A DNA stretch of 64,000 nucleotides from an uncultured bacterium (GTDB lineage Bacteria; Planctomycetota; Phycisphaerae; Phycisphaerales; SM1A02). The translations under genes and the position numbers were made by a program. The stretch spans positions 10,819-74,818 of the forward strand of contig CAIWCL010000123.1 of the NCBI GenBank assembly GCA_903911205.1, read 5' to 3'. Below, in pieces: positions 1 through 64,000 of this stretch. Each line of letters opens with the position of its first letter. The stretch's first letter is position 1. The notes under the pieces are model-generated. The model did not search any database, was not told the DNA's origin, and worked only from the letters and a program-made list of their open reading frames with translations.

Positions 1-1524
1 GGCATGAATTGGTGGATTGACGTCGCTGAAATTCCACTCGTACGCGGGCAACTCCCCGGAAGGGTGCATGTAGTGATCGGTGGTGATTTTGAGAAGTTGA
101 CCTTTCGCAAACTCCCCATCGATCGCCGCGAACGCGACGCAGTGAAACGCGAGATCCCATGCGGCAAACCATGGATACTCCCACGTATCCGGCATGGAAA
201 GCACACTTGATGCTGCGAGATGGCGCCAGTGCGCGTTGCGTCCGTTTTTGCGCGGTTCAGGCGGCGCGGGCTGCGCAGGATCGCCATCGAACCAGCGACG
301 GACGTCGAACTCGTAGTACTGCTTCGACCACAACAATCCGGCGTACGCCTGTCGTTGCACGCGTCGCTCGTCATCGCTTGCGAGTCCGCGATGAACGACT
401 TCATAAAACTGATCGGCCTCATGTCGGCGAACGTCGAGCAGTGCGGGAACGTCCGCAGGGGCGAATTCGCTGTTTGCCGGACAAAGCACAAGATCGAGCG
501 TTGCGCGAGCACCGGGCGCGAGCGTGATGCGATGCCAAAGGCCAGCCTTGGTGCCGCGCGCACGAGGATTCACGGCGTCGGCGCGACCATCGATGATGCG
601 TGCATGAAACGCATCCTTTGGCTGATGCATGACTTGATCAGCGCTCGGCTTGAGTCCAAAGTGGCGGCCGATGTTCGTCTCGTTCTCGCAGAAAAGTGGC
701 TCGCACAGCACACTTGTTGGCGAAGCGTTGCTTCCGGCATTCACGGCATCACCCGCTTCGCGCACCGAGCATGTGCCGGCACGGAGTTCCATTGCTCCGA
801 GCGCATGACATGTGGCAATCAGCGCATCGCGTGAGCGAGCGCCCTCGATCGAGGGACGCTCGGCATCCGTGCGCCACGACCATGTGTTCCGGAAGAACAA
901 CTGCGGAATCACGTGGATTTCCGAGGATTCCGGGCCTCGGTTTACGACCTCAATCCGCATCGCGGTTTCGTATTCATCCCGCTTGGCGTACGTCACCCAA
1001 ACTTCAAAGAATCGATCGTCGTCGATGATTCCGGTATCGAGCAATTCAAATTCAGGCTCGAGTTTCGTGCGGCTGCGATTCTCTCGAACGAGCGTCTCGT
1101 AGGGAAACGCGCGTTGTGGATACGCATAGAGCATGCGATTCCACGCATGACTCGGTACCGCGTCGACATGCCACCACAGTTCCTTCGCGTCTTCGCCGTG
1201 ATTCCCCTCCGAGTTTGTGAGGCCGAAGAGTCGCTCTTTGAGGATCGGATCGCGGCCGTTCCAGAGTGCGAGCGTCAGGCAGAGGTGCTGGTCCTTGTCG
1301 CACCAACCCGCGAGTCCATCTTCGCCCCAGCGATAGGCGCGGCTTCGTGCGTGGTCGTGCGGGAAAGAATCCCATGCGGCGCCATCGGAGGAATAGTCCT
1401 CGCGCACCGTGCCCCATTGTCGACAGGACACGTACGGACCCCACGATCGCCAATGTGCGAGTCCCGCACGAGAGTCTCGAAGGCGCGCATGTTCCGCCGA
1501 ATGATGACTCGCATGCGCGCTCAT
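1..1524 (-). CDS. GH63-like glycoside hydrolase (MGH1/YgjK-type glucosidase). N-terminal 508 codons only; the C-terminus lies beyond the window start
   Basis: Absent from the ORF track because it runs off the edge. My reverse-complement translation from ATG 1524..1522 stays open to position 1. It reads MSAHASHHSAEHARLRDSRAGLAHWRSWGPYVSCRQWGTVREDYSSDGAAWDSFPHDHARSRAYRWGEDGLAGWCDKDQHLCLTLALWNGRDPILKERLFGLTNSEGNHGEDAKE...WEYPWFAAWDLAFH...GELPAYEWNFSDVNPPIHA, the conserved N-terminal signature of bacterial GH63 glucosidases. ATGA overlap with the upstream gene stop (1521..1524). Confidence 0.75.
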   Translation of the reverse strand, partial: MSAHASHHSAEHARLRDSRAGLAHWRSWGPYVSCRQWGTVREDYSSDGAAWDSFPHDHARSRAYRWGEDGLAGWCDKDQHLCLTLALWNGRDPILKERLFGLTNSEGNHGEDAKELWWHVDAVPSHAWNRMLYAYPQRAFPYETLVRENRSRTKLEPEFELLDTGIIDDDRFFEVWVTYAKRDEYETAMRIEVVNRGPESSEIHVIPQLFFRNTWSWRTDAERPSIEGARSRDALIATCHALGAMELRAGTCSVREAGDAVNAGSNASPTSVLCEPLFCENETNIGRHFGLKPSADQVMHQPKDAFHARIIDGRADAVNPRARGTKAGLWHRITLAPGARATLDLVLCPANSEFAPADVPALLDVRRHEADQFYEVVHRGLASDDERRVQRQAYAGLLWSKQYYEFDVRRWFDGDPAQPAPPEPRKNGRNAHWRHLAASSVLSMPDTWEYPWFAAWDLAFHCVAFAAIDGEFAKGQLLKITTDHYMHPSGELPAYEWNFSDVNPPIHA

Positions 1525-3668
1525 GTTGAACTGCTCCTGTGCGCGTCGTCCGCGCTCAATGCTGCACGAAATCCCTCGCCGCGCGCGGTGCGGAGCGCGT
1601 CGAGAAGGCAACCAACGCTCCACGCCTGCATCGGACAGCCCCGCGCCTCGTGTGGAGCATCGGCGTCCGCAATTTCGGCGATCGATCCCATGCCGCCATC
1701 GCGAAGTTGTCCTGAAAGATCGGAGAGCGCGAGTTGCGCGAGCCGTTCTCCGCGCGCGCGATCCGCGCGCAGTTCCGCGCGCAAGCGCAGGCCTGTCAGG
1801 AATGGCCAGGCGGTGCCATTGTGATAGGCGAAATCGCGTGAGCGCTGATCGCCTTCGTAGCGCCCGCGATACCCGAGACTTCCAGGGGCGAGTGTTCGCA
1901 CGGCGAGCGGCGTCGCGAGTTGTGCGCCAATTCGCGCGAGCGCGCGCGTTCGCCAATCGCGGTCCATCGCAACGTGCTCCGCTGCGAGCGCGAACAATTG
2001 ATTGGGACGAAGAAGGTCGCCTATCGCAGCGGCGTCGTCTGGCGTGTCGGTACAGTCGACGACGTCGCGGAAGGCCTGCGTTTCCGGATTCCAATACCGC
2101 GCGAACGAAGACTGCGTTCGCTCCGCGTGGCTCCGCAGCCATGCCGCCGTTGCCTCATCTTTCGCGGGTGAATCCTCGGAGAGCGCGGCGGCGAGCCCCA
2201 TCAACGCTTCGATCCAAAGTGCGCTGAGTTCAATCGGCTTTCCCGCTCTCGGTGTGACGACCGTGCCGTTGACCTTCGCGTCCATCCACGTGAGTTGGAA
2301 TCCTCCTTCACCTGCGCGTACGAGTCCGTCGGCGTCGATCGCGATGCCGTGTTGCGTGCCCGCGATGAAGTGTTCGACGATTCCTCGCAACGCGGGCGCC
2401 ACGCGCGCAAGCCAGGAGCCATCCCGCGAGGCGCGAAAGACGTCGGTCGCGGCAATGATCGCAAGCAGTGGCGCATCTGCTGCGTGGTACTCCGGTTCGC
2501 TTGATTCGTCGGGAAAACGGTTCGGAAGCAGACCGTCCTTCACATGATCGAGGAATGTTTCGACGACCGACTTCGCATCGTCCAAACGCCCGGTCTGGAG
2601 GAGTACCCCCGGAAGCGCGAGCATTGCGTCGCGACCCCAATCTTCAAACCACGGAAATCCCGCGATGATGGAACGGCCTTCACGGCCGTCGGCCCGGCGT
2701 CGGGCCACGATGAACGCATCGGATGCGAGGACAAGCGAGCGCAGTTCGGCAGGTGAATGCTCGGCATTTGCACGCGAGAGCAGCGCGGATTGTCGAGCTC
2801 GTTCTGCGGCGAGAATCGGAGACGCATGTGGCACCGATCGGACGATTTCTGGCGAGAGACCGATGACCAGCGCCGCCGAAGAACCAGGGTTGATCGTGAG
2901 TGACGCGGTGAGTGCGTGGCACGCCGAACCAAGTGAGTCGTAGCCACGTGCGCGTTCCTCGGCAAGGAGGTGACGACGCCACCAATTGCATACGGGGGTG
3001 AACGCTGCGCCGGTTCCTGCGACGAAGAGCTCGGTCGAAGTCGCGGCAAAGCGATTCGCGGGTAACGCGATGCGTGCGCCGCCTTCGATTGGAGTGGTTT
3101 CGGGCATCCAAGACGCATCTGGATCGAGTTGGTGCTGCCCGCGATGTTCGACAAAAATGCGTGCGTCGAGTGAGATAGGCTCAGGCGCGTCGACGAGCGT
3201 CCAAAGGATGGCGATCGCACGTTGTTCGCGCAGCATCACGAGTCGCTTTTCGAGGCGCGCCGAACCGATTTCATAGGTCCACGATGGCGTGGTGCCTTCG
3301 AGCGCGAAACCGGCGATCGCACGATGTCCATCGGGATCGATCGAGCCATCCGACCATCGTCGCGCACCCAGCGTCATGCGATGGGCACCGATCGTCACAT
3401 CCTCATCGACGAAAGGCACGAGCATGCGTCGACCGATCGGAGGCCGCGTTGCACCGAGGAGGAGGCCGTGATATCGGCGGGTCGCGATGAACGAAGTCGT
3501 ACCGAGCGCATAATCGCCGAACCCTGAGGTCACAAGCCATTCGCGGCGCGTTCCCTCGGCCGCTTCACCCGCGACATGGCGAGAGAGCGCGAGCGTAGGG
3601 AGCGAGTCATCGGTTGTGTGCGCGCGGATTCCGTCCATCGAATTGGAACCATACTTGAACGGGCACAC
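1521..3668 (-). CDS. glycogen debranching enzyme family protein (amylo-alpha-1,6-glucosidase, GDE type)
   Basis: 715-aa ORF with WLVTSGFGDYALGTTSFIATRRYHGLL near the N-terminus, then FPWFEDWGRDAMLALPGVLLQTGR and AYHNGTAWPFL motifs typical of bacterial/archaeal GDE. Start may be 3668 or the Met at 3638. Confidence 0.85.
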   Translation of the reverse strand: MCPFKYGSNSMDGIRAHTTDDSLPTLALSRHVAGEAAEGTRREWLVTSGFGDYALGTTSFIATRRYHGLLLGATRPPIGRRMLVPFVDEDVTIGAHRMTLGARRWSDGSIDPDGHRAIAGFALEGTTPSWTYEIGSARLEKRLVMLREQRAIAILWTLVDAPEPISLDARIFVEHRGQHQLDPDASWMPETTPIEGGARIALPANRFAATSTELFVAGTGAAFTPVCNWWRRHLLAEERARGYDSLGSACHALTASLTINPGSSAALVIGLSPEIVRSVPHASPILAAERARQSALLSRANAEHSPAELRSLVLASDAFIVARRRADGREGRSIIAGFPWFEDWGRDAMLALPGVLLQTGRLDDAKSVVETFLDHVKDGLLPNRFPDESSEPEYHAADAPLLAIIAATDVFRASRDGSWLARVAPALRGIVEHFIAGTQHGIAIDADGLVRAGEGGFQLTWMDAKVNGTVVTPRAGKPIELSALWIEALMGLAAALSEDSPAKDEATAAWLRSHAERTQSSFARYWNPETQAFRDVVDCTDTPDDAAAIGDLLRPNQLFALAAEHVAMDRDWRTRALARIGAQLATPLAVRTLAPGSLGYRGRYEGDQRSRDFAYHNGTAWPFLTGLRLRAELRADRARGERLAQLALSDLSGQLRDGGMGSIAEIADADAPHEARGCPMQAWSVGCLLDALRTARGEGFRAALSADDAHRSSST

Positions 3669-3726
3669 TCTCTCGCGATGCGTGGAGAAGTTCTGGACTC
3701 ACTCCTCAAATCGCGATGGATTTTCG

Positions 3727-4875
3727 TCAGTCGAGCCGCCGTCCGGGCCACGGACCAGCGAAGAATTGCGCATCACGTTCGTCGATGTGGAAGGTGACCC
3801 GTGCGTTGATCGGCAATTCCTGCGCGTGTGCGCGGGGGACCCGTGCCCGAAGCGTTCGGCCGTCGGCTCGAAGTGCGATCAAGTCAACGAAAAGTCCGGC
3901 GGGCTCGCGCGCGAGCAATTTCGCGTCGAGTTCGATCGAGGGCTCACGTGGTGTGCCAACGCGAATTTGCCACGGCCGCAGACCGACGAGCGTTGGAGTT
4001 TCGACGCGCGCCCGCGCGCGACGTTCGGTGAGTTCGCGCGCAAGCCCCGGCGAAATCCGGGCATCGGCGCACGTGCCATCCGCCGAAATCTCAATCACGT
4101 GCATGCCGAGGTCATCCACGAGCTGCGCCGTTTCAAGATCGGGTGGCCGATCAGCGATTTCGCCCGCGGGGCCGAACGCACGGACTTCGCCTCGCAGCAG
4201 GACAAGCATGTCATCCGCAATCGCGAGCGCATCGGTCGGATCGTGTGTGACGACGATGGTTGTTGCGCCGATCGAGCGTTGCAACTCTCGCACCATCTGC
4301 CGAACGGTGAAGCGATTCGCACGGTCGAGATTCGCAAAGGGCTCATCGAGCAAGACGAGTTGGGGCGAGCGGATGAAGACCCGCGCGATCGCAACGCGCC
4401 GACGCTCGCCAGCCGAAAGTGCCGCGGGGCGGCGATCTCGAAGATGCGCGATGCCAAGCGATCGGAGCAGGCTCGTCACACGATCGCGTCGACGATCCGC
4501 GGGCTCGCCGCGGGGTAGCGCCGCGCTCTCGATGTTCATGGCGACGGAGAGATGCTCGTGCAGGGCCGCGTCATCGAAGCTCATGCCAACCGCACGTTCG
4601 CACGGCGAGAGATTGGCCCAATCTGTACCGCTGAACGCGATGGTTCCGCGCTGAGGCCGCTCGAAACCTGCAAGCAACGACAGAAGCGTGCTTTTGCCGG
4701 CACCCGAAGGTCCGACGATCGCGACCAACCGACCGCGTGGGACTTCGAACGAAACGTCCTGCAGGACTGGAGCGGCGCCCGAACCCTTTCCGCGGGAGAA
4801 TGAGACGCCGCGCACGGAGAGCCCGGGCACGGTCGTATCGGGCGAGCCCGACAAGGCGGCGCCCGACGCAGGCAT
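3727..4875 (-). CDS. ABC transporter ATP-binding protein, MalK/MsiK-like with a C-terminal regulatory extension; no permease gene is adjacent
   Basis: Walker A GPSGAGKST, signature LSAGERRRV, Walker B LVLLDEP, H-loop VTHD, plus about 130 extra C-terminal residues. Its start ATG shares one base with the prfB stop (TGATG at 4873..4877). Confidence 0.85.
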   Translation of the reverse strand: MPASGAALSGSPDTTVPGLSVRGVSFSRGKGSGAAPVLQDVSFEVPRGRLVAIVGPSGAGKSTLLSLLAGFERPQRGTIAFSGTDWANLSPCERAVGMSFDDAALHEHLSVAMNIESAALPRGEPADRRRDRVTSLLRSLGIAHLRDRRPAALSAGERRRVAIARVFIRSPQLVLLDEPFANLDRANRFTVRQMVRELQRSIGATTIVVTHDPTDALAIADDMLVLLRGEVRAFGPAGEIADRPPDLETAQLVDDLGMHVIEISADGTCADARISPGLARELTERRARARVETPTLVGLRPWQIRVGTPREPSIELDAKLLAREPAGLFVDLIALRADGRTLRARVPRAHAQELPINARVTFHIDERDAQFFAGPWPGRRLD

Positions 4876-5982
4876 CAGCCGCGCTCCGCGCGTCGGCGCT
4901 TCAATTCTGCGTCGATGAAGTCCGCGATGTGTCCGTCGAGGACATGCTGCGGATTTCCCGTTTCATGGCCGGTGCGATGGTCCTTCACGCGATTGTCATA
5001 GAAGACATACGAGCGAATTTGGTTCCCCCAATCGCGCGAAACCTTGCCGCCCGTGGCAGCAGTGAGCTCCGCCGCGCGTCGCTCTTCTTCCAATTGTTCG
5101 AGTTTCGCCTGAAGCACGGCGAGTGCCTGTGCCTTGTTCTGTGGCTGATCGCGATAGGTACTCGCAACAACCTGAATACCAGTTGGAAGGTGTGTCACGC
5201 GAATTGCAGACGCAACCTTGTTGACATTCTGCCCACCAGGACCAGACGCGCGCACGAACGCGACGATTTCGAGATCCTTGTCGGGAATCACCAGATCGCC
5301 GTGCTCAAACTCCGGCGTCACATCAACGGTCGCGAAACTCGTCTGGCGCTTCCCTTCGGCGTTGAACGGTGACACGCGCGCAAGGCGATGTGTGCCGCGC
5401 TCGCAGTTCATATAGCCGTAGGCGAACGGACCAACGATGCGATAGGAGACTTCCGAAATACCCGCTTCAGGCCCAAGCGAACGCGAGATTTCCTCGAGTT
5501 TCCAGCCCATCTCCTGGAAGTAGTAGAGGTACATGCGCTCGAGCATGCCCGCCCAATCTTCCGCTTCGGTCCCGCCTGCACCGGCTTGGATGGCAACGAA
5601 GCAGTTGCGGTGGTCGTGCTTCCCGGAGAGCAGCGACTGCTGCTCGATCTTGTCCATCTTGGACTGGAGGCCGAAGAGTGTCTCGTCGACCTCGGCAAGC
5701 ATGTCGGCATCGCCGGCTTCTTTCGCCAGTTCGTAGCCGACCGTCGCGTCGCCAAGGAGGCGAATCGCGTCTTCGAGCGGTTCCACCTGCGCGCGGATGA
5801 TCTTGCTCTCGGCAATGATCTTCTGCGCTTGCTTTGGGTCGTTCCAAAATTCTTGAGCGTTCATGCGGTCGTCGTACGCCGCGCGCTCTTTGAGTTTTTG
5901 ATCGTAGTTAAAGAGAGTCGCGGAGCGTCAAAATCCGCGCCTCAAGCTCGTTGATCACCGGTTGGTGAGCGTCATAGTGCAT
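4875..5982 (-). CDS. prfB: peptide chain release factor 2, expressed through a programmed +1 ribosomal frameshift
   Basis: The main ORF (4875..5864 in the track) has SPFNAEGKRQTSF and the GGQ motif (ASGPGGQNVNKV). It lacks the first ~45 residues of RF2. A 24-codon ORF0 starts at ATG 5982..5980 (MHYDAHQPVINELEARILTLRDSL) and ends at TAA 5910..5908. Shifting +1 on CTT T AAC continues as NYDQKLKERAAYDDRMNAQEFWNDP, in frame with the main ORF. This is colinear with E. coli LRGYL*DYDAKKERLEEV...DVWNEP. Confidence 0.9.
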
Positions 5983-6046
5983 AGGGGCGGAGAGTGTAGC
6001 GGGGGAAACCCGCTCCGTGCGTGCCGCGTTCCATTACATTTCCCGC

Positions 6047-7294
6047 ATGATGACTGCTGACGCTGTGCATCCGATGTTTGTCTCTTCGCGCATCGCCTCG
6101 ATGGCAGAAAGCGCCACGCTTGCCGTTGGTGCCAAGGCCGCGGCGGCCCGCGCGAAAGGCCACGATGTGATCGCGTTCGCGATGGGCGAGCCTGACTTCG
6201 ACACGCCGGAGAACATCAAACGCGTTGCGATCGCTGCGCTTGAGAAGGGCATGACGAAGTATGCGCCGACGCCTGGAGACAAAGCAGCGCGCGAGGCGAT
6301 CGCCCGCAAACTCACGGTCGAAAACGGTGTTGCGACTTCGTTTGAACAAGTCACCGTAACGGTTGGCGCGAAGCACGCGATTTACATGGCGCTGCACGCG
6401 ATTGTCGAGCCAGGTCGTGGCGACGAAGTGTTGCTGCCGACGCCTGCGTGGGTGTCGTACAAGCCGCTCATTGAACTTGCGGGCGCGAAGTGCGTGGAAG
6501 TCGCGGGCACGGTCGCAAACGGCTTCCGCGTGACGCCTGAGGATCTCGCCGCTGCGATCACGCCACGCACGGTTGGGATCGTCTGGAACTCGCCCTCCAA
6601 CCCGTGCGGTACGGCGTATCCAGCAGACGAGATTCGTGCGCTCTGCGAGGTACTCGCGAAACACGAGAAGATCGCGGTGCTCTCCGACGAGATTTATGAA
6701 AAGTTGATCTATCCAGAAGTTGCGCCGGGGCTTTCACACTTTTCGCCAGGCTCACACCCCGCGCTCGCGGGCCGCACGATCACGATCAATGGCATGAGCA
6801 AGAGTTACGCGATGACCGGTTGGCGCATCGGCTACATGGCTGCGCCGAAGGCGATGGCGAAGGAACTCATCAAATTGCAGGGGCAAATGACGAACTCGAT
6901 CCCGAGTTTCTTCTACCCAGCGATCGTCGAGGCTCTTACGAACAGCGCAGTCGGTGTCGAGGCCATGCGCGTGAAATTCGCAGCGCGCGCCGCGCTGATC
7001 AAACGCGAACTCGATGCGATTCCCGGCTTCGTCACCGTTGCACCGAACGCCGCGTTCTACGCATTTCCCGATATTTCGGCCTACTTCGGCAAGACCACGC
7101 CTGCCGGTACTCGCATCACCAGTGCGCAAGCATTCGCCGACGCCCTCCTCGACGAAGCGCATGTCGCGGTCGTTCCCGGCGAAGATTTCGGTGCATGCGC
7201 CCGTGGGCACATCCGCTTCTCCTTTGCCTGCTCAGATGAGACGATCGTCAAGGGCCTCGCGCGTGTTCGTGCGTGGGTTCAGTCGCTTCGGTGA
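6047..7294 (+). CDS. class I/II pyridoxal-phosphate aminotransferase (aspartate/prephenate aminotransferase type)
   Basis: ATLAVGAKAAAARAKGHDVIAFAMGEPDFDTP, NSPSNPCGTAY and the PLP-lysine motif INGMSKSYAMTGWRIGY. The start was chosen at Met 11 of the 6017 ORF by alignment logic. Divergent from prfB. Confidence 0.9.
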   Translation: MMTADAVHPMFVSSRIASMAESATLAVGAKAAAARAKGHDVIAFAMGEPDFDTPENIKRVAIAALEKGMTKYAPTPGDKAAREAIARKLTVENGVATSFEQVTVTVGAKHAIYMALHAIVEPGRGDEVLLPTPAWVSYKPLIELAGAKCVEVAGTVANGFRVTPEDLAAAITPRTVGIVWNSPSNPCGTAYPADEIRALCEVLAKHEKIAVLSDEIYEKLIYPEVAPGLSHFSPGSHPALAGRTITINGMSKSYAMTGWRIGYMAAPKAMAKELIKLQGQMTNSIPSFFYPAIVEALTNSAVGVEAMRVKFAARAALIKRELDAIPGFVTVAPNAAFYAFPDISAYFGKTTPAGTRITSAQAFADALLDEAHVAVVPGEDFGACARGHIRFSFACSDETIVKGLARVRAWVQSLR

Positions 7295-7334
7295 GCGGGC
7301 TGAACGTGAGTGGAGGCCCGTAAGTCATGGCAGG

Positions 7335-8294
7335 CTACGAGCCCTTTCGCTGCGCGAACATCCAATCAAGCACGCCGTTGTCGCCGAAGCGGTACGCGGG
7401 CGTCCACGAGTCGTGACCGACCTTGTCGTACTCGCGGTAGGTCGGATTCGGCGCGCGCTTCGGCATCGGCTTGGCTGCACTGGGAGTTCCGCGCGACTTC
7501 TCTCGATCGACGCGTGCAACGTCTGCCGAAGCCGCTGCGATCGCCTCACGCATCGTGCGCGAAAGAGCAACAGGAACCACCGGATCGTCGGTGCCATGCA
7601 CGATGTAGAACGGCACCCGCGCCACGGTTGGCGCCGTCGCCGGATCGCCGCCGCCGCAGATCGGCACAACTGCCGCGAAGAGTTCAGGCTTGCGCACCGC
7701 AAGATCAAACGCGCCGAATCCGCCCATCGAAAGGCCCGTCAGATAGACGCGCGTTGGGTCGACGGCCTTCGTCGTCATCACGTCGTCGATCGCCTGCATG
7801 AGTGCGCGCATGGCCCGGGTGGGCTCCGTTGCGGCCTTCGGTGTTTCGCCACGCTCGCGCATCGCCTTGATATCGATGTGGCTCCAGGTCTCGCTCGCCG
7901 GGCACTGCATCGCCAACACGTAGCACGGGGCCTTCTGCTGAAACTCCTCCGACGCGCAGCCGCCTGCAAAGTGCACGAGCTGCGCGCGGTTGTCGCTGCC
8001 GCGCTCGCCTGAGCCATGGAGAAAGACCACAAGCGGAACACGTGCGCCGGGATCGGCGATCGCGGCAGCCGCGGGCTCGACAAGTCGGTAGCGGTAGGTC
8101 GCCTCGATGGTTCCGTCAGGCTTCTGCAGCACCGTCTCGCCAGCGGGGATCTTGGCGAAGGGATCCGCCGTGGTGGCACTCGCTGGCGCTGTGGAGGTCG
8201 GCGCCGGAGTCGTGGTGGTGGTGGTCTGCGCAAAAAGAACGCAGCCTGCGCAGAGGGCTGCACAGGCTGCGAGAAAGACTGGAGAGAGATTCAT
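7335..8294 (-). CDS. secreted alpha/beta hydrolase (carboxylesterase/dienelactone-hydrolase-like), probable lipoprotein
   Basis: Signal/lipobox-like N-terminus [18 protein letters not shown] followed by a T-rich linker. [11 protein letters not shown], nucleophile elbow GLSMGG, and [16 protein letters not shown] overlap with the nuoB stop. Confidence 0.8.
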
Positions 8295-8923
8295 GCGCGG
8301 GATGGTACGTACACGCCGCCCGCGGTTCGATTCGCTGCTGGCCCTGGAAGCTGGATGCCGAGCGGCACTGGCTGCGGACGAACTTCGTAATTCGGGGTGA
8401 GCGCGATGTTCAGCGGCAAGCGCTTGCCGGTTGGATCGCGCGGAATGTTGTCTTCGTCGATGATGCGCTGAATCGCCATGATGCCTTCGATGAGCATCTC
8501 AGGGCGCGGCGGGCAGCCGGGCACATACACGTCGACGGGGATGTACTGGTCGACGCCCTGCACCACTGCGTAGGTGTCGAAGACGCCGCCGGTCGAGGCG
8601 CACGCGCCCATCGAGATCACCCACTTCGGCTCAGCCATCTGCATGTAAATGCGTTGCAGCACGGGAAGCGTCTTCACGCTCACGCGACCGGCGACGATCA
8701 AGAGATCTGCCTGGCGCGGCGAGAAGCGCATGACCTCTGCGCCGAACCGCGCAAGGTCGAAGCGCGAGCAGGCGGTTGCCATCAGTTCGATGCCGCAGCA
8801 AGCGGTCGCGAACGGAAGAGGCCAGACGCTCGAACGGCGCGCCCAGTTGATGACGCGGTTCAGTTGCGTGGTGACGACACTGTCGGTGGGAAGTGCTGCT
8901 TCAAGACCCATAGGGACGCGCAT
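8291..8923 (-). CDS. nuoB: NADH-quinone oxidoreductase subunit B (NuoB/Nqo6-like), stand-alone, with a C-terminal extension
   Basis: [25 protein letters not shown] and VPGCPPRPE (all N2-cluster cysteines present). Start taken at MRVPMGLE (8923); the track ORF extends to 8989. About 55 residues follow the conserved core. Confidence 0.85.
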
Positions 8924-9141
8924 GGTAGCGCGAGAGGGGAAGCAGGTCGCGGCTGATTTACCGCAGTTTCTGTGCGCGTTTCCGCGCATGCAAAGTCGTT
9001 GCGCGCCCCAAAGTCATGCTGGAACGCGGCAGCGCGTCGGACCGCGGGGGTGGGTCACTCCGGGAACGAGCCGCCGTCTCTCGGCCGTGAGTTCGGCCGT
9101 GAGTGCGGTCTTCTGTTCGGGTTTCAGTTTCGAAATGCGGT

Positions 9142-9540
9142 TCAGTTCAGAATCGCGCCGAGCTCGTCGCGGCCGTGGACCACGGTGTAGAGCCGATCGA
9201 TCTTCATCATGCGGAAGAGGTCGAGCAGCGAGCGGCTGGTACCCGAAAGGTACGGCTTGAACTTCGCGGCATCGGCGCGCTTCCGAAGATCCACGCACAT
9301 CCCGAGGCCCATGCTCGTGAGGAGCGTGACGCCCGACATGTCGAGAACGAACGAACTGCCCTTCGGCATGTTGGCGTTCTCAAGCGCATCCGCGATTTCC
9401 GCGGCGATGATTGGCGCCTCGCGTTGTCCAACCGTCGGACATACGACACGCGCCAGGATGCCCCGGCCACAGCGTTCGATCGAGACGAACTGAGAAAGGC
9501 TGGTCTCGCGGTTGGACGTGTGAAGCGTGTACGGAGTCAT
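9142..9540 (-). CDS. STAS-domain protein (anti-sigma-factor antagonist family)
   Basis: VLDMSGVTLLTSMGLGMCVDLRKRA...LSGTSRSLLDLFRMMKIDRLYTV matches the SpoIIAA/STAS pattern. Start taken at MTPYTL (Met 30 of the track ORF). Confidence 0.75.
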   Translation of the reverse strand: MTPYTLHTSNRETSLSQFVSIERCGRGILARVVCPTVGQREAPIIAAEIADALENANMPKGSSFVLDMSGVTLLTSMGLGMCVDLRKRADAAKFKPYLSGTSRSLLDLFRMMKIDRLYTVVHGRDELGAILN

Positions 9541-9611
9541 ACGCTCTTCGTCGACCCGCAGAAGGGGTGACTTTGGCGCACTCGTCCGAAAAAGAAAAAA
9601 ACTCGTTTCTG

Positions 9612-9656
9612 TCGCGGAAAAGTGCAATCGCCCCGGTGTGTGGTCCGGGGCGATTG
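9612..9656 (-). terminator. putative intrinsic terminator after the coiled-coil protein gene
   Basis: Perfect 12-bp stem (9625..9636 pairs with 9645..9656, caatcgccccgg/ccggggcgattg) with an 8-nt loop. On the minus strand it is followed by CACTTTTCC, and a longer T-run lies ~20 nt further on. Confidence 0.5.
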
Positions 9657-9678
9657 CCTGAGTTTGTAGGAGTCGTTG

Positions 9679-9726
9679 GTCGTGCGCCCAGTCGTGCGCC
9701 CAGTCGTGCGCCCAGTCGTGCGCTCA
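9679..9726. repeat. 12-bp tandem repeat x4 (gtcgtgcgccca)
   Basis: Units at 9679, 9691, 9703 and 9715. The last unit (gtcgtgcgctca) contains the stop codon of the 9724..11148 gene; the others lie in its 3' UTR before the terminator hairpin. Confidence 0.9.
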
Positions 9727-11148
9727 GACGTGCACGTTCTCGGTGGACGAGAAACCGTCGGTCGCCTCAAGTTCAATCGGACGATTCACTGCAATGCCCA
9801 TCGCGGCGGGGATCGTTTCGATTTCCGGAGCGGCAGTACCACCGAGTCGCGCGATTTCGCCGGCGAAGCTCCGGGCGAGTTCACGCGCAGGTTGCGGCGA
9901 GGCTGCTCCGCCGCCCTGGCCGAGCAGGCTCGGGTCCACACGAATCGCCGCGAAGGCGCCATCCGCGCGAGAGGCGAGTTGGCGCAACGCGTTCGAGAAT
10001 CCGCGCATGTCGACCGCGAGTTCGTCGCGAACCGTCGATGCGATGGCGTCGGCAATGGGGCGGACGCGCTCGCGATCGGTACCGGCGAGGAGATCCTTCC
10101 AAATCGCGAGTTCGTTCGCGATTTGGGCACCTGCGTCGGTGACGCCACGGAGTTCATTCGTGGCGATCATCGCTCGATCCGAGTTTTCGATCAGTTCGCC
10201 GCCGATGCGTTCGCCCTTCTCGACAAGCCAGCCAAGGTCATCGCGCATACGACGGAGTTCGCCCTGCACGACTTCACGCGCGGCAGAGACCTCGTGGACG
10301 AGTGTTCCCAGCGCTTCGCGCAAAGCACCCGCGTCGCCAGTTCGAGCGACGAGCGTTTCAATGTGTCGCTGGCTTTCCGACGTGAGTCCAGCAAGTGCCG
10401 CGGCCGCGCGTTCGGCGCGATCGACGGTCTCCGCGGTGGTCTCAAGCCGGGCGATCGCCGACTCGGTGCGTTCGAGGAATTGACCCGCGCGCGAGACGCT
10501 CTCGCCAATGCGGCCGAGCCGCGCTTCGAGTTCTCCATCGAGCCACGCAAGCTTGCCATTCGCCGCATGCTCGATCCGTTCTTCGACTTCCTTCACGCGA
10601 TCGAAGCGCCACGAGAGTTCGCGCTCGAGCCACTCAAACTTTTCCTGTGCGAGTCGATCGGCGAGCGCGTGGATCGCCTTCTCCGCGTTCTGCGCATTCG
10701 CGCGGAAGCCCTCGTCGGCGGTGCGCACGGTGGCCTCAACGCGCGTGGCGACACCTTCGCCGCGCTCCACTTGCACGTCGAATGCCTGCAGCATCCGAAC
10801 TCCGATGCGGAGTCGCTCATCAAGATCAGCGATGGATTTCGCCGCGCGTTCGCTCGTGAGTTTCTCATCGGCAAGGCGTGACTCGAGGTGCGAGATCAGC
10901 GTCTCGGCGCGCGCGACGAGTTCGGAGAGTCGTGCTGGACCGCCCGCAGGAGTGGAGGTTGCGCGCGGAGCGGCCACGGAGAGGGGCGCGGTTGGCGCTG
11001 ATCCGTCGACCGCGATCGTCGCAAAGCCGAACGCACCTGAGAGCGGCACGGCGTTTGGCGCCATCGGCGTCGGTACCTGGCCGAACGGAAACGGGGAGGG
11101 GGAATTCGATGAAGTGTTGTTCTGTTCGAGCATGTCCTTCGCTCGCAA
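9724..11148 (-). CDS. hypothetical coiled-coil protein
   Basis: 474-aa ORF with a P/S/A-rich N-terminus followed by long heptad-like, E/R/A/L-rich helical sequence. No catalytic motif recognised. Coding is inferred from length, frame and composition only. Confidence 0.6.
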   Translation of the reverse strand: MRAKDMLEQNNTSSNSPSPFPFGQVPTPMAPNAVPLSGAFGFATIAVDGSAPTAPLSVAAPRATSTPAGGPARLSELVARAETLISHLESRLADEKLTSERAAKSIADLDERLRIGVRMLQAFDVQVERGEGVATRVEATVRTADEGFRANAQNAEKAIHALADRLAQEKFEWLERELSWRFDRVKEVEERIEHAANGKLAWLDGELEARLGRIGESVSRAGQFLERTESAIARLETTAETVDRAERAAAALAGLTSESQRHIETLVARTGDAGALREALGTLVHEVSAAREVVQGELRRMRDDLGWLVEKGERIGGELIENSDRAMIATNELRGVTDAGAQIANELAIWKDLLAGTDRERVRPIADAIASTVRDELAVDMRGFSNALRQLASRADGAFAAIRVDPSLLGQGGGAASPQPARELARSFAGEIARLGGTAAPEIETIPAAMGIAVNRPIELEATDGFSSTENVHV

Positions 11149-11307
11149 AAGGCGTCCTGCCTAGATCTCTGGAACGATGCGGAGAGCGACGTTGCCCGGC
11201 GCAGCCGGACAACCGCCCAACGTCGTGGTCTGTTTCGGCAAGATAGACCGAGAACCGCGAAAGTTGTGGATGGAACCGCCCGTCTGCACAGACTTTGTGC
11301 AGCGCGG

Positions 11308-13545
11308 TCAGCGTTTCGACGGAGTTTCGACGCCGAGTCCCGATGGTGGAGTCGCGACAGGTTTCGGCGCGGCGTCTGGTACGGCCGTCTCATTCGGCTG
11401 TGTTGGCACCGCGTCGGCTTCTTCTTTGCTCGTGACCTTCGTGACCTTCGGGACCTTCGGGACCTCTGTGACCTTCGAGTCTCGATCGACGAAAAGCGCG
11501 TCGCGGCCGAGCCCCTCGCTCGGCAGGTCTTCGCCGGTCGCGATCGTGACATCGTTCGAGCGCCCGTCCGGGTACGAATCAACGCCCGCGAGGTCGAAGA
11601 GGAGCCCGAGCGAAGCAAGACTCGTCGTCGAGAAGTGGTAATCGTTGCTCGAGGCCGCGCCGAGGGTCGCGCCGCCGCCGACGTAGCGATCCGTGCCGGC
11701 GCGATCGATGGCGAGACCGATCGCTTGGTTGGCTGCTGCGCCGAGAGAAAGGCTGTCGACGTGGTACTCGTCATCACCCGCGTGATCGACGAAAACCGCG
11801 AGGGTCTCATCCCACGCACCGCCAACGTGTGCGGCGGTCCGACCACGGTAACGGTCGTTGCCCGCGCCGTCAATAAAGACGCCAACGGCTTGATGTGCTG
11901 AGCCTCCGAGACCGTAGCGGTCGCACTCAGCCTTGTCGTCGCCGGCGCGATCGAGCAATGCACCGAGACCGAGGAAGTAGCCGCAGCCTTGCGAGAACTC
12001 GCCACTCTTTCGTTGATCGTTGCCAGCGAGATCGGCGAAGAGCCCAACGCCACCGGCAGCGGAGAGTCGGAACCCGAAACCGAATCCGAGCCCGAAGCCT
12101 GCTTTTTCGCCCGCAACGCCGTACACCGATGGTCGCATTCCGAGATTTGCGACATCATCGCCTGCGACATCGACAATGGCGCCAACACCAACAGGCCCGC
12201 CCACGCCAAGCGACATTCCTTCGCCATTCCACGAGTCGTTGCCCGCGAGGTCGAGGAGTACCGCCGCACCGCCAGCAGCCGCGCCGAGACTCCACGCACC
12301 GCCGCGATAGTGGTCGTCGCCTGCACGATCGACGATCAGGGAAAGGCCAAGTGCGGCACCTGCCGTGAGCGCGCCGCCTTCGTAGCGGTCATTGCCCGCG
12401 AAATCATCGATGACCGCCACGCCACCAACGGCTGCAGCAGGCCCGGCTGCGCCATCCGGCGAGGAGTGCACATCGTTTCCGGCAAGATCGACGACGAGCC
12501 GATGCGTGCCCGCTTCGACGCCCCAGCGATATCGATCGTCGCCTGCCACATCGAAGACGCCCGCAACCCGCGTGAGGTCGTACGTGTTGGCACCGGGGCC
12601 GCCCACGACGATCCAACCGAGTTCAGGAACGTGGCTCACATTCAGCACTTCACCTTCAACGGCACCTTTGAGTTCGTCCGGCAGTTCCGCTCGCTCGCTC
12701 GCGGCGAGGTCGGGCGTGATTTCTGGGATGACGTCGAAGTGCGCGATCATCTGTGCAGCTTCGGACGGCGTGAGCGCGGGAAGTCCGAGCATCGCCTCGC
12801 GCTCCGCGTCGGCACCCTCGCCATCCACCCGGAGATTGTCGAGTCGTCGTTCGACGAGTGCACGCAGCATGGGATGCTTCGCCTGTTCGACGGAAACCTC
12901 GGTCGTATGGCGGAGCCGCGAGGGGTTCAGAAGGAAATCGATGAACCAGATGCACGCGTCGGTGTGCTGGATCTGAAATCGTCCTTGCGCGGGTGGGAGT
13001 TCGAGTGCGGGTTCTCCTGCGAGGCGGGCGACGAGTTCGGCCATCGCGCGATAGGGCGCGGCTCGAAAGGCGTCTGCGGCCGGCACCGCGCGGTCGATCA
13101 TGTCCGCCGTTCGGTCGGGATGGGCGAGCGCCGCGCGCAGAAGCAGGGGAGTTGTTGGGTCGCGATATCGCTCAGGAATTCGAGCGAGCGCTTCGAGCAG
13201 TCGCTCGCTTCGCGCGCGTGCACTTGGCCCGAGCATCGCCAACGCGGTACGGCAGCCGTCGCCAAGAGCGGGGTCGCTGGCCGCACGGAGAAGCTGAGCA
13301 GGATCGATCGACGGAGTGAGTGGCGCGAGGTCTGCGCGGAGGAGAAGGCTCGCGGGCGCGGTGCGCGGCGCGGGAGGCGCGACCACCTTGCTGTCAGTGC
13401 GTGTGCCAGTGCCCGTTGATTGCTCGGCTGCGTACGCAAACGTCGAGGCGGTGCCGACGAACGCGAGGGCGGGAGCGAGTCGGCGCGCGAGTGCGCCGAG
13501 ACCGGAAATGCCTTTGGGCTCGCGACGCACACAGACGGGCTTCAT
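11308..13545 (-). CDS. secreted repeat protein with about 12 copies of a [hydrophobic]-D-x-A-G-[ND]-D-x-Y module (beta-helix-like); function unknown
   Basis: Signal-like N-terminus (LAPALAFVGTASTFAYAAEQ) and a ~300-aa helical domain. Then repeats such as VFDVAGDDRY, VVDLAGNDVH, IDDFAGNDRY, IVDRAGDDHY, LLDLAGNDSW, IVDVAGDDVA, FADLAGNDQR, LLDRAGDDKA, FIDGAGNDRY, FVDHAGDDEY, AIDRAGTDRY and LFDLAGVDSY, spaced ~20-30 aa apart. The C-terminal tail is K/V/P/T-rich. ATGA overlap with the rluB stop. Confidence 0.7.
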   Translation of the reverse strand: MKPVCVRREPKGISGLGALARRLAPALAFVGTASTFAYAAEQSTGTGTRTDSKVVAPPAPRTAPASLLLRADLAPLTPSIDPAQLLRAASDPALGDGCRTALAMLGPSARARSERLLEALARIPERYRDPTTPLLLRAALAHPDRTADMIDRAVPAADAFRAAPYRAMAELVARLAGEPALELPPAQGRFQIQHTDACIWFIDFLLNPSRLRHTTEVSVEQAKHPMLRALVERRLDNLRVDGEGADAEREAMLGLPALTPSEAAQMIAHFDVIPEITPDLAASERAELPDELKGAVEGEVLNVSHVPELGWIVVGGPGANTYDLTRVAGVFDVAGDDRYRWGVEAGTHRLVVDLAGNDVHSSPDGAAGPAAAVGGVAVIDDFAGNDRYEGGALTAGAALGLSLIVDRAGDDHYRGGAWSLGAAAGGAAVLLDLAGNDSWNGEGMSLGVGGPVGVGAIVDVAGDDVANLGMRPSVYGVAGEKAGFGLGFGFGFRLSAAGGVGLFADLAGNDQRKSGEFSQGCGYFLGLGALLDRAGDDKAECDRYGLGGSAHQAVGVFIDGAGNDRYRGRTAAHVGGAWDETLAVFVDHAGDDEYHVDSLSLGAAANQAIGLAIDRAGTDRYVGGGATLGAASSNDYHFSTTSLASLGLLFDLAGVDSYPDGRSNDVTIATGEDLPSEGLGRDALFVDRDSKVTEVPKVPKVTKVTSKEEADAVPTQPNETAVPDAAPKPVATPPSGLGVETPSKR

Positions 13546-15203
13546 CGTGGACGTCCCTTTCCACGGGATGCGCCGCCACGCGATGCGCCACCGCGGGATG
13601 CGCCGCCACGGGATGCGCCGCCACGCGATGCGCCACCACGTGAAGCACCTCCACGCGAAGCACCTCCACGGGATGCACCGCCACGCGAAGCACCTCCACG
13701 CGATGCACCGCCACGTGAAGCACCTCCACGTGAAGCACCGCCACGGGATTCGCCGCCGCGCGATGCGCCACCACGGGATGCGCCACCGCGCGATGCGCCG
13801 CCACGGGATGCGCCACCGCGGGATGATTCATCGCGCGACGCATTACCCCGGGGCTGTGATCCCGAGGTCGGTGATCTCCGCGACGGAGAGGACCCAAATT
13901 GGGAACTACGGGATGGTGGCGACCACGTGCCGCCTCGTGAGTCGCGGGTTGTTGGCGAACTCAGCGAGGACTTTGGCGAGGACTTTGGTGAGGACTTTGG
14001 CGAGGGTGAGAACGTCGCGCTCGGCTTCGTGCCAAACCTTGATGCAGGTTTGGATGCAGGTTTCGACGTGGGTTTCGACGTGGGTTTCGACGTAGTTTTC
14101 GACGTGGGTTTCCCCGCAGGCTTCGCCGACGGCGCACGATCGGAGCGCGACGCGGTGGTCGCTTTCACAAACGGCTTCGGTGCGAACTTCGCGCTGAGTC
14201 GCGCCGTGCGCTCCGGACGCGCGAACTCCACAGGCGCGGCGCTCTCTCGGCCTCGGGCGGAGGTCGCGTCGGATGGAACGCTCACTGCTTCTGGCTGCGC
14301 GAGTGATGCCGCGCGCGCTTCACGTGCGACGGCGAACTCTTCCATCGACCGCTTTGGCGTCTTCGGTTGCAGTGCCTTCCCCGCGCTTTCGTGTCGCGAT
14401 GCGCGACGCAAGAGATCAAGTTCCTTTGAAGTGAGATCGCGCCATTCGCCGACCGCGAGGCCTTTGAGTTTGAGTGGTCCGAAACTCGTGCGGCGGAGTT
14501 TCTTCACGGGATGCCCGAGTTCGAGCATCAGCGGCCGAATCTGCAGGTTGCGGTGTTCGCAGAGTTCAAGGTGCACCACCGTTTTCTCGCGGTCACGATT
14601 GATAAGTCGCAGTGAACTCGAACCGCCGTCGCGTGCGACACGGGCGTACTTGTCGCGGGCGAAGATCTCGCGCTCCATGCGCGCGATCTCGGTTTCACCG
14701 AGGCTGCCGTCAAGCGTGACGTCGTAGCCCTTCGGAACCTCATAGCGGGGATGGCTCAGTCGATTCGCAAACTCACCATCGTTGGTGAGTACGAGAAGCC
14801 CGGACGTGTCGAGGTCGAGCCGCCCAACGCAATAGAGGCGTGCGCGTGAGGGATGTTGCACAAGATCGATCGCGCGCGGGCGCCCCTCGGGGTCGCTGTT
14901 CGTGCAGACCGTGCCTCTCGGCTTGAAGAGCATGACGTAGACGTGCTCCTCCGACTTTCGCAGCGGACGGCCATAGACCTCGATCCGGTCTGTTGCCGGA
15001 TTGACCCAGGCCGGCAACGTATCGACGACGTGCGCGTTGACGGTCACCGCACCCGAGAGGATGAGTTCCTCGCACTCGCGCCGAGCCGCGACGCCCGCGT
15101 CTGCGAGCACTTTCTGAAGCCGCACGCCTCGGTTCTTGTCTGCGAATCCGTGCGTCTGCGACTTGCCGCGTGGTTTCCGGCCGCTATTTCGATTGCCATC
15201 CAT
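13542..15203 (-). CDS. rluB: 23S rRNA pseudouridine synthase, RluB/RsuA family, with a long low-complexity C-terminal tail
   Basis: S4 domain (VRLQKVLADAGVAARRECEELILSGAVTVN), catalytic motif VGRLDLDTSGLLVLTNDGEFANRLSHPRY, and HLELCEHRNLQIRPLM. Start chosen at MDGNRNSGRKPRG (15203); the track ORF runs to 15602. Confidence 0.85.
   Translation of the reverse strand: MDGNRNSGRKPRGKSQTHGFADKNRGVRLQKVLADAGVAARRECEELILSGAVTVNAHVVDTLPAWVNPATDRIEVYGRPLRKSEEHVYVMLFKPRGTVCTNSDPEGRPRAIDLVQHPSRARLYCVGRLDLDTSGLLVLTNDGEFANRLSHPRYEVPKGYDVTLDGSLGETEIARMEREIFARDKYARVARDGGSSSLRLINRDREKTVVHLELCEHRNLQIRPLMLELGHPVKKLRRTSFGPLKLKGLAVGEWRDLTSKELDLLRRASRHESAGKALQPKTPKRSMEEFAVAREARAASLAQPEAVSVPSDATSARGRESAAPVEFARPERTARLSAKFAPKPFVKATTASRSDRAPSAKPAGKPTSKTTSKPTSKPTSKPASKPASRFGTKPSATFSPSPKSSPKSSPKSSLSSPTTRDSRGGTWSPPSRSSQFGSSPSRRSPTSGSQPRGNASRDESSRGGASRGGASRGGASRGGASRGGESRGGASRGGASRGGASRGGASRGGASRGGASRGGASRGGASRGGASRGGASRGGASRGGASRGKGRPR
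13563..13817 (-). repeat. in-frame 15-bp repeat x17 encoding (GGASR)n at the RluB C-terminus
   Basis: 17 consecutive 15-nt units counted directly from the DNA, one of which encodes GGESR. Units differ at synonymous positions (Ser TCC/TCG/TCA, Ala GCA/GCT, Gly GGC/GGT/GGA). Confidence 0.9.
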
Positions 15204-15239
15204 CGCGGCAGTGTACGGCCGGGCCGCTATCCTGCCGGA

Positions 15240-15485
15240 ATGCCGATCTACGAGTACGAAGCTGTTGAGGACGGAGAGGTCATCGAACTGTTGCGTCCGA
15301 TGAAGGATGCAGACGCCCCGATCGAGGACCCCGCTGGGCGCGGTCGCAAGTTCCGTCGCCGTCTCTCCGTCTTTGGAGTGAGCGGTGCGGCGACGGGCGA
15401 GTCGAGTCCATCCTCGGGTGGGGGTCACGTCCATTCCGCAGGCTGCGGCTGTGGAAAGCCGATGGGCAGTTGTGGGCTCGGTTAA
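15240..15485 (+). CDS. FmdB-family small protein (zinc-ribbon regulatory family), N-terminal cysteines absent
   Basis: Starts MPIYEYEA, the hallmark FmdB N-terminus. Ends in a G/S/C-rich tail (SSGGGHVHSAGCGCGKPMGSCGLG) typical of the family. Divergent from rluB across a 36-bp gap. Confidence 0.6.
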   Translation: MPIYEYEAVEDGEVIELLRPMKDADAPIEDPAGRGRKFRRRLSVFGVSGAATGESSPSSGGGHVHSAGCGCGKPMGSCGLG

Positions 15486-15548
15486 ACCCCGAGCGCGAAT
15501 CATCCGGCGACCACACGGCGCCATCACGAAACGAACTGAAAGAGTTGT

Positions 15549-16376
15549 ATGAAGCACGCGAGCCAAGCCGCCGCGGTCGCCGCCGGCGCGACCATCATTC
15601 ATGGAGTTGATTTTTCGGGGGCCGATGGCGGCGGTGCTGCGAAAATTCGCATCGCTGAACGCGAATTGGTGTCACGAAGCGCGGTGGCGATTCGACCGCG
15701 CGTCGATCGAAATGGTCTCCGCAAGGCGATCCTTGCGAGCCAAGAGGATGGTCGTCGACACATCTGGCGGATTGATGCGCCCTTCGGCTTGCCGATCGAG
15801 TGTTTCTCTGAGGCGCGCCCGGAGGGGCTCGAAGGCGATCTCACGTGGATGAAAATCGCGTCGTGGATGGAGACCTTTCCAAACGCGCGCGCGTGGCGCG
15901 GCGCGATGCGTGAGCTCTCGCGTCGTGAGCCGAAGCGTGCATGTGACCGTGCGCTCTCAACGCCGATGGCGCCGATGAATCTCCGCGTCTTCAAGCAGAC
16001 GTACACGCTGATCACGGAGATTTTGCTGCCGCTCGCTCGCGACGGCGTTGCGATCGACCCGGTGACGATTCCCGAAGGTGCGGCAACTCCCGAAGTACGC
16101 GTCTGCGAAGGGTGTCCCGCGAGCGTGTTGCGTCACCTCGGTTGGCCCCACAAGGGCTACAAAGGCGGCGGCGAACCACCGCGGCGGCTCCGAGAGGATC
16201 TCGTGCGGTTGCTCCGCAAGGACGGCCTTGAAATCGCTTCGGAAACCGCCGTGGAAGCGATCCATGACGAAGAAGGTGATCTTCTTGACGCGCTGATCCT
16301 GACGACGCCGCTGATTGAGGGCACGATGCCCGCGGAACTCGCCGCGCAGGCGCGTATCGAGGCGTGGGTCTTCTAA
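15549..16376 (+). CDS. hypothetical protein, possibly DUF429-like (RNase H-fold)
   Basis: 275-aa ORF with IIHGVDFSGA near the N-terminus and EEGDLLDALILT near the C-terminus, an acidic-residue pattern reminiscent of DUF429. The functional assignment is weak. Confidence 0.5.
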   Translation: MKHASQAAAVAAGATIIHGVDFSGADGGGAAKIRIAERELVSRSAVAIRPRVDRNGLRKAILASQEDGRRHIWRIDAPFGLPIECFSEARPEGLEGDLTWMKIASWMETFPNARAWRGAMRELSRREPKRACDRALSTPMAPMNLRVFKQTYTLITEILLPLARDGVAIDPVTIPEGAATPEVRVCEGCPASVLRHLGWPHKGYKGGGEPPRRLREDLVRLLRKDGLEIASETAVEAIHDEEGDLLDALILTTPLIEGTMPAELAAQARIEAWVF

Positions 16377-16408
16377 GGCGTGGGTCTTCTAAGGCGTGGG
16401 TCTTCTCA
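16361..16408. repeat. 16-bp tandem repeat x3 (ggcgtgggtcttctaa) spanning a stop codon
   Basis: Units at 16361, 16377 and 16393. The first holds the last codons and the TAA stop of the 15549..16376 gene. Confidence 0.9.
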
Positions 16409-16468
16409 AACGGGCCTTGCGACTGGTCACCCAGCGGCATCAGAGAATCCAAGTGACAAGGAGCACGC

Positions 16469-17224
16469 ATGGGTGCACACGATGAACCACGCACAGGCGT
16501 ACTCACTGCGGGAATCCCCGAAGAGACGCTCGCGCAGACGCTTCGTATCAACGAGCTCTTCTATTCGATCCAGGGTGAATCGACCTGGGCCGGATGTCCG
16601 TGTTTCTTCGTTCGGCTCACCGGTTGCCCGCTGCGCTGCCATTACTGCGACACCGAGTACGCATTTCGAGAAGGCGCGCCGCGCACATTCGCCGAGATTC
16701 TGGCGGAGATTGAGCGCTCCGGTGCTCGACTTGTGGAGCTCACCGGCGGAGAGCCACTCGCACAGAGGCGCGTGTTCGATCTCATCCAGATTCTCTGCGA
16801 GCGCGGGATCACCGTACTCATCGAAACGTCGGGCTCGATCGACATCACGCCCTGCCATCCCGCGGCGATTCGGATTCTTGATCTGAAGACGCCCGGATCG
16901 GGCGAGTGCGCTCGGAATCTCCTCTCGAATCTCGAAGACCTTCGTTCGCATGACGAAGTCAAGTTCGTGATCACCGACCGGGTGGACTACGAGTGGGCGC
17001 GGAGCATGATGATCGAACATCGGCTCGCGGAGCGCTGCCGCGCGGTGTTGATGAGTCCTGCGTTTCCGCAGAAGAAGGGGCTTGAAATCCTGGGTTGCCC
17101 GGGGCTTGATCCGCGCGTGCTTGCGGAGTGGATCCTTGCGGACAACCGTATGAACAGCCCCGTGGTGCGACAACAAACCCAACTTCACAAACTGATTTGG
17201 GACCCGGGCACGCGCGGGGTGTGA
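16469..17224 (+). CDS. queE: 7-carboxy-7-deazaguanine synthase (radical SAM)
   Basis: INELFYSIQGESTWAGCPCFFVRLTGCPLRCHYCDTEYAF (QueE CxxxCxxC cluster context). AAGGAG lies 6 nt upstream of the ATG. Confidence 0.9.
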   Translation: MGAHDEPRTGVLTAGIPEETLAQTLRINELFYSIQGESTWAGCPCFFVRLTGCPLRCHYCDTEYAFREGAPRTFAEILAEIERSGARLVELTGGEPLAQRRVFDLIQILCERGITVLIETSGSIDITPCHPAAIRILDLKTPGSGECARNLLSNLEDLRSHDEVKFVITDRVDYEWARSMMIEHRLAERCRAVLMSPAFPQKKGLEILGCPGLDPRVLAEWILADNRMNSPVVRQQTQLHKLIWDPGTRGV

Positions 17225-17353
17225 CGTACGTGACGAAGGTGCGTTCGCGGCTTGAGGTTCGCATCTTGATGTTGGCATCTTGCGGCGCGCCCCTCGTGCA
17301 CGAGAGAGCGCGGGAAAAACACAACCCGGCCGCGTGAGCGACCGGGTCGTGAA

Positions 17354-17437
17354 TGCCCAGAAGAGGACTCGAACCTCCAAGGTTGTTACACCACCAGCAC
17401 CTCAAGCTGGCGCGTCTGCCAATTCCGCCACCTGGGC
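17354..17437 (-). tRNA. tRNA-Leu (anticodon GAG), long variable arm, CCA not encoded
   Basis: Reverse complement: GCCCAGGTGGCGGAATTGGCAGACGCGCCAGCTTGAGGTGCTGGTGGTGTAACAACCTTGGAGGTTCGAGTCCTCTTCTGGGCA. 7-bp acceptor stem (one G-U) with discriminator A. Anticodon stem CCAGC/GCTGG with loop TTGAGGT. T-loop TTCGAGT. Confidence 0.9.
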
Positions 17438-17550
17438 AGGTGGTCCCGACCGACGCGAGTCGTTGGGGGACGGAGAAGATAGCCGATGGTTTGGCACTCG
17501 GCAAGCCCGTTTCGTCGGGCAGTTTCGCGGACAGAAATCTTGATGGTGAT

Positions 17551-17589
17551 CTGAGAAAAAGAACGCCGGGCCTGTTTCCAGGCCCGGCG
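17551..17589 (-). terminator. intrinsic terminator downstream of the metalloprotease gene
   Basis: Perfect 11-bp stem (17564..17574 pairs with 17579..17589) with a 4-nt loop. On the minus strand it is followed by TTCTTTTTCTC. Confidence 0.65.
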
Positions 17590-17613
17590 GGGTAAGAACT
17601 CTTCAGACCAGAA

Positions 17614-20481
17614 TCAGTTACCCCATTGGCCGAGGAGCATCGCGAGGTCACTTGCCTCGACGCTTCCGTCGCCATTGAGGTCGCCCGCACCGCCAACGCC
17701 CCAGTTGCTGAGCAGGATGGCAAGGTCCGCAGCGTCGATCGAGCCGTCGCCGTTGAGATCCGCGGGATTTCCGCAGGCGACGGTATTCATGCGCACCTCG
17801 TCGACTGCTGCCTCGATGAGCGAGCCAGTTGCAGCGTCGTCGGCGATGAAGCGGATCCTCACTTGCGCGGTTGGGGTGACGAAGTCAGAGACTTTGAACT
17901 CCTTGAAGATCCAACCACCGTTGACCTCGGCGCCGGTCGGTCCGACGGTTTCAAGCGCGGTCCATGTGGCACCGTCGTTGTTTGAAATCTGAATGCGGAA
18001 GGTGTCGGCGTTTGGCGCGCCGCCCTGCTGATTCGAGTACCAACGGAAGTAGCTGATGTAGGCCTCGCCACCCGATGCGTCCATGGCTGGAGAGGTCAGC
18101 GTGGTGAAGCCGCCGTCAACGTCGGCCTGACCGAGCGAACCGCCAGTTCCCTGGCCCGTGAAGAAGCAGTTGACGCCTGGGTTTGCAGTGACGTCGTTTT
18201 CTGGTTGCACCTGCGTGGTGCCGCTCACTGTTCCGAGCGGATCACCGCGAGTCCAGAGGCCAGCCGTGGCGGTGTCGCCAGCAGTTGTGAGCGTCCAACC
18301 GAGGTTGGTTTCGACGGTGTCCACGAAGGACTCGTCCAAACCGGTCGCCGCGACGGCAGCATAGAACGTTGCAGGTGCATCGACCGGATCATTCACTGCG
18401 GCGCCGCTGACGGCGTTTGCCGACACGTAGTACTGAATCGTGGAGCCGCATGGAGCGGATGGCAGGGTTGCGCGGTAGCTGTTGCTGCCGAGCGAGGTCA
18501 CCGGAGCTTGCGTGAAGACGCCGGTCGGTCCAATTCGGTAGAAGAGCTTGCCAGTTCCTGCGACCGGAGTGCTCGCAACCGCGGTCGCGTTGAAGTCGAT
18601 CGTTGCGCCGCCCGACGGCGATACAAAGTCGGGACGTCCCGCCGGGAACGAGAATCCGATCAACTGAAGCGCCGGGCCAGGCATCGCGTGCAGTGTGAAC
18701 GCGTTGTTGATGTCGGCGTAGTTCGGCGTGCCGTTGTTGATGTTGCCATCATTGTCATCGAGCGTGAGGAAGTCGATCGTGATGTCGGGCGAAATTCCTG
18801 TACCCGTGTGGAGCAACACCGAGTCCATCGCGAGGCTTGCGAGCGTCGTGCGGTAGGTCGCAGGCTGGCTGAGCAACAGGTTCTCGCGAAGATCCCACAA
18901 GCAGCCGGAAATCAACTGACCGCACGAGTGGATAGCGGTTCCGCAGCTCGAGCAGCCGCTCGCAAGATACTGGCAGGTGTTGTCGGCATTGCGGATACCC
19001 GTCGAGCAGGTCTGGAAGCCAACAGCGAGGCGCGGTTCGTCGAGCACAAGCACGCTGCAGATGTCGCCGAAACCTTCGCCGTATTCGCCTTGGCCGGAGC
19101 CCGCGCGATTCACCAAGTGGTGACCGTACTCGTGGTGCACAACCGCAGCGAACGCAGTGTTGTTGCAGCCACCACCCGATGGGTAGAAGTTGATCGACGT
19201 TCCGTTATAGAACGCGTTGCAACTGCCAGTGACCTGCACGTTGATCGGCCAGTTCGTCTGCGTGCCGATCGAGGGGAATGATGGGTTGGCCGCGAGGGTA
19301 AGGTCGCGAATCTTGTTCGCATGGATGTATGCGTTGACTTCCGCAAGTTGATCTTCTGCGGTATTCGCAGCGTTGTGGACGAAGCTGAGTGCGCCACCCG
19401 CGCTCGAGAGCGCAAGCGAACCCACGGTGCCGTTCGCCACGTCATTGACGCCGAACCATTGGCCGCTGACGACAGAGGTGAAACTCGTGCTCGCGCTAAT
19501 GTTTGGAATCGTCAGCGTGCCGGCTGCGTTCGCGTACAGGGTGGTCGAGCCATAGGTAATGCGTGCGTACGGAAGCGGCTGGGCGACTTCCGTATTGCAT
19601 GCCGCAGCGGCAGAGCCGGTGGTGGCGAGGCCGGTCACAGTAACGTTGACGTCCGCGCTGAGAACCTGATCCTCTTGGAAGAGAATGCGGCCAGTTTCGC
19701 TGTCGACGACATACAGCATTCGCTGGTAGAGCTCGCGGTCGAAGACCCCGGTACCCGTCACGATGAACTTCACACCGAGGCGAGCTTGGGTGGCGGGCGC
19801 ATTGTCGTAACCGGCCCAAATCACCTGCTCCGCATCGGAGACGGTCGCGCCAGGACCGAATTGGTTCAGCGCCGAACGCGTGGCCTTCTTGAGGTCGAGC
19901 TTCGAGGGCGCGACCGGGCGAACCTTGGCGTTGCCCACGAGGGCGCTCACATCACGCAGTTGGTTCGAGACAAGCACCAACGGATAGCCGGGCTCATTGC
20001 GCACCAAGCAGCGGATATCTCCACGGAAGACCGGAACGCCATTGAGGTGTTGCGTGTACCCAACGAGCGAGAAGCGATAGACGTCTTCTTCAGCCCGATA
20101 GCCCATCGGGAGCACGTGGGTTCCGTCACCGTTCGGCCCGATTGGCATCAACTGGTTGAAGGAACTTCCGAACATGCCGGCGTGCACTTGCAGGAAGCGC
20201 TGGGCGCTATCAACCGCATTGACACCGGAGGAGAAGGCCTTGCCATACACGCGGGTGATGGTGCCATCGAGGATGAAAGTGCCCGCTTCGGGATTCGCCT
20301 CGAGGAACAGCGCGCGCGCGAGCGCGGCGGGCTGGCCGCCAAGCGTCGCATCAGCGCCGGAAACTTCGGTTCCGCCGTTTTGCGTGCTGTTCGGACCGAC
20401 CTGCGCCGAAAGCGTGGTCGAGAAGGCGAGGGCGGAGAGAACCGCCGTGGAGAGGGACGTCCTAAAGTCGCGGTGACGCAT
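17614..20481 (-). CDS. secreted zinc metalloprotease (gluzincin, thermolysin/fungalysin-like) with C-terminal dockerin-like repeats
   Basis: Start at MRHRDFRTSLSTAVLSALAFSTTLSAQ (signal peptide), with AGGAG 6 nt upstream. HExxH plus a downstream Glu: VVHHEYGHHLVNRAGSGQGEYGEGFGD. The C-terminus DLNGDGSIDAADLAILLSNWG...DLNGDGSVEASDLAMLLGQWGN is a dockerin-type EF-hand pair. Confidence 0.85.
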   Translation of the reverse strand: MRHRDFRTSLSTAVLSALAFSTTLSAQVGPNSTQNGGTEVSGADATLGGQPAALARALFLEANPEAGTFILDGTITRVYGKAFSSGVNAVDSAQRFLQVHAGMFGSSFNQLMPIGPNGDGTHVLPMGYRAEEDVYRFSLVGYTQHLNGVPVFRGDIRCLVRNEPGYPLVLVSNQLRDVSALVGNAKVRPVAPSKLDLKKATRSALNQFGPGATVSDAEQVIWAGYDNAPATQARLGVKFIVTGTGVFDRELYQRMLYVVDSETGRILFQEDQVLSADVNVTVTGLATTGSAAAACNTEVAQPLPYARITYGSTTLYANAAGTLTIPNISASTSFTSVVSGQWFGVNDVANGTVGSLALSSAGGALSFVHNAANTAEDQLAEVNAYIHANKIRDLTLAANPSFPSIGTQTNWPINVQVTGSCNAFYNGTSINFYPSGGGCNNTAFAAVVHHEYGHHLVNRAGSGQGEYGEGFGDICSVLVLDEPRLAVGFQTCSTGIRNADNTCQYLASGCSSCGTAIHSCGQLISGCLWDLRENLLLSQPATYRTTLASLAMDSVLLHTGTGISPDITIDFLTLDDNDGNINNGTPNYADINNAFTLHAMPGPALQLIGFSFPAGRPDFVSPSGGATIDFNATAVASTPVAGTGKLFYRIGPTGVFTQAPVTSLGSNSYRATLPSAPCGSTIQYYVSANAVSGAAVNDPVDAPATFYAAVAATGLDESFVDTVETNLGWTLTTAGDTATAGLWTRGDPLGTVSGTTQVQPENDVTANPGVNCFFTGQGTGGSLGQADVDGGFTTLTSPAMDASGGEAYISYFRWYSNQQGGAPNADTFRIQISNNDGATWTALETVGPTGAEVNGGWIFKEFKVSDFVTPTAQVRIRFIADDAATGSLIEAAVDEVRMNTVACGNPADLNGDGSIDAADLAILLSNWGVGGAGDLNGDGSVEASDLAMLLGQWGN

Positions 20482-20988
20482 CGAAACTCCTGATCGCTGA
20501 CGAAAACTCACTGCACCGACTTGCCGCGGGAGGTGCGGCAGCCACAGCCCGGTTGTTGGTCGGAGACGAACGATCCTTCCAAGTCCTGCGCGGTTTCTGA
20601 GGCAGAAATCTCGCAGTGAACGAGGAGCACGGTTACGGCTTGATCGACCACTCAAGTTCGCCTGAACCGGGGGACACGGCCCAGACGGATACACAAACGC
20701 GCCAGAGTGGGCGCGCTTGCGTTATCTTGCTGCTCTTTCGTCGCGCAACCGAAGTCGATCCTCAAAAAACCAGACTTTCCTTGAGGTTGCGCCGCTTGTT
20801 GCAAGAGCGGGGGGCCAGATCGCCGGGGGCGACGTATGTTTCAGGACGGTCTGCGGACGGTCTACAGACGTGGGGGACGTTCCCGTTCGTTCTTGGAAGC
20901 TGTTTGCTCCGTGGCGAGCGGCTCCCAAAACGGCCTCCGCGGCCGGGAAATCACGGGGTAGGTCTGCGGTGGGGTTGGGGTACGCACG

Positions 20989-21477
20989 ATGGCCAAGTCA
21001 CGCAAGGACAAGTCCGAGGATCGCGAGCCGGTGATTGAAAACCGGAAGTCGCGCCATGATTACGCCATCGCAGAAACGCTCGAGTGCGGGATCCAACTCG
21101 TGGGAACGGAGGTCAAGAGCCTCCGTCAGGGTCAGGCGAGTCTCTCGGAGGGTTGGGTTCGTGCCGACGGCGACCCTCCACAGTGGACGCTCGTCAACGT
21201 GACGATCGCGGAGTATCCGCCCGCCGGAGTGCATCGACAGCATGTTCCGAATCGGCCTCGACGACTCCTGGCGCATGCGCGTGAGATCTCGAAGTTCGTC
21301 ACGGAGGCAAAGACGCGCGGCGCCACGATCGTTCCGCTCAAGATCTACTGGGTGAAGGGGCGCGCGAAGTTGCTTGTGGGAATTGGCGTTGGCAAAAAGG
21401 CGCACGACAAACGACAAGACATCGCGAAACGCGAAGATCGACGCGATATGGACCGCGCGATGAGTCGACGACGATAA
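20989..21477 (+). CDS. smpB: SsrA-binding protein
   Basis: ENRKSRHDYAIAETLECGIQLVGTEVKSLR...IVPLKIYWVKGRAKLLVGIGVGKKAHDKRQDIAKRE. Confidence 0.95.
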   Translation: MAKSRKDKSEDREPVIENRKSRHDYAIAETLECGIQLVGTEVKSLRQGQASLSEGWVRADGDPPQWTLVNVTIAEYPPAGVHRQHVPNRPRRLLAHAREISKFVTEAKTRGATIVPLKIYWVKGRAKLLVGIGVGKKAHDKRQDIAKREDRRDMDRAMSRRR

Positions 21478-21514
21478 ACGGGCGTCCTTCAACCGGTGTC
21501 GTTCAACTAGTGTC

Positions 21515-21552
21515 GTTCAACCGGTGTCGTTTGGTTGAACTTGTTTGATTCG
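21515..21552 (+). terminator. putative smpB terminator built from the end of a 14-bp x3 direct-repeat block (21488..21529)
   Basis: gttcaacc (21515..21522) pairs with ggttgaac (21533..21540) across a 10-nt loop, followed by ttgtttgattcgttg. Preceded by ttcaaccggtgtcg / ttcaactagtgtcg / ttcaaccggtgtcg. Confidence 0.45.
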
Positions 21553-21625
21553 TTGCTGCGAGTTCGTTTCGTCGATGCCGCCCACTCCGCACGCATCGAA
21601 CGTTCACGCGGCGCGATCGCAAAAC

Positions 21626-22348
21626 TCACGAACTTGGTACAGGAATCACGCGGCCGTTGTCTTCATCGCGTTGACCCGTTGCGCAAGCGACCACGATCTC
21701 TGCAACCGACTCTGGCGAGAGTGCTTTCGAGCGTGGAACAACGTTCTCTGGGAAGTTTCGGCGCAACATGTCGGTCTCGACGGCCCCCGGATTGATCGCG
21801 AACGCCTTCACGCCAATCGCCTTGCCTTCGACCTTCATCGAACGGACGAAACTGTCCGCGGCGGCCTTGCTCGCGGCATACGCGAAGAACCCTGGGAACG
21901 GATCAAGCGTCCCAATCGTCGACACAACGACGACGCGACCGGCGCGTTGCCGCTTGAACACAGGCCACGCGCGAAGAATCGGAAACGCCTTTCCGAAGGT
22001 GTTCACGAAGAACGCCTCCTCAAGCGTGGCTTCGGTCGTCTGTTCGATCGAAAGCTTGGGTGCGGTTCCCGCGGCGAGAATGAGCGCATCAAGGCGTCCG
22101 TAGGCCTCTACGGCGCGGTCAATCACCTCGTACGCGCGTTCACTGTCGGCAACATCGGCGGAAATCGAGAGATGCCGCGTTGGATCCTGCATCGACTCGC
22201 GAACCGACTCGAGCATTTCGTACCGTCGTCCAACAAGAACGACCGCAAAGCCGCGCGTGGCGAGCATCCTCGCGGTGGCGGCGCCGATGCCGCTTCCGGC
22301 GCCAGTCACCACTGCGACGGGAGTCGATGGAGTGTTCGTATCAGTCAT
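21626..22348 (-). CDS. short-chain dehydrogenase/reductase (SDR) family oxidoreductase
   Basis: MTDTNTPSTPVAVVTGAGSGIGAATARMLATRGFAVVLVGRR (TGxxxGxG), then YAASKAA (YxxxK). The track ORF is over-extended upstream. Confidence 0.85.
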   Translation of the reverse strand: MTDTNTPSTPVAVVTGAGSGIGAATARMLATRGFAVVLVGRRYEMLESVRESMQDPTRHLSISADVADSERAYEVIDRAVEAYGRLDALILAAGTAPKLSIEQTTEATLEEAFFVNTFGKAFPILRAWPVFKRQRAGRVVVVSTIGTLDPFPGFFAYAASKAAADSFVRSMKVEGKAIGVKAFAINPGAVETDMLRRNFPENVVPRSKALSPESVAEIVVACATGQRDEDNGRVIPVPSS

Positions 22349-22425
22349 GAAGTTCCGTTCGCCGCGAACGCGCGCCTCGATGCAGCGCGACGCGCGAAGT
22401 CCGCGGATCGGTCCGACTTCCTCGT

Positions 22426-24594
22426 TCAGCCAAAGAGCCGCGAGAGATCGTTGTAGAACGTGAGCAAGAAGAGTCCGGCCACCAGCGCGATGCCGGCCAT
22501 CGCAGCCGCATTCTGAAATGCGATCGACGGTGGCCGCCCGCGGAACTTCTCGTACAACAGGAAGAGGAAGAGGCCGCCGTCCGCGATCGGAATCGGCAGG
22601 AGGTTGACCACGGCAAGGTTCACGCTGATCAACGCGAGGAAGAAGAGCATAAACATAAAGCCCTCGCTCGCGACCTGGGTACCGGTGTGGAGAATTCCGA
22701 CGGGTCCTTGCAGTTGATCGACACCGACCGAGCCGCGGCTCACGCGGTCGATCGTTAGGAACACTTGTTCGACCATCACGACGGTTTGGCGGAAGCCCAT
22801 CGCGATCGCCTTGATGGGGTCGCCATTCGCGCTGAGAACGGTCCACTCTGGATCGAAGAGGACTTCGGGGATTGGGAAGTTCGCTCCGAGTTCGCGGATG
22901 CGCGCGAGTTCAGCGGCGTGGAGTGTGGTCCGCACGTCCATCGACGTCGCTTCGGGCGACGGATCACGGAGCCCGACCACGATTTCACGCGATGCGCCCT
23001 CTGTCGCCGCGTGTGCGATCTCGCCGATCTTTGCGCGGAGTTCCATGAAGTTCGCGACCGGCGCTCCGTCGATAGAAAGCACCGTCGCAAGCGGCATCGT
23101 TTGGATCGACTTCGCGGCGGTGTCAGTCGCGGTGCCTTCGGCGTCGTAACTCGTTTCGATGGGGCGGGCGAGCCGTGCGAGTTCGGTGGCTGGACCGAGA
23201 TACACGCCAACACGTCCCTTCGCATCGGTGCGAACTTCGACTGCGATTTCTGCGCCGTCACGCCAAAGCAGCGCCGGGAGTGTGGCGTTTGGTGCTGCAC
23301 GGAACGCGCGCATCAATTCTGAAGTGCGCGGCCCATAGGTGGAGCCCACGCGGAGGAAGATGTCGCCTTCGCGCAGTGTGGTTGCGTTCAAACTCTCTGG
23401 AACGACGCCGTCGACGCGTGCAAGCGGCACGAAACCCGCGATACCCGCATCCATTGCGGGCACAAAATCGGGGTTCGTCGGTTCGTCGTTTTGCTTCTTC
23501 GGTCGAGGCTCCGAAGCAATCAGTTCAAGGTTCGGCTCCGGAGTGATGGGTACCGTGACGCGCTTCGGGGCGTTGCCAAGAGTCGCGTCCGACAAGCCGC
23601 TCGAAGGAACTTCAAACTCCATCGCGAGTGCCGCCGCGTTGTGAGACGCGAGTTTCTCACTCGTGACTGCAACCGCTTCTGCATAGTTCGCGACGGCATC
23701 GCCATCGATCGAGACGAGCCGCGCACCAGGTCCCACGCCTGCTTCCGCAAGTTTCGGGCTGATTCGCGCAAGCGCCCGGACCACGACCTCGCGCGAAACC
23801 GGTACATCGGTCAGCGCGAGGCTGCGCGAAGGAGTGACGCCAAGCGAGAGCAGCCCAGTCGCCGGATCTTTCTCTGGAGTCGCCGTGTACGCGATCTGTT
23901 GTCCTGCACGTTCGATCACGAGATCGAGCGGTTTGCCAGGCTTTGCCATCGCAGCGGCAACGCGCACATCGATGAACGTCGCGACAGGGTCGCCATCAAT
24001 CGAAACAATGCGATCGCCTGGCTGAAGACCCAACTCCGCAGAGGTGCCTGGCGCCGGAAGGGGCTCGGCGCGTGCGGCACTGCTTTCAGGCTGCACGAAG
24101 CCGACCGCGGGGGCGGGGAAGCGCACACCCACAAGGAACGCGATCAGAAAGAGCACGATCGCCAGCGCGAGATTCGCGGTGATCCCCGCAAGGATCACCA
24201 CGCCACGTCGAAAGATCGGGGCCTTTCCGAAACTGCGCGCATCTTCACTCGTGGCGCCAGGGTTGCCATCTTCTTGCCCGAGCATGCGCACGTAGCCGCC
24301 GAGCGGAAGTGCGCGCAGCGAATACTCGGTTTCACCCAGCCCGCTGGACTCGCGCTCGCTGTCCGTCATTTCAATCGGACGGCGGCCGTGCTTTCGCACG
24401 ACGCGTGCATCGGCAGAGCCGAAGCAGAACCCAACGCCACGGCGGTAACTCGCAACGCAGGGGCCCATGCCGATGGCGAAACCGTCGGCTCGAATCCCCG
24501 CCCACTTCGCGGCAAGAAAGTGCCCGAGTTCGTGGATGAAAATCAGAAAGCCGAAGCCAAGAAGAACGAGGAGAAAGCCTGAGAGAGAGCTCAC
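22426..24594 (-). CDS. rseP: RIP site-2 metalloprotease (M50, RseP-like) with an enlarged PDZ-containing periplasmic region
   Basis: N-terminal FLIFIHELGHFLAAKWAGI (HExxH in a TM helix), C-terminal NLLPIPIADGG motif, and several PDZ-like segments between them. Confidence 0.9.
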   Translation of the reverse strand: MSSLSGFLLVLLGFGFLIFIHELGHFLAAKWAGIRADGFAIGMGPCVASYRRGVGFCFGSADARVVRKHGRRPIEMTDSERESSGLGETEYSLRALPLGGYVRMLGQEDGNPGATSEDARSFGKAPIFRRGVVILAGITANLALAIVLFLIAFLVGVRFPAPAVGFVQPESSAARAEPLPAPGTSAELGLQPGDRIVSIDGDPVATFIDVRVAAAMAKPGKPLDLVIERAGQQIAYTATPEKDPATGLLSLGVTPSRSLALTDVPVSREVVVRALARISPKLAEAGVGPGARLVSIDGDAVANYAEAVAVTSEKLASHNAAALAMEFEVPSSGLSDATLGNAPKRVTVPITPEPNLELIASEPRPKKQNDEPTNPDFVPAMDAGIAGFVPLARVDGVVPESLNATTLREGDIFLRVGSTYGPRTSELMRAFRAAPNATLPALLWRDGAEIAVEVRTDAKGRVGVYLGPATELARLARPIETSYDAEGTATDTAAKSIQTMPLATVLSIDGAPVANFMELRAKIGEIAHAATEGASREIVVGLRDPSPEATSMDVRTTLHAAELARIRELGANFPIPEVLFDPEWTVLSANGDPIKAIAMGFRQTVVMVEQVFLTIDRVSRGSVGVDQLQGPVGILHTGTQVASEGFMFMLFFLALISVNLAVVNLLPIPIADGGLFLFLLYEKFRGRPPSIAFQNAAAMAGIALVAGLFLLTFYNDLSRLFG

Positions 24595-24603
24595 GGGCGC
24601 ATC

Positions 24604-25863
24604 CTACGCCTTCGCGATCGTGGCGGTTTTGTCCGGTGCGGTGTTCAGCGCGAGATCTGCTCGATGGACGACTGCTTCCGCCGCTCGGACCCGGGCCCGC
24701 CGGTCGGCGGCGAGCACGTCATCCAGTGACGTGATCGGGCGGACAGGCTCGGCGTCGAGCGTCTCGCGGACGATCTCGGGGATCGTGAGGAAGGGGATTC
24801 GTCGTGCGAGGAACGCCTCGACGGCGATCTCGTTTGCTGCATTGAAAACGGCGCCGGCATCGCCTCCGGCCTCAATCACGCGATGCGCGAGCAGGATCGC
24901 GGGGAATCGCTCCGCATCGACGGGTTCGAAGTCGAGCGAACGCAGCGAAGTGAAATCGAGTTTGCGTGACGGGCCGTCGAAGCGCTCGGGATCGCACAGC
25001 GCCTGTTGAATCGGGGTGCGCATGTCGGGCGGTGAGAGTTGCGCCAGTACTGAACCGTCGAGGTACTCCACGAAACCGTGCACGATCGACTGCGGATGGA
25101 CGATCGCATCGATCCGCCCGCTCTCGAGGCCGAAGAGCCAATGTGCCTCAATGAGTTCGAGCGCTTTATTCATGAGGGACGCGCTATCGACGGTGACTTT
25201 CGGACCCATGCGCCAGGTTGGATGCGCGAGCGCATCGTCGACCGTGACACTCGCCATTTCTGCGCGCGACCAACGGCGGAATGGGCCACCACTCGCGGTG
25301 AGGACGACGCGCCGCACCTCGTGCATCGAAGTGGAAGACTTCAAGCATTGAAAGAGCGCGTTGTGCTCGCTGTCGACTGGAATGATGCGTACCCCCGCGC
25401 GTGCTGCGGCAGGCATGACAATCGCGCCAGCGGCAACAAGTGCCTCTTTGTTCGCGAGCGCGACATCGCAGCCGCGGTCAATCGCCGTGAGGACGGGCTC
25501 GATCCCCGCGGCTCCAACCATCGCAGCAAGTACGAGGTCACCCGGTTGGGCGTAACGCTCAAGGAGTTCACACGCAGCCCGCGGGCCTCGGAAGACTTCG
25601 ACGTTCGCGGCGACGGTGATGTTCGCGCTGGGATCGGCCAGCGCCACTGCACGAACGCCGAACTCGCGCACGGCCTCCGCGAGAAGTGCGCCGTTCTTCG
25701 CGGAGGCGAGGCCGACAACCTCAAACTGTGGGGCCTTCTTTGTCGCGGCGTCGGGTGCTGCACCGTGATGCAGTGCGAGTTGTCGCGCGAAATCTCGCAC
25801 GACGTCGAGCGCACTCGTACCGATGGAGCCGGTCGCACCGAGGATGAAGAGTCGCCGTGGCAT
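24604..25863 (-). CDS. dxr: 1-deoxy-D-xylulose-5-phosphate reductoisomerase
   Basis: MPRRLFILGATGSIGTSALDVV, DSEHNALFQCL, and HPTWRMGPKVTVDSASLMNKALELIEA. Start at Met 16 of the track ORF. Confidence 0.95.
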   Translation of the reverse strand: MPRRLFILGATGSIGTSALDVVRDFARQLALHHGAAPDAATKKAPQFEVVGLASAKNGALLAEAVREFGVRAVALADPSANITVAANVEVFRGPRAACELLERYAQPGDLVLAAMVGAAGIEPVLTAIDRGCDVALANKEALVAAGAIVMPAAARAGVRIIPVDSEHNALFQCLKSSTSMHEVRRVVLTASGGPFRRWSRAEMASVTVDDALAHPTWRMGPKVTVDSASLMNKALELIEAHWLFGLESGRIDAIVHPQSIVHGFVEYLDGSVLAQLSPPDMRTPIQQALCDPERFDGPSRKLDFTSLRSLDFEPVDAERFPAILLAHRVIEAGGDAGAVFNAANEIAVEAFLARRIPFLTIPEIVRETLDAEPVRPITSLDDVLAADRRARVRAAEAVVHRADLALNTAPDKTATIAKA

Positions 25864-25904
25864 GTGGCGTGACTGGGATTCTCGAAGAGGCCCGCGGCTT
25901 AAGC

Positions 25905-28900
25905 TCACTCGTCACCACCGCCCGAGGGGCGCTCGCCCGGCGAGAGCTTGCGCACGCGACCGCCGTACAGCGACCGCGGCTTGGGCGGAACGGGTTTCGC
26001 TTCAGTTGGTCGAGTTTCCGCCGGAGGTGCGGCGGGTGCGGGTGGCTTGGCACTGCGGTTGTCGTTGCGGCCTCTGTCACGGTTTCCACTGCGGTTTTCG
26101 GCGCGGTTTTCGCCGCGGCTTCCATCTCGGTTACCGCCACGGTTACCGTCACGGTTACTGCCACGGCTTTCACCGCGCTTGCCACCGCGGGTTTCGCCAC
26201 GGGTTTCATTGCGATCGCGACCGTTGCCCTGATTTCGATCACGGCCCTGTTCGCGAATCTCTGCACGGTTTTCCGAGCGATTTTCGTTGCGTTGATCGCT
26301 GCCCGAGGCCCCTCGTTCTTCACCATCACGTTGCTTGTTGCGACCTCGACCACCGCGTCGGCGTCGTCGACGTCGTCGACCGCCACCTTCACCGCGATCA
26401 TCATCGGAAGGTTCGCCCGTGGTTTCTTCACGCGAGTCTTCAGAGTCCTCCGATGGCTCGTCGCCTGCGTCATCCTCGGCAGCTTCACGCGATGGAGTTG
26501 CGTCGTCGGACGCTTCCGGCGCAGCGTTGGACGCCGTTTCGTCACGATCATCACCATCACGATCATCACCATCACGATCATCACCATCACGATCATCACC
26601 ATCACGATCATCACTACGGCGTCCACCGCGACCGCCACGGCCGCGACGACGACGACGCTTCCGGCGACCGCCGCCCTCGCCAGCCTCACTCGCGTCCACG
26701 CCCGATGATCCGTCGTCGTCATGGCCGACGCTCCCGGATTCGGGCTCGGGTGCGGGCTCCGGTACGTCAAACGGCGGCTTGCCGTAGGCCTTGCGAATCG
26801 CGTCGCCTTGCTCGCCAGTCAGCATCGACTGGTGACCCTTGACCTCGATCTCGAGTTCTGCGCACTTCGCCAGCACTTCCTTGCTGGTGAGTTCGATTTC
26901 CTTGGCGATGGCATGCACGCGGATCGGATCGCTCGGTTCGCGGGGCGGGGGAGGCGGTGCAATGGGCTTCGCAGTGATCGGCTTCTGGGTGCGAGGTGCG
27001 TCGGTCTGCGCGCCTGCTGGCGCACCGGACATTTGACCTTCCCCGAAACCATCTCGATCGCGTCCGCCGCGACCGCGACGACGACGGCGGCGACGACGAC
27101 GACCGCCGCCTTCGCCTTGCTCCGACTGCGCGGACGATTCGCCGCTGCCTTCCTCGTCGTTTTCTTCATCTTCAGACGCTGCAGCGTCTTCCGACGCGCG
27201 CTCAGCCGCGGCGCGCGCTGCGCGTTCTGCATCGCGCTTTGCCGCGTCCCGCTTCATCTGCTCTTCGCGCTCAAGTGCAGAGACAAAACTCGGCTCCTCT
27301 TCGTCGATCTCCGGGAGATCGTCGAAGCCACCCGAAAGGATGATCGAAGTTGCGTCCGCCGCCGCTGGCTTCCTCCGCCGACGTCGTCGACGACGACCGC
27401 CGCCCTGACGCTCCTCGCCACTCGCGCCTGTTGCACCGCCGACATCGGACTCTTCGTCGTCTTCGATTTCGGTCGGGAAACTCGCGAGTGCGGGCATTTG
27501 GAACTTCTGTGGCTTGTCGAGATCGACATCTGCGCCGCGATCGTCGTACGCGTAGATGTCCACGCGGTCGACCGCGATCGCTTCGCTGATCCGAACATCG
27601 ATCTTCTTCGAGAAGAGATCTTCAAGTTCAACCATCGCGCGACGCTTCCGCGAGAGGAGAACCGCCGCGACCTTCGCTGAGCACACGAGTTCGAGTCGGG
27701 CAACACGTTCCATGTCGAAGACAAGTTGCATGCGGCGCAGTGCATCGCTTGCAACGCTGTCCGGCATACGAATCTCGCCGTGGCCCGCACAGTGCGGGCA
27801 GTCCATGTAGTGCGTCTTGCGCAGACTCGGACGCATGCGTTGGCGCGTGAGTTCGAGAATGCCGAACTCACTGATCTCGCCGACGGTCGTTTTTGCACGA
27901 TCGCGCGCAAGATTCTTCTTGAATCGCTCTTCGATATCGCGGCGGTGCTTCGACGCGCGCATATCGATGAGGTCGCAAATCACCACGCCGCCAAGATCGC
28001 GCAGGCGTAGTTGCCGCGCGATTTCATCAACCGCTTCTTGATTTGTTTGATAGGCGTTCGTCTCGCTGTCGCGTGCGCTGCGTGAACGTCCGGAGTTGAC
28101 GTCGATGGCGACCAGTGCTTCCGCTTGATCGATCACCAACGCGCCGCCCGATGGAAGCGGCACTTCACGCGCGTGGATCAGATCGACTTGTCGTTCGACA
28201 TCGAACGCGTGGAAAATCGGCCGACGTCGATCGTAGAAGTGCACTTTCGTCGCGGCTTTCGGCGCAACGACCTCGAGGAATGCGCGCGCGCGGCCAAACG
28301 CACTTTCGCTATCGACGACGATGCCGTCGACCGACGAATCGATCGAATCACGGATCGTACGCAGCAGAATGTCGCCCTCGGCGTAGAGTTGGCATGGCGC
28401 GCCCACGGCGTTCATGCGCTTCTCCATCACCTCCCAAAGTCGGGTGAGGTACTGCGCGTCACGTGCGAGTTCAGTACGCGTGGCGTCAAAGCCTGCGGTG
28501 CGCAGGATGAACCCGAACCCCTTGGGAAGATCGAGCGAGTCAAGGATTTTCCGCATCTTGCGGCGGCCTTCCTCGTCATCGACTTTTCGCGACACGCCGA
28601 CGTTGTCCATGTCAGGCATCATCACGAGCAGGCGCCCGGGAATGGACAGATAGCTTGTGACCGTCGGGCCCTTCGAGCCAATGCCTTCCTTCAGCACTTG
28701 GACGGTGATCTCTTGCCCGCGCTTCAGCGCTTCCTGCATCATCGGGCGTGCGCGTCGCGGGATCTTGCGGCCAACCTTCTCGGTGCGAACCTTCTCGTCA
28801 CCATCGTCATCGCGGCCGTGCTTCTTTGGGAAGTACTTTGGATGAAGATCGGAGATGTGGAGGAAGCCGTTTGCGCCCTCGCCGAAGTCGACGAACGCAG

Positions 28901-29615
28901 CTTGGATGGCTGGCTCGACGTTGACGACACGCGCCTTATAGATTGAGCCCACGTTGGTGGAGGTTGCCGCGCGTTCGGTGAAGAATTGCGCGAGTTTTCC
29001 TTGCTCAAGAATCGCGATGCGTGTTTCTTCGCCAGGAATGTCGTTCACAACGACGAGTTGCTTTGGCTTCTCGCCGCGGTGGGCGAGCGCGTCCTCGCCG
29101 CGTTCTGAGTCTGCGTGGTCGGAATCTGCATCGTTCGCAGGGCGATCGAAGTCGCGCATCGATGCGCGCGCATATGCCGCGGCGGCGTCCTCAGCGTCTT
29201 CCTCCTCCGCCATTTCGTCCGCCATTTCGTCAGTATCGAACGACGATTCCACTCCGTTGGACTCATTGGAGCCTGCCGTCGTGGCTCCGCCGTGCGAGAT
29301 TTCGGCGAGCCCCGCGAGGATCTCGGCAGCGAGATCGTCTGCTTCGGTAAATCCGAAGCCCATGCCGGGGTTCTCTTCAAACTCGGGGTTCTCTCCCGGA
29401 TCTGGGTTCTGTTCAGAACGATGGGTTTCGCGCGAAGTCCCCTCCGCCACGGCGTCATCGTGCGTCCACGCGCTCGCGCTTCGCGGTTGTCCGTCCATTC
29501 CGCGAGTTTCCCCACGAGTCTCTCCACGAGTCTCTCCGCGAGCTCCTGTGTGGGTAGCGTCGCTCGAGTTGCCTGCTTCTTTCCCTGACTCTGCCGCATC
29601 ATTCTGATCAGTCAT
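25905..29615 (-). CDS. rne: ribonuclease E/G family endoribonuclease with N- and C-terminal low-complexity extensions
   Basis: S1 domain GSIYKARVVNVEPAIQAAFVDFGEGANGFLHISDL, catalytic core LVAIDVNSGR, and zinc link CPHCAGHG. The C-terminal half has poly-Arg blocks (GGGRRRRRRRRRGRGG), (DDRDG)5, an N/R/G/D-rich tail and an IF2_N-like module. Confidence 0.9.
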   Translation of the reverse strand: MTDQNDAAESGKEAGNSSDATHTGARGETRGETRGETRGMDGQPRSASAWTHDDAVAEGTSRETHRSEQNPDPGENPEFEENPGMGFGFTEADDLAAEILAGLAEISHGGATTAGSNESNGVESSFDTDEMADEMAEEEDAEDAAAAYARASMRDFDRPANDADSDHADSERGEDALAHRGEKPKQLVVVNDIPGEETRIAILEQGKLAQFFTERAATSTNVGSIYKARVVNVEPAIQAAFVDFGEGANGFLHISDLHPKYFPKKHGRDDDGDEKVRTEKVGRKIPRRARPMMQEALKRGQEITVQVLKEGIGSKGPTVTSYLSIPGRLLVMMPDMDNVGVSRKVDDEEGRRKMRKILDSLDLPKGFGFILRTAGFDATRTELARDAQYLTRLWEVMEKRMNAVGAPCQLYAEGDILLRTIRDSIDSSVDGIVVDSESAFGRARAFLEVVAPKAATKVHFYDRRRPIFHAFDVERQVDLIHAREVPLPSGGALVIDQAEALVAIDVNSGRSRSARDSETNAYQTNQEAVDEIARQLRLRDLGGVVICDLIDMRASKHRRDIEERFKKNLARDRAKTTVGEISEFGILELTRQRMRPSLRKTHYMDCPHCAGHGEIRMPDSVASDALRRMQLVFDMERVARLELVCSAKVAAVLLSRKRRAMVELEDLFSKKIDVRISEAIAVDRVDIYAYDDRGADVDLDKPQKFQMPALASFPTEIEDDEESDVGGATGASGEERQGGGRRRRRRRRKPAAADATSIILSGGFDDLPEIDEEEPSFVSALEREEQMKRDAAKRDAERAARAAAERASEDAAASEDEENDEEGSGESSAQSEQGEGGGRRRRRRRRRGRGGRDRDGFGEGQMSGAPAGAQTDAPRTQKPITAKPIAPPPPPREPSDPIRVHAIAKEIELTSKEVLAKCAELEIEVKGHQSMLTGEQGDAIRKAYGKPPFDVPEPAPEPESGSVGHDDDGSSGVDASEAGEGGGRRKRRRRRGRGGRGGRRSDDRDGDDRDGDDRDGDDRDGDDRDETASNAAPEASDDATPSREAAEDDAGDEPSEDSEDSREETTGEPSDDDRGEGGGRRRRRRRRGGRGRNKQRDGEERGASGSDQRNENRSENRAEIREQGRDRNQGNGRDRNETRGETRGGKRGESRGSNRDGNRGGNRDGSRGENRAENRSGNRDRGRNDNRSAKPPAPAAPPAETRPTEAKPVPPKPRSLYGGRVRKLSPGERPSGGGDE

Positions 29616-30252
29616 CGCCTACGCCGAATCTCTGGATTGCTCCAGCCTGCGAGGCGTGAACAGACGGGTCGTGGAAGGTCGGAGGAACAGTCCTCAGGCG
29701 GACCTGTGCGGATGGACTCCGCGCATATCGCGCACTGGGCGCATGGTGGCTCCTAGAAATCTCCGAGAAATCTCGGAGAGTTCCTAAGAATCAACCGAGG
29801 ACGCGAGCCACGTATGGAGGTGGCCCGCTTCAGCTCGGCCGCCGAGGAGCGTGGTAGCTCCGAAGCGCCTGCGTCGCGTGACTCGCCGCAAGCCGTTCGC
29901 GCGAGGCGCGAGGGGCATGCGCGGCGCGCACGCAAAGTTCCCTACCGGGGCGGATGGCGCGATGCGCCGGTTCCACCACCGTCCGACCGTCCGGGGGCGC
30001 GGTTTCCGTCATTCCAGCGCAGTGCGCCGGCGGGGAAGCCCGCGACCGTTCATCCCGATTGGCAGGCGGAACGTCCGCCGAGCCAAGAAGTTGCCCAACC
30101 GATCAACTCGAAACGATTCCGAGTGTGTGGCTGTTCACGGCCTCAATATTTCTTGTTGTTCGATCCCGCGTCCGTTCTGAGCATTTGTCGTGCACGTGTA
30201 TCGTGCACGCTTGGCGTGGGCGTTTGTGGAGGACATCCGTTGTGGACGTCGT

Positions 30253-32040
30253 TCACTCTGCCATCCAGCCGCCGAACGAATCGGGATCGATTTTTCTGAG
30301 TTCGTCGCGGAGGGTGTTGAGCACCTGCCGCTCGGAATCGAACGAGCCAACCCGGCGGGCCAACTGTTCGCAGTGGGGGATGTCGACGGATCGGATCACA
30401 CGCTTGATGAGCGGGATCTGACTCGGGACAAGCGAGAGTGTACGCATTCCCAGTCCGATCAGCAACATCGTGTAGATCGCCTCACCAGCGACCTCGCCGC
30501 AGAGAGAAACGTCAATTCCTGCACGACGACCCGATCGGACCACTTGCTTGATGAGATACAGGACCGCCGGCGACGCGCCTGTGTAAAGATTCGCCACGCG
30601 CTCGTTCCCGCGATCGACCGCCAAGGTGTACTGGATGAGGTCGTTTGTTCCGATGGAGAAGAACGAGCATTCATCCGCGAAAGCGCGCGCCATGAGCGCC
30701 GCGCTCGGCACCTCGATCATGATTCCGGTCTGGATCGCGCGGTCGAATGGAATGCCCTCTTCGTCCAACTCTTCGCAGACGTCATTCAAAATCATCTTCG
30801 CTTGTCGCAACTCCATCAGAGTGGAAACAAGCGGAAACATGATCTTGACCGGCCCTGCAACGCTTGCGCGCAGAATGGCGCGGAGTTGCGTCTTGAAGAG
30901 TTCGCGGTTCTGCAGGCAGTAGCGAATCGAACGAAGCCCAAGGAATGGGTTTCGTTCCGGCTCGTGTGCGCGCTGTTGCGTGTATTTGTCGGCGCCGAGG
31001 TCGAGCGTGCGAATCGTGCACGGACGTCCCGCGAGCAGTTCGAGCGTGCGGCGGTATGCTTGGTATTGCTCTTCTTCGCTCGGCTCGTGGTCGTTGGTGA
31101 GGTAGAGGAACTCTGTGCGATAGAGGCCAACCCCATCGCCGCCATTTGCGAGAACGCTTTCAACTTCGTGCGGAAACTCGATGTTCCCGAGCAGTTGAAT
31201 GCGCGTTCCGTCCTTCGTGACGGCTTCGAGCGGTGCCGTCTCGCGCAATACTTTGCGATACGCCGAGAAGCGCTCTTGCTGGACTCGATATTCCTCGAGT
31301 GTTCGCTCAGTTGGGCGCACAATGACAACGCCGGTATCGCCGTCGATGATGACGGTGTCACCGTCTTCTGCGCGTTCCATGACGCGCTGGCAACCGACAA
31401 CGCAAGGGATTTCGATCGCGCGTGCGACGATCGAGGTGTGGCTCGTGCGGCCGCCGAGATCGGTGGCGATGCCGAGGATCTTCTTTCGATCCATGCCCGC
31501 TGTTTGCGATGGCGTGAGTTCGTGAGCGACGATGATGACGGGTTCGTCGAGCGCGGAGAGTCGCGACTCGTTCTCGCCCATCAGCTTGCTCAGCACGCGT
31601 CGATCAAGATCGAGCACGTCGTTCGCCTTCTGACGGAAGACTTCATTGCCGATGGCGAGAAACTGTTCGGTGACTCTACGAAACGCATCCGCGACGGCGA
31701 CCTCTGCATTGATGCGATCCTTCCGAATGCGCTCGCGCATCGGGCCGACGAGCGCAGGATCCTGCAGGAGTCCGAGATGGAATCCGAAGATCTTCGCGGC
31801 CTCGCGACCGAGCTGCTGTTCAGTTCGATCGCGCAGGACAATGAGGTCAGCGTTCGCGTCGCGAAGGGCGCCCTCAAGGCGGGTCAGTTCCGCGTCGACC
31901 TCGTTCTCCTCGATGTCGCGACGGGGGACGTGCGTTTCCGCCTCGCCCAGCACAAACACGCGCCCGATCACGATGCCGGGAGAGACCGGGATGCCCTTCA
32001 CGGTCTGCATGGGCTTGGGTTGTTGCGTGGTGAGCGGCAT
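30253..32040 (-). CDS. ptsI: phosphoenolpyruvate-protein phosphotransferase (PTS enzyme I)
   Basis: VKGIPVSPGIVIGRVFVL, phospho-His region GGRTSHTSIVARAIEIPCVVG, and FFSIGTNDLIQYTLAVDR. Start chosen at MPLTTQQ (32040); MQTVKG at 32010 is an alternative. Confidence 0.9.
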   Translation of the reverse strand: MPLTTQQPKPMQTVKGIPVSPGIVIGRVFVLGEAETHVPRRDIEENEVDAELTRLEGALRDANADLIVLRDRTEQQLGREAAKIFGFHLGLLQDPALVGPMRERIRKDRINAEVAVADAFRRVTEQFLAIGNEVFRQKANDVLDLDRRVLSKLMGENESRLSALDEPVIIVAHELTPSQTAGMDRKKILGIATDLGGRTSHTSIVARAIEIPCVVGCQRVMERAEDGDTVIIDGDTGVVIVRPTERTLEEYRVQQERFSAYRKVLRETAPLEAVTKDGTRIQLLGNIEFPHEVESVLANGGDGVGLYRTEFLYLTNDHEPSEEEQYQAYRRTLELLAGRPCTIRTLDLGADKYTQQRAHEPERNPFLGLRSIRYCLQNRELFKTQLRAILRASVAGPVKIMFPLVSTLMELRQAKMILNDVCEELDEEGIPFDRAIQTGIMIEVPSAALMARAFADECSFFSIGTNDLIQYTLAVDRGNERVANLYTGASPAVLYLIKQVVRSGRRAGIDVSLCGEVAGEAIYTMLLIGLGMRTLSLVPSQIPLIKRVIRSVDIPHCEQLARRVGSFDSERQVLNTLRDELRKIDPDSFGGWMAE

Positions 32041-32311
32041 CGAAGGAGACAGTCTACAGGGAGGCTCTACCGGGCGAGTTGCACAAGCGTCGCGCTTCGT
32101 CGCGCGGAGCGATACGGTCGGGATGTCGAGCGTGCCTGCAGGACCGGCGCTCGTTCCGAGCGGCAAATCTCGACGCTTGTGGCGCAAAGGGGGCACTGCC
32201 CGCTCGAGATTTGCGCCCCTTGCTCTCCCTTCGGGCCAGCGGTGCCCAACGGCTTTCAGTGGTTGGCGCGAGGAGTGGGGCCTTGGCCGTGGCGCGGGCG
32301 ACACGGCCGAT

Positions 32312-32357
32312 GTGTAGAAAAGACAGGCGGCCGAAGCGTGTGCCTCAGCCGCCTGTC
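32312..32357 (-). terminator. putative intrinsic terminator after dnaK
   Basis: 10-bp stem (32322..32331 gacaggcggc pairs with 32348..32357 gccgcctgtc) with a 16-nt loop. On the minus strand it is followed by TTTTCT. Confidence 0.5.
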
Positions 32358-32376
32358 GGTCTTCGACTGAATTGGC

Positions 32377-34290
32377 TCAGTTGCCGTCCTTGACCTCGTA
32401 CTCCGCGTCGATGACGTCGTCCTTTTTGGTGCCGCCATCGGTTGCGCCTGCCGCACCTGCCGCGGGGCCTTCAGCCTTCGCCGACTCGTAGGAAATCTTG
32501 CCGAGTTCCTGTGCCGCGGTGTTGAGCGCGTCGAGCGCCTTCTGGATCGCGGCTGGGTCATCGCCCTTGACGCGCTCTTCGACGTTCGAAATCGCACTCT
32601 CGATCGAGCTGCGCGTTGCAGCCGGCACCTTGTCGCCAAGATCCGTCATCGCCTTCTTCGTGCCGTAGACGACTTGCTCGGCCTGATTGCGGAGATCGAT
32701 GAGTTCGCGGCGCTGCTTGTCGGCAGACGCGTTTTCTTCGGCTTCGCGCTTCATCTTCTCGATGTCGTCCTTCGACAAGCCCGAGGAGCCAGTGATCTTG
32801 ATCTCTTGCTTCTTGTTCGTCGCCTTGTCGGTCGCCGAAACGTTGAGGATGCCGTTCGCGTCGATCGCGAATTCGACCTCAATTTGCGGCGTGCCGCGCT
32901 GCGCAGGCGGAATACCCGTCAAGTCGAACTTTCCGAGGCTACGGTTGTCGTTCGCCATCGGGCGCTCGCCTTGCAGCACGTGAATCGTCACTGAGTTCTG
33001 ATTGTCAGACGCGGTCGAGAAGGTTTCCTTCTTCGAGGTTGGAATCGTCGTGTTGCGCGGGATGAGCGTGGTCATCACGCTGCCGAGCGTTTCAACGCCG
33101 AGCGAAAGCGGGGTGACGTCGAGAAGGAGGACGTCCTTCACGTCGCCGACGAGCACGCCGCCTTGGATTGCTGCGCCAATCGCGACGACTTCGTCGGGGT
33201 TGATCGAGCGATCGAGCGATTCCGTCTTGAAGATCTCCTTCGCGATTTGCTGGACCTTCGGAATACGGATCGAGCCACCGACCATCACGACTTCCTGCAC
33301 TTCGCTTGCGCTGAGCTTCGCGTCTTTCAACGCTTGCTCGCAGGGGCCACGAAGGCGCGTGAAAAGATCCGCGCACATGTCTTCAAACTTCGCACGCGTG
33401 ACCGTCACTTGCAGGTGCTTGGGGCCGTTCTGATCGGCCGTGATGAACGGCAGATTGACCGTCGTTTCCATCTGTGTGGAAAGTTCGATCTTCGCCTTCT
33501 CCGCAGCTTCCTTGAGGCGCTGCAGCGCCATCGCGTCCTTCGTGATGTCGATGCCTTCACGCTTGCGGAATTCATCGGCGAGGAACGTGATGAGTCGATC
33601 GTCGAAGTCATCGCCACCGAGGTGGCCGTCACCGTTCGTCGAGAGCACTTCGAAGACACCATCACCGACGTCGAGGATCGACACGTCGAACGTACCGCCA
33701 CCGAGGTCGAAGACCGCGATGCGCGCGTTCTTCTTCTTTTCAAGGCCGTATGCGAGTGCGGCCGCGGTCGGCTCGTTGATGATGCGCTCGACCTTGAGGC
33801 CTGCGATTTCGCCGGCGTCCTTGGTCGCTTGGCGCTGCGCGTCGTTGAAGTACGCAGGCACGGTGATGACTGCGCGCTCGACCTTCTCGCCGAGATAATC
33901 TTCCGCAACCTTCTTGAGTTCTTGCAGCACGACTGCGGAAATTTCCGGCGGCGTGTACTGCTTGCCGCGCACGTTGACCTTCACGAGGTCGGCGCCCGAG
34001 CCGAGCACCTCGTACGGCACCATCTTCTGTTCCTTCGCGACCTCGTCGGTGCGACGGCCCATGAAGCGCTTGATCGAGTAGATCGTGTTCCTTGGGTTGG
34101 TGACTTGTTGGTGCTTCGCGGGCTGGCCGACGAGGCGCTCGCCCTTCTCCGTGAATGCGACGACCGAGGGAGTCGTGCGGTTGCCTTGCGCGTTGATGAG
34201 AACCTTCGGCTGACCGCCTTCCATGATGGCGACGCACGAATTGGTGGTGCCGAGGTCGATGCCGATGATCTTGCTGTTTCCGTTGGACAT
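32377..34290 (-). CDS. dnaK: molecular chaperone DnaK (Hsp70)
   Basis: [32 protein letters not shown] and [13 protein letters not shown]. Start at MSNGNSK (Met 32 of the track ORF). Confidence 0.97.
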
Positions 34291-34493
34291 AGTTTCGATT
34301 CCTTCTGCCCCGCGGGGTTGCCGGCGGGGGCGCCCGGGATTGCAACGATCGTGCCAGCCTAGAGTCGGGGGTGGGAGCGCCAAACGGGGTCTAAAGTGGC
34401 CAAAGGCCCGTGAAGGTCTGCCAAGTTGGCACCGCCCCGGTGTGCGACACGACTGCGCCCCGGCTCGACGGATGGCGGTGCTACTCTGCGGAG

Positions 34494-35519
34494 ATGTCCG
34501 CTGCCAGCCCTTCGATCGATCACGACGACCTCGACCTCGCTTGCGATCTCATGCAACACGCGACGAATCTCGCGGTCGCGGCTCGCCGGACGCTTCCCGA
34601 CGAGGCGATCGTTCGAAAGCAGGATGGTTCGGTGGTGACCGCGGTGGATGTAGCGATGCAGGTCCTCATCCTGACGCGGCTTCGGGAGGTCTTCGGCGAG
34701 GTTCCAACCATCGCCGAAGAGGATTTGCAATCGATCGGGGGGAAGCCCGCCGCCGAGTCGCACTGTCGGCACCTGCTTCGCGAGTGGGGTTTCGAGGGCG
34801 GGGAGGACCGCATCCGTTGGGCACTCAGTTCGGGAGGCCTCGACGGCGTGACGCGGGGTGTCGAATACGCATGGGTGCTCGATCCGATCGACGGGACGCA
34901 GGGTTTCATTGACGACGACCACTGGTGTCCTTGCCTCGCATTGCTTCGTCGAGGCGAGGTGATCTTCGCCTCCAACGGCTATCCGACTGTGCTCGGGGGC
35001 ATGCTCCTGAGCGGGTTGAAGGGCAACGGATCTTGGTGGAGTCCACTGGCGGGAGGCGAGTGCACACGTGCTGTGGTTTCGCAGAAGCCACTCGCGGCCG
35101 AAGAACCCGTCCGTGTGGTCGCGCCCGCGCGCGCCACGCCATCGCAAACGGAGGCGCGCTTGGCTTTGGGGCGATCGACAGGCCACGACTGCGCGTTGGT
35201 GCACTCCGACAGCCAAGCGAAGTACGGGCACGTGATCGCAGGGCTCGCGGATGTCGCCTACAGCCGTCGCGGCAACGGTCCCGGCAAATACATCTGGGAT
35301 CACGCTGGCGCTGTACTCCTCGCACGCGAAGCGGGTGCGTGGGTCGGCGATACCGACGGGCGCGAAATCGATTGTTCACTTGGACGTCGGCTCGGTGGCA
35401 ACGATGCGGTGATTTGTGCGGCCCGCGGATTAGGTCCGATGATCGCGACCGAACTTGCGGCCCGCGATCGCGCCGAGGGCACGGGACGGACGTCGCGTGT
35501 GGAAGTTCGGGGCACTTGA
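34494..35519 (+). CDS. inositol monophosphatase / 3'(2'),5'-bisphosphate nucleotidase (CysQ-like) family protein
   Basis: VTAVDVAMQ...IAEED...[13 protein letters not shown] metal-binding motifs. Start at [10 protein letters not shown] (34494). Confidence 0.8.
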
Positions 35520-35590
35520 ATGGTGAAGGCGCTTCAACAGCGAACGTGCCTGAGTTGTGATGGCGCGCGAACCTTGATGGACTTGAATGG

Positions 35591-36640
35591 ATGAACGAGA
35601 TGGTTGATCCGCAGCATCCGATGCGTACGCGCGAGGGCAGCCGCCTTTGGCGCAGGCTGTTGAACGACTTCACCAGCGAGCCGTGGACCCTCTTGCGATG
35701 CGCGAAACTCCCTGGAATTGCGGCATTGTTCTGCCTTGTTGTGTCTGATGTGTTGACGGACAGCATTGCCGAGCTCCAGTGGCTTTGGTGGGTGCCGCGA
35801 TACATGCTTGCGACTTCGGCGCTCTTGTGGATTGTCTCGGTCTTCGCGTGGGCGAAGTGGGTTTCGCAGGACAAAACAGAGGCTCTTCGCTCGGCGATCT
35901 GGTCTGGCATCGCTGCGCTCCTCGTCCTGACGAGTTTCAGTCGTGTGTGGGGTCTGCCGCGCGGTCGCCCGGCGGATTCGCTACGCGTGATTCATTGGAA
36001 CGCGAGCCAACTCCAGGCCGACTTTGCTCCGGAAGCTGTTCGACAGTTACAAGAACTCGACCCCGATATCTTTCTCTTCACCGACACGAGTCCAGGGCTC
36101 GCGCAAGCGTGTCACCGCGCGTTTGTTCCGGCGGGGTATCGCGTCGAGAGTGCGGGCAAGTTCATTGCATTTTCTCGTGTGCCGATTGGGGAGGCGCGGG
36201 CGCTCGTCGCATCACGCGATCGATATGTTTCGCGATTTCAATTCGAGACACCGCGCGGAGATCTTGTCGTCGAACCGATCGATCTCCCGAGTCGCACGAC
36301 GCTTCCTCGCTACATCCTGTTGCGGTCGTTGCGTGCGGACATTCTGACGGTTCGAGAAGAGTCAAAACTGTCAGAGCCTGACGTCGTCTGTGGAGATTTC
36401 AACATCCCGCGCGGCAGCGCGTCTTTGGAGTTGCTCATTTCCGGAGCAGCAGAAGCCTTCGCCACGGCAGGCACCGGTTGGGGTGCCAGTTTTCCGCGCG
36501 ATTGGGCGTTCCTTTCGATCGACCTGACGTTCGTGCGTGCGCCATGGCGGACGTTGCGATCCGAGATCGTTGACTTCGGATTCGGTAGACACCGGGTGCA
36601 GGTCGTGGATCTCGCGTTGGATCAGGTTCGTCCAGGCTGA
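35591..36640 (+). CDS. membrane-anchored endonuclease/exonuclease/phosphatase (EEP) family protein
   Basis: Three predicted N-terminal TM helices, then VIHWNASQ, DPDIFLFTDT, VVCGDFNIPRGS and LSIDLTFV, the EEP catalytic motif order. Confidence 0.75.
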   Translation: MNEMVDPQHPMRTREGSRLWRRLLNDFTSEPWTLLRCAKLPGIAALFCLVVSDVLTDSIAELQWLWWVPRYMLATSALLWIVSVFAWAKWVSQDKTEALRSAIWSGIAALLVLTSFSRVWGLPRGRPADSLRVIHWNASQLQADFAPEAVRQLQELDPDIFLFTDTSPGLAQACHRAFVPAGYRVESAGKFIAFSRVPIGEARALVASRDRYVSRFQFETPRGDLVVEPIDLPSRTTLPRYILLRSLRADILTVREESKLSEPDVVCGDFNIPRGSASLELLISGAAEAFATAGTGWGASFPRDWAFLSIDLTFVRAPWRTLRSEIVDFGFGRHRVQVVDLALDQVRPG

Positions 36641-36722
36641 ACCGAGACAACCGCCATGCCGCCATGCATGCGACGATTCTCTCCCGAGCAGATTGGCCAG
36701 TGGATTCGTCGTTTCGCCCCTC

Positions 36723-36827
36723 GTGTCCAATGGGGACGTGTCCAATGGGGACGTGTCCGATGGGGACGTGTCCAATGGGGACGTGTCCAATGGGGACGTG
36801 TCCAATGGGGACGTGTCCAATGGGGGC
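36723..36827. repeat. intergenic 15-bp tandem repeat x7 (gtgtccaatggggac)
   Basis: Units start at 36723, 36738, 36753, 36768, 36783, 36798 and 36813, with one A>G variant. The block lies between two convergent 3' ends. A separate 16-bp x2 repeat (36837..36868, gcgtcactcgtcttgt/c) spans the stop of the DUF1559 gene. Confidence 0.95.
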
Positions 36828-36855
36828 CGAGCGCACGCGTCACTCGTCTTGTGCG

Positions 36856-37743
36856 TCACTCGTCTTGCGAGCCACCGGATGAGCTGTCGTTGTCGGTGGG
36901 CGGACGCGCGTCGATCCAACGCCACGCGTCTTGGAAGATCGTGTTCCCCATAAATGAGCTCACCGACTCAAAGGGGAGTGACTTGTAGATCGCGTTTCCG
37001 TGGTCAAGATGCCAATCGACGCTGCCGTCGCCCTTCAATCGATTGGTCCCCGTGACGTGATTGAAGTCACGGCGCGTTCGCATCCCGTCGACGACCAGCA
37101 CCGTCGAGGAGAGGTTCCGACCCTTCAGCGGGGTTCCAATCGGAGAGGTTGCCGATGGATCCATATGGGTGCGGTAGTGATAGTTGCCGTAGATCGGGCC
37201 GGTCCCGGATGCGGCGATGTCGCGGCTTTCGAGGCGACTCGCGTACTGCTCATACGGATGATCGCCGTGGTGGCAGGGGCAATAGAAGAGCCGCGGATCG
37301 GTGATGTCGAGCGTCGCGAGCAACAAGCCAAGACCGTCGAGCCGAGTTCCGAAGCGGGTGGTCAGAGCCATCGCTTCGCCCCACTCGGCGGTCTGTTGGT
37401 TCGCGGTCGCGTTGAAGCGCGGAAGGCAGTCGTTGAAGCGCTCGGTGTATTCGACAAGTCCGCAGCCGATTTGCCGCAGGTTGCTCATGCATCGGACGCG
37501 GCCGGACGCCGCGCGCGCATGCGACAGCACAGGCATCAAGACGCCAGTCAAGATGGCGACGATGCCAATCACGACCAGCAATTCGACGATGGTGAACCCG
37601 CACGCGAGCCGCCCTGCGTGGCCCGCTCGAGTTCGAGCGTGGGATGCTGCGCCGAACAGGCGCGCGGGGCGTGCATCACACGGGGCTTCGGTGGTGACAT
37701 TTGCTGCAACGCCGTCGATGGAAGCGAAATCCCGCCCTTGCAT
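36856..37743 (-). CDS. DUF1559 / H-X9-DG protein with a prepilin-type N-terminal methylation motif
   Basis: GFTIVELLVVIGIVAILTGVLMPVLSHARAASGRVRCMSNLRQIG and the C-terminal HVTGTNRLKGDGSVDW. Start is uncertain: the nearest Met gives an unusually long ~48-aa leader, and a GTG/TTG start is possible. Confidence 0.75.
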   Translation of the reverse strand: MQGRDFASIDGVAANVTTEAPCDARPARLFGAASHARTRAGHAGRLACGFTIVELLVVIGIVAILTGVLMPVLSHARAASGRVRCMSNLRQIGCGLVEYTERFNDCLPRFNATANQQTAEWGEAMALTTRFGTRLDGLGLLLATLDITDPRLFYCPCHHGDHPYEQYASRLESRDIAASGTGPIYGNYHYRTHMDPSATSPIGTPLKGRNLSSTVLVVDGMRTRRDFNHVTGTNRLKGDGSVDWHLDHGNAIYKSLPFESVSSFMGNTIFQDAWRWIDARPPTDNDSSSGGSQDE

Positions 37744-38320
37744 CGCTGCACGGGTGAGATCGGTTCTTCGGATGTCGCGGCCGTGATGCACGCGAAGGCT
37801 CCGGATCGGGGTGCGGAGTGTCGAAGGTCGAACGTGATGACCCCGAGGGGAACGAATCGGGGGGTGTCGGAGGATGCCGGGTTGAGACGGAACCTCAGAG
37901 ACAACAACGTAACTCATGTTCTTGGGGAGCGAAACCGGATCTCAATGGAATTGACACAGAACGCGAGTACATTTGCCCGGATCCGCCGCCGGCTCTGGCC
38001 CTCGCCCGTTGAGGTGGGTGAGGTGGGGTGAGGTCGCAGGTCGCTTGGGCGGTCGAAAGGCAGACTTGCGCAGCCCTGATCGGGTGCAAATCGTTGCGCG
38101 GGACCCTGTCGATCTGCGCGGTCTAGGCCGCGGGATGGACTGCCAAACGCGTGGGTCGTTCTAAAAGTACAGTGCGCAATGCCGTTCGCGGGCGCGAGAG
38201 GCCGAGAGATGAGGCTGAAGAGAGAAGCACGGAAAAGTGCCGAGGCCTAGAGCGCTCCGGCCTGAAGCGCTGAAGTTTTGATTGGCAGGGCAGCCGTCCG
38301 TCGTTGCGGGTGACACCGAA

Positions 38321-38367
38321 ATTCTGATCAATCACGATTCTGATCAATCACGATTCTGATCAACCAC
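38321..38367. repeat. 16-bp direct repeat x~3 (attctgatcaatcacg) ending at the ECF sigma start codon
   Basis: Units at 38321, 38337 and 38353 (the last is degenerate). Each carries the palindrome TGATCA. The ATG is at 38368. Confidence 0.9.
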
Positions 38368-38943
38368 ATGGATCAACAGGAACACACCGACTGGGAACTC
38401 ATGCAGCGGGTCGCCGCCTCAGACGAGGTTGCGATCGACGAGCTGTACCGTCGATTTGGTGCTCTTGTGTATCAATCTGCCCGGCAAGTGCTGCGATCTC
38501 GTGCGGAAACAGAAGATGCTGTCCAGGAAGTATTCGTCCGACTCTGGAAGACTGCGGATCGCTTCGATCCGCATCGGGCGAAACTGGTGACCTGGGTCAT
38601 GCTCATTTCCAGGCGTCATCTGATCGATCGGCTTCGACGCCAGTCGGCACGGCCCGATCGGGCGGAACTGGATACTTCTCGGACCGACGCGGGAGGGGCG
38701 ATCGCTCGTCCCGAAGCGCAGGGACGCACCGAAGGTGAAGAAGGGCGCGAGCGGCTCAGGCGCCAGCTCGCACGGCTCCCAGAACTGCAGCGTTCGGTCA
38801 TCGAGCGCGCGTATTTGCAGGGCTTCAGTCTTCGTGAAATTGCAGAACAGTTGAACGCGCCGCTCGGAACCGTCAAGAGCGCGTTAAGCCGGGGGCTGAC
38901 GCGTCTTCGTGAGCTTGAAGGGGCGCGGGAGGAGCACGGATGA
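38368..38943 (+). CDS. ECF-type RNA polymerase sigma-70 family factor
   Basis: Region 2 DAVQEVFVRLWKTADRFDPHRAKLVTWVMLISRRHLIDRLR and region 4 LPELQRSVIERAYLQGFSLREIAEQLNAPLGTVKSALSRGLTRLRE. Confidence 0.9.
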   Translation: MDQQEHTDWELMQRVAASDEVAIDELYRRFGALVYQSARQVLRSRAETEDAVQEVFVRLWKTADRFDPHRAKLVTWVMLISRRHLIDRLRRQSARPDRAELDTSRTDAGGAIARPEAQGRTEGEEGRERLRRQLARLPELQRSVIERAYLQGFSLREIAEQLNAPLGTVKSALSRGLTRLRELEGAREEHG

Positions 38944-39470
38944 GTTGCTCGGAAGAAGTGGAGATGCTCCGTGGGTGCTGTGTTGTGCTGCCACGTGGTT
39001 CTTGGTCGGGATGACCTCTCTTCTCGTCCGAACGACCGCTGGCGTGCGCGAGCGGACATCGGAGGCTTGGCGGAGCGAATGAGTTTGTTGTCTGGCGCCG
39101 GATCGGACAAAAGAATTGTGGGATCGAGCACGCAACCAATTTCGAAGGGCTTCCGTATGTGGGGTGCGGGCAAGAGGTTTCGCCCGAGTCGGATCACGCT
39201 CGTGAAAGCACTCCGGTTGAAGCCATCCGGAAACGGTCCGCGCGGTTTCCCGTCAGATGAAGTGAAAGTTTGGGTGTATCGAACTAGTCGGTGAAGTAGT
39301 CTGTGAGATCGTTGACGAAGTGGTTTCGAGCATGGAGTGTGTTACATCGAGTTGGGGCGTTTCCTCTTCGCTCCACGTAGGTCTCGTCCTTCATTACTCC
39401 GCGCTCGCGTGGATGAGAAACGTCCTTGTTCTTTCCTGTGCGCTCTCAAGAAGAGAGGCACGAGCGAGAT

Positions 39471-39547
39471 GAGAGCTGAGAGAGCTGAGAGCGCTGAGAG
39501 CGCTGAGAGAGCTGAGAGAGCTGAGAGAGCTGAGAGAGCTGAGAGAG
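39471..39547. repeat. 9-bp microsatellite x8.5 (gagagctga / gagcgctga)
   Basis: Eight complete units from 39471 to 39542 plus a partial unit. It ends 15 nt before ATG 39563 of the putative anti-sigma gene. Confidence 0.95.
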
Positions 39548-39562
39548 TTGTCTGGGTATCCA

Positions 39563-40579
39563 ATGTCTGAAGTCGAAGGAACCAATTTCACCCGCGAAGA
39601 ACTGCTTGAGCTTGCTCAGTTCGAGATGCTCGGCGTCCTCGATCCAGTCGAAACGGCCAGCTTTGAGCGTGCGTTCGCGCTCGCGACACCGTCAGTTCAA
39701 GCGGAGATCATCGCGCTCCAAGCTCGAGTTGCTGAAGATCCGACCTTCCGCGCGCATGGAGAGCAGCCGTCAGCCGCACTCTTACTCCGCACGATGGCGA
39801 GAGTGGTCGATGCCATGGAATCGGAGAGCCAAAGTGCGCAGCCGATCGCGACGATCGGGCCAAGGAATACAAGGAATTCAGGGAACACAAGGCATACGGG
39901 GAACCCGGGGAATCTCGGGAGTTTTGGCTCGCAACCTTTCGGGCAGCGTCACGGCATGAAGAGCGAGGCGTTCGATGGCGCGCTCTCGGCGAGTGCCGCG
40001 GACGGCTCTGTGTCCGCCACGTCGATGACCGAAGCATCCATGCGCGAGATTCTCGCGGAAGTTGCCGCGCGGAATGCAAGCACCCCGCCGCAGAAGCAAC
40101 TCGTTTGGCGCGCCGCGTCGTTCTTCTTGTTCGCAGGGCTTTGCGTCGCGCTCTTCTTCAATCAGCAAGTGTCGAGAACGGCGATGCAACTCGCGGCAAG
40201 CGTGAACGAACGCGCGTTGAGCCCGGAATCGCTTGCGGCGGCACGTGAAATTGCGCCGTTTGACATTGCGACGGCTCAGCATGTTGATCTCGCACTCGTC
40301 ATCGGTGAGTCGCGCGCCCACGCTCACGCACTCCTGCATCGCGCAGACGACCGCTCGAGTGGGCGGATTCTCGTTCAAGGAATCGGCGCCAATCGTCGCG
40401 AAGTGATTCGCGTGGTGGTCAAGGATCGAGAAGGCAAGGTGCTCGATACGCGTCAGGCGAACGCCACTGAAGGCGGACTTTTCGCGGCATACATCGAGGT
40501 CGAGTCGCTTCCAGCCGCGGTCACCATCGAGGTCGAACTCGAAGGCGGCGCGACATTCCGCGCCAGTTACGCGACCTAA
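39563..40579 (+). CDS. putative single-pass anti-sigma factor (RskA-like N-terminus)
   Basis: N-terminus EELLELAQFEMLGVLDPVETASFERAFALATPSVQAEIIALQARVAEDP resembles anti-sigma-K-type sigma-binding helices. One TM helix (LVWRAASFFLFAGLCVALFF). Same strand as the ECF sigma gene, 620 bp downstream. Confidence 0.55.
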   Translation: MSEVEGTNFTREELLELAQFEMLGVLDPVETASFERAFALATPSVQAEIIALQARVAEDPTFRAHGEQPSAALLLRTMARVVDAMESESQSAQPIATIGPRNTRNSGNTRHTGNPGNLGSFGSQPFGQRHGMKSEAFDGALSASAADGSVSATSMTEASMREILAEVAARNASTPPQKQLVWRAASFFLFAGLCVALFFNQQVSRTAMQLAASVNERALSPESLAAAREIAPFDIATAQHVDLALVIGESRAHAHALLHRADDRSSGRILVQGIGANRREVIRVVVKDREGKVLDTRQANATEGGLFAAYIEVESLPAAVTIEVELEGGATFRASYAT

Positions 40580-40610
40580 GCCGCGTGTTCTCCCCGCAAT
40601 CGCGCGGAGC

Positions 40611-42734
40611 TCAGCCGCTCTTGCGCATCCACTCTTCTTCGAGTTCTGACTGTTCGCGGCCGAGTTCCTCGCGCCGCGTCACGAGTTTTTTCGTCTTCGC
40701 CGGGTCGCTTGCGGTCTTCGGGTCTGCAAACTCGAAATCGATCTCCATCAGTTCGCGACCGATGTCCGCGATGCGCGCTTCGAGTTTCTCGAGTGCGAGG
40801 TTCGAGTACTTGTTCCGTGCTCTTCCGGCGGCAGGCTTTGCCGCGGGAGGAGATACGGGCTTGGCGAGCGAAGGTGATGTTGGTGGCGATGTTGAAGCCG
40901 ATGTTGACTTCGACTTCGACGTCGATTGGGACTGCGAGGTTGCATTCGAGGTTGAATTCGAGGTTGAATTCGAGGTTGAATTCGAATCGGTGGGTTTCCC
41001 CGCATGTTTTGGAGCGGGTTTTGCATCCAACTTCTTCGCGCGCGCGGCTGCTTCCGAAGCTTCGGCTTTTTGCTTGGCTTCCCAGTCGCGATAGGTGCCT
41101 TCAAAGACGCGCGCGTTGCCAGCGCCGTCGAGGATGACGAATTTGTCGCACACGTCATCGAGCAGCGCGCGATCGTGGGAGATCAAGAGCAGCACGCCGC
41201 CGTGTCCGCCTTTGCCGCCGATCTTTGTGCGATCGACATCGCCAAACTTGTCGAGTGCTTCTTCAAGTCGCTCCGCGCTAGGGATGTCGAGGTGGTTGGT
41301 CGGTTCGTCAAGGATCAGCAAGTTCTTCGCGCTGGCGATGAGCGACGCGAGCACAAGTCGACCGCGCTCGCCGCCGGAGAGGTCGCCGATCGCTTTGTCC
41401 TGTTCTTCACCCGTGAAAAGGAAGGCTCCAGCGAGATTGCGTGCTTCCTGTTCGCTTGCGCGCGGCGCGCCTTCGAGGGAGCGAATCGTGTTCTGGAGGA
41501 ACTCCCATGCGAGGACGTTGCGATCGATGTGGTCCTGCGTTTGACGGAACCAGCCAATCGAAAGGCGCGGCGAACGCTTGATTTCGCCCGAGTCGCTTTC
41601 AAGGTCGCCAAGCAGCGTGCGAACGAGTGTCGTCTTGCCAGCGCCGTTCGGGCCAATGATGCCGATGCGATCTCCAGGACGCGCGGAAAGATTGAGATTT
41701 CGGAAGCAGACTCGATCGCCGAAACTCTTCGAGATGTTCTCTGCCACAAAGGCGAAATCGCCCATCGGCGGTGGATCAGGAAGATCGAGATTCATCACGC
41801 CCAACTCTGCGTGCTTCTCGACCAAGCTCTCTTCTTTGAATCGCTCGAGCCGCGTTTCGCGGCCGCGTGCCTGTTTCGCGCGTTGACCCGCACGATAGCG
41901 GTCGATGAAGGCTTGCTCTTGGCGAATACGATCTTGCTGTTTCTCGTGTTGGCGCTCGACCGTCAGCATGCGCTCGGCACGCAGCGCGCGGAATGCCGCA
42001 TAGTTTCCGGGGTATTCGCGCAAGACGCCGCGATCGATCTCGATAATGCGATTGACGACGCGATCGAGCAGCCAACGGTCGTGTGAGATGAGGACGACAG
42101 AGCCCTTGAATTCGTCAGCGAGGAACTCTTCCAACCAACGCCGACCTTCGATATCGAGGTGGTTTGTCGGCTCGTCGAGGAGAAGCAAATCTGGGCTCGA
42201 AAGCAGAAGTCGCGCGAGGCCAAGTCGTGCTTTCTGTCCGCCAGAAAGGCCCCGAACGGGAAGCTCAAAGTCCTCGTCGGTGAACCCGAGACCATGGAGC
42301 GCAGCGTCGATCTTGTGGTCGACCGCGTAACCACCCGCGGCGTCGATGCGCTCTTCGATCGCAACCTGACGGTTCATCAACTTCTCAAGTTCGTCGGGTT
42401 CAGCCGTCGCCATGCGGTCATAGACCGACTCAAGTTCAGCCTTCAACGCTTCGATCGCGGCAAACGCCTCTGCGGCCGCCCCGCGGAGGGTCTTCTCTTG
42501 CGGGAGTTTGGGATCCTGTTCGAGGTAACCAATGCGCACAGTGCGCGCAATCTGCACTTCGCCGTCGTCGGGCTTGAGGAGTCCCGCGATCAACTTGAAG
42601 AGCGTGCTCTTGCCGCAACCGTTGCGGCCGACAAGACCGACACGCTCGCCTTCATGGATCGAACCGCTCACCCCATCGAGCAGAAGGCGCGTTCCATGGC
42701 CGAAGCGAAGATTGGCAAGAGTGACGAGCGACAC
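40611..42734 (-). CDS. ABC-F family ATPase (two ABC domains, no TM; Uup/EttA-like) with a low-complexity C-terminal extension
   Basis: Two Walker A motifs (GRNGCGKST, GPNGAGKTT) and two signatures (LSGGQKARL, LSGGERGRL). The C-terminus has NSTSNSTSNSTSN and K/E-rich coiled-coil-like sequence. Confidence 0.9.
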   Translation of the reverse strand: MSLVTLANLRFGHGTRLLLDGVSGSIHEGERVGLVGRNGCGKSTLFKLIAGLLKPDDGEVQIARTVRIGYLEQDPKLPQEKTLRGAAAEAFAAIEALKAELESVYDRMATAEPDELEKLMNRQVAIEERIDAAGGYAVDHKIDAALHGLGFTDEDFELPVRGLSGGQKARLGLARLLLSSPDLLLLDEPTNHLDIEGRRWLEEFLADEFKGSVVLISHDRWLLDRVVNRIIEIDRGVLREYPGNYAAFRALRAERMLTVERQHEKQQDRIRQEQAFIDRYRAGQRAKQARGRETRLERFKEESLVEKHAELGVMNLDLPDPPPMGDFAFVAENISKSFGDRVCFRNLNLSARPGDRIGIIGPNGAGKTTLVRTLLGDLESDSGEIKRSPRLSIGWFRQTQDHIDRNVLAWEFLQNTIRSLEGAPRASEQEARNLAGAFLFTGEEQDKAIGDLSGGERGRLVLASLIASAKNLLILDEPTNHLDIPSAERLEEALDKFGDVDRTKIGGKGGHGGVLLLISHDRALLDDVCDKFVILDGAGNARVFEGTYRDWEAKQKAEASEAAARAKKLDAKPAPKHAGKPTDSNSTSNSTSNSTSNATSQSQSTSKSKSTSASTSPPTSPSLAKPVSPPAAKPAAGRARNKYSNLALEKLEARIADIGRELMEIDFEFADPKTASDPAKTKKLVTRREELGREQSELEEEWMRKSG

Positions 42735-42868
42735 GACGAGGTGAGCCTCAAAACAAACGTGGAGCCGCCAATCGGCGGGAAGAACTCAAAATGGAAGAGC
42801 GAGAGCGTAGCAGCGACGCGGGATTCACGCCGTCGACGGCATCGACTCGCGGAGATCGCTCGGGTGCT

Positions 42869-43759
42869 TCAAGGATTTTTGGGTACGGGCAGGCCGCGCC
42901 ACTCCCAAATCCATGCGACGAGGCGTCGATCGCGAGGTGGCAGCACTGCGCGAAACGCAGCGGCCGTCAGCGAAGGTGCGAGGAGCGCCGCGAGCGCAGC
43001 GAGGCAGCAAAGCACTGTGGTTCCGAGGATCGCGAAATGTGCGTAATTCGCGTCGACAGCCGCGTCTTGCCAGTTTGTGGCAATTCTTCCGCTCATGGCA
43101 AAAAGCGGCGATGGTCCTGTGATCAAGAGGCAACCAGTGAGGACGGGCGTCATTCCTACAAGCGCCCGTTGGAGCAGGGGACGTCGGAGTGCGGCGAGTC
43201 CAAGAAAGAGCGCGAATGGGAAGACGATCAATCCACCGAGAAAGACAAACGTCACAAACGGCAGCAAGGCTTCAAGGGACCATCGGGAACTCGCGAGCGC
43301 GGCCTGTCCGGCATCGCTTTCGAGCCACGCTCGATCTGCGGCGTTCCAGCTGCCTTGGGCGTTTGGGTCGTCGTGCAGGGGATGGGCCTCGGCGAACGCG
43401 CGGTACACCGAATCCGCGGACGCGGTCGACGCGGACATCGCGGCTCCAGTCGCGAAGCCGCCACTTGCGCCCGCGAGGAGGATGACGATGGCAAGTGCCG
43501 TCGCGACAAGACCTGATGCAACGACGGTCTTCATGCGGTTCAACCACGGCGTCGCACTCGGATACTCCATGAGCGCCGTTGCCATTCCGCATTCGCCGCA
43601 GCGGACGTACAAAAGCCCTGTCGATTGTTCGCGTTCAATGGTGCGTCCAAACAGCGGATGCAAGCAATTCGTACACGTGCGATCGCCCGTGAGTGTTTCG
43701 CGCGGTGCGGACTTGGGCGCTTCACGGACTTCCGGAGTTCGCGGATCGGCGTCGTTCAT
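42869..43759 (-). CDS. zinc-ribbon membrane protein (paralogue 2), function unknown
   Basis: MNDADPRT..., CTNCLHPLFG...VRCGECG (CxxC...CxxC) followed by ~5 hydrophobic helices. ATGA overlap with the upstream paralogue. Confidence 0.6.
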   Translation of the reverse strand: MNDADPRTPEVREAPKSAPRETLTGDRTCTNCLHPLFGRTIEREQSTGLLYVRCGECGMATALMEYPSATPWLNRMKTVVASGLVATALAIVILLAGASGGFATGAAMSASTASADSVYRAFAEAHPLHDDPNAQGSWNAADRAWLESDAGQAALASSRWSLEALLPFVTFVFLGGLIVFPFALFLGLAALRRPLLQRALVGMTPVLTGCLLITGPSPLFAMSGRIATNWQDAAVDANYAHFAILGTTVLCCLAALAALLAPSLTAAAFRAVLPPRDRRLVAWIWEWRGLPVPKNP

Positions 43760-44481
43760 AGCGTCTCTTGCTGCGGTGCGGCGTTGCGCGTTGTTCGAAT
43801 CGATCGTGGTTCGGGCGCGAGGCCGCGAAGTCGATCGGCATGGACACGGAAGTGGCGTCGGAGAATCGTGCGCGAAATTCGGTTGGCGAGCGGTTTCAAG
43901 AGAAGCGCCAAGCACACGCTCATCAACACAGGAATCGCGAGATACGCGAAGTAGGTTGCGAAGCCCATGTTGGTATGAATCTCTCTGAGGAAATACGAGA
44001 TTTCGCGGTACTGCGGCGTCATTCCCAGCACAATGAGCGCCATCGGTACGGGAAGCGCGCCGAGGAGCCATGCGCATGCGAGCCTCGTAGAGAGACCGCG
44101 ATGCGGTGCGAAGAGCACGGCTGAAACCGCTGCGGACAGCGCCATAAACCCGCCGAGAAGGAAGACCAACGCGATCACTTCCGGGCCGTTGCCCTTGTTG
44201 ATCGGCGTTGCAAAGAACGAAGCTTCGTTGCCGAGAATCGCAGCGTAAATCGACGCAAGCAGCCCTGCGAGTTGCCCGGTCGCGAGGGCAACGCCCAGTC
44301 GGAGATTGAGTGCGCGCGTTCGCGCCCAAAGGCGAAATGCCTCGCGTCCTCGACGTGGGCTCCAGCGCACTGCGGTGCCGCAGCGCGGACAGCGTGCAAC
44401 CCACATCGCGACCGACGGCGCGAAGGATCGCGACGATCCGTCGAGCGGCTTGCCGCAAGAGGCGCAGGCGTGCGAGAGCAT
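43756..44481 (-). CDS. zinc-ribbon membrane protein (paralogue 1), function unknown
   Basis: MLSHACASCGKPLDG...ARCPRCGTAVRW (CxxC...CxxC) followed by ~5 hydrophobic helices. Confidence 0.6.
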   Translation of the reverse strand: MLSHACASCGKPLDGSSRSFAPSVAMWVARCPRCGTAVRWSPRRGREAFRLWARTRALNLRLGVALATGQLAGLLASIYAAILGNEASFFATPINKGNGPEVIALVFLLGGFMALSAAVSAVLFAPHRGLSTRLACAWLLGALPVPMALIVLGMTPQYREISYFLREIHTNMGFATYFAYLAIPVLMSVCLALLLKPLANRISRTILRRHFRVHADRLRGLAPEPRSIRTTRNAAPQQETL

Positions 44482-44562
44482 CGGCGCAGGATAGCCGGGG
44501 TTTTCCGTACTCCGCGCCTGTCAGGCGTGGGCGTACACTGCGCGCCCCTCATCACTGTTGCC

Positions 44563-45030
44563 ATGAAAGACCCCGCACTTCGCCGACGACGTTTCGCCTA
44601 TCCGATCATCACGCTTTGCGTGGCGGCGCTGATCTGGCTTTTCTCGACCGGCCGAGTTTCGGTCGAGCCGCAGGTCGAGGCAGGGGTGTACGAGAAGTTC
44701 GTCATGGAAGTGGTGAGTTCGGCGCGTGAGGGGACGGGCGCCCTCGCGGCGCAAGACGACTTTCTCGCCAAAAGTTGGCGCATGCTCGCCCCGGAAGCAC
44801 TGCAGGAACCTGGTGGCGGCGCGTTCCAAGCCCGCTTGGTGCCGCCTGAAGAACTGGATTCAGACGTGGTGCGCGATGCACTTGCCGGGTTGCCGGTCGA
44901 GGTGCGCTTGACGGAAGGCGCGGCCGCGGGTCGTGGCGTGTATCTCTACGTCCGATTCGTCGACGGAAAGGCTCGTGTGGTTGGCGTCGGAGCATGTACT
45001 CCCGCGCCGAGCGAGAGTGCTGAAAGGTGA
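44563..45030 (+). CDS. hypothetical protein with an N-terminal TM/signal anchor
   Basis: MKDPALRRRRFAYPIITLCVAALIWLFSTG..., 155 aa, no recognised motif. Start taken at Met 98 of the track ORF. Confidence 0.5.
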   Translation: MKDPALRRRRFAYPIITLCVAALIWLFSTGRVSVEPQVEAGVYEKFVMEVVSSAREGTGALAAQDDFLAKSWRMLAPEALQEPGGGAFQARLVPPEELDSDVVRDALAGLPVEVRLTEGAAAGRGVYLYVRFVDGKARVVGVGACTPAPSESAER

Positions 45031-45040
45031 GGTTGATGCG

Positions 45041-45940
45041 ATGAAGATCTGGATCAACGGGAAGTTCGTCGAGCCAAACGAAGCGCGTGTCGGCTATTTC
45101 GATGGCGGGTTTCAACACGGCATCGGCCTCTTCGAAACCATGCTTGCGCGCGGTGGCGCGGTGTTGCGACTCGAAGAGCATCTCACGCGACTCGGCGACA
45201 GTGCCCGCGCGCTCTCGTTGTTTGAACAGTTGCGCATTGAAGCACTCGGCGAAGCGGTGCATCATTGCGTTCAGGCGTTCGTCGAAGAAAGCGGGCTGCG
45301 TGACGCGCGCGTTCGGCTGACCGTGACGGGTGGCGATCTTGGACGACCATTCGCCGGAGCCAACGCATCGGGCGGTGCTGCCGCGCGGGTCCCCGATCCG
45401 ACAGTTGCCATCCATGTGCAGCCCCCGACGCGCTATCCCGACGAGTTTTTTACGAAAGGCGTTGCCGTCAGTGTCGCCGAATCACGTGTCAATCCGTTTG
45501 ACGCGTTCACCGCGCACAAGACTCTCGCGTATTGGCCGCGTATTCAAGCGTTGCGCGCTGCGGCTGCGGCCGGCTGTGCCGAAGCACTTTGGTTCTCGGT
45601 GACGAATCATCTCGCAAGTGGCAGCGTGTCGAGCGTATTTCTTGCCAAGCGTGGCCGCGTGTTTGTTCCATTTGCACGCGGGGAAGAACTCGCGGGCGCG
45701 CGACCTGCGCCAGTATTGCCCGGTTGTACGCGATCCGCAGTGATCCTCTGGGCGGAGGGCACAGGCGTGGATGTGGAGCGGCGCGATCTCACGATCGATG
45801 ATGTACTCGGCGCCGACGAGATCTTCCTCACCAACGCAAGCTGGGGAGTGCTCCCGGTTGTGCGAGTCGAGAAGCATGAAGTCGGTGGAGGCGTTCCCGG
45901 CGAGATCGCTCGTGCGATGAGAGAAAAGTGGCTCGCATGA
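45041..45940 (+). CDS. class IV (fold type IV) PLP enzyme, aminodeoxychorismate lyase / branched-chain or D-amino-acid aminotransferase-like
   Basis: MKIWINGKFVEPNEARVGYFDGGFQHGIGLFETM, TAHKTLAYW (PLP lysine context), and EIFLTNASWGVLPV. AGGTGAGG lies upstream of the ATG. Confidence 0.8.
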   Translation: MKIWINGKFVEPNEARVGYFDGGFQHGIGLFETMLARGGAVLRLEEHLTRLGDSARALSLFEQLRIEALGEAVHHCVQAFVEESGLRDARVRLTVTGGDLGRPFAGANASGGAAARVPDPTVAIHVQPPTRYPDEFFTKGVAVSVAESRVNPFDAFTAHKTLAYWPRIQALRAAAAAGCAEALWFSVTNHLASGSVSSVFLAKRGRVFVPFARGEELAGARPAPVLPGCTRSAVILWAEGTGVDVERRDLTIDDVLGADEIFLTNASWGVLPVVRVEKHEVGGGVPGEIARAMREKWLA

Positions 45941-46380
45941 GTGGTGCATCGAACAACGCGTCCGGCGGATTCGGCAGTTTTCCCGGCGGATTTCGCGTTT
46001 TCACTGTCGGACGTGATGCGGCGAGTCGTTTTCGCGTTCGTCCGCCATGGCGTGCGCGGGCGAATGCTGGGTTGCTCGAGCGAACCTTGGTCGGGCTCCT
46101 CACGTTTCTTCTCGCGATACCAATCGCGGTGCTTCTTCTCGCATTGGGTCTCATGCTCCTCGCCGCATTTCTGAGCTGTGCGGCAATATTTGTCGCACTT
46201 GGAATCGCGATGTGGTTGGTTCGCCGTGTCTTCGGTGTCGGACTCGGCCGTGATCCGCGCGGTGATGGTGTGCGCATTCGCCGCGTCGATGAAGGGCCGT
46301 TCGCCGATCCTGCGGCACGCACGGATGGTGGCGGCCGCGAAAACGTGCGCGTCCTTCCGCGTCAAGACCCAGAAGGTTGA
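45937..46380 (+). CDS. hypothetical small membrane protein
   Basis: ATGA overlap with the preceding stop. Two hydrophobic helices (LVGLLTFLLAIPIAVLLLALGLMLLAAFLSCAAIFVALGIAMWLV). No family recognised. Confidence 0.45.
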   Translation: MSGASNNASGGFGSFPGGFRVFTVGRDAASRFRVRPPWRARANAGLLERTLVGLLTFLLAIPIAVLLLALGLMLLAAFLSCAAIFVALGIAMWLVRRVFGVGLGRDPRGDGVRIRRVDEGPFADPAARTDGGGRENVRVLPRQDPEG

Positions 46381-46549
46381 TTTCGGGAGGAATCGAGCGA
46401 TTTTCGACGCGCGAGCCGCGGCGAATGTTGGTCGGGACACGTGAATTTTGTGCGCTTCGCGCGTGTCGTTGCCGACCAATTCCGGCGAGTCTTTAGGATG
46501 CGCTGCGCGGTGTTTCACGCGCACCTTTCGACGGAACTGAGGATGCAAG

Positions 46550-49500
46550 ATGGCTGAAGGAACGGCACCAGTGGTCGATGGCGAACCCGTGTTCGCACAT
46601 CTCCATCTTCATACCGAGTACTCGCTGCTTGACGGCGGGAACACGATCGATCGACTGCTCAAGCGCGTGAAGGAACTCGGCATGAACGCCGTGGCTGTGA
46701 CCGATCACGGCAACATGTTCGGCGCGATGGAGTTCTACATGAAGGCCAAGGATGCAGGCGTCAAGCCGATCCTTGGAATCGAGGCGTATGTTGCCGTTGA
46801 CCGTGATGGCAAGTGGGGCGATCGTCGCGACAAAACGCACACGGGTGAAAAGGACGGCGGCTATCACCTCGTGCTCCTCGCCGAGAACCTCGCCGGTTGG
46901 CGCAATCTGCTCAAGCTTTCTTCTGATGCGTTCTTGAACGGGTTTTACTATCGCCCGCGCATGGATAAGTCGACGTTGTCGCAGTGGGCGGATGGCATCA
47001 TCGCGATCAACGGTCACCTTGGTTCGTCGATCGCGACCTACCTCACCGACTTCGTGCGATCTGGTCAGGATCCAGTGCACTGGAAGCGCGCCGTCGACGA
47101 AGCGCGTTGGCATGCTTCGATTTTTAAGCCAAACGAAAAGGGTGAGCCGCGATTCTTTATCGAACTGCAGCGGCACGTACCCGAGCAGGAAGAGATCAAT
47201 CCGTGGCTGCGAAAACTTGCGGCCGAGCTTGATCTCCCGCTCGTCGTCGACAACGACGCGCACTTCCTTCGTCGCGAAGATCACGACGTCCACGACACGC
47301 TCTGCTGCATTTCGATGCAAAAGAACAAGGACGACGCGGCGCGACTGAAGTATCCCGAGTCGCTTTACGTGAAGAGTCCTGCGGAGATGCGGGATCTCTT
47401 CCCCGAAGATCTCGAGGCGATCGCGAATGCCGGGCGTATCGCAGCGCGTTGTGATGTGAAACTTCCCAAGGGCGAAAATCACGCGCCCGTGGTGAAGGTG
47501 CAGCATCCAGGCCACGGGCCGAAGTACGAACCTGCGAAAGACGGTGATCTCACTGAGTGGTTCAAGGCGTACTGCCGTCTCATCGAGACGCTGCCCTTCG
47601 ACGCAACGAAAGACAGCGAATCGCCCGCGGATCTCAAGGAAAGTTGCGATCGCGCTCTACGCGATCTTTGTGAAGCAGGTGCGATTTGGCGGTACGGTTC
47701 CGACGGCATCACCCCGCAGATTCGCGCGCGCCTTGAGCGAGAGTTAAAGATTCTTGCAGACAAATCGATCAGTGCGTACTTTCTGATCGTGTGGGATTTC
47801 GTGAACTGGGCGCGACAGCGTGGAATCCCGGCAAATGCGCGTGGTTCGGGCGTTGGCACGATGGCGGGGTACGTGCTTGGTCTTTCGAATGCGTGCCCCG
47901 AGAAGTACGGTCTTCTCTTCGAGCGTTTCACCGATCCTGATCGCTCGGAGTATCCCGATATCGATATCGATATCTGTCAAGACGGCCGCGGCGCCGTCAT
48001 CGACTACGTGCGCAAGAAGTACGGTCACGTGGCGCAGATCATCACCTTTGGTCGTTTGAAGGCGAAAGCCGCGGTCAAAGATGTTGCGCGTGTGATGGGG
48101 CTTACGCCCGCAGAAGGGCAGCAACTCGCGAATCTCATTCCCGCGGAGCTCGATATCACGATCGAAGAGGCGATCGCGAAGGAGCCGCAAATCGCGCAAA
48201 TGATTTCTGCGGATCCGCGCATCGCGCGCGTCTTCGATCATGCGCGAGGACTTGAAGATCACGCGCGCAATCAGGGGGTCCATGCGGCTGGTGTGATTGT
48301 GGCAACCCGGCCGCTCGATGACATCGTTCCGCTTTGCCGCGCGGCTGGTGGCGCGGAAGAAGCGGTGACACAGTGGGATGGTCCGACGTGTGAGAAGGTT
48401 GGTCTTCTCAAAATGGACTTCCTCGGTCTGCGCACACTTTCCACGATTGAGTTTGCGAAGCAACTCATTCGCGAAACACTCTCGCCGGAAGAGATTCATC
48501 GTGCGGTGGGGCGCACGCCGCCAAAGAAGGGCGAGAGCGCTGCTGCGGCGACGCTTGCCGATCCGCTTGATCTCGACCGCATTCCGCTCGACGACAAACG
48601 AGTGCTTGCGCTGTTTGCGCGTGGTGACACCAACGGTGTGTTCCAGTTTGAATCGGGCGGCATGAAGAAGTTGCTCGTGGACATGAAGCCCGACCGACTC
48701 GAGGATTTGATCGCGGCAAACGCGCTCTTCCGGCCGGGTCCGATGGATCTCATCCCTGACTACAACGCACGCAAGCACGGTCGCCAAGCGGTTCCCAAGG
48801 TGCACGATGTTGTCGAGCGATTCACCGCTGAAACGTACGGGATCATGGTCTACCAAGAGCAAGTGATGCAGGTCTTGCACCACCTCGGTGGCATTCCGCT
48901 GCGTGAGTCGTATTCGGTCATCAAGGCGATTTCGAAGAAAAAGCAAGATGTCATCAACGGCGCGCGCGCGAACTTCGTGAAGGGCGCGGTCGAGCGCGAG
49001 CTTCCGAACGCGAAAGCAGAAGAGCTCTTCGACTTGATCCTCAAGTTTGCGGGCTACGGCTTCAACAAGAGTCACTCGACGGGCTACGCGATTATTGCGT
49101 ACCAAACCGCGTATCTGAAGACGTACTTCCCTGCGCACTACATGTCTGCAGTGCTCTCCTTCGAAAGCCAAGCGCGCAAAATCGAAGAGTGGTCTGTCTA
49201 TCTCGATGATTGTCGCAAGCTCATATATCCCGATCATTCCGCGGAGAAACGACACATCGGTGTCGAGGTGCGGCCACCCGACGTGAATCTCTCGGAAGAA
49301 GACTTCGCAGTCGTCTTCGCGCCCGGCGAGAAAGTGCATGCGTGGGGCGGGCACATCCGTTTCGGCTTGAAGGCGATCAAGGGAATCGGTGCTGGCGCGA
49401 TTCGTGCGATCATCGAAGAACGTCGAAAGAGCGGCCCGTTCAAATCGATCTTCGATTTCTGCGAGCGTGTTGATGCACGATCGATCAATCGTTCCGGGCT

Positions 49501-50470
49501 CGAAGGGCTCGTCAAAGCAGGTTGCTTCGATTCACTGCACGGAACCGAGCAGCGTGCTGCGATGGTGGCAAGTCTCGAAAGCGCGATTTCCGCGGGTCAA
49601 AGCCTTGCGCGTGACCGCGCTGGAGGGCAAGAGACGTTCTTCGGAATGTTTGAAGCGGCGATGCCGAAGAGTGACGCTGCGGGGCCAGCGGTGCAGTTGA
49701 AGAAGGTGACGCCGTGGGAGCCGATGGAGGCGCTCAGTTACGAGAAGGAAGCACTCGGCTTCCATGTCTCGGGTCATCCGCTCGATATGTGGCGTGAAGA
49801 GATCGCGCAGTTCGCGACGGCTGATCTGCGTCGCGCGGCGGAATTGCCGCAAGATACGCCGATCGTTGTCGCGGGGCTCGTGTCACGCATGCGCGCGCTT
49901 GTCTCGCAAAAGGGCAAAAATCCTGGCGCGAAGATGATGATCCTTGGGCTTGCAGACAAGAACGCAACGATGGAGGGCGTGCTCTTCCCCGACGCGTTCG
50001 CGAAGTTCGGCGATCTCGTTGCGGGCGATCGTGCGATCGTGCTCATCGGTTACATCGATCGCGGGCGTGGCGAACCGAACATCATCATTGACCGCGTGAT
50101 TCCTTTGGACGAGGCTGCGGCGCACCTTGGAACTCGACTCGAGATCGCCATCGAGTGCGGAGGCGATGATGCGCGTGCCGCTGAAGGAACAATCGACATG
50201 GTGGCTGGGCTCTTGAAGCAAGCGAGCAGCGGTGCAGCGATGATGCCTGGGAAACCAGTCGAAGTCGTGTTGCACCTCGATGGCGACGCGCGACGCGTGA
50301 CCTTGGCGGCGCATCGACTTCGGGTCGTTCCTGCACGACCACTTCTCGACTCGTTGCGGCGAATCGTCGGCGCGGACCGTGTCCGTGTGAAAGGCGGCTG
50401 GACGCCTGAACGGCGAAAGCCGAAGCAGTGGGGCGGCCGCCCGCGGAGTGATGAGCCGGTTGAGGTGTAG
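46550..50470 (+). CDS. dnaE: DNA polymerase III alpha subunit
   Basis: PHP domain FAHLHLHTEYSLLDG, AVTDHGNMFGAMEFY, the polymerase core (GLLKMDFLGLRTLS, FNKSHSTGYA), and an OB-fold C-terminus. 1306 aa. Confidence 0.97.
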   Translation: MAEGTAPVVDGEPVFAHLHLHTEYSLLDGGNTIDRLLKRVKELGMNAVAVTDHGNMFGAMEFYMKAKDAGVKPILGIEAYVAVDRDGKWGDRRDKTHTGEKDGGYHLVLLAENLAGWRNLLKLSSDAFLNGFYYRPRMDKSTLSQWADGIIAINGHLGSSIATYLTDFVRSGQDPVHWKRAVDEARWHASIFKPNEKGEPRFFIELQRHVPEQEEINPWLRKLAAELDLPLVVDNDAHFLRREDHDVHDTLCCISMQKNKDDAARLKYPESLYVKSPAEMRDLFPEDLEAIANAGRIAARCDVKLPKGENHAPVVKVQHPGHGPKYEPAKDGDLTEWFKAYCRLIETLPFDATKDSESPADLKESCDRALRDLCEAGAIWRYGSDGITPQIRARLERELKILADKSISAYFLIVWDFVNWARQRGIPANARGSGVGTMAGYVLGLSNACPEKYGLLFERFTDPDRSEYPDIDIDICQDGRGAVIDYVRKKYGHVAQIITFGRLKAKAAVKDVARVMGLTPAEGQQLANLIPAELDITIEEAIAKEPQIAQMISADPRIARVFDHARGLEDHARNQGVHAAGVIVATRPLDDIVPLCRAAGGAEEAVTQWDGPTCEKVGLLKMDFLGLRTLSTIEFAKQLIRETLSPEEIHRAVGRTPPKKGESAAAATLADPLDLDRIPLDDKRVLALFARGDTNGVFQFESGGMKKLLVDMKPDRLEDLIAANALFRPGPMDLIPDYNARKHGRQAVPKVHDVVERFTAETYGIMVYQEQVMQVLHHLGGIPLRESYSVIKAISKKKQDVINGARANFVKGAVERELPNAKAEELFDLILKFAGYGFNKSHSTGYAIIAYQTAYLKTYFPAHYMSAVLSFESQARKIEEWSVYLDDCRKLIYPDHSAEKRHIGVEVRPPDVNLSEEDFAVVFAPGEKVHAWGGHIRFGLKAIKGIGAGAIRAIIEERRKSGPFKSIFDFCERVDARSINRSGLEGLVKAGCFDSLHGTEQRAAMVASLESAISAGQSLARDRAGGQETFFGMFEAAMPKSDAAGPAVQLKKVTPWEPMEALSYEKEALGFHVSGHPLDMWREEIAQFATADLRRAAELPQDTPIVVAGLVSRMRALVSQKGKNPGAKMMILGLADKNATMEGVLFPDAFAKFGDLVAGDRAIVLIGYIDRGRGEPNIIIDRVIPLDEAAAHLGTRLEIAIECGGDDARAAEGTIDMVAGLLKQASSGAAMMPGKPVEVVLHLDGDARRVTLAAHRLRVVPARPLLDSLRRIVGADRVRVKGGWTPERRKPKQWGGRPRSDEPVEV

Positions 50471-50611
50471 CGCGAGGGGCGCGCGTCGCGCGATGAGGCG
50501 GGCCATGGTGGCCCGCGGTCGTGCTGTGGTGGATCTGCGGTGGCGATGCCGTCGCGATCACTCGATCGCAGGTACTCGAGAAAGCTGAGATACTTTTCGT
50601 GTCGGTCGCGA

Positions 50612-51739
50612 TCACATCGCGGCCAGACGCTCGGCGAGATCTTTCGCTGCGAGCGCGTCGACGAGTGAGTCCAGTTCGCCTGCGAGCAACTTCGCGAGCG
50701 AGAACGACTGCTCGACTCGGTGGTCGACGGCGATACCTTCTTTGAAACGGTAGGTTCGGATTTTCTCCGCGCGGTCGCCGGATCCGATCATTGAACGGCG
50801 CTCTGCGCTGCGCTTCAAGTCGGCCTCGCGCTTGCGGAGTTCGAAGACGCGCGCGCGCAGCAGGCGCCACGCTTTCTCGCGATTTTGCCCCTGTGAGCGC
50901 GTCTCTTGCATGCGGACCTCAAGGCCAGTCGGCAGGTGAATCAGGTGCACCGCCGTCGCGACCTTGTTCACGTTTTGGCCGCCGGGACCTTGCGCGGTCG
51001 TGACCATCTCCTTGACCTCAGCCGGATCAAGTGCAGCGTCGACCTCTTCGGGTTCCGGCATGATGGCGACGGTCGCGGTCGAAGTATGGATGCGGCCCTG
51101 CGCCTCTGTGGCCGGGACGCGTTTCACCTGGTGGGTTCCGCCTTCAAACTGAAGGGCTGCGAAGGCGCCGTCGCCCTCGACAGTCGCAATCGCGTGCGTG
51201 AGTCCGCCAGCATCGCCGGGCTTCGTCTCAACGATTTCGACGCGCCACCCGCGGCGCGCGGCGTATGCGCGGTACATCTCGAAGACTTCACCCGCCCAGA
51301 GTGCGGCCTCGTCGCCGCCGACGCCCATGCGCACTTCGAGCATAAAACTCGCGATCGCAGCTTCTTCACCCGTGACCAGCGCCCGCACGATGCTCGCGGC
51401 GAGGTTGCGCGCGCGGGCCTCGAGTTCCGGGCGCTCGGCACGCGCCATGGACGCCATCTCCGCGTCTCCGGACGAAAGAAGTTCTTCAAGCCCGACGAGC
51501 TCGGTCGCGGTCCGTTCAAGCGCGGCAAGGGGCTCGAGGGTGCGGGCGAGAACTGCACGGCGACGGGAGAGCGCGCTTGACTTTCGGTGGTCGGCAGCGA
51601 TCGCGAGGTCTTCAAGTTGCGCTGCGATGCCGTCGTCTTCCGCACGTTGCTGCGACAACACGCGGCGCAGATTCTCCGGCAGGAGATCGGCGACGAGCGC
51701 TTCGATGCGTGGGTGTCGGTTGGCGGCGGACGTCATCAC
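50612..51739 (-). CDS. prfA: peptide chain release factor 1
   Basis: RVPATEAQGRIHTSTATVAIMPE (PxT tripeptide context) and GPGGQNVNKVATAVHLIHLPTG. The track start is GTG 51739; ATG at 51736 is the likely start. Confidence 0.95.
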   Translation of the reverse strand: MMTSAANRHPRIEALVADLLPENLRRVLSQQRAEDDGIAAQLEDLAIAADHRKSSALSRRRAVLARTLEPLAALERTATELVGLEELLSSGDAEMASMARAERPELEARARNLAASIVRALVTGEEAAIASFMLEVRMGVGGDEAALWAGEVFEMYRAYAARRGWRVEIVETKPGDAGGLTHAIATVEGDGAFAALQFEGGTHQVKRVPATEAQGRIHTSTATVAIMPEPEEVDAALDPAEVKEMVTTAQGPGGQNVNKVATAVHLIHLPTGLEVRMQETRSQGQNREKAWRLLRARVFELRKREADLKRSAERRSMIGSGDRAEKIRTYRFKEGIAVDHRVEQSFSLAKLLAGELDSLVDALAAKDLAERLAAM

Positions 51740-51764
51740 GATCTCTCGGTCTTCGTGAGTTTCG

Positions 51765-51834
51765 ACTCGTGATTTTTCACTCGTGATTTTTCACTCGTGT
51801 GTTCCCACTCGTGTGTTTCCACTCGTGCGGTTTT
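51765..51834. repeat. 14-bp tandem repeat x5 (actcgtgatttttc and variants) in the prfA upstream region
   Basis: Units at 51765, 51779, 51793, 51807 and 51821, with progressive divergence. The block starts 26 nt upstream of the prfA start. Confidence 0.9.
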
Positions 51835-51960
51835 GAACTGTGCTGTTTGAACCCATGCTGTCAATGCTTGTGCGAACCGTACGGGATGAGAGCGTACACC
51901 CCGCGTCGCCTCCGTGGCATCCAAGTGCGATCGTCTCGTGACGTCTGTGCGGTGCTGAGC

Positions 51961-51996
51961 GCCAACAACAAAGGCCGTCGCAACGCGACGGCCTTT
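51961..51996 (-). terminator. intrinsic terminator downstream of rpmE
   Basis: 12-bp stem (51970..51981 pairs with 51985..51996, aaaggccgtcgc/gcgacggccttt) with a 3-nt loop. On the minus strand it runs into TTTGTTGTT. Confidence 0.65.
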
Positions 51997-52035
51997 GAAC
52001 GTGTTCATTGGAACCAAGCGCCGAGGCGCCGGAGA

Positions 52036-52263
52036 TCACTTCTTCTTGTTCTTGTCGAAATAGTTGCCGGCGAACTTCTTCTGGAAGCGCTCAACGCGGC
52101 CAAGGGTGTCGACAAAGGTCTTCTGACCCGTGAAGAAGGGGTGCGACCCCGACCAAATTTCGACGTTCATCTCGGGCACCGTCGCGCCGACGGTCATGAC
52201 GACCTCGCCACGGAAGATGACCTTGCACTCGGGGTAGTACTTCGGATGGGTGTCCTTCTTCAT
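52036..52263 (-). CDS. rpmE: 50S ribosomal protein L31 (cysteine-poor, non-zinc form)
   Basis: MKKDTHPKYYPECKVIFRGEVVMTVGATVPEMNVEIWSGSHPFFTGQKTFVDTLGRVERFQKKF. The CxxC pairs of the zinc-binding type are absent. Confidence 0.9.
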   Translation of the reverse strand: MKKDTHPKYYPECKVIFRGEVVMTVGATVPEMNVEIWSGSHPFFTGQKTFVDTLGRVERFQKKFAGNYFDKNKKK

Positions 52264-52579
52264 GGCTGCTCCAGTCGTCGATCTTCGAAGATCATCCACA
52301 ATTTCGTATGACATCGCGCCGTGGCGCGCGGTGCATTGCTTTCGTCCCAGCCCGCCGGTCGGCGGAGGATCGAAGAATGTACCAACCGCGGGCAGACTTG
52401 CAAGCGGCCGAACGCTTGGCGGGCGCGTTATTGGACGAAAAGCATGTGGCATGTCACCGTCGGACGAATCATCTGCGACACTCCCGCGCTCTCGGCCGTC
52501 CCGCGTGGATTCTCCACGCGGTTCCGCACTTCACGCCGATCGAGCCGCTTCTGGCCTTCGGATTTCGAAAGGAAACGCT

Positions 52580-52912
52580 ATGTCGGATGCTCCGAACACC
52601 TTCCAAGTGACTTCTAGCAATTTCGATCGCGAGGTCGTTCAAGGCTCCACCCCGGTTCTCCTCGACTTCTGGGCGGCTTGGTGCCCGCCGTGTCGCATGC
52701 TGAAGCCTGAACTCGCGGCACTCGCTCCGGAACTCGAAGGGAAAGTTCGCATTGGCTTTGTCGATGTCGACGCCGAGCCAGAGATTGCCGCGGCCTTTGG
52801 TGTTCGAGGCATTCCGGCGCTCTTCGTGATGAAGGATGGCGAAGTCGTTGATTCTTGGACCGGCTACATGCCGCGCGCGGCGGTGAAGGCGCGACTCGAG
52901 CAGAAGGTCTGA
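52580..52912 (+). CDS. trxA: thioredoxin
   Basis: [20 protein letters not shown]...[18 protein letters not shown]. The active site is WCPPC. 110 aa. Confidence 0.9.
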
Positions 52913-52922
52913 GTCTCGTTCC

Positions 52923-55223
52923 ATGAGTGCTCCCCACACGCCTACCTCTGCGACCTCGGAGAGAGGCCCGGCCACATCCACCACCGTTCGCGTTGTCGCC
53001 GTGGAGGGGATGCACTGCGCGGCGTGTGCAACGAAGGTTGAAAAGGCGCTTCGTGCAGATGCTGGGGTTGCTGCGGCGGACGTCGCGTTTGCAACACGTG
53101 TCGCCCGCATTGTTTTTGATCCGTCGCGTACGACGCCCGAACTCCTCGCGCGACGGGTGAAATCCGCTGGATTTCGGCTCGCGATGGATCGAGATCCCGC
53201 GGCGCGCGCGGCAGCGGAGTCGCGAGCGTTGGTCGATCTGCGGCATCGTTTCATTGTCGGTGCAGTACTGTCACTCCCACTCGCGTTCATCGCGATGACG
53301 CATGGTTCGGTTGCGTGGCTCGCGGGCGAAGTTGCCGCATGGGTGCAATTCGCGCTCGCCACTCCGGTGTTTTTTTGGTGCGGTTGGCCGATCCATCGCG
53401 CAGCGCTTCAACGAGCTCGGCATTTCAGCACCGACATGCACACGCTTGTTTCACTCGGAACGACCGTTGCATACGGCGCGAGTGTGTGGGCACTGATCGC
53501 GACGACTCCATCGCACGCGGCGCATCTGTCGCATCTTTGGTTCGAGGCTGCGGCGATCATTCTCGTCTTCGTGTTGCTCGGTCGATTGCTCGAGGCGCGT
53601 GCGACGGCGCGAGCAAGCGACGCGATTCGCGCCCTTGGAGCATTGGTCGTGCCGTTGGTTCGTGTGATCGAAATCGATAGCGCGCGCGAGACCGAGCGCG
53701 AGATGCCTGTCGAACTCGTGACTCCCGGCATGCGGGTTCGTATTCGTCCGGGCGAGCGCGTTCCCGTTGATGGCGAAGTTGTCCGGGGCGAAAGCGAAAT
53801 AGACGCGTCGATGCTGACCGGAGAGCCGCTCCCTGTGGTCAAGCGAGCGGGAGATCTGGTTGTTGCTGGCACGATGAATGCACTCGGTGTGCTTGATGTC
53901 GTCGCGACACGCGCATCGAACGATACGGTTCTTGCGCGCGTGATTGTGATGGTCGACGAGGCACAGTCGACAAAGGCGCGGATTGCTCGAACCGCGGATC
54001 GCATCGCCTCGGTCTTCGTGCCTGCGATCCTCGTTGTGTCGTTGATGACATTCGCTGCTTGGATGATGCTCGCCCCAGCGGAGATTCGACTTGCGCGTGG
54101 GCTCGAAGCACTTGTGAGCGTCCTGGTGGTTGCATGTCCCTGCGCATTAGGGCTTGCGACGCCAGTCGCGGTCATGGTCGCGTCAGGGCGCGCCGCGAGT
54201 GAGGGATTTCTCTTTCGAAGCGCTGCAGCGTTCGAAAAACTCGCGATGATCCGCGCGATCGTTTTCGACAAAACTGGCACGCTCACACAGGGTTCGCCGC
54301 GCGTGACGCGGATTCTTCCCGTCGAGGGTGTCCAAGAGGCGACGATCCTCGCTGCGGCTGCATCGGTCGAGCACTCAAGTGAACATCCCGTTGCACGAGG
54401 AATTGTTGAGGCTGCGCACGAGCGAGGTGTACCGTACGAACGTGCGGAGAAGTTTCTCGCGATCGCGGGTGAGGGTGTTGGAGGTGAGGTGCCGAACTCG
54501 AACGCTGCGAGTGGCGTTTCGCGCATCCGCGTCGGTCGGTCTGGGTGGCTTGCGCGTGAAGGCGTGCGTGGACTCCCTGCGGAAGCCGACACGATTTTCA
54601 AAGGTCAACGTGGAGAAACAGTCGTCTGCGTCGCGATCGATACTCGATGTGTGGGTGCCATCGGACTCGAAGATGCCCTCCGGTCCTCCGCGCGTTCTGC
54701 TGTTGCGGAGCTTCAAGCAGACCGGATTGACGCGTGGATCGCAAGCGGTGATGCCGAGCCGGCGGTGCTGCGCGTGGCAGCCGAATTGGGGATTGCGCCT
54801 CATCGCGCCAAGTCCGGGCTGACACCCGAGTCGAAAGCGGAGCTTCTTCGAGAGCTGAAAGCGCTCACGCCGATCGCATTCGTCGGCGATGGAATCAACG
54901 ACGCAGTTGCGCTCGCGGCGGCGGATGCCGGAATCGCCATGTCATCGGGTACCGATGTCGCGAAAGCGAGTGCCGATGTGGTGTTGGTCACACAAGATCT
55001 CTCGGCCATCGTGCGCGCCCTTCGACTTTCGCGCGCGACACTGCGTGTCATTCGACAGAATCTTGCCTGGGCGTTTGGCTACAACGTGATCTTGATCCCG
55101 CTCGCAGCGGGGGCGTTGTATCCATGGACCGGCGCGATGCTGCCGCCTGTGTTCGCAAGCGCTGCGATGGCGATCTCCAGTGTGACGGTCGTTCTGAATA
55201 GCCTTCGACTCCGCCGCGCGTAA
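52923..55223 (+). CDS. copA: copper-translocating P1B-type ATPase
   Basis: HMA domain [22 protein letters not shown], the CPC motif ([12 protein letters not shown]), DKTGTLT, and [14 protein letters not shown]. Confidence 0.9.
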
Positions 55224-55249
55224 GCGCAATTCGGAATGTGCGAGCTTTC

Positions 55250-58200
55250 TCAGGCCGCGTTGCCAATGGGTTGTGTCGGCACGCCTTCGTAACGCGTCTC
55301 TGGCGGGAGAACTTCGCGCTTCATGACCACGGAGTGTGGTTCCACGATCGCGCCGCGGCCGACGCGTGCGCCGTAAAGAAGCACGGTATTTGCACCGACC
55401 GTTGCGCCATCTTCGATAAAAACGTGATCAACTTTGAGGACGCGATCTTCGAAGGTATGCGCTTGGAAGAGCGCTTGGACTGTGACGTCGTCACCGAAGT
55501 GCAGCATGTCGGGATCGACCACGTGCGAGAAACCGCTTCCCAGAAGGGCACGCTTTCCGATGCGGCATCCCATGAGGCGAAGGAACGCGACGAGGAGCAG
55601 TGTTCCTTCCAGCAAAGCAAGCGGCTTGGAGGCCCACATGCCCCACATGACATAGAGGTAGTCCCATCGACTGCACCAACAACTCCAGAGGCCGTGCGTG
55701 GCGGGCTTGACCCGACCGATCAGGAGCCACTTCAAGAGAAGCACGCTTCCCGCGAGTGTTGCGAATGCTGCGAACAGCACCAGCGGAAGCCACAAGAATC
55801 GGAAGGTCCATGGATTCGCCGTTCGCGCTGCGATTTCAAGGACTCGGTAGACAACCAACGCAACGAACACCGGACCAATTGGCAGGGCGAAGCGCGCGAT
55901 TTCCCACATCCATCGGTTGACACGGCGCACAAGCGCGGGCTCGTGTGTCCATGCACGCGGCATCTCGACGATTTCACGCTTCGGGAGTCGGAAGATCGGA
56001 TGACCGAACCACGACGCGCCCGCTTCATCGGGAAGGCCATCGCCTCGCGTCGAAATACCAACGAGCGTTTCGCGGGCAAGACGCGTGCCTGATGGAAGAA
56101 CCGCATGATTCCCGACGAAACACGACGATTCAAGCCTGACAGGCTCGATCGTTGCGGTTCCCGCGTGCAGTCGCGGGCCACCGAGGTAGATCCCATCGGC
56201 GAAGAATGTCTCGCGTCCGATGTTGACCGTCGATGGAATCACATCGGTCACCGTCGAAATCTCACAACCGCGACCAATGCGTGCGCCTGCGAGGTTGAGC
56301 CACATCGGCCACATGATGGTGCCGGAGAGCCATTTTCCCGCGCCTTCGACAAGCATCGATTGCAGCGACATGCGAAGGCTCGCGATACTCCCGAGCGCAT
56401 AGGCGCCCCGTGGCGGCTTTCCAAGCGCACGAACGAGAAGCGCTTGAAGGAGCACCGTCACGATACCCGCGCAGATCGTCGCGCCCGCAATGCGCCCAAG
56501 CCCACTGGGTGTGGGAAACAGGGCGTCCGCGGATCCGTAGAGGTTTTCATGCACTGTGGATGCGGTCGTCCCGAACGCAGGGAGCAGTCCGAAGAGTGCT
56601 CCTGCGATCGACCATGGCGCGAGAAGGATTCCGACGATCACTGCGAAGAGCGCGAGTCCCACGGCAGCTCGCAGCAGTGGCGAAGGTGGAGCGGCGACTG
56701 CGGGCGGTGATGGCGCGTTGGCGAGTCTTTCCGCGGAAACGCCGTCGAGGAGCGCATGCGCATGTACGACGCCCGGCTGCAGATTTGAGAGCGCGCGAAG
56801 AATGCTGCCTTCACCGAGTTCAGCACCGACAGAAAGCCCGGCGCGCGTCTCGAGTGTCGCGCCCCGGCGCACCGTGACAGGCCCGACAACGATGGCGCCC
56901 GCCTCGAGTTCGAGGGCGCGTAAGCACGCGTCTTGCCCAATGGTTGCATCATCTTCAAGCGTGATGAGATCCCAACCGCCATCGGTGAGGCGTACTCCCC
57001 GATGGATGTGCACATTCCGTCCGATTTGAGCACCAAGAAGACGCAGCGCATGCGGCGCGAGGCCAATCGCTTCAAGCATCTCCCACGGCGCAAGCGATAC
57101 GAGTCGAACCACCATCCAATGTCGGAGGTGCCAGCCCGAAAACGCGCGTACGCGCATCGGTTGGTAGCGGCCGATGAGGATCCACTTCGCCGCGAGTCCG
57201 ATGGCGGTCGTCAGAGCTGTGTAGGCAACGAGTGACGCGCCTACGAGGAGCGCCGCTGCGACGAGAGCCTGCAAACTGTCGAGCGAAGCATGCTCGAGCT
57301 GTTCACCAACGCTCGGAATCCAGAGCAGTTGCGCGATTGCGAGCATCATGCACGCGAGAAAAGCCGTCTGTGCGAAGGTGAAAAGGACGGGGCGAGCGAC
57401 TCCAGTCGTTGGAGAGGCGTGCGTCGTTCCAACGGTGTCTCCGCGAGGCGCGCTCGTACTCGCACTTCGCAAGCGCGCTTCGTCGATCGCTTGCGCGATG
57501 GCGCGCGCTGTTCGGTGTTCGTAGGCGATACGCACGGTGACGGCGCGGGTGAGTGCATCGGTGCGAAGTCGTGAGATCGCGATCGCGATGGTGAGCGAGT
57601 CGAGGCCGAGGTCATCGAAGAGGTCGTCGTCGATCGAAACGAGTTGCGCATCGTTTGGGTGACGCGCGTCGCTTTGGCGAGACTTCGGCGAGTCGGTCCG
57701 CAGATCGGTCCGCTCGCTCGCGCTACTTTCGCGCCCAAGGACTGAGGCGAGTGCCGCCGCCACCACGCGCTCTGTGTCGGTCGTGGGCGCCACAATCGTT
57801 CGCTCGCGACCTTCGCACTGCGCGCGTGACAAAAGCGGGAGGCGCTTCCGGTCGATCTTTCCGCCGACCGAACGTGGTATCGCATCGATCGCGGCGATCG
57901 TCGTTGGCACCATGTAGGTGGGAAGTTCGCCAGCGATCGCTTGGCGCAGCGCATCTCCGTCGATGGTGGCACCCGCGCGTGCAACGACATGGGCAACCAG
58001 ACGCGCGCGGGGCGTATTCGCATCCTCGACCGTCGCGGCTGCTTCTAAGACGGTCGCGTGCGCTGCGAGTATCGCTTCGATTGCGCCGAGTTCGACGCGG
58101 TATCCGCGCAACTTCACCTGCGCATCGATGCGGCCGTGATAGTGGAAGTCTCCGTGAGCATCACGATGGACGAGATCGCCGGTGCGATACACACGCCCAA

Positions 58201-59455
58201 GTGTGGGATGGTCGATGAAGCGTTCTTGCGTCGTGCGAGTTTGCCCGCGATATCCGCGCGCTAGCGACGCGCCGCCGACCACGAGTTCACCGTGCGCGTC
58301 GTGCTCAATGACTGGCAAAGATGCATCATCTGGATCAACAACGGCTGCAAAAGAGCCGGGAATGGCGCGACCGATCGTGACAACTTCACCCGCGCGAACA
58401 GTCGAGCGAAGGCATGTCACCGTGCACTCGGTCGGCCCGTAGCCATTCTCGAGTCGACGTCCGCGCGACCAGAGATCGGCAATGTCCGGGGGTAACGCCT
58501 CGCCGCCGACATAGAGGAGGCGAATGGATGGAAGCACACGTTCGGGGTCGTCGCACGCGAGTGTTCGGAGGAGCGTCGGAGGGGGGCAGAGCACGGTGGC
58601 GCGTTGCTCGATCAGCCATGGAACGAGATCGGGCCCGAGTCGCGCAGTCTCGTCGTCCATCACGACGACGGTTCCGCCGACGGCCCACGCGAGCCACATT
58701 TCTTCGACGCTCGAGTCGTAACTCGCACTCGATCCTTGTACGACGCGATCGGTGGAACACAACGCGAATTCGCGGCAATCTCCCTCGACCAGATTCAGGA
58801 GCGAACGATGTTCAATCTCGACGCCCTTTGGCTTTCCCGTTGTTCCGGACGTGTAGATCACGTAGGCGAGATCGTCGGCTGCGGGGCGCGAACGCGGCGC
58901 GGCGTCTTCGTCGGACGTTCGTACGACTTCTGCATCCAGCGCGTCTCTCGAGAGGATCGGAAGGGCTGAGAGACCCCCGAGATCCTGAGAACCCCCGAAA
59001 TCCTGAGAACCCCCGAAATCCTGAGAACCCCCGAAATCCTGAGAACCCCCGAGATTCGGAAATCCCGCGAGTATGTCGTTGGCTCGAGGAGCGTCCGCGA
59101 TCAGCGTGACAGCACCCGCGTCGGCGAGGATCGCAGCGGCTTGCTTCGCAGGAAACGCCGGATCAATCGCAACATAGGCCGCACCCGCGCGCATCGTGCC
59201 GAGGAGCGCGGCGAAGAGCCATGGATCACGGCGGGAGAGCGCAACCGCGACAACCGCGTCACGTGCGGGTCGCCCCCCGAGCGCGCGTCCGACCAATCGA
59301 GCAGCCACATCGGCACGACGATTGAGTTCGGCGTACGACCACGCTGCAACCCGGGGTATCTCGAGTGCGATGGAATCCGGTGCACGCGCGGTCGCGCGAT
59401 CGAAAATCTCAAGCACCGTTGAAGCGGTGCTCGCGCGCGTTTCGTCGGGACTCAT
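55250..59455 (-). CDS. Pls/PosA-type single-module NRPS-like homopoly(amino acid) synthetase (A-T didomain + three TM-flanked LbH-like tandem domains)
   Basis: Adenylation motifs: LAYVIYTSGTTGKPKG, SYDSSVEEMW, GYGPTECTV, GELVVGGASLARGY, YRTGDLV, GRIDAQVKLRGYRVELGAIE and GGKIDRKRL. Carrier motif FDDLGLDSLTIA. No C, E or TE domain. Three repeats follow, each a hydrophobic helix pair plus a hexapeptide-like module headed by KWILIGRYQP...LRLLGAQIGRNVHI, KWLSGT...LNLAGARIGRGCEI or KWLLIGRVKP...LRLMGCRIGKRALL. Start at MSPDETR (59455), in ATGA overlap with the SET gene stop. Confidence 0.85.
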   Translation of the reverse strand: MSPDETRASTASTVLEIFDRATARAPDSIALEIPRVAAWSYAELNRRADVAARLVGRALGGRPARDAVVAVALSRRDPWLFAALLGTMRAGAAYVAIDPAFPAKQAAAILADAGAVTLIADAPRANDILAGFPNLGGSQDFGGSQDFGGSQDFGGSQDLGGLSALPILSRDALDAEVVRTSDEDAAPRSRPAADDLAYVIYTSGTTGKPKGVEIEHRSLLNLVEGDCREFALCSTDRVVQGSSASYDSSVEEMWLAWAVGGTVVVMDDETARLGPDLVPWLIEQRATVLCPPPTLLRTLACDDPERVLPSIRLLYVGGEALPPDIADLWSRGRRLENGYGPTECTVTCLRSTVRAGEVVTIGRAIPGSFAAVVDPDDASLPVIEHDAHGELVVGGASLARGYRGQTRTTQERFIDHPTLGRVYRTGDLVHRDAHGDFHYHGRIDAQVKLRGYRVELGAIEAILAAHATVLEAAATVEDANTPRARLVAHVVARAGATIDGDALRQAIAGELPTYMVPTTIAAIDAIPRSVGGKIDRKRLPLLSRAQCEGRERTIVAPTTDTERVVAAALASVLGRESSASERTDLRTDSPKSRQSDARHPNDAQLVSIDDDLFDDLGLDSLTIAIAISRLRTDALTRAVTVRIAYEHRTARAIAQAIDEARLRSASTSAPRGDTVGTTHASPTTGVARPVLFTFAQTAFLACMMLAIAQLLWIPSVGEQLEHASLDSLQALVAAALLVGASLVAYTALTTAIGLAAKWILIGRYQPMRVRAFSGWHLRHWMVVRLVSLAPWEMLEAIGLAPHALRLLGAQIGRNVHIHRGVRLTDGGWDLITLEDDATIGQDACLRALELEAGAIVVGPVTVRRGATLETRAGLSVGAELGEGSILRALSNLQPGVVHAHALLDGVSAERLANAPSPPAVAAPPSPLLRAAVGLALFAVIVGILLAPWSIAGALFGLLPAFGTTASTVHENLYGSADALFPTPSGLGRIAGATICAGIVTVLLQALLVRALGKPPRGAYALGSIASLRMSLQSMLVEGAGKWLSGTIMWPMWLNLAGARIGRGCEISTVTDVIPSTVNIGRETFFADGIYLGGPRLHAGTATIEPVRLESSCFVGNHAVLPSGTRLARETLVGISTRGDGLPDEAGASWFGHPIFRLPKREIVEMPRAWTHEPALVRRVNRWMWEIARFALPIGPVFVALVVYRVLEIAARTANPWTFRFLWLPLVLFAAFATLAGSVLLLKWLLIGRVKPATHGLWSCWCSRWDYLYVMWGMWASKPLALLEGTLLLVAFLRLMGCRIGKRALLGSGFSHVVDPDMLHFGDDVTVQALFQAHTFEDRVLKVDHVFIEDGATVGANTVLLYGARVGRGAIVEPHSVVMKREVLPPETRYEGVPTQPIGNAA
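58979..59050 (-). repeat. in-frame 18-bp tandem repeat x4 encoding (GGSQDF)4 inside the adenylation domain
   Basis: gagaacccccgaaatcct units. They translate on the minus strand to GGSQDFGGSQDFGGSQDFGGSQDL, between the A2 region and the A3 motif LAYVIYTSGTTGKPKG. Confidence 0.9.
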
Positions 59456-60240
59456 ACGCGCGAAGGCACGCCACCCGCTGGTTGCTCGACGGTGCTCTTG
59501 GTGAGCGAATCGAGGATGCGCAGGATGTGCGGCGCGAGGTGTGTGCGACGCACCTGCTGCTCGCGCGGCGCGAGGTACAGGAAGCCTTGGACTTGTCCCA
59601 CGCAGCGCGGGCTTCCGCAGCGGCATTGGAACGGTTCAGCCATGTCCGCTTCGGTTGTCGTGTAGTCGAATGTGATTTCCTCGCCAGCGCGGATCGCATT
59701 GCGTGCGTAGAGCGCGTCGCCCTCGATGCGCGCGACGGGATCGCACGAATGGTTGAGGAAACGCCAAGGATGACGCAGGCGCATCTCTTCATCGGGAAGA
59801 TCGCCATCTGCTTCAACGTGGCGACCTGCGTCGATCTGGATCGAGTATCGCGTTGGTTGCTTTTGCACGCGTCCACTGATCGTGAGGATGCGCTCTCCGC
59901 GCGCAAGATCGCGCGTGGCGTACAGCGCGGCTCCCTGCGGGGTATCGCGGACGAGCACGGAGAAGGTCGAGACGATCGGGGTGTTTCTGTTTGTCACGGT
60001 CGGAGTCCGCGAGAGTGGAAACGCGAAGCGTACAACATCCAACGTCTCGTTGGAATAGTTGTGTGGTTGTTCGATGAAGTCTCTTTCGTGTCGGAGTGCT
60101 CGCTCGGCATTCGAGTCATGCGGCATTCGAGTCGGGAATATTCGAGTCGGGGGTATTCGAGCTGGGGGCATTCGAGCAATGCAGCAGTCGAGGAACGTGA
60201 TCGTTGAATCGTTCCACAACTCCATGTCTCGGCAGCACAC
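59452..60240 (-). CDS. SET-domain (lysine methyltransferase fold) protein
   Basis: YATRDLARGERIL, RFLNHSCDPV, EEITFDY, and the post-SET-like cysteine cluster FQCRCGSPRCVG. Start is uncertain (60240, 60225 or 60126) because the 5' end runs through a 15/16-bp repeat block. Confidence 0.8.
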   Translation of the reverse strand: MCCRDMELWNDSTITFLDCCIARMPPARIPPTRIFPTRMPHDSNAERALRHERDFIEQPHNYSNETLDVVRFAFPLSRTPTVTNRNTPIVSTFSVLVRDTPQGAALYATRDLARGERILTISGRVQKQPTRYSIQIDAGRHVEADGDLPDEEMRLRHPWRFLNHSCDPVARIEGDALYARNAIRAGEEITFDYTTTEADMAEPFQCRCGSPRCVGQVQGFLYLAPREQQVRRTHLAPHILRILDSLTKSTVEQPAGGVPSRV

Positions 60241-60288
60241 GGTTGGCCGTCGACGACCGTTCCGCCCCAGCCGTTCAGCCCCAACCGT

Positions 60289-61110
60289 TCAGCCCCGCCG
60301 AACAGCGATCAATTCCAAGACCGTTGGCGTCACGAAGATCGACGCCGGTTGCCGTTCGGCTTCTTCAAGCGCTCGGAGCACCCCTTCGCCCCAAGTCTGG
60401 TCGCGCACGCCCAGATCGACAAGTCTCGGCACATTCGTCCGGACGAACCCGGCAGGCCAACGCCAGAGCCGTTCGTTGGGTCGCGCCGCAAAGCCAATGG
60501 GCCGAGCGGAAACCAGTTCAAATCCCTCCTCGACAAGGATCTGTGGCAATGCGCGGGCGATGTCGGGTTCGCCGCCTTGCGCGCGCCAACTCTCGTAGAC
60601 AGCCTCCACAAACGAGTGAATTTCGACGCGCTGTGGGAGTAGGCCATAGGTCGAGTACGCGTGGTATTCGTGCAGGATCAGGCGGCCGCCTGGTCGAAGT
60701 GCCTCGGCGACCGATCGGACGAGCCGTCGAACATCGGGCACAAAGCAGGCGACCCATCGGCACCACGCGGCATCGAGATGGTGTACGGGAAGGGGGCCGG
60801 CCATGAGATCGGCCTCCATCGGCTTGATCCAGTCGTGTCCAGCGTTTCGTGCGGCTTGGGCGAGGACGTCAAGAAACCGTCGACTCCGTTCGATCGCGTA
60901 CACCTCGCCGGTCGGGCCGACGAGTCGAGCAAGGTCGACGGACGCGAACCCGGGCCCGGCACCGATGTCGGCAACACGGGCGCCGCGTCCGATTCCGGCG
61001 GCATGCCACGCGCGGTGGACTTCCTCTTGCCAAATCGAATGCTGAAAAGCAAGACGTTCGATTTCCGCGTCGTGGGTGCCAAGGACGTAGTCGCGGTCTC
61101 CAGTAGACAT
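60289..61110 (-). CDS. class I SAM-dependent methyltransferase
   Basis: Motif I VADIGAGPGFASVDLA, a post-I acidic residue (YAIERS), and LRPGGRLILHEY. Start at MSTGDRDY (Met 32 of the track ORF). Confidence 0.8.
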   Translation of the reverse strand: MSTGDRDYVLGTHDAEIERLAFQHSIWQEEVHRAWHAAGIGRGARVADIGAGPGFASVDLARLVGPTGEVYAIERSRRFLDVLAQAARNAGHDWIKPMEADLMAGPLPVHHLDAAWCRWVACFVPDVRRLVRSVAEALRPGGRLILHEYHAYSTYGLLPQRVEIHSFVEAVYESWRAQGGEPDIARALPQILVEEGFELVSARPIGFAARPNERLWRWPAGFVRTNVPRLVDLGVRDQTWGEGVLRALEEAERQPASIFVTPTVLELIAVRRG

Positions 61111-61201
61111 GCCTGCGTTGTACCGGACGCGGAGGTCCCCCGTGGAAATCCGGCAATCGGAATCGACAAACCGCCGATGAGGTGCAAACGAATCAGACGC
61201 C

Positions 61202-61993
61202 ATGTCGCCTGCACCAGCCCACTCGCCCGTCCTTCAAGCGCGCCTCGCGATTTCGCTCGCATGGGTGGCGGGTTACACCAACATCATCGCCGTGCTCGTC
61301 TGTGGTCATGTCGCGAGTCATGTCACCGGTCATGCGAGCCAGTTGGGACAGGCGGCCGCCGGTGGCGATTGGAGTCTCGCGCTCTTCGTGGGTGCCATTC
61401 TTGCGGCGTTCTTCTTGGGAGCGGTCCTCTCCGCATGTGCGACGGAGATTGCTCGTTGGCGGGGCGTCCGATCGGTCTACGTTGCTCCAGCGGCGCTTGA
61501 ACTCGCGCTCCTTGGAGTCTTTGCGCAGTTGGTTCGTTTGCACGATCCGACCGAAATCGAATCGGGCGCGATGCTCTGGTGGATGACGATCGTTGCATCG
61601 ATCGCGATGGGGCTACAGAACGCCACCATTACCCGAATCTCTGGCGGCGTGGTTCGAACGACACACCTCACGGGCGTACTCACAGACCTCGGACTTGAGT
61701 CCGTACGCCGCGCGATGGAACGTCTCGCCTTTCGAACCGGAAAGAGTGAACGAGATCCGGAGACGCAAGCGCAATCGGAGGAGTCGGCGCGGTGGAGGCT
61801 TCTCCTCCTTGCATCGATTTTCGGCGCATTCGTTTTTGGATCCGCATGCGGTGTGCTGGCCTTCAACGCCTTCGCTCATTGGAGCATGCTGCCTCCGATG
61901 GCGCTTCTTGGTTGGGTGATCGCGGTCGACATTCGACGTCCGATCGCGACGAACCTCACGGTAGCGTCATCCGAACGCACCACGAGGATGTGA
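61202..61993 (+). CDS. YoaK/DUF1275-family membrane protein
   Basis: Multi-TM protein with GYTNIIAVLVCGHVASHVTGHASQLG and MGLQNATITRISGGVVRTTHLTGVLTDLG, the signature pattern of DUF1275. Divergent from the methyltransferase operon. Confidence 0.75.
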   Translation: MSPAPAHSPVLQARLAISLAWVAGYTNIIAVLVCGHVASHVTGHASQLGQAAAGGDWSLALFVGAILAAFFLGAVLSACATEIARWRGVRSVYVAPAALELALLGVFAQLVRLHDPTEIESGAMLWWMTIVASIAMGLQNATITRISGGVVRTTHLTGVLTDLGLESVRRAMERLAFRTGKSERDPETQAQSEESARWRLLLLASIFGAFVFGSACGVLAFNAFAHWSMLPPMALLGWVIAVDIRRPIATNLTVASSERTTRM

Positions 61994-62110
61994 CCGTTTG
62001 CGACGGGTAGTTCGTCACGAACCGCGCGGCATCGGGGGAGATCCGCAGAAGCATCCACTCAACGAAGCAAGAGGGAGACCCAAGCAGCCTTACAAGTAGG
62101 AGTCCTACGA

Positions 62111-62215
62111 GTAGACCCCTCGAGAGTAGAAGTCTCGAGAGTAGAAGTCTCGAGAGTAGAAGTCTCGAGAGTAGAAGTCTCGAGAGTAGAAGTCTCGAGG
62201 GTAGAAGTCTCGAAG
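62111..62215. repeat. intergenic 15-bp tandem repeat x7 (gtagaagtctcgaga)
   Basis: Units at 62111, 62126, 62141, 62156, 62171, 62186 and 62201. The middle five units (62126-62185) are identical; the first and the last two are variants. Each canonical unit contains the palindrome TCTCGAGA. The block lies between two convergent 3' ends. Confidence 0.95.
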
Positions 62216-62227
62216 CAGGGTCTCAGG

Positions 62228-62533
62228 TTATGACTTCGCGCGAAGCGTCACGCTTCGCGCCGTCCACGCCGAGAGTCCGGCCGCGACGAACGCGACTCCG
62301 GCGCAAGTCAACGCCGCCGCAACCGGACCACTCTCGCTTTCGACGCGCACGAAAATCGCGAGGAGCACGAACGCGGCGCTTGCAATCAAGAGCATCGCCG
62401 TGAAGACAGACAGGGCGAGGCCGCGCAAGAGCGCCCACGCAAACTCCGCGCTCTCCGCGCGGAGCAACCGGCCCTCGGTTTCCGCAAGTTCTGCTGCCAA
62501 TACGAGAAATCGTGCAATCGCCTGCATACTCAC
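62228..62533 (-). CDS. small two-TM membrane protein (YqjE / Phage_holin_3_6-like)
   Basis: 101 aa with an amphipathic N-terminus and two long hydrophobic helices. GTGA overlap with the upstream DUF883 gene stop (an ATG alternative is at 62527). Pairing with a DUF883 gene mirrors E. coli yqjD-yqjE. Confidence 0.55.
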   Translation of the reverse strand: MSMQAIARFLVLAAELAETEGRLLRAESAEFAWALLRGLALSVFTAMLLIASAAFVLLAIFVRVESESGPVAAALTCAGVAFVAAGLSAWTARSVTLRAKS

Positions 62534-62847
62534 TCTTTCCGCCCAGTGCCGAAGCCGCCGAACTTCATACCCAACAGCACTCCCACAGCGAATGCAGATG
62601 CGACGGACATGAATGGATGTTCGGTAATGCGATGCTCCGCGAATTCAGAAGCAACTTTTCCGCGATCGGCAGCGTTTCGCGCCGCTTCATTTACGCCTGC
62701 GCGCGCTGCGCGAACCGTATCGGCACCGAGGCCAGCGATATCGCCGCGCAACTGACGAAGATCTTGCTTGATCCGTTCCAATTCACGGGTGAGATCTGAA
62801 ATGTCATCCACGGTGGCAGTTGATGTGCGGTCGTTGTAACGGTCCAT
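62530..62847 (-). CDS. DUF883 (ElaB/YqjD/YgaM-like) tail-anchored stress protein
   Basis: MDRYNDRTSTATVDDISDLTRELERIKQDLRQLRGDIAGLGADTV...HPFMSVASAFAVGVLLGMKFG. Helical N-terminus plus a C-terminal TM anchor typical of the family. Confidence 0.7.
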   Translation of the reverse strand: MDRYNDRTSTATVDDISDLTRELERIKQDLRQLRGDIAGLGADTVRAARAGVNEAARNAADRGKVASEFAEHRITEHPFMSVASAFAVGVLLGMKFGGFGTGRKE

Positions 62848-63163
62848 AGTTGTTCGATCTCCAGGTTGACGCGGGGACGGCTTATTCCGCCCGGCATCGA
62901 AGTTGCGGGATACAAGCGATCTCAACCCGCGCGATCCACGGGGATGCATGCTCGAATCGTGTTTCGTACGTTGTGCCGTTGGCAACGATGGCAACGACGC
63001 TGCGAAAGGCGCAATCTTCCTACGCGCCGCCGAATCTCGGATGTTGTTTCATCGCTCGCGAGCGCGTCACGCTGCGTGTCGCGCGCCGCGTCACACGTCG
63101 TGTCGCAGAATCCATGCGGCATCGATATTGCGCATGTCGAACGCTCGAAAGCGGGGGTTTGTT

Positions 63164-64000
63164 ATGTCTCGAAAGAAACTCGCAGAAGACAATATGTCGA
63201 AAAGTGCTCTTGAATCTGGACGATCGATTGTTGTGCCGATCGATTTCTCGCGCCCTTCGCTCGCGGCGTTGGCGTACGCAGCGCGAATCGCGGAGGGGAC
63301 GGCGCGTGTCATCCGACTCCGACACGCGATCGCGCCCACGCCCATCGAAGAAGCGATGACAGCCCAGCAACTGCTTGTCGAAGCCGCGGTGACACGACTT
63401 GAGGAATTGGCACGACCGCTCCGAAGCCGAGGTATCTCCATCACAACGGAGGCGCGCATTGGTGCTCCGATCGATGTTCTGGAACGAGAAATTGCGCAGA
63501 TCGAACCGAACAATTCGGAAGTTCTCGTGGTCATGGGCGATCGTGGTCAGTCGGCGATACGCCGAACATTGCTCGGAAGCGTTGCTGACAGTGCCCTTCG
63601 TCGATTGCGCTGTCCGGTCGTGGTCGTTCACGAGCACGATGAACTCTGCGAACGACTGCGCGTGGTCATCGGGTACGGATTTGAGGGCGAGAGTCAAGGC
63701 GCACTCGGTGCATTCCTTGCGCTCTTCGGGAATGCCAGATTCTCGCCTCGTGTGGAGTTGGTGCATGTGCTTCCTGAGTACGAATGGGTCGAAGGAACAG
63801 AAGTACCGCTCCTCCGTGCGCCTCCATTGGATGATGTGGAGCAACTCCGAGCGGAAGAACTCCACGCTGTTGCAGAAACGCTTCGAAAGCAGGGCATTGA
63901 CGCCACTTCAACGGTTCTCCGGGGAGAACCTACGCGCATGCTTTTGCAGCACGCATCCGACACGCGCGCCGATCTGCTCGTCGCTGGGAGACGCCCTCGT
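63164..64000 (+). CDS. tandem universal stress protein (UspA family), 3' end beyond the window
   Basis: My translation from ATG 63164 (GGGGG 8 nt upstream) is open to the window end. It reads SIVVPIDFSRPSLAALAYAARIA...VLVVMGDRGQSAIRRTLLGSVADSALRRLRCPVVVVH, then a second USP unit RVVIGYGFEGES...ADLLVAGRRPR. Confidence 0.8.
   Translation, partial: MSRKKLAEDNMSKSALESGRSIVVPIDFSRPSLAALAYAARIAEGTARVIRLRHAIAPTPIEEAMTAQQLLVEAAVTRLEELARPLRSRGISITTEARIGAPIDVLEREIAQIEPNNSEVLVVMGDRGQSAIRRTLLGSVADSALRRLRCPVVVVHEHDELCERLRVVIGYGFEGESQGALGAFLALFGNARFSPRVELVHVLPEYEWVEGTEVPLLRAPPLDDVEQLRAEELHAVAETLRKQGIDATSTVLRGEPTRMLLQHASDTRADLLVAGRRPR

Follow-up and report, generated by a model that had tools for sequence, protein, structure and literature searches.

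What stimulates a +1 frameshift at a prfB site that has neither the usual UGA stop nor a Shine-Dalgarno (SD) sequence? Translational autoregulation by recoding has its textbook example in the prfB frameshift. In recent surveys its shift elements are described as almost universally conserved and TAA as poorly tolerated there, and the loss of the SD in SD-using phyla is treated as an open paradox. The question is raised by the prfB gene, encoding release factor 2 (RF2), found in a contiguous stretch of 64,000 nucleotides (the window) from the genome of an uncultured bacterium of the Phycisphaerales. The assembly comprises 3.87 Mb in 393 contigs, is 96.9 % complete and has a G+C content of 61.8 %; closely related genomes are MAGs from fresh water that carry the labels Phycisphaerales, Phycisphaerae or Planctomycetota.

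An RF2 gene with UAA at its shift site

The positions of the two release factor genes and of the elements around the shift site are collected in Table 1. If CTTT is read as one step, ORF0 (peptide MHYDAHQPVINELEARILTLRDSL) and the +1 frame yield an uninterrupted product of 368 aa (P0001) with no stop. This product scores 395.6 bits on the prfB model TIGR00020 (cutoff 370; residues 11-361 covered) and far lower on the RF1 models in the same type of profile search, and its domains are PCRF and RF-1. The prfB profile matched from model position 2 only with both frames joined. Residues 10 to 361 align with E. coli RF2 straight through the junction (LRDSL-NYD compared with LRGYL-DYD), the SPF motif of stop-codon recognition (...RVSPFNAEGKRQTSF...) and the catalytic GGQ motif (...SGPGGQNVN...) are both found, and the alignment with solved RF2 structures reaches E = 1e-81. 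The original prediction took the locus for a genuine prfB +1 frameshift site with UAA as its stop and the +1 junction exactly at the E. coli position. Profile, domains and alignment agree with this reading, the coordinates proved correct to the base, the alignment spans the junction, and TAA is read in the window and in relatives. The gene is a genuine RF2 prfB with a TAA-type, SD-less recoding cassette.

Table 1 Features of the prfB locus and the prfA gene in the window
Feature	Position	Strand	Description	Basis
prfB (RF2), whole gene	5982..4875	-	split at CGC GAC TCT CTT TAA C	
prfB ORF0	5908..5982	-	24 codons and in-frame TAA stop	peptide aligns to E. coli RF2 N-terminus; conserved across the order
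ORF0 start codon	5982..5980	-	ATG	
Shift cassette CTT TAA C	5907..5913	-	slippery CTT-T, UAA stop, then C	sequence
Slippery codon	5913..5911	-	CTT	
In-frame stop	5910..5908	-	TAA	
Base after the stop	5907	-	C	
prfB +1 frame	4875..5909	-	AAC (5909..5907) to TGA stop (4877..4875); 344 codons; SPF and GGQ motifs	translation, profiles, alignment
Hairpin core, 5' arm	5933..5939	-	CGCGGAT; alignment columns 23-29; 6 of 7 positions pair here	
Hairpin core, 3' arm	5919..5925	-	CTCCGCG; alignment columns 37-43; ends 5 nt upstream of CTT	
Outer helix, 5' side	5941..5943	-	GAG; pairs with CTC at 5917..5915	weaker evidence
Outer helix, 3' side	5915..5917	-	CTC; overlaps first two bases of E-site codon TCT (5916..5914)	
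prfA (RF1)	50612..51739	-	375 aa, intact; PAT and GGQ motifs	translation; 347.5 bits, below TIGR00019 cutoff of 423

Much of the cassette follows E. coli prfB (AGGGGG UAU CUU UGA C). Both genes have a short ORF0 of 24-25 codons with an in-frame stop, a CUU-U sequence for the slip by tRNA-Leu(GAG), a C after the stop, a +1 frame that takes over at the homologous residue, and N-terminal peptides that are homologous. The tRNA-Leu(GAG), which is the tRNA that E. coli uses at the prfB shift site, is encoded in the genome, and a tRNA search of the genome found no suppressor tRNA. Unlike E. coli, this gene has UAA in place of the RF2-specific UGA and no SD-like purine run 3 nt upstream. Its E-site codon is UCU instead of UAU and its first +1 codon AAC (Asn) instead of GAC (Asp), the latter being a product of the same G-to-A change that turns TGA into TAA. 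A cassette of this type is known biology in a new lineage. We infer from the sequence that +1 frameshifting takes place at CTT TAA C and is sensitive to release factors.

The identity of the stop matters for the feedback. An RF1 that is missing or altered would make UAA effectively RF2-specific; we rejected this explanation because the intact prfA gene encodes both the PAT and the GGQ motif, so that UAA can be read by both factors. (The prfA product falls under the cutoff of NF001859 as well as that of TIGR00019, RF1 being divergent in this lineage.) It had been argued that RF1 also reads UAA and that sensing of RF2 alone is thereby blunted, and this holds in principle, with an intact RF1 gene in the same window. 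TGA accounts for 72 % of the genome's stops, TAA for 17 % and TAG for 11 % (901 long ORFs with strong coding periodicity), and RF2 reads about 89 % of them. The regulatory consequence of UAA, namely that RF1 terminates at the site too, is plausible and probably modest.

To see whether TAA is conserved, as had been proposed, prfB loci of related genomes were aligned, and conservation was found in the genus and in large clades. TAA is present in each of the 21 same-genus genomes in which the shift site was read; families f2 and f6 have TAA and f3 has TGA. The 80 named MAG loci carry CTTTAAC or CTTTGAC in an otherwise nearly identical context. Among 76 distinct RF2 genes from Phycisphaerales-level relatives, 55 have TAA and 21 TGA. 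On a tree of the 76 distinct RF2 proteins five TGA/TAA changes suffice, three of them forced by well-supported branches, and the TAA-only clades hold 25 and 20 rows. The wider class sample adds TAA in families f4, f5, f104 and f9. Over 144 distinct Phycisphaerae sites the counts are TGAC 97, TAAC 46 and TGAG 1; CTTT and the last A of the stop are invariant, and the next base is C in 143 of the 144. The other planctomycete classes have TGA at 37 of 37 sampled sites. Since TAA is found independently in MAGs of many studies, it is neither chance nor assembly error. UAA is a derived G-to-A variant of an ancestral UGA, fixed in large clades of the order.

Prince, Lin and Feaga surveyed 12,751 genomes; of 8160 frameshifting prfB genes, 1.4 % had TAA and none had TAG. 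In their account TAA is scattered at random without fixation in clades, and they make the case that such sites are still RF2-sensitive (bioRxiv 10.1101/2024.09.24.614795). The site described here shares CTTTAA with theirs. Unlike theirs, its TAA is fixed in a whole genus and in clades of 20-25 distinct genes, and it recurs in at least three further Phycisphaerae lineages. Fixation at the level of clades disagrees with their generalisation, and TAA can be stably fixed in whole clades. This stable fixation in large clades is new here, TAA itself and the loss of the SD being already in the literature.

The missing SD and an upstream hairpin

The 9 nt that precede CTT (CGCGACTCT) hold no SD-like element, as had been noted at the outset. 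For the stretch from 16 to 2 nt upstream of CTT, the predicted duplex with the 16S tail GAUCACCUCCUUU is worth about -0.1 kcal/mol, a value taken from the identical 15-nt stretch in a relative (L117). Planctomycete sites that retain GGGGG reach -8.6 kcal/mol with the anti-SD. The assembly itself is without a 16S gene; the anti-SD was taken from a same-genus genome (G007) and four other relatives, all of which have the canonical 16S 3' end ...GGATCACCTCCTTT.

The lack of an SD at this site does not reflect a lineage with weak SD usage, as the original prediction had supposed: compared with internal codons, candidate starts are enriched 2 to 4.7 fold in the cores GGAG, GAGG and AGGA at -13..-9, and the same-genus genome has a canonical 16S tail. 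Planctomycetota are indeed listed among the high-SD users, and the loss of the SD at the prfB shift site in most of them, despite high genome-wide SD use, has been called 'particularly puzzling' and a paradox for future work (PMC10798248). The present gene resembles the SD-less prfB genes of Planctomycetota, Firmicutes_A/B and Cyanobacteria discussed there, in which the SD was lost in an SD-using phylum with a normal anti-SD. That study, on Flavobacterium johnsoniae prfB (RNA 2024), mentions no hairpin; unlike its account of an unsolved paradox with no RNA structure, a covarying hairpin occupies the SD position here.

An SD-like sequence is retained in family f32 of another planctomycete class (loci L124, L145, L147, L153 and L157), with CGG GGG CGT CTT TGA C. 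Its GGGGG run is predicted to pair with an upstream CCUC/CUCCG stretch at -11 to -19 kcal/mol, and by this modelling the f32 'SD' may be masked or may serve at once as SD and as one arm of a hairpin.

In Phycisphaerae the sequence upstream of CTT is conserved far beyond what the protein needs, as GAG GCG CGG AT-N7-ATC CGC GAC TCT CTT TRA C, in families whose RF2 proteins are 50-65 % identical, and the two halves of the motif CGCGGAT-N7-ATCCGCG are complementary. The window's version has six core pairs and a T-C mismatch at the loop end, and its predicted fold shows exactly the core stem and the GAG/CTC outer pairs; compared with shuffled versions, its 69 nt fold only slightly better (z = -1.75). 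Counted from the P-site codon, the 3' arm takes up -12..-6 and the SD of E. coli prfB -9..-4, so the two places overlap. Rfam had no match in 5750..6100.

To follow the hairpin through the class, 160 short stretches spanning prfB 5' ends were taken from samples of 300 genomes of the phylum and 200 of the class, and an alignment of 144 distinct Phycisphaerae sites needed no gaps (alignment A1; the window coordinate is 5962 minus the alignment column). In the structure scored, columns 19-21 pair with 45-47 and columns 23-29 with 37-43. We found 83.5 % of cells paired, compared with 31-39 % in six slid controls. The observed covariation score was reached by none of 500 shuffles, a type of statistic that related sequences inflate.

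Pair 24-42 is GC at 74 sites, CG at 50, AU at 3, UA at 3, GU at 1 and unpaired at 13, and pair 27-39 is GC at 101, GU at 12, AU at 7, CG at 5 and unpaired at 17. The switches at pair 24-42 set the third position of an Ala, Ser or Thr codon against that of an Arg codon (GCG/CGC, GCC/CGG, GCA/CGT, AAT/CGA), while others set the third position of the Arg codons CGG, CGA or CGC against the first or third position of the Ile, Met or Leu codons ATC, ATT, ATG or CTG. Where the rare Arg codons CGT and CGA occur, the paired column carries the complementary A or T 6 times out of 7. Pair 24-42 switches within the single GTDB families f104, f9, f101, f7 and f3, and pair 27-39 within f1, f102, f8, f110, f9, f101, f108 and f106; because the switches recur inside single families, common descent cannot explain them. 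By our reading of the alignment they would represent at least a dozen independent double changes.

Six or seven of the 7 core pairs are kept at 129 of the 144 sites. The stem is present in 120 of 144 single-sequence MFE folds, with a median stem energy of -10.9 kcal/mol. In the comparison that covered planctomycete sites more widely, the hairpin energy was better at the site (-8.7 kcal/mol) than at a downstream control position (-4.8 kcal/mol on average). RNAalifold predicts the hairpin on A1 with RIBOSUM scoring and returns no consensus structure on the 144 rows with default scoring. A covariance model of the motif (R1) has one strong match in the genome, at prfB (69.9 bits), and matches 9 of 9 sampled Phycisphaerae relatives, each time coinciding with or adjoining the RF2 match. 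On this comparative evidence the predicted hairpin exists, covaries through repeated compensatory changes that fall at synonymous codon positions, and is maintained by selection across the class Phycisphaerae. It is what is new at this TAA-type, SD-less site and had no place in the original prediction. The only other R1 match in the genome, at G000:C47:295-348 (-) (locus L280), scores 24.9 bits with E about 0.01 and is probably chance.

The outer pairs are retained mainly in the order Phycisphaerales, in about half to three quarters of rows. Families f100 and f107 have other arrangements, respectively a GAGCGTC/GACGCTC stem shifted 5' and the weak SD AAGGAC. At the f100 loci L244-L249 there is no common stem in A1 columns 22-39; instead, a perfect GAGCGTC-TCAC-GACGCTC hairpin ends 9 nt before CTT, and a GGAGGCCC run lies about 33 nt upstream. 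Judged by sequence, the predicted f100 hairpin is a structurally different solution at this position of the gene.

We had expected a stronger hairpin where the SD is weak across the phylum and rejected this expectation: over 146 planctomycete sites hairpin strength did not rise with SD weakness (Spearman 0.06), and sites retaining GGGGG fold too. Outside Phycisphaerae the evidence for a positionally equivalent hairpin is weak, site and control energies looking similar by eye among the rows listed, and the hairpin claim is therefore limited to Phycisphaerae.

Candidate role of the hairpin in the shift

The original prediction asked what stimulates the shift, and the covarying hairpin immediately upstream is a concrete candidate. 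In the mechanism we propose, a ribosome at CUU-UAA would face two outcomes: a release factor terminates, or the peptidyl-tRNA-Leu(GAG) slips from CUU to UUU, whereupon decoding would resume at AAC and give full-length RF2. RF2 would still read UAA and the feedback would persist, RF1 being able to terminate there too. The G+C-rich mRNA hairpin of 6-7 bp would take the place of the absent duplex between SD and anti-SD, with three further possible pairs that reach the E-site codon. On a paused ribosome it would re-form on the side where the mRNA exits and, like the SD duplex, would pull the mRNA or destabilise the E-site tRNA, favouring the +1 slip. The scheme assumes that the whole stem can form while the ribosome pauses, -6..-12 lying inside the usual ribosome footprint.

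Precedent comes from engineered RNAs. In an E. coli 70S system, Huang et al. placed a synthetic hairpin beside the E-site codon of CUUUGA and obtained about 60 % of the +1 stimulation given by the SD, only with RF2 absent or limiting and less with weaker stems (PMC6321510). Like these 'refolding' hairpins, which mimic the SD duplex, the structure described here is a stable stem directly 5' of the shift site, here supported by covariation. The synthetic hairpins are 12 bp long and were assayed in E. coli extracts; the natural predicted stem has 6-7 bp, three optional pairs and a 5-nt spacer. Its median energy is to be read against the active 12-bp H1, a weakened version of which performed poorly (PMC6321510).

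A natural parallel is found in Cyanobacteria, where a 2026 screen reported a conserved hairpin just 5' of the CUU UGA of prfB, the 'pausing structure' K02836_upstream.h1_1, with one covarying pair (PMC12873609). Both structures stand immediately 5' of the CUU stop motif in a phylum with SD-less sites. They differ in phylum and in covariation, the cyanobacterial one having a single covarying pair and ours two with many independent switches, the comparison being with its published description.

Members of the class that have lost the frameshift bear on function. In five Phycisphaerae prfB genes without it, 4, 5, 6, 4 and 4 of the 7 core pairs remain, with stem energies, in the same order, of -0.8, -1.4, -7.2, +6.2 and +3.3 kcal/mol. 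The stem is thus largely decayed in four of the five, the exception being locus L185 with 6 of 7 pairs. Such decay is as expected if the stem is maintained for the shift, in a small sample that represents perhaps two or three loss events.

Taken together, we slightly favour the whole picture of an autoregulated +1 frameshift RF2 gene in which UAA is derived and a hairpin has replaced the SD as stimulator. Judging from the sequence comparison and from the analogy with synthetic hairpins, action as a +1 stimulator is the most likely role of the hairpin, and we would put it at about an even chance. More tentatively, and with somewhat less than even confidence, we suggest that a class-wide hairpin replaced the SD duplex in Phycisphaerae and that its outer pairs invade the E-site codon and eject the E-site tRNA.

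One alternative explanation is that no dedicated stimulator is needed. CUU-U and a poorly terminated UAA-C would give a sufficient low basal +1 shift, and the hairpin would be real but do something else: it might slow or space the ribosomes that translate the 72-nt ORF0, tune initiation on an mRNA with a short leader, or affect the stability of the mRNA. In F. johnsoniae about 7 % shifting occurs at prfB with no use of its SD, and an SD-less site does equally well (PMC10798248), hairpin strength and SD strength show no anticorrelation, L185 retains most of the stem with no frameshift to serve, and the authors of the cyanobacterial screen speak only of a 'pausing structure' (PMC12873609). We nevertheless consider it rather unlikely, as the 3' edge of the stem sits at the E. 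coli SD position, the stem has largely decayed in most class members having lost the shift (4 of 5), and synthetic hairpins at such a position do stimulate +1 shifting (PMC6321510).

Alternatively, there may be no functional RNA structure at all, the conservation reflecting the peptide LEARI-TIRDSL together with lineage-specific codon preference in G+C-rich genomes. The region does encode a conserved RF2 helix, G+C-rich coding sequence folds readily, as the mean of the control positions illustrates, and RNAalifold came back empty under default scoring. A peptide with a codon preference accounts poorly for CGT and CGA meeting their A or T partners, for GC, CG, AU and UA replacing one another repeatedly within families, or for the fall in pairing once the arms are slid, and we hold this explanation to be improbable. 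In a last alternative, ORF0 would be unused, or TAA would be a pseudogene lesion or an artefact of assembly, and RF2 would begin at the internal Met (5864); an ATG-initiated ORF of 329 aa is indeed present in the +1 frame. This is very improbable, given that well over 100 independent assemblies have TAA or TGA at this very position, that ORF0 aligns to the RF2 N-terminus and that the prfB profile matches from its position 2 only when the frames are joined.

The hairpin offers a sequence-defined candidate, supported by covariation, for the stimulator that is missing at these sites. If this role is true, and true also of the cyanobacterial structure, 'SD-less' prfB sites would not be stimulator-less and the paradox stated in PMC10798248 would be resolved. 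We further hypothesize that the hairpin may have allowed UGA to drift to UAA at this site, so that the RF2 feedback would have come to sense the capacity of RF1 and RF2 together.

The E-site codon itself is uneven in its distribution. Although the background is G+C-rich, 109 of the 144 sites have TCT (A1 columns 46-48); TGG is the codon in families f8, f9 and f113. The shift may be influenced by a particular E-site codon or tRNA.

Surroundings of the gene

A TACACT box lies at 5993..5998 (-), within GCTACACT, 10 nt upstream of the ATG of ORF0. The bases that flank it vary, whereas the box itself is kept throughout the genus and in much of the family. No SD precedes this ATG, and a divergent aminotransferase-like ORF starts at 6017 (+), about 35 nt away. 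A scan for consensus promoters and terminators found none in 5850..6150. The position and conservation of the box suggest that TACACT is a -10 element and that the prfB mRNA would have a very short leader or none. At the other end of the gene, the TGA stop of prfB (4877..4875) overlaps the ATG (4875..4873) of a 382-aa ORF (3727..4875, -) with the ABC-type Walker A motif GPSGAGKST, and this TGATG arrangement suggests translational coupling of the two genes.

Follow-up and report, generated by a model that had tools for sequence, protein, structure and literature searches.

A SET-domain methyltransferase conserved beside a divergent Pls-type synthetase predicts a methylated cationic product

What does a SET-domain methyltransferase do when its gene overlaps that of a Pls-type poly(amino acid) synthetase? 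To our knowledge, no route to natural cationic homo-poly(amino acid)s other than the Pls-type synthetases is known. Products of the class include the food preservative epsilon-polylysine and related antimicrobial and cell-penetrating polymers. All characterized members that we know of act alone, and their polymers are left unmodified. The locus considered here lies in a window of 64,000 nucleotides, the whole stretch of DNA that was analyzed, from an uncultured Phycisphaerales bacterium (contig CAIWCL010000123.1, positions 10,819 to 74,818). All three minus-strand open reading frames of a preliminary description are present: a class I SAM methyltransferase (60289..61110; Methyltransf_11/25), a SET-domain protein and a 1401-aa synthetase (55250..59455). 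That description knew of no Pls-type locus with a SET gene, and the searched literature likewise contains no report of the pairing.

The synthetase has the Pls-type architecture first proposed for it, a single adenylation (A) domain, a single carrier (T) domain and three units that each join a TM-helix pair to a hexapeptide-repeat domain (LbH). The A domain (57857..59404, minus strand; residues 18-533) matches AMP-binding (residues 18-402, E 5e-66) and AMP-binding_C in Pfam, and TIGR01733 with 332 bits, above the cutoff of 317. It contains a (GGSQDF)4 insertion at residues 136-159, which Tandem Repeats Finder and translation identify as an 18-bp tandem repeat of 4.8 copies (58966..59052, minus strand). 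In the T domain (57485..57640, minus strand; PF00550, residues 606-657, E 1.9e-5), motif position places the phosphopantetheine serine at S620 in LGLDS. Neither Pfam nor NCBIfam matches a condensation or thioesterase domain in the 1401 residues, and the same one-A, one-T organization is found in Pls of Streptomyces albulus, which makes epsilon-poly-L-lysine, and its lysine-code relatives. An upstream ATG at 59626 was rejected as the start codon: alignments with homologues, including those of Phycisphaerae MAGs at 55-76% identity, begin at residue 1 as counted from 59455.

The C-terminal region (55277..57370, minus strand) was delimited from TIGR02353, hydropathy, motifs and internal similarity. 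Hydropathy gives six TM helices in three pairs (residues 690-708/730-761, 927-945/989-1007 and 1190-1208/1223-1249), each followed by a soluble domain with hexapeptide repeats (Pfam Hexapep). The first and third units resemble each other most (E 5e-10), followed by the second and third (E 7e-4) and the first and second (E 0.007). Of the two motifs said to head every unit, G[AC][QR]IG[RK] is indeed found in all three (residues 808, 1057 and 1296), but KW[IL].[IL]G only in the first and third. TIGR02353, the NCBIfam model of the Pls/PosA terminal domain, aligns colinearly over positions 3-694 of 695 (E 1.7e-97) and, with the six helices and three tandem hexapeptide-repeat domains, completes the likeness to Pls. 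Its score of 327.5-330.3 bits is nevertheless below the NCBI curated cutoff of 423.1; other relatives of the same code type score 313-391 bits, and lysine-code enzymes ~647. The terminal domain is thus below the cutoff across the whole subfamily, which by its profile scores is a divergent Pls/PosA subfamily. For this region there is no solved structure, the PDB giving only weak matches to LbH acetyltransferases.

The likeness to Pls does not extend to the specificity code, where comparison returned the Stachelhaus code DSECYGGVTK and not the lysine code DAESIGTV[IV]K. The code was extracted by GrsA-anchored alignment and motif anchoring; since MAFFT alignment to GrsA opened a gap one column wide at positions 8 and 9 of the code, anchoring on the YGPTE motif was used, which matches the published convention. 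The same motif routine in the same run yielded the lysine code for the classical relatives. Asp at position 1 and Glu at position 3, expected of a diamino-acid pocket, are present as in Pls, but the full code matches only an uncharacterized group; in the pocket, Tyr and Glu are accompanied by small residues (S, G, G). Identity to Pls and its lysine-code relatives is just 26-38%, and a SET partner further distinguishes the window enzyme from them. Of 118 homologues, which extend to identities as low as 43% and include sphingomonad relatives at ~45%, 115 share DSECYGGVTK. Hosts of the subfamily include Sphingomonas, Acidobacteria, Gemmataceae, Verrucomicrobia and Phycisphaerae.

PosA of Acinetobacter baumannii, which makes delta-poly-L-ornithine, has the architecture of the window synthetase in a Gram-negative host (PMC10522769). 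In PosA the side-chain cation is bound by the Glu at position 3 of the code (PMC10522769), a residue that the window enzyme shares. The two differ at position 2, Met in PosA and Ser in the window, and at position 7, where an amine-contacting polar Thr in PosA is replaced by Gly. PosA is also described as a single-gene operon (PMC10522769), in contrast to the SET-partnered window gene. Patel and Gulick listed DSECYGGVTK as an uncharacterized code in 2023 (PMC10522769). The Bdellovibrionales protein OFZ39577.1 and the Novosphingobium protein WP_072382105.1 (PMC10522769, Supplementary Table 2), compared by published code, are identical to the window enzyme in all ten positions but, unlike it, have no reported SET partner. 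A Bdellovibrionales A domain with this code activated L-Arg modestly and the four known diamino substrates no higher, and the authors suspect that an analogue outside the tested set is the true substrate (PMC10522769). Because of the code, and of this example modestly activating L-Arg, lysine is an unlikely monomer for the window synthetase.

The SET stop codon and the synthetase start codon share the tetranucleotide ATGA (59452..59455, minus strand), which direct reading confirms at exactly 59455..59452, and a survey of homologues found both the adjacency and the overlap to be strongly conserved, beyond the host lineage. The SET gene is directly upstream of the synthetase in 17 of the 20 Phycisphaerae-clade loci with upstream DNA. 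The same order recurs among unrelated flanking genes in an Acidimicrobiales locus (L022) and in metagenome loci L065, L066, L068, L072 and L073. An A/GTGA overlap is present in 17 of 25 linked loci, the distant L072 included, and the P0003 contig has one too; at SET identities as low as 41% the 4-nt overlap of stop and start persists. In a tree of 94 SET sequences, all 26 synthetase-linked SETs fall into one clade together with just 2-3 unlinked members, and equally similar SETs outside it are standalone. SET and synthetase form a conserved, by all appearances translationally coupled, two-gene module.

Most members of the synthetase subfamily have no adjacent SET gene. In the Sphingomonas locus examined there is none, MatE standing upstream of the synthetase, and the 205 SET homologues include no member of the window family from Sphingomonas or Acidobacteria. 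SET-less relatives carry the identical DSECYGGVTK code. In the alignment, synthetases with and without a linked methyltransferase can be told apart at R89 and W1182/A1187 only; none of these columns is at a code position, and W1182/A1187 are in the C-terminal region.

Conservation does not support the three-gene unit of the preliminary description, as the class I methyltransferase is a facultative neighbor. It occurs in 11 of the 17 SET-carrying Phycisphaerae-clade genome loci, about two thirds, as well as in L061 and L062, the two close metagenome loci. At L011 it is downstream and convergent, and it is thus kept beside the module in two arrangements. In the window a repeat-rich spacer parts it from the SET gene; a 15-bp tandem repeat of ~3.5-4.5 copies (60106..60177, minus strand) lies in this spacer or in the 5' region of SET. 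No close characterized relative of the class I enzyme was found.

A different methyltransferase is seen in two SET-less basal Phycisphaerales loci, L024 and L032, in which a homologue of Rv2067c (~60% identity, E 1.8e-146) immediately precedes the synthetase gene. Rv2067c itself, an M. tuberculosis protein (PDB 8HKR) reported to methylate protein lysines (PMC10739865), combines a class I fold with an RRE-like domain and is absent from the window. The family is very large, and in three other contexts checked its members are not beside such synthetases; the idea that it stands in for SET and proves lysine methylation to be integral was downgraded to suggestive on this ground. Upstream of the SET-less synthetases at L018, L019, L020, L033, L042 and L059 no methyltransferase was found, and the neighbors are heterogeneous.

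The locus is flanked by copA (52923..55223, plus strand) and a DUF1275 gene (61202..61993, plus strand), both as first read and both confirmed by profile matches. It had been considered a self-contained unit; instead, it is part of a stretch of chromosome with conserved gene order and forms no island. copA, DUF1275, thioredoxin and L31 are conserved neighbors across the Phycisphaerae clade, and the position of copA and DUF1275 next to the locus is lineage synteny. Because these genes are conserved as well, synteny within this clade is by itself not functional evidence for the module. copA was excluded as a module component, being missing from all linked loci outside the clade. A consensus promoter scan of 55000-61500 found no promoter-like site, and terminator-like sites in the same interval are no commoner than in shuffles, which makes that scan uninformative on transcription units.

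The SET assignment is clear from PF00856 (E 4.8e-9; 37 bits against a gathering cutoff of 22.4), from the NHSC, FDY and post-SET CxCx4C motifs, which are invariant in the family alignment (A1), and from an AF2 model (pLDDT 88.9) with 324 PDB SET matches at E <= 1e-3. The gene and its stop codon stand as first read, but the GTG at 60240 probably lies too far upstream to be its start, as homologues measure 165-200 aa and conservation sets in at residue ~60-80. Judged by homologue lengths and the onset of N-terminal conservation, the start is likely to be TTG 60042 (196 aa; probable coding sequence 59452..60042, minus strand) or ATG 60126 (224 aa).

The best PDB relative by sequence (phmmer E 1.3e-12, 33% identity) and by fold (Foldseek E 3e-11, TM 0.67) is no histone methyltransferase but BurB (MSMT; PDB 9L4T, 9L4V), a SET-domain methionine S-methyltransferase of the malleicyprol/DMSP pathway (PMC12542666). 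BurB S-methylates free methionine, which weakens the earlier argument from SET-domain methylation of lysine amino groups. BurB and the window protein are compact single-domain bacterial SETs of ~170-195 aa with a common substrate-binding strand and common post-SET cysteines, and the BurB pathway is thiotemplate-linked secondary metabolism. In BurB and in the window family the channel Tyr of canonical KMTs (YMFRI-type strand) is a His, whereas MLL1 and the KMT-like bacterial SETs P0231 and P0239 have Tyr. The most conserved parts of the window family, the TRYSIQID strand and the TTEADMAEPF loop, are homologous to the segments with which BurB binds free Met. The two proteins are nonetheless distant (26-33% identity); relative to BurB, the window family carries an extra acidic stretch of 11 residues and reads NHSC for LHSC. 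The locus also lacks burI/D/E-type partner genes (SMM decarboxylase, aminotransferase, dehydrogenase), and none was found in its flanks or in related loci. Profile matches of the SET protein to MLL, ASH1L, NSD and SETD2 are strong.

Taken together, the module probably makes a methylated cationic oligomer. Beyond the architecture, code, conserved coupling and SET clade, which are direct observations, we infer polymerization, monomer identity and the step at which methylation occurs. The A domain would adenylate a long-chain cationic amino acid, for which L-arginine or an analogue of similar size is the best experimental lead, and load it onto the carrier domain. The three membrane-anchored hexapeptide-repeat domains would then pass the aminoacyl group repeatedly to the amine of a free acceptor, yielding a cationic oligomer or polymer; such repeated transfer to an acceptor amine is established for Pls and PosA. 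The cytoplasmic SET enzyme, with SAM, may methylate a nucleophile of the pathway, and the end product would be a methylated polycation. The SET target is more likely to be the acceptor or nascent product than the monomer pool, because SET-less relatives share the code and no discriminating column is at a code position. In one sublineage the class I methyltransferase may add a further, optional tailoring step.

We put the chance of this full account, a divergent Pls/PosA-type synthetase that polymerizes a cationic amino acid and a SET enzyme that methylates acceptor or product, at about even. Polymerase activity is an extrapolation, because the terminal domain is under the curated cutoff, and this low score weighs against the account. 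So do the lack of a good side-chain nucleophile for isopeptide polymerization in arginine and the prevalence of subfamily synthetases without an adjacent SET. The action of BurB on a free amino acid and the shared substrate-binding strands would favor methylation of the monomer instead. Nor do the SET proteins bear the mark of polycation binders: their pI of ~6-9 is not markedly acidic, and the idea of an overall acidic surface as such a mark was set aside as uninformative.

In a rather unlikely alternative, SET supplies the monomer: it would methylate a free amino acid, by N-methylation of Lys, Orn or Dab or by conversion of Met to S-methylmethionine, and the bulky cationic product would be the true DSECYGGVTK substrate, giving a polymer of methylated, possibly quaternary, monomers. 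The kinship with BurB in sequence, fold, channel His and Met-holding segments speaks for this. The small-residue pocket, the poor activity of the sole tested A domain with this code on anything except, modestly, Arg, and the first place of SET in a coupled operon agree with it. Against it, the ten-residue code is identical in SET-less loci and none of its columns splits them from SET-linked ones. None of the 205 SET homologues is a window-family SET from Sphingomonas or Acidobacteria, so the monomer of their synthetases must come from elsewhere. Chain growth, moreover, cannot proceed with fully methylated amines as nucleophiles, and the absence of burI/D/E-like genes is a further objection.

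It is less probable still, and doubtful, that SET is a protein lysine methyltransferase acting on the synthetase or another cell protein, with a regulatory or protective effect, the synthetase product being unmethylated. Protein lysines are the substrate of most characterized SET enzymes, and the MLL, ASH1L, NSD and SETD2 matches are strong; translational coupling fits a stoichiometric partner, and the Rv2067c-like gene occupies the upstream position in two SET-less loci. That adjacency may be coincidence in so large a family, however. Methyltransferase-linked synthetases have no conserved lysine of their own, and the BurB-like His departs from canonical KMTs.

Methylated ornithine lipids are known in Planctomycetes. 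By this analogy, the subfamily might attach the activated cationic amino acid to an acceptor in the membrane or envelope, for example a lipid head group, with SET methylating the added amine. We regard this as improbable. A terminal domain below cutoff in the whole subfamily, a housekeeping-like syntenic setting without a secondary-metabolite island and the poor suitability of arginine for isopeptide polymerization are in its favor, but the terminal model matches colinearly at full length over three repeats and six helices, no lipid-biosynthesis gene is linked, and all characterized enzymes of this architecture are polymerases (PMC10522769). Inherited gene order without a functional link, which the conservation of copA, DUF1275, thioredoxin and L31 across the clade would allow, is very improbable given that the pair recurs among unrelated flanks in other lineages, that linked SETs form one clade and that the overlap persists at 41% SET identity.

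The SET-synthetase pairing predicts an undescribed methylated cationic product. A bolder reading is offered tentatively, at clearly less than even confidence: a dedicated SET clade was drawn into non-ribosomal poly(amino acid) synthesis, in which it methylates the monomer or the growing isopeptide chain, and freshwater Phycisphaerae and a few other lineages make a permanently charged (quaternary ammonium or sulfonium) polycation of an undescribed type. The module gives a way into the large DSECYGGVTK subfamily, whose substrate and product have been in question since 2023. If the prediction is true, the Pls-type class would gain its first associated tailoring or precursor enzyme in the conserved, coupled methyltransferase, and methylated polycations would have pH-independent charge and probably resist proteases. 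For SET enzymes, whose bacterial roles are little characterized, it would define a second role, besides that of BurB, in the biosynthesis of small molecules or polymers.

The SET-domain gene and the Pls-type synthetase gene form, as judged from gene order and sequence relationships, a conserved two-gene module. The preliminary description grouped them with a class I SAM methyltransferase as three co-directional minus-strand ORFs, and reading of the sequence bears this out: the methyltransferase (60289..61110) and the SET gene precede the synthetase (55250..59455), and the ATGA overlap of the SET stop with the synthetase start lies at 59455..59452. The flanking genes copA and DUF1275 are likewise found on either side of the locus (Pfam, NCBIfam). 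The SET ORF matches PF00856 with 37 bits (cutoff 22.4), and the product of the third ORF is a class I methyltransferase of generic type (Pfam). The SET start previously called at 60240 probably gives way to a shorter CDS that begins at TTG 60042 or ATG 60126, because homologues measure 165-200 aa and conservation starts near residue 60-80. The spacer of 160-245 nt between methyltransferase and SET contains two tandem repeats, one of a 15-bp unit (60106-60177, about 3.5-4.5 copies) and one of a 14-bp unit (60257-60300, 3.2 copies), that could be regulatory sites or simple slippage. A conserved translated segment, RFHxRGLRPV(T/P), precedes the SET core in the homologous loci L001, L002, L005, L007, L012, L014, L035, L061 and L062, whereas the window has an altered version (RFAFPLSRTPTV). 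The conservation could be that of a peptide at the N terminus or of an element at the nucleotide level.

The closest relatives of the synthetase (55-76% identity) are all from Planctomycetota/Phycisphaerae MAGs. The adjacency extends to these relatives, with SET immediately upstream in 17 of the 20 Phycisphaerae-clade genome loci that include upstream DNA. An upstream SET is also present in L022, a locus of an Acidimicrobiales MAG whose synthetase is 40% identical to that of the window. Scanning metagenomes with the SET family as seed added five loci (L065, L066, L068, L072 and L073) in which SET directly precedes a synthetase of the DSECYGGVTK type, so called after the adenylation-domain specificity code; their SETs are 38-41% and their synthetases 30-45% identical to those of the window, and the surroundings of all five lack copA, DUF1275 and the class I methyltransferase. 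A four-base A/GTGA overlap joins the two genes in 17 of 25 linked loci, distant L072 included, and also on the P0003 contig, while the remaining linked loci mostly show a gap of 6-13 nt or a 14-nt overlap (about 700 nt of gap in L007). All 26 synthetase-linked SETs fall into one clade of a 94-sequence neighbour-joining tree (computed without support values), in which no more than two or three sequences are unlinked (L074, L077, L146). Unlinked SETs make up the sister clade and everything more distant in this tree, and standalone SETs of 42-49% identity occupy unrelated contexts. Recurrence across loci, the overlap and the single SET clade argue against mere inherited gene order, and the tree points to a dedicated, synthetase-associated SET subfamily. 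Two loci from outside Phycisphaerae have a sulfotransferase-family gene less than a few kb upstream of the SET-synthetase pair (Sulfotransfer_3, L066:4587-5276; arylsulfotransferase, L022:1764-4388).

The locus had been viewed as a self-contained unit between copA and DUF1275. These flanks, with thioredoxin and L31, are conserved in the Phycisphaerae clade only and are lineage synteny lying outside the module. In this clade, about 17 of 19 loci have the convergent copA (52923-55223 in the window) after the synthetase. Copper-related genes adjoin DSECYGGVTK-type synthetases in separate lineages, as in weak matches to a multicopper oxidase (L033:8097-9803) and to SCO1/SenC (L042:2808-3434), an association that may be chance. 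The class I methyltransferase tends to remain near the module, yet is dispensable: of the 17 Phycisphaerae-clade genome loci with SET, 11 have it, as do both close metagenome loci (L061, L062), and in L011 it lies downstream and convergent. The conserved unit is thus the pair of SET and synthetase and not all three genes. A search for characterised close relatives of this enzyme found none.

The 1401-aa synthetase comprises an AMP-binding domain (residues 18-402, E 5e-66), AMP-binding_C, a PP-binding domain at 606-657 with its serine within LGLDS, and a hexapeptide repeat, and the Pfam search found neither condensation nor thioesterase domains. It scores 332 bits on the NCBIfam amino-acid adenylation model (cutoff 317). 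Hydropathy predicts three pairs of membrane helices, six in all, and behind every pair comes a soluble segment bearing G[AC][QR]IG[RK] (at 808, 1057 and 1296), and the resulting units U1-U3 are detectably alike (U1-U3, E 5e-10; U2-U3, E 7e-4; U1-U2, E 0.007); no structure of this C-terminal region was found in the PDB. TIGR02353, the Pls/PosA terminal-domain model, is covered from position 3 to 694 of 695 (E 1.7e-97). The Pls-type assignment thus holds for the architecture of A domain, T domain, six helices and three units, but the score lies under the curated TIGR02353 cutoff of 423 bits, as it does for the whole DSECYGGVTK group (313-391 bits), compared with about 647 bits for lysine-code enzymes. 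A near-perfect 18-bp tandem repeat (58966-59052; 4.8 copies, 97% matches) encodes a (GGSQDF)4 insertion within the adenylation domain, close to the site at which PosA, the delta-poly-L-ornithine synthetase of Acinetobacter baumannii, has a 16-residue insertion relative to Pls, the epsilon-poly-L-lysine synthetase of Streptomyces albulus.

The specificity code was read with GrsA numbering, which was verified on a GrsA sequence that gave DAWTIAAICK at the canonical positions. The synthetase code so obtained, D-S-E-C-Y-G-G-V-T-K, is shared by 115 of the 118 full-length homologues, whose identity goes as low as 43%, and the same routine yields the lysine code DAESIGTV[IV]K from more distant relatives (Fibrobacterota, Actinomycetes, Kitasatospora). 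The DSECYGGVTK group is monophyletic with respect to the lysine-code enzymes in a neighbour-joining tree without support values. The synthetase is, by these sequence measures, Pls-like in build but a member of a distinct subfamily. Lysine is unlikely as the monomer, since the code differs from that for lysine; domain matches, TIGR02353 score and code together leave the architecture in place, the protein below one curated threshold and lysine improbable. Patel and Gulick (Commun Biol 2023, PMC10522769) described DSECYGGVTK as an uncharacterised pocket in one Novosphingobium and one Bdellovibrionales homologue. In their assays, the A domain from Bdellovibrionales was modestly active with L-arginine and not more so with the four known diamino substrates; they suggested that the true substrate is a larger analogue fit for polymerisation. 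Code and taxonomy suggest that these two proteins belong to the subfamily described here.

The SET family shows no variation in its NHSC and FDY motifs or in the post-SET cysteines (CxCx4C), and the AlphaFold model of the window SET is confident (pLDDT 88.9). Among solved structures, the best match to this protein is BurB from Burkholderia thailandensis: it heads the list in a single-sequence search (E 1.3e-12) and again in a Foldseek comparison of folds (E 3e-11, TM 0.67), where MLL1 and SETD2 come behind with about 5e-9. BurB belongs to the malleicyprol/DMSP pathway, in which it turns free L-methionine into S-methylmethionine by S-methylation, and holds the amino acid via main-chain atoms of Arg70/Thr73 and Val130/Met132 (PMC12542666). 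The segments homologous to these binding ones, PTRYSIQID and TTEADMAEPF, are the most conserved of the window SET family, and the position of the channel Tyr in MLL1 and in KMT-like bacterial SETs is occupied by His in BurB as well as in this family. However, identity to BurB is only 26-33% and no burI/D/E-type genes are linked to the window SET, so it is not classed as a BurB orthologue. By analogy, BurB offers a precedent that compact bacterial SETs can act in small cationic-product chemistry and not on histone-like proteins.

Two readings of the methylated step are kept under the general module hypothesis, and we infer all that is said of the synthetase product. Methylation of the acceptor or product ranks slightly above methylation of the monomer. 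Monomer supply would accord with the BurB resemblance, with the first place of SET in the operon and with a roomy pocket (Ser, Gly, Gly, Tyr, Glu) that would fit a bulky cationic head group. However, the identical code occurs in relatives from Sphingomonas, Acidobacteria and Myxococcales that are SET-less in the sense of having no adjacent SET, although their whole genomes may still hold one, and none of 205 SET homologues came from these groups. In a column-by-column comparison, only R89, W1182 and A1187 separate methyltransferase-linked from methyltransferase-less synthetases; none lies at the ten code positions, and W1182 and A1187 sit just before TM5 in the C-terminal region (about 55895-55912). 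Trp1182 is found in 19 of 19 and Ala1187 in 18 of 19 linked synthetases from about four lineages, against Val/Ala/Leu and mostly Leu, respectively, in 14 other family members (6 without an adjacent methyltransferase, 8 of unexamined gene context). The shared code, the homologue survey and this comparison are the grounds for placing the acceptor or product slightly higher. SET-less relatives have unrelated neighbours such as MatE, M20 peptidase and CotH. Directly upstream of SET-less synthetases lie a co-directional M20 peptidase (L019:4071-5438) and, in Sphingomonas, a MatE exporter (L058:6621-7928), possible partners in polymer processing and export.

Three basal Phycisphaerales loci (L024, L032, L043) are SET-less. 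In L024 (151-1593) and L032 (7128-8465), the gene directly before the synthetase encodes a class I methyltransferase of about 407-480 aa, its start being uncertain; it runs in the direction of the synthetase and ends about 25 nt short of it. L043 retains a 50-aa remnant match only (9775-9924). The L024 enzyme shares about 60% of its residues (E 1.8e-146) with M. tuberculosis Rv2067c (PDB 8HKR), reported as a protein lysine (H3K79) trimethyltransferase with an RRE-like peptide-binding domain (PMC10739865). It looks as if SET was replaced by an analogous enzyme in these two loci, a suggestive reading held as a lead only, because the Rv2067c-like family, with more than 2854 clusters, is very large and was beside no such synthetase in three other contexts inspected. 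Its size and high conservation across phyla suggest that its native function in bacteria has nothing to do with host histones.

In build, the window synthetase resembles Pls and PosA, from which its sub-cutoff TIGR02353 score and uncharacterised code set it apart; PosA is described as a single-gene operon (PMC10522769). A full-text literature search returned no paper joining a poly-L-lysine synthetase to SET, in agreement with the preliminary description; apart from the BurB work, it also turned up no NRPS cluster from bacteria that includes a SET enzyme. The host alone is not new, because a Pls-type gene is already on record in Planctomycetes (a Singulisphaera entry with a Dap-type code). What is new is that synthetases of a subfamily with an uncharacterised product show conserved coupling to SET enzymes of a dedicated clade.
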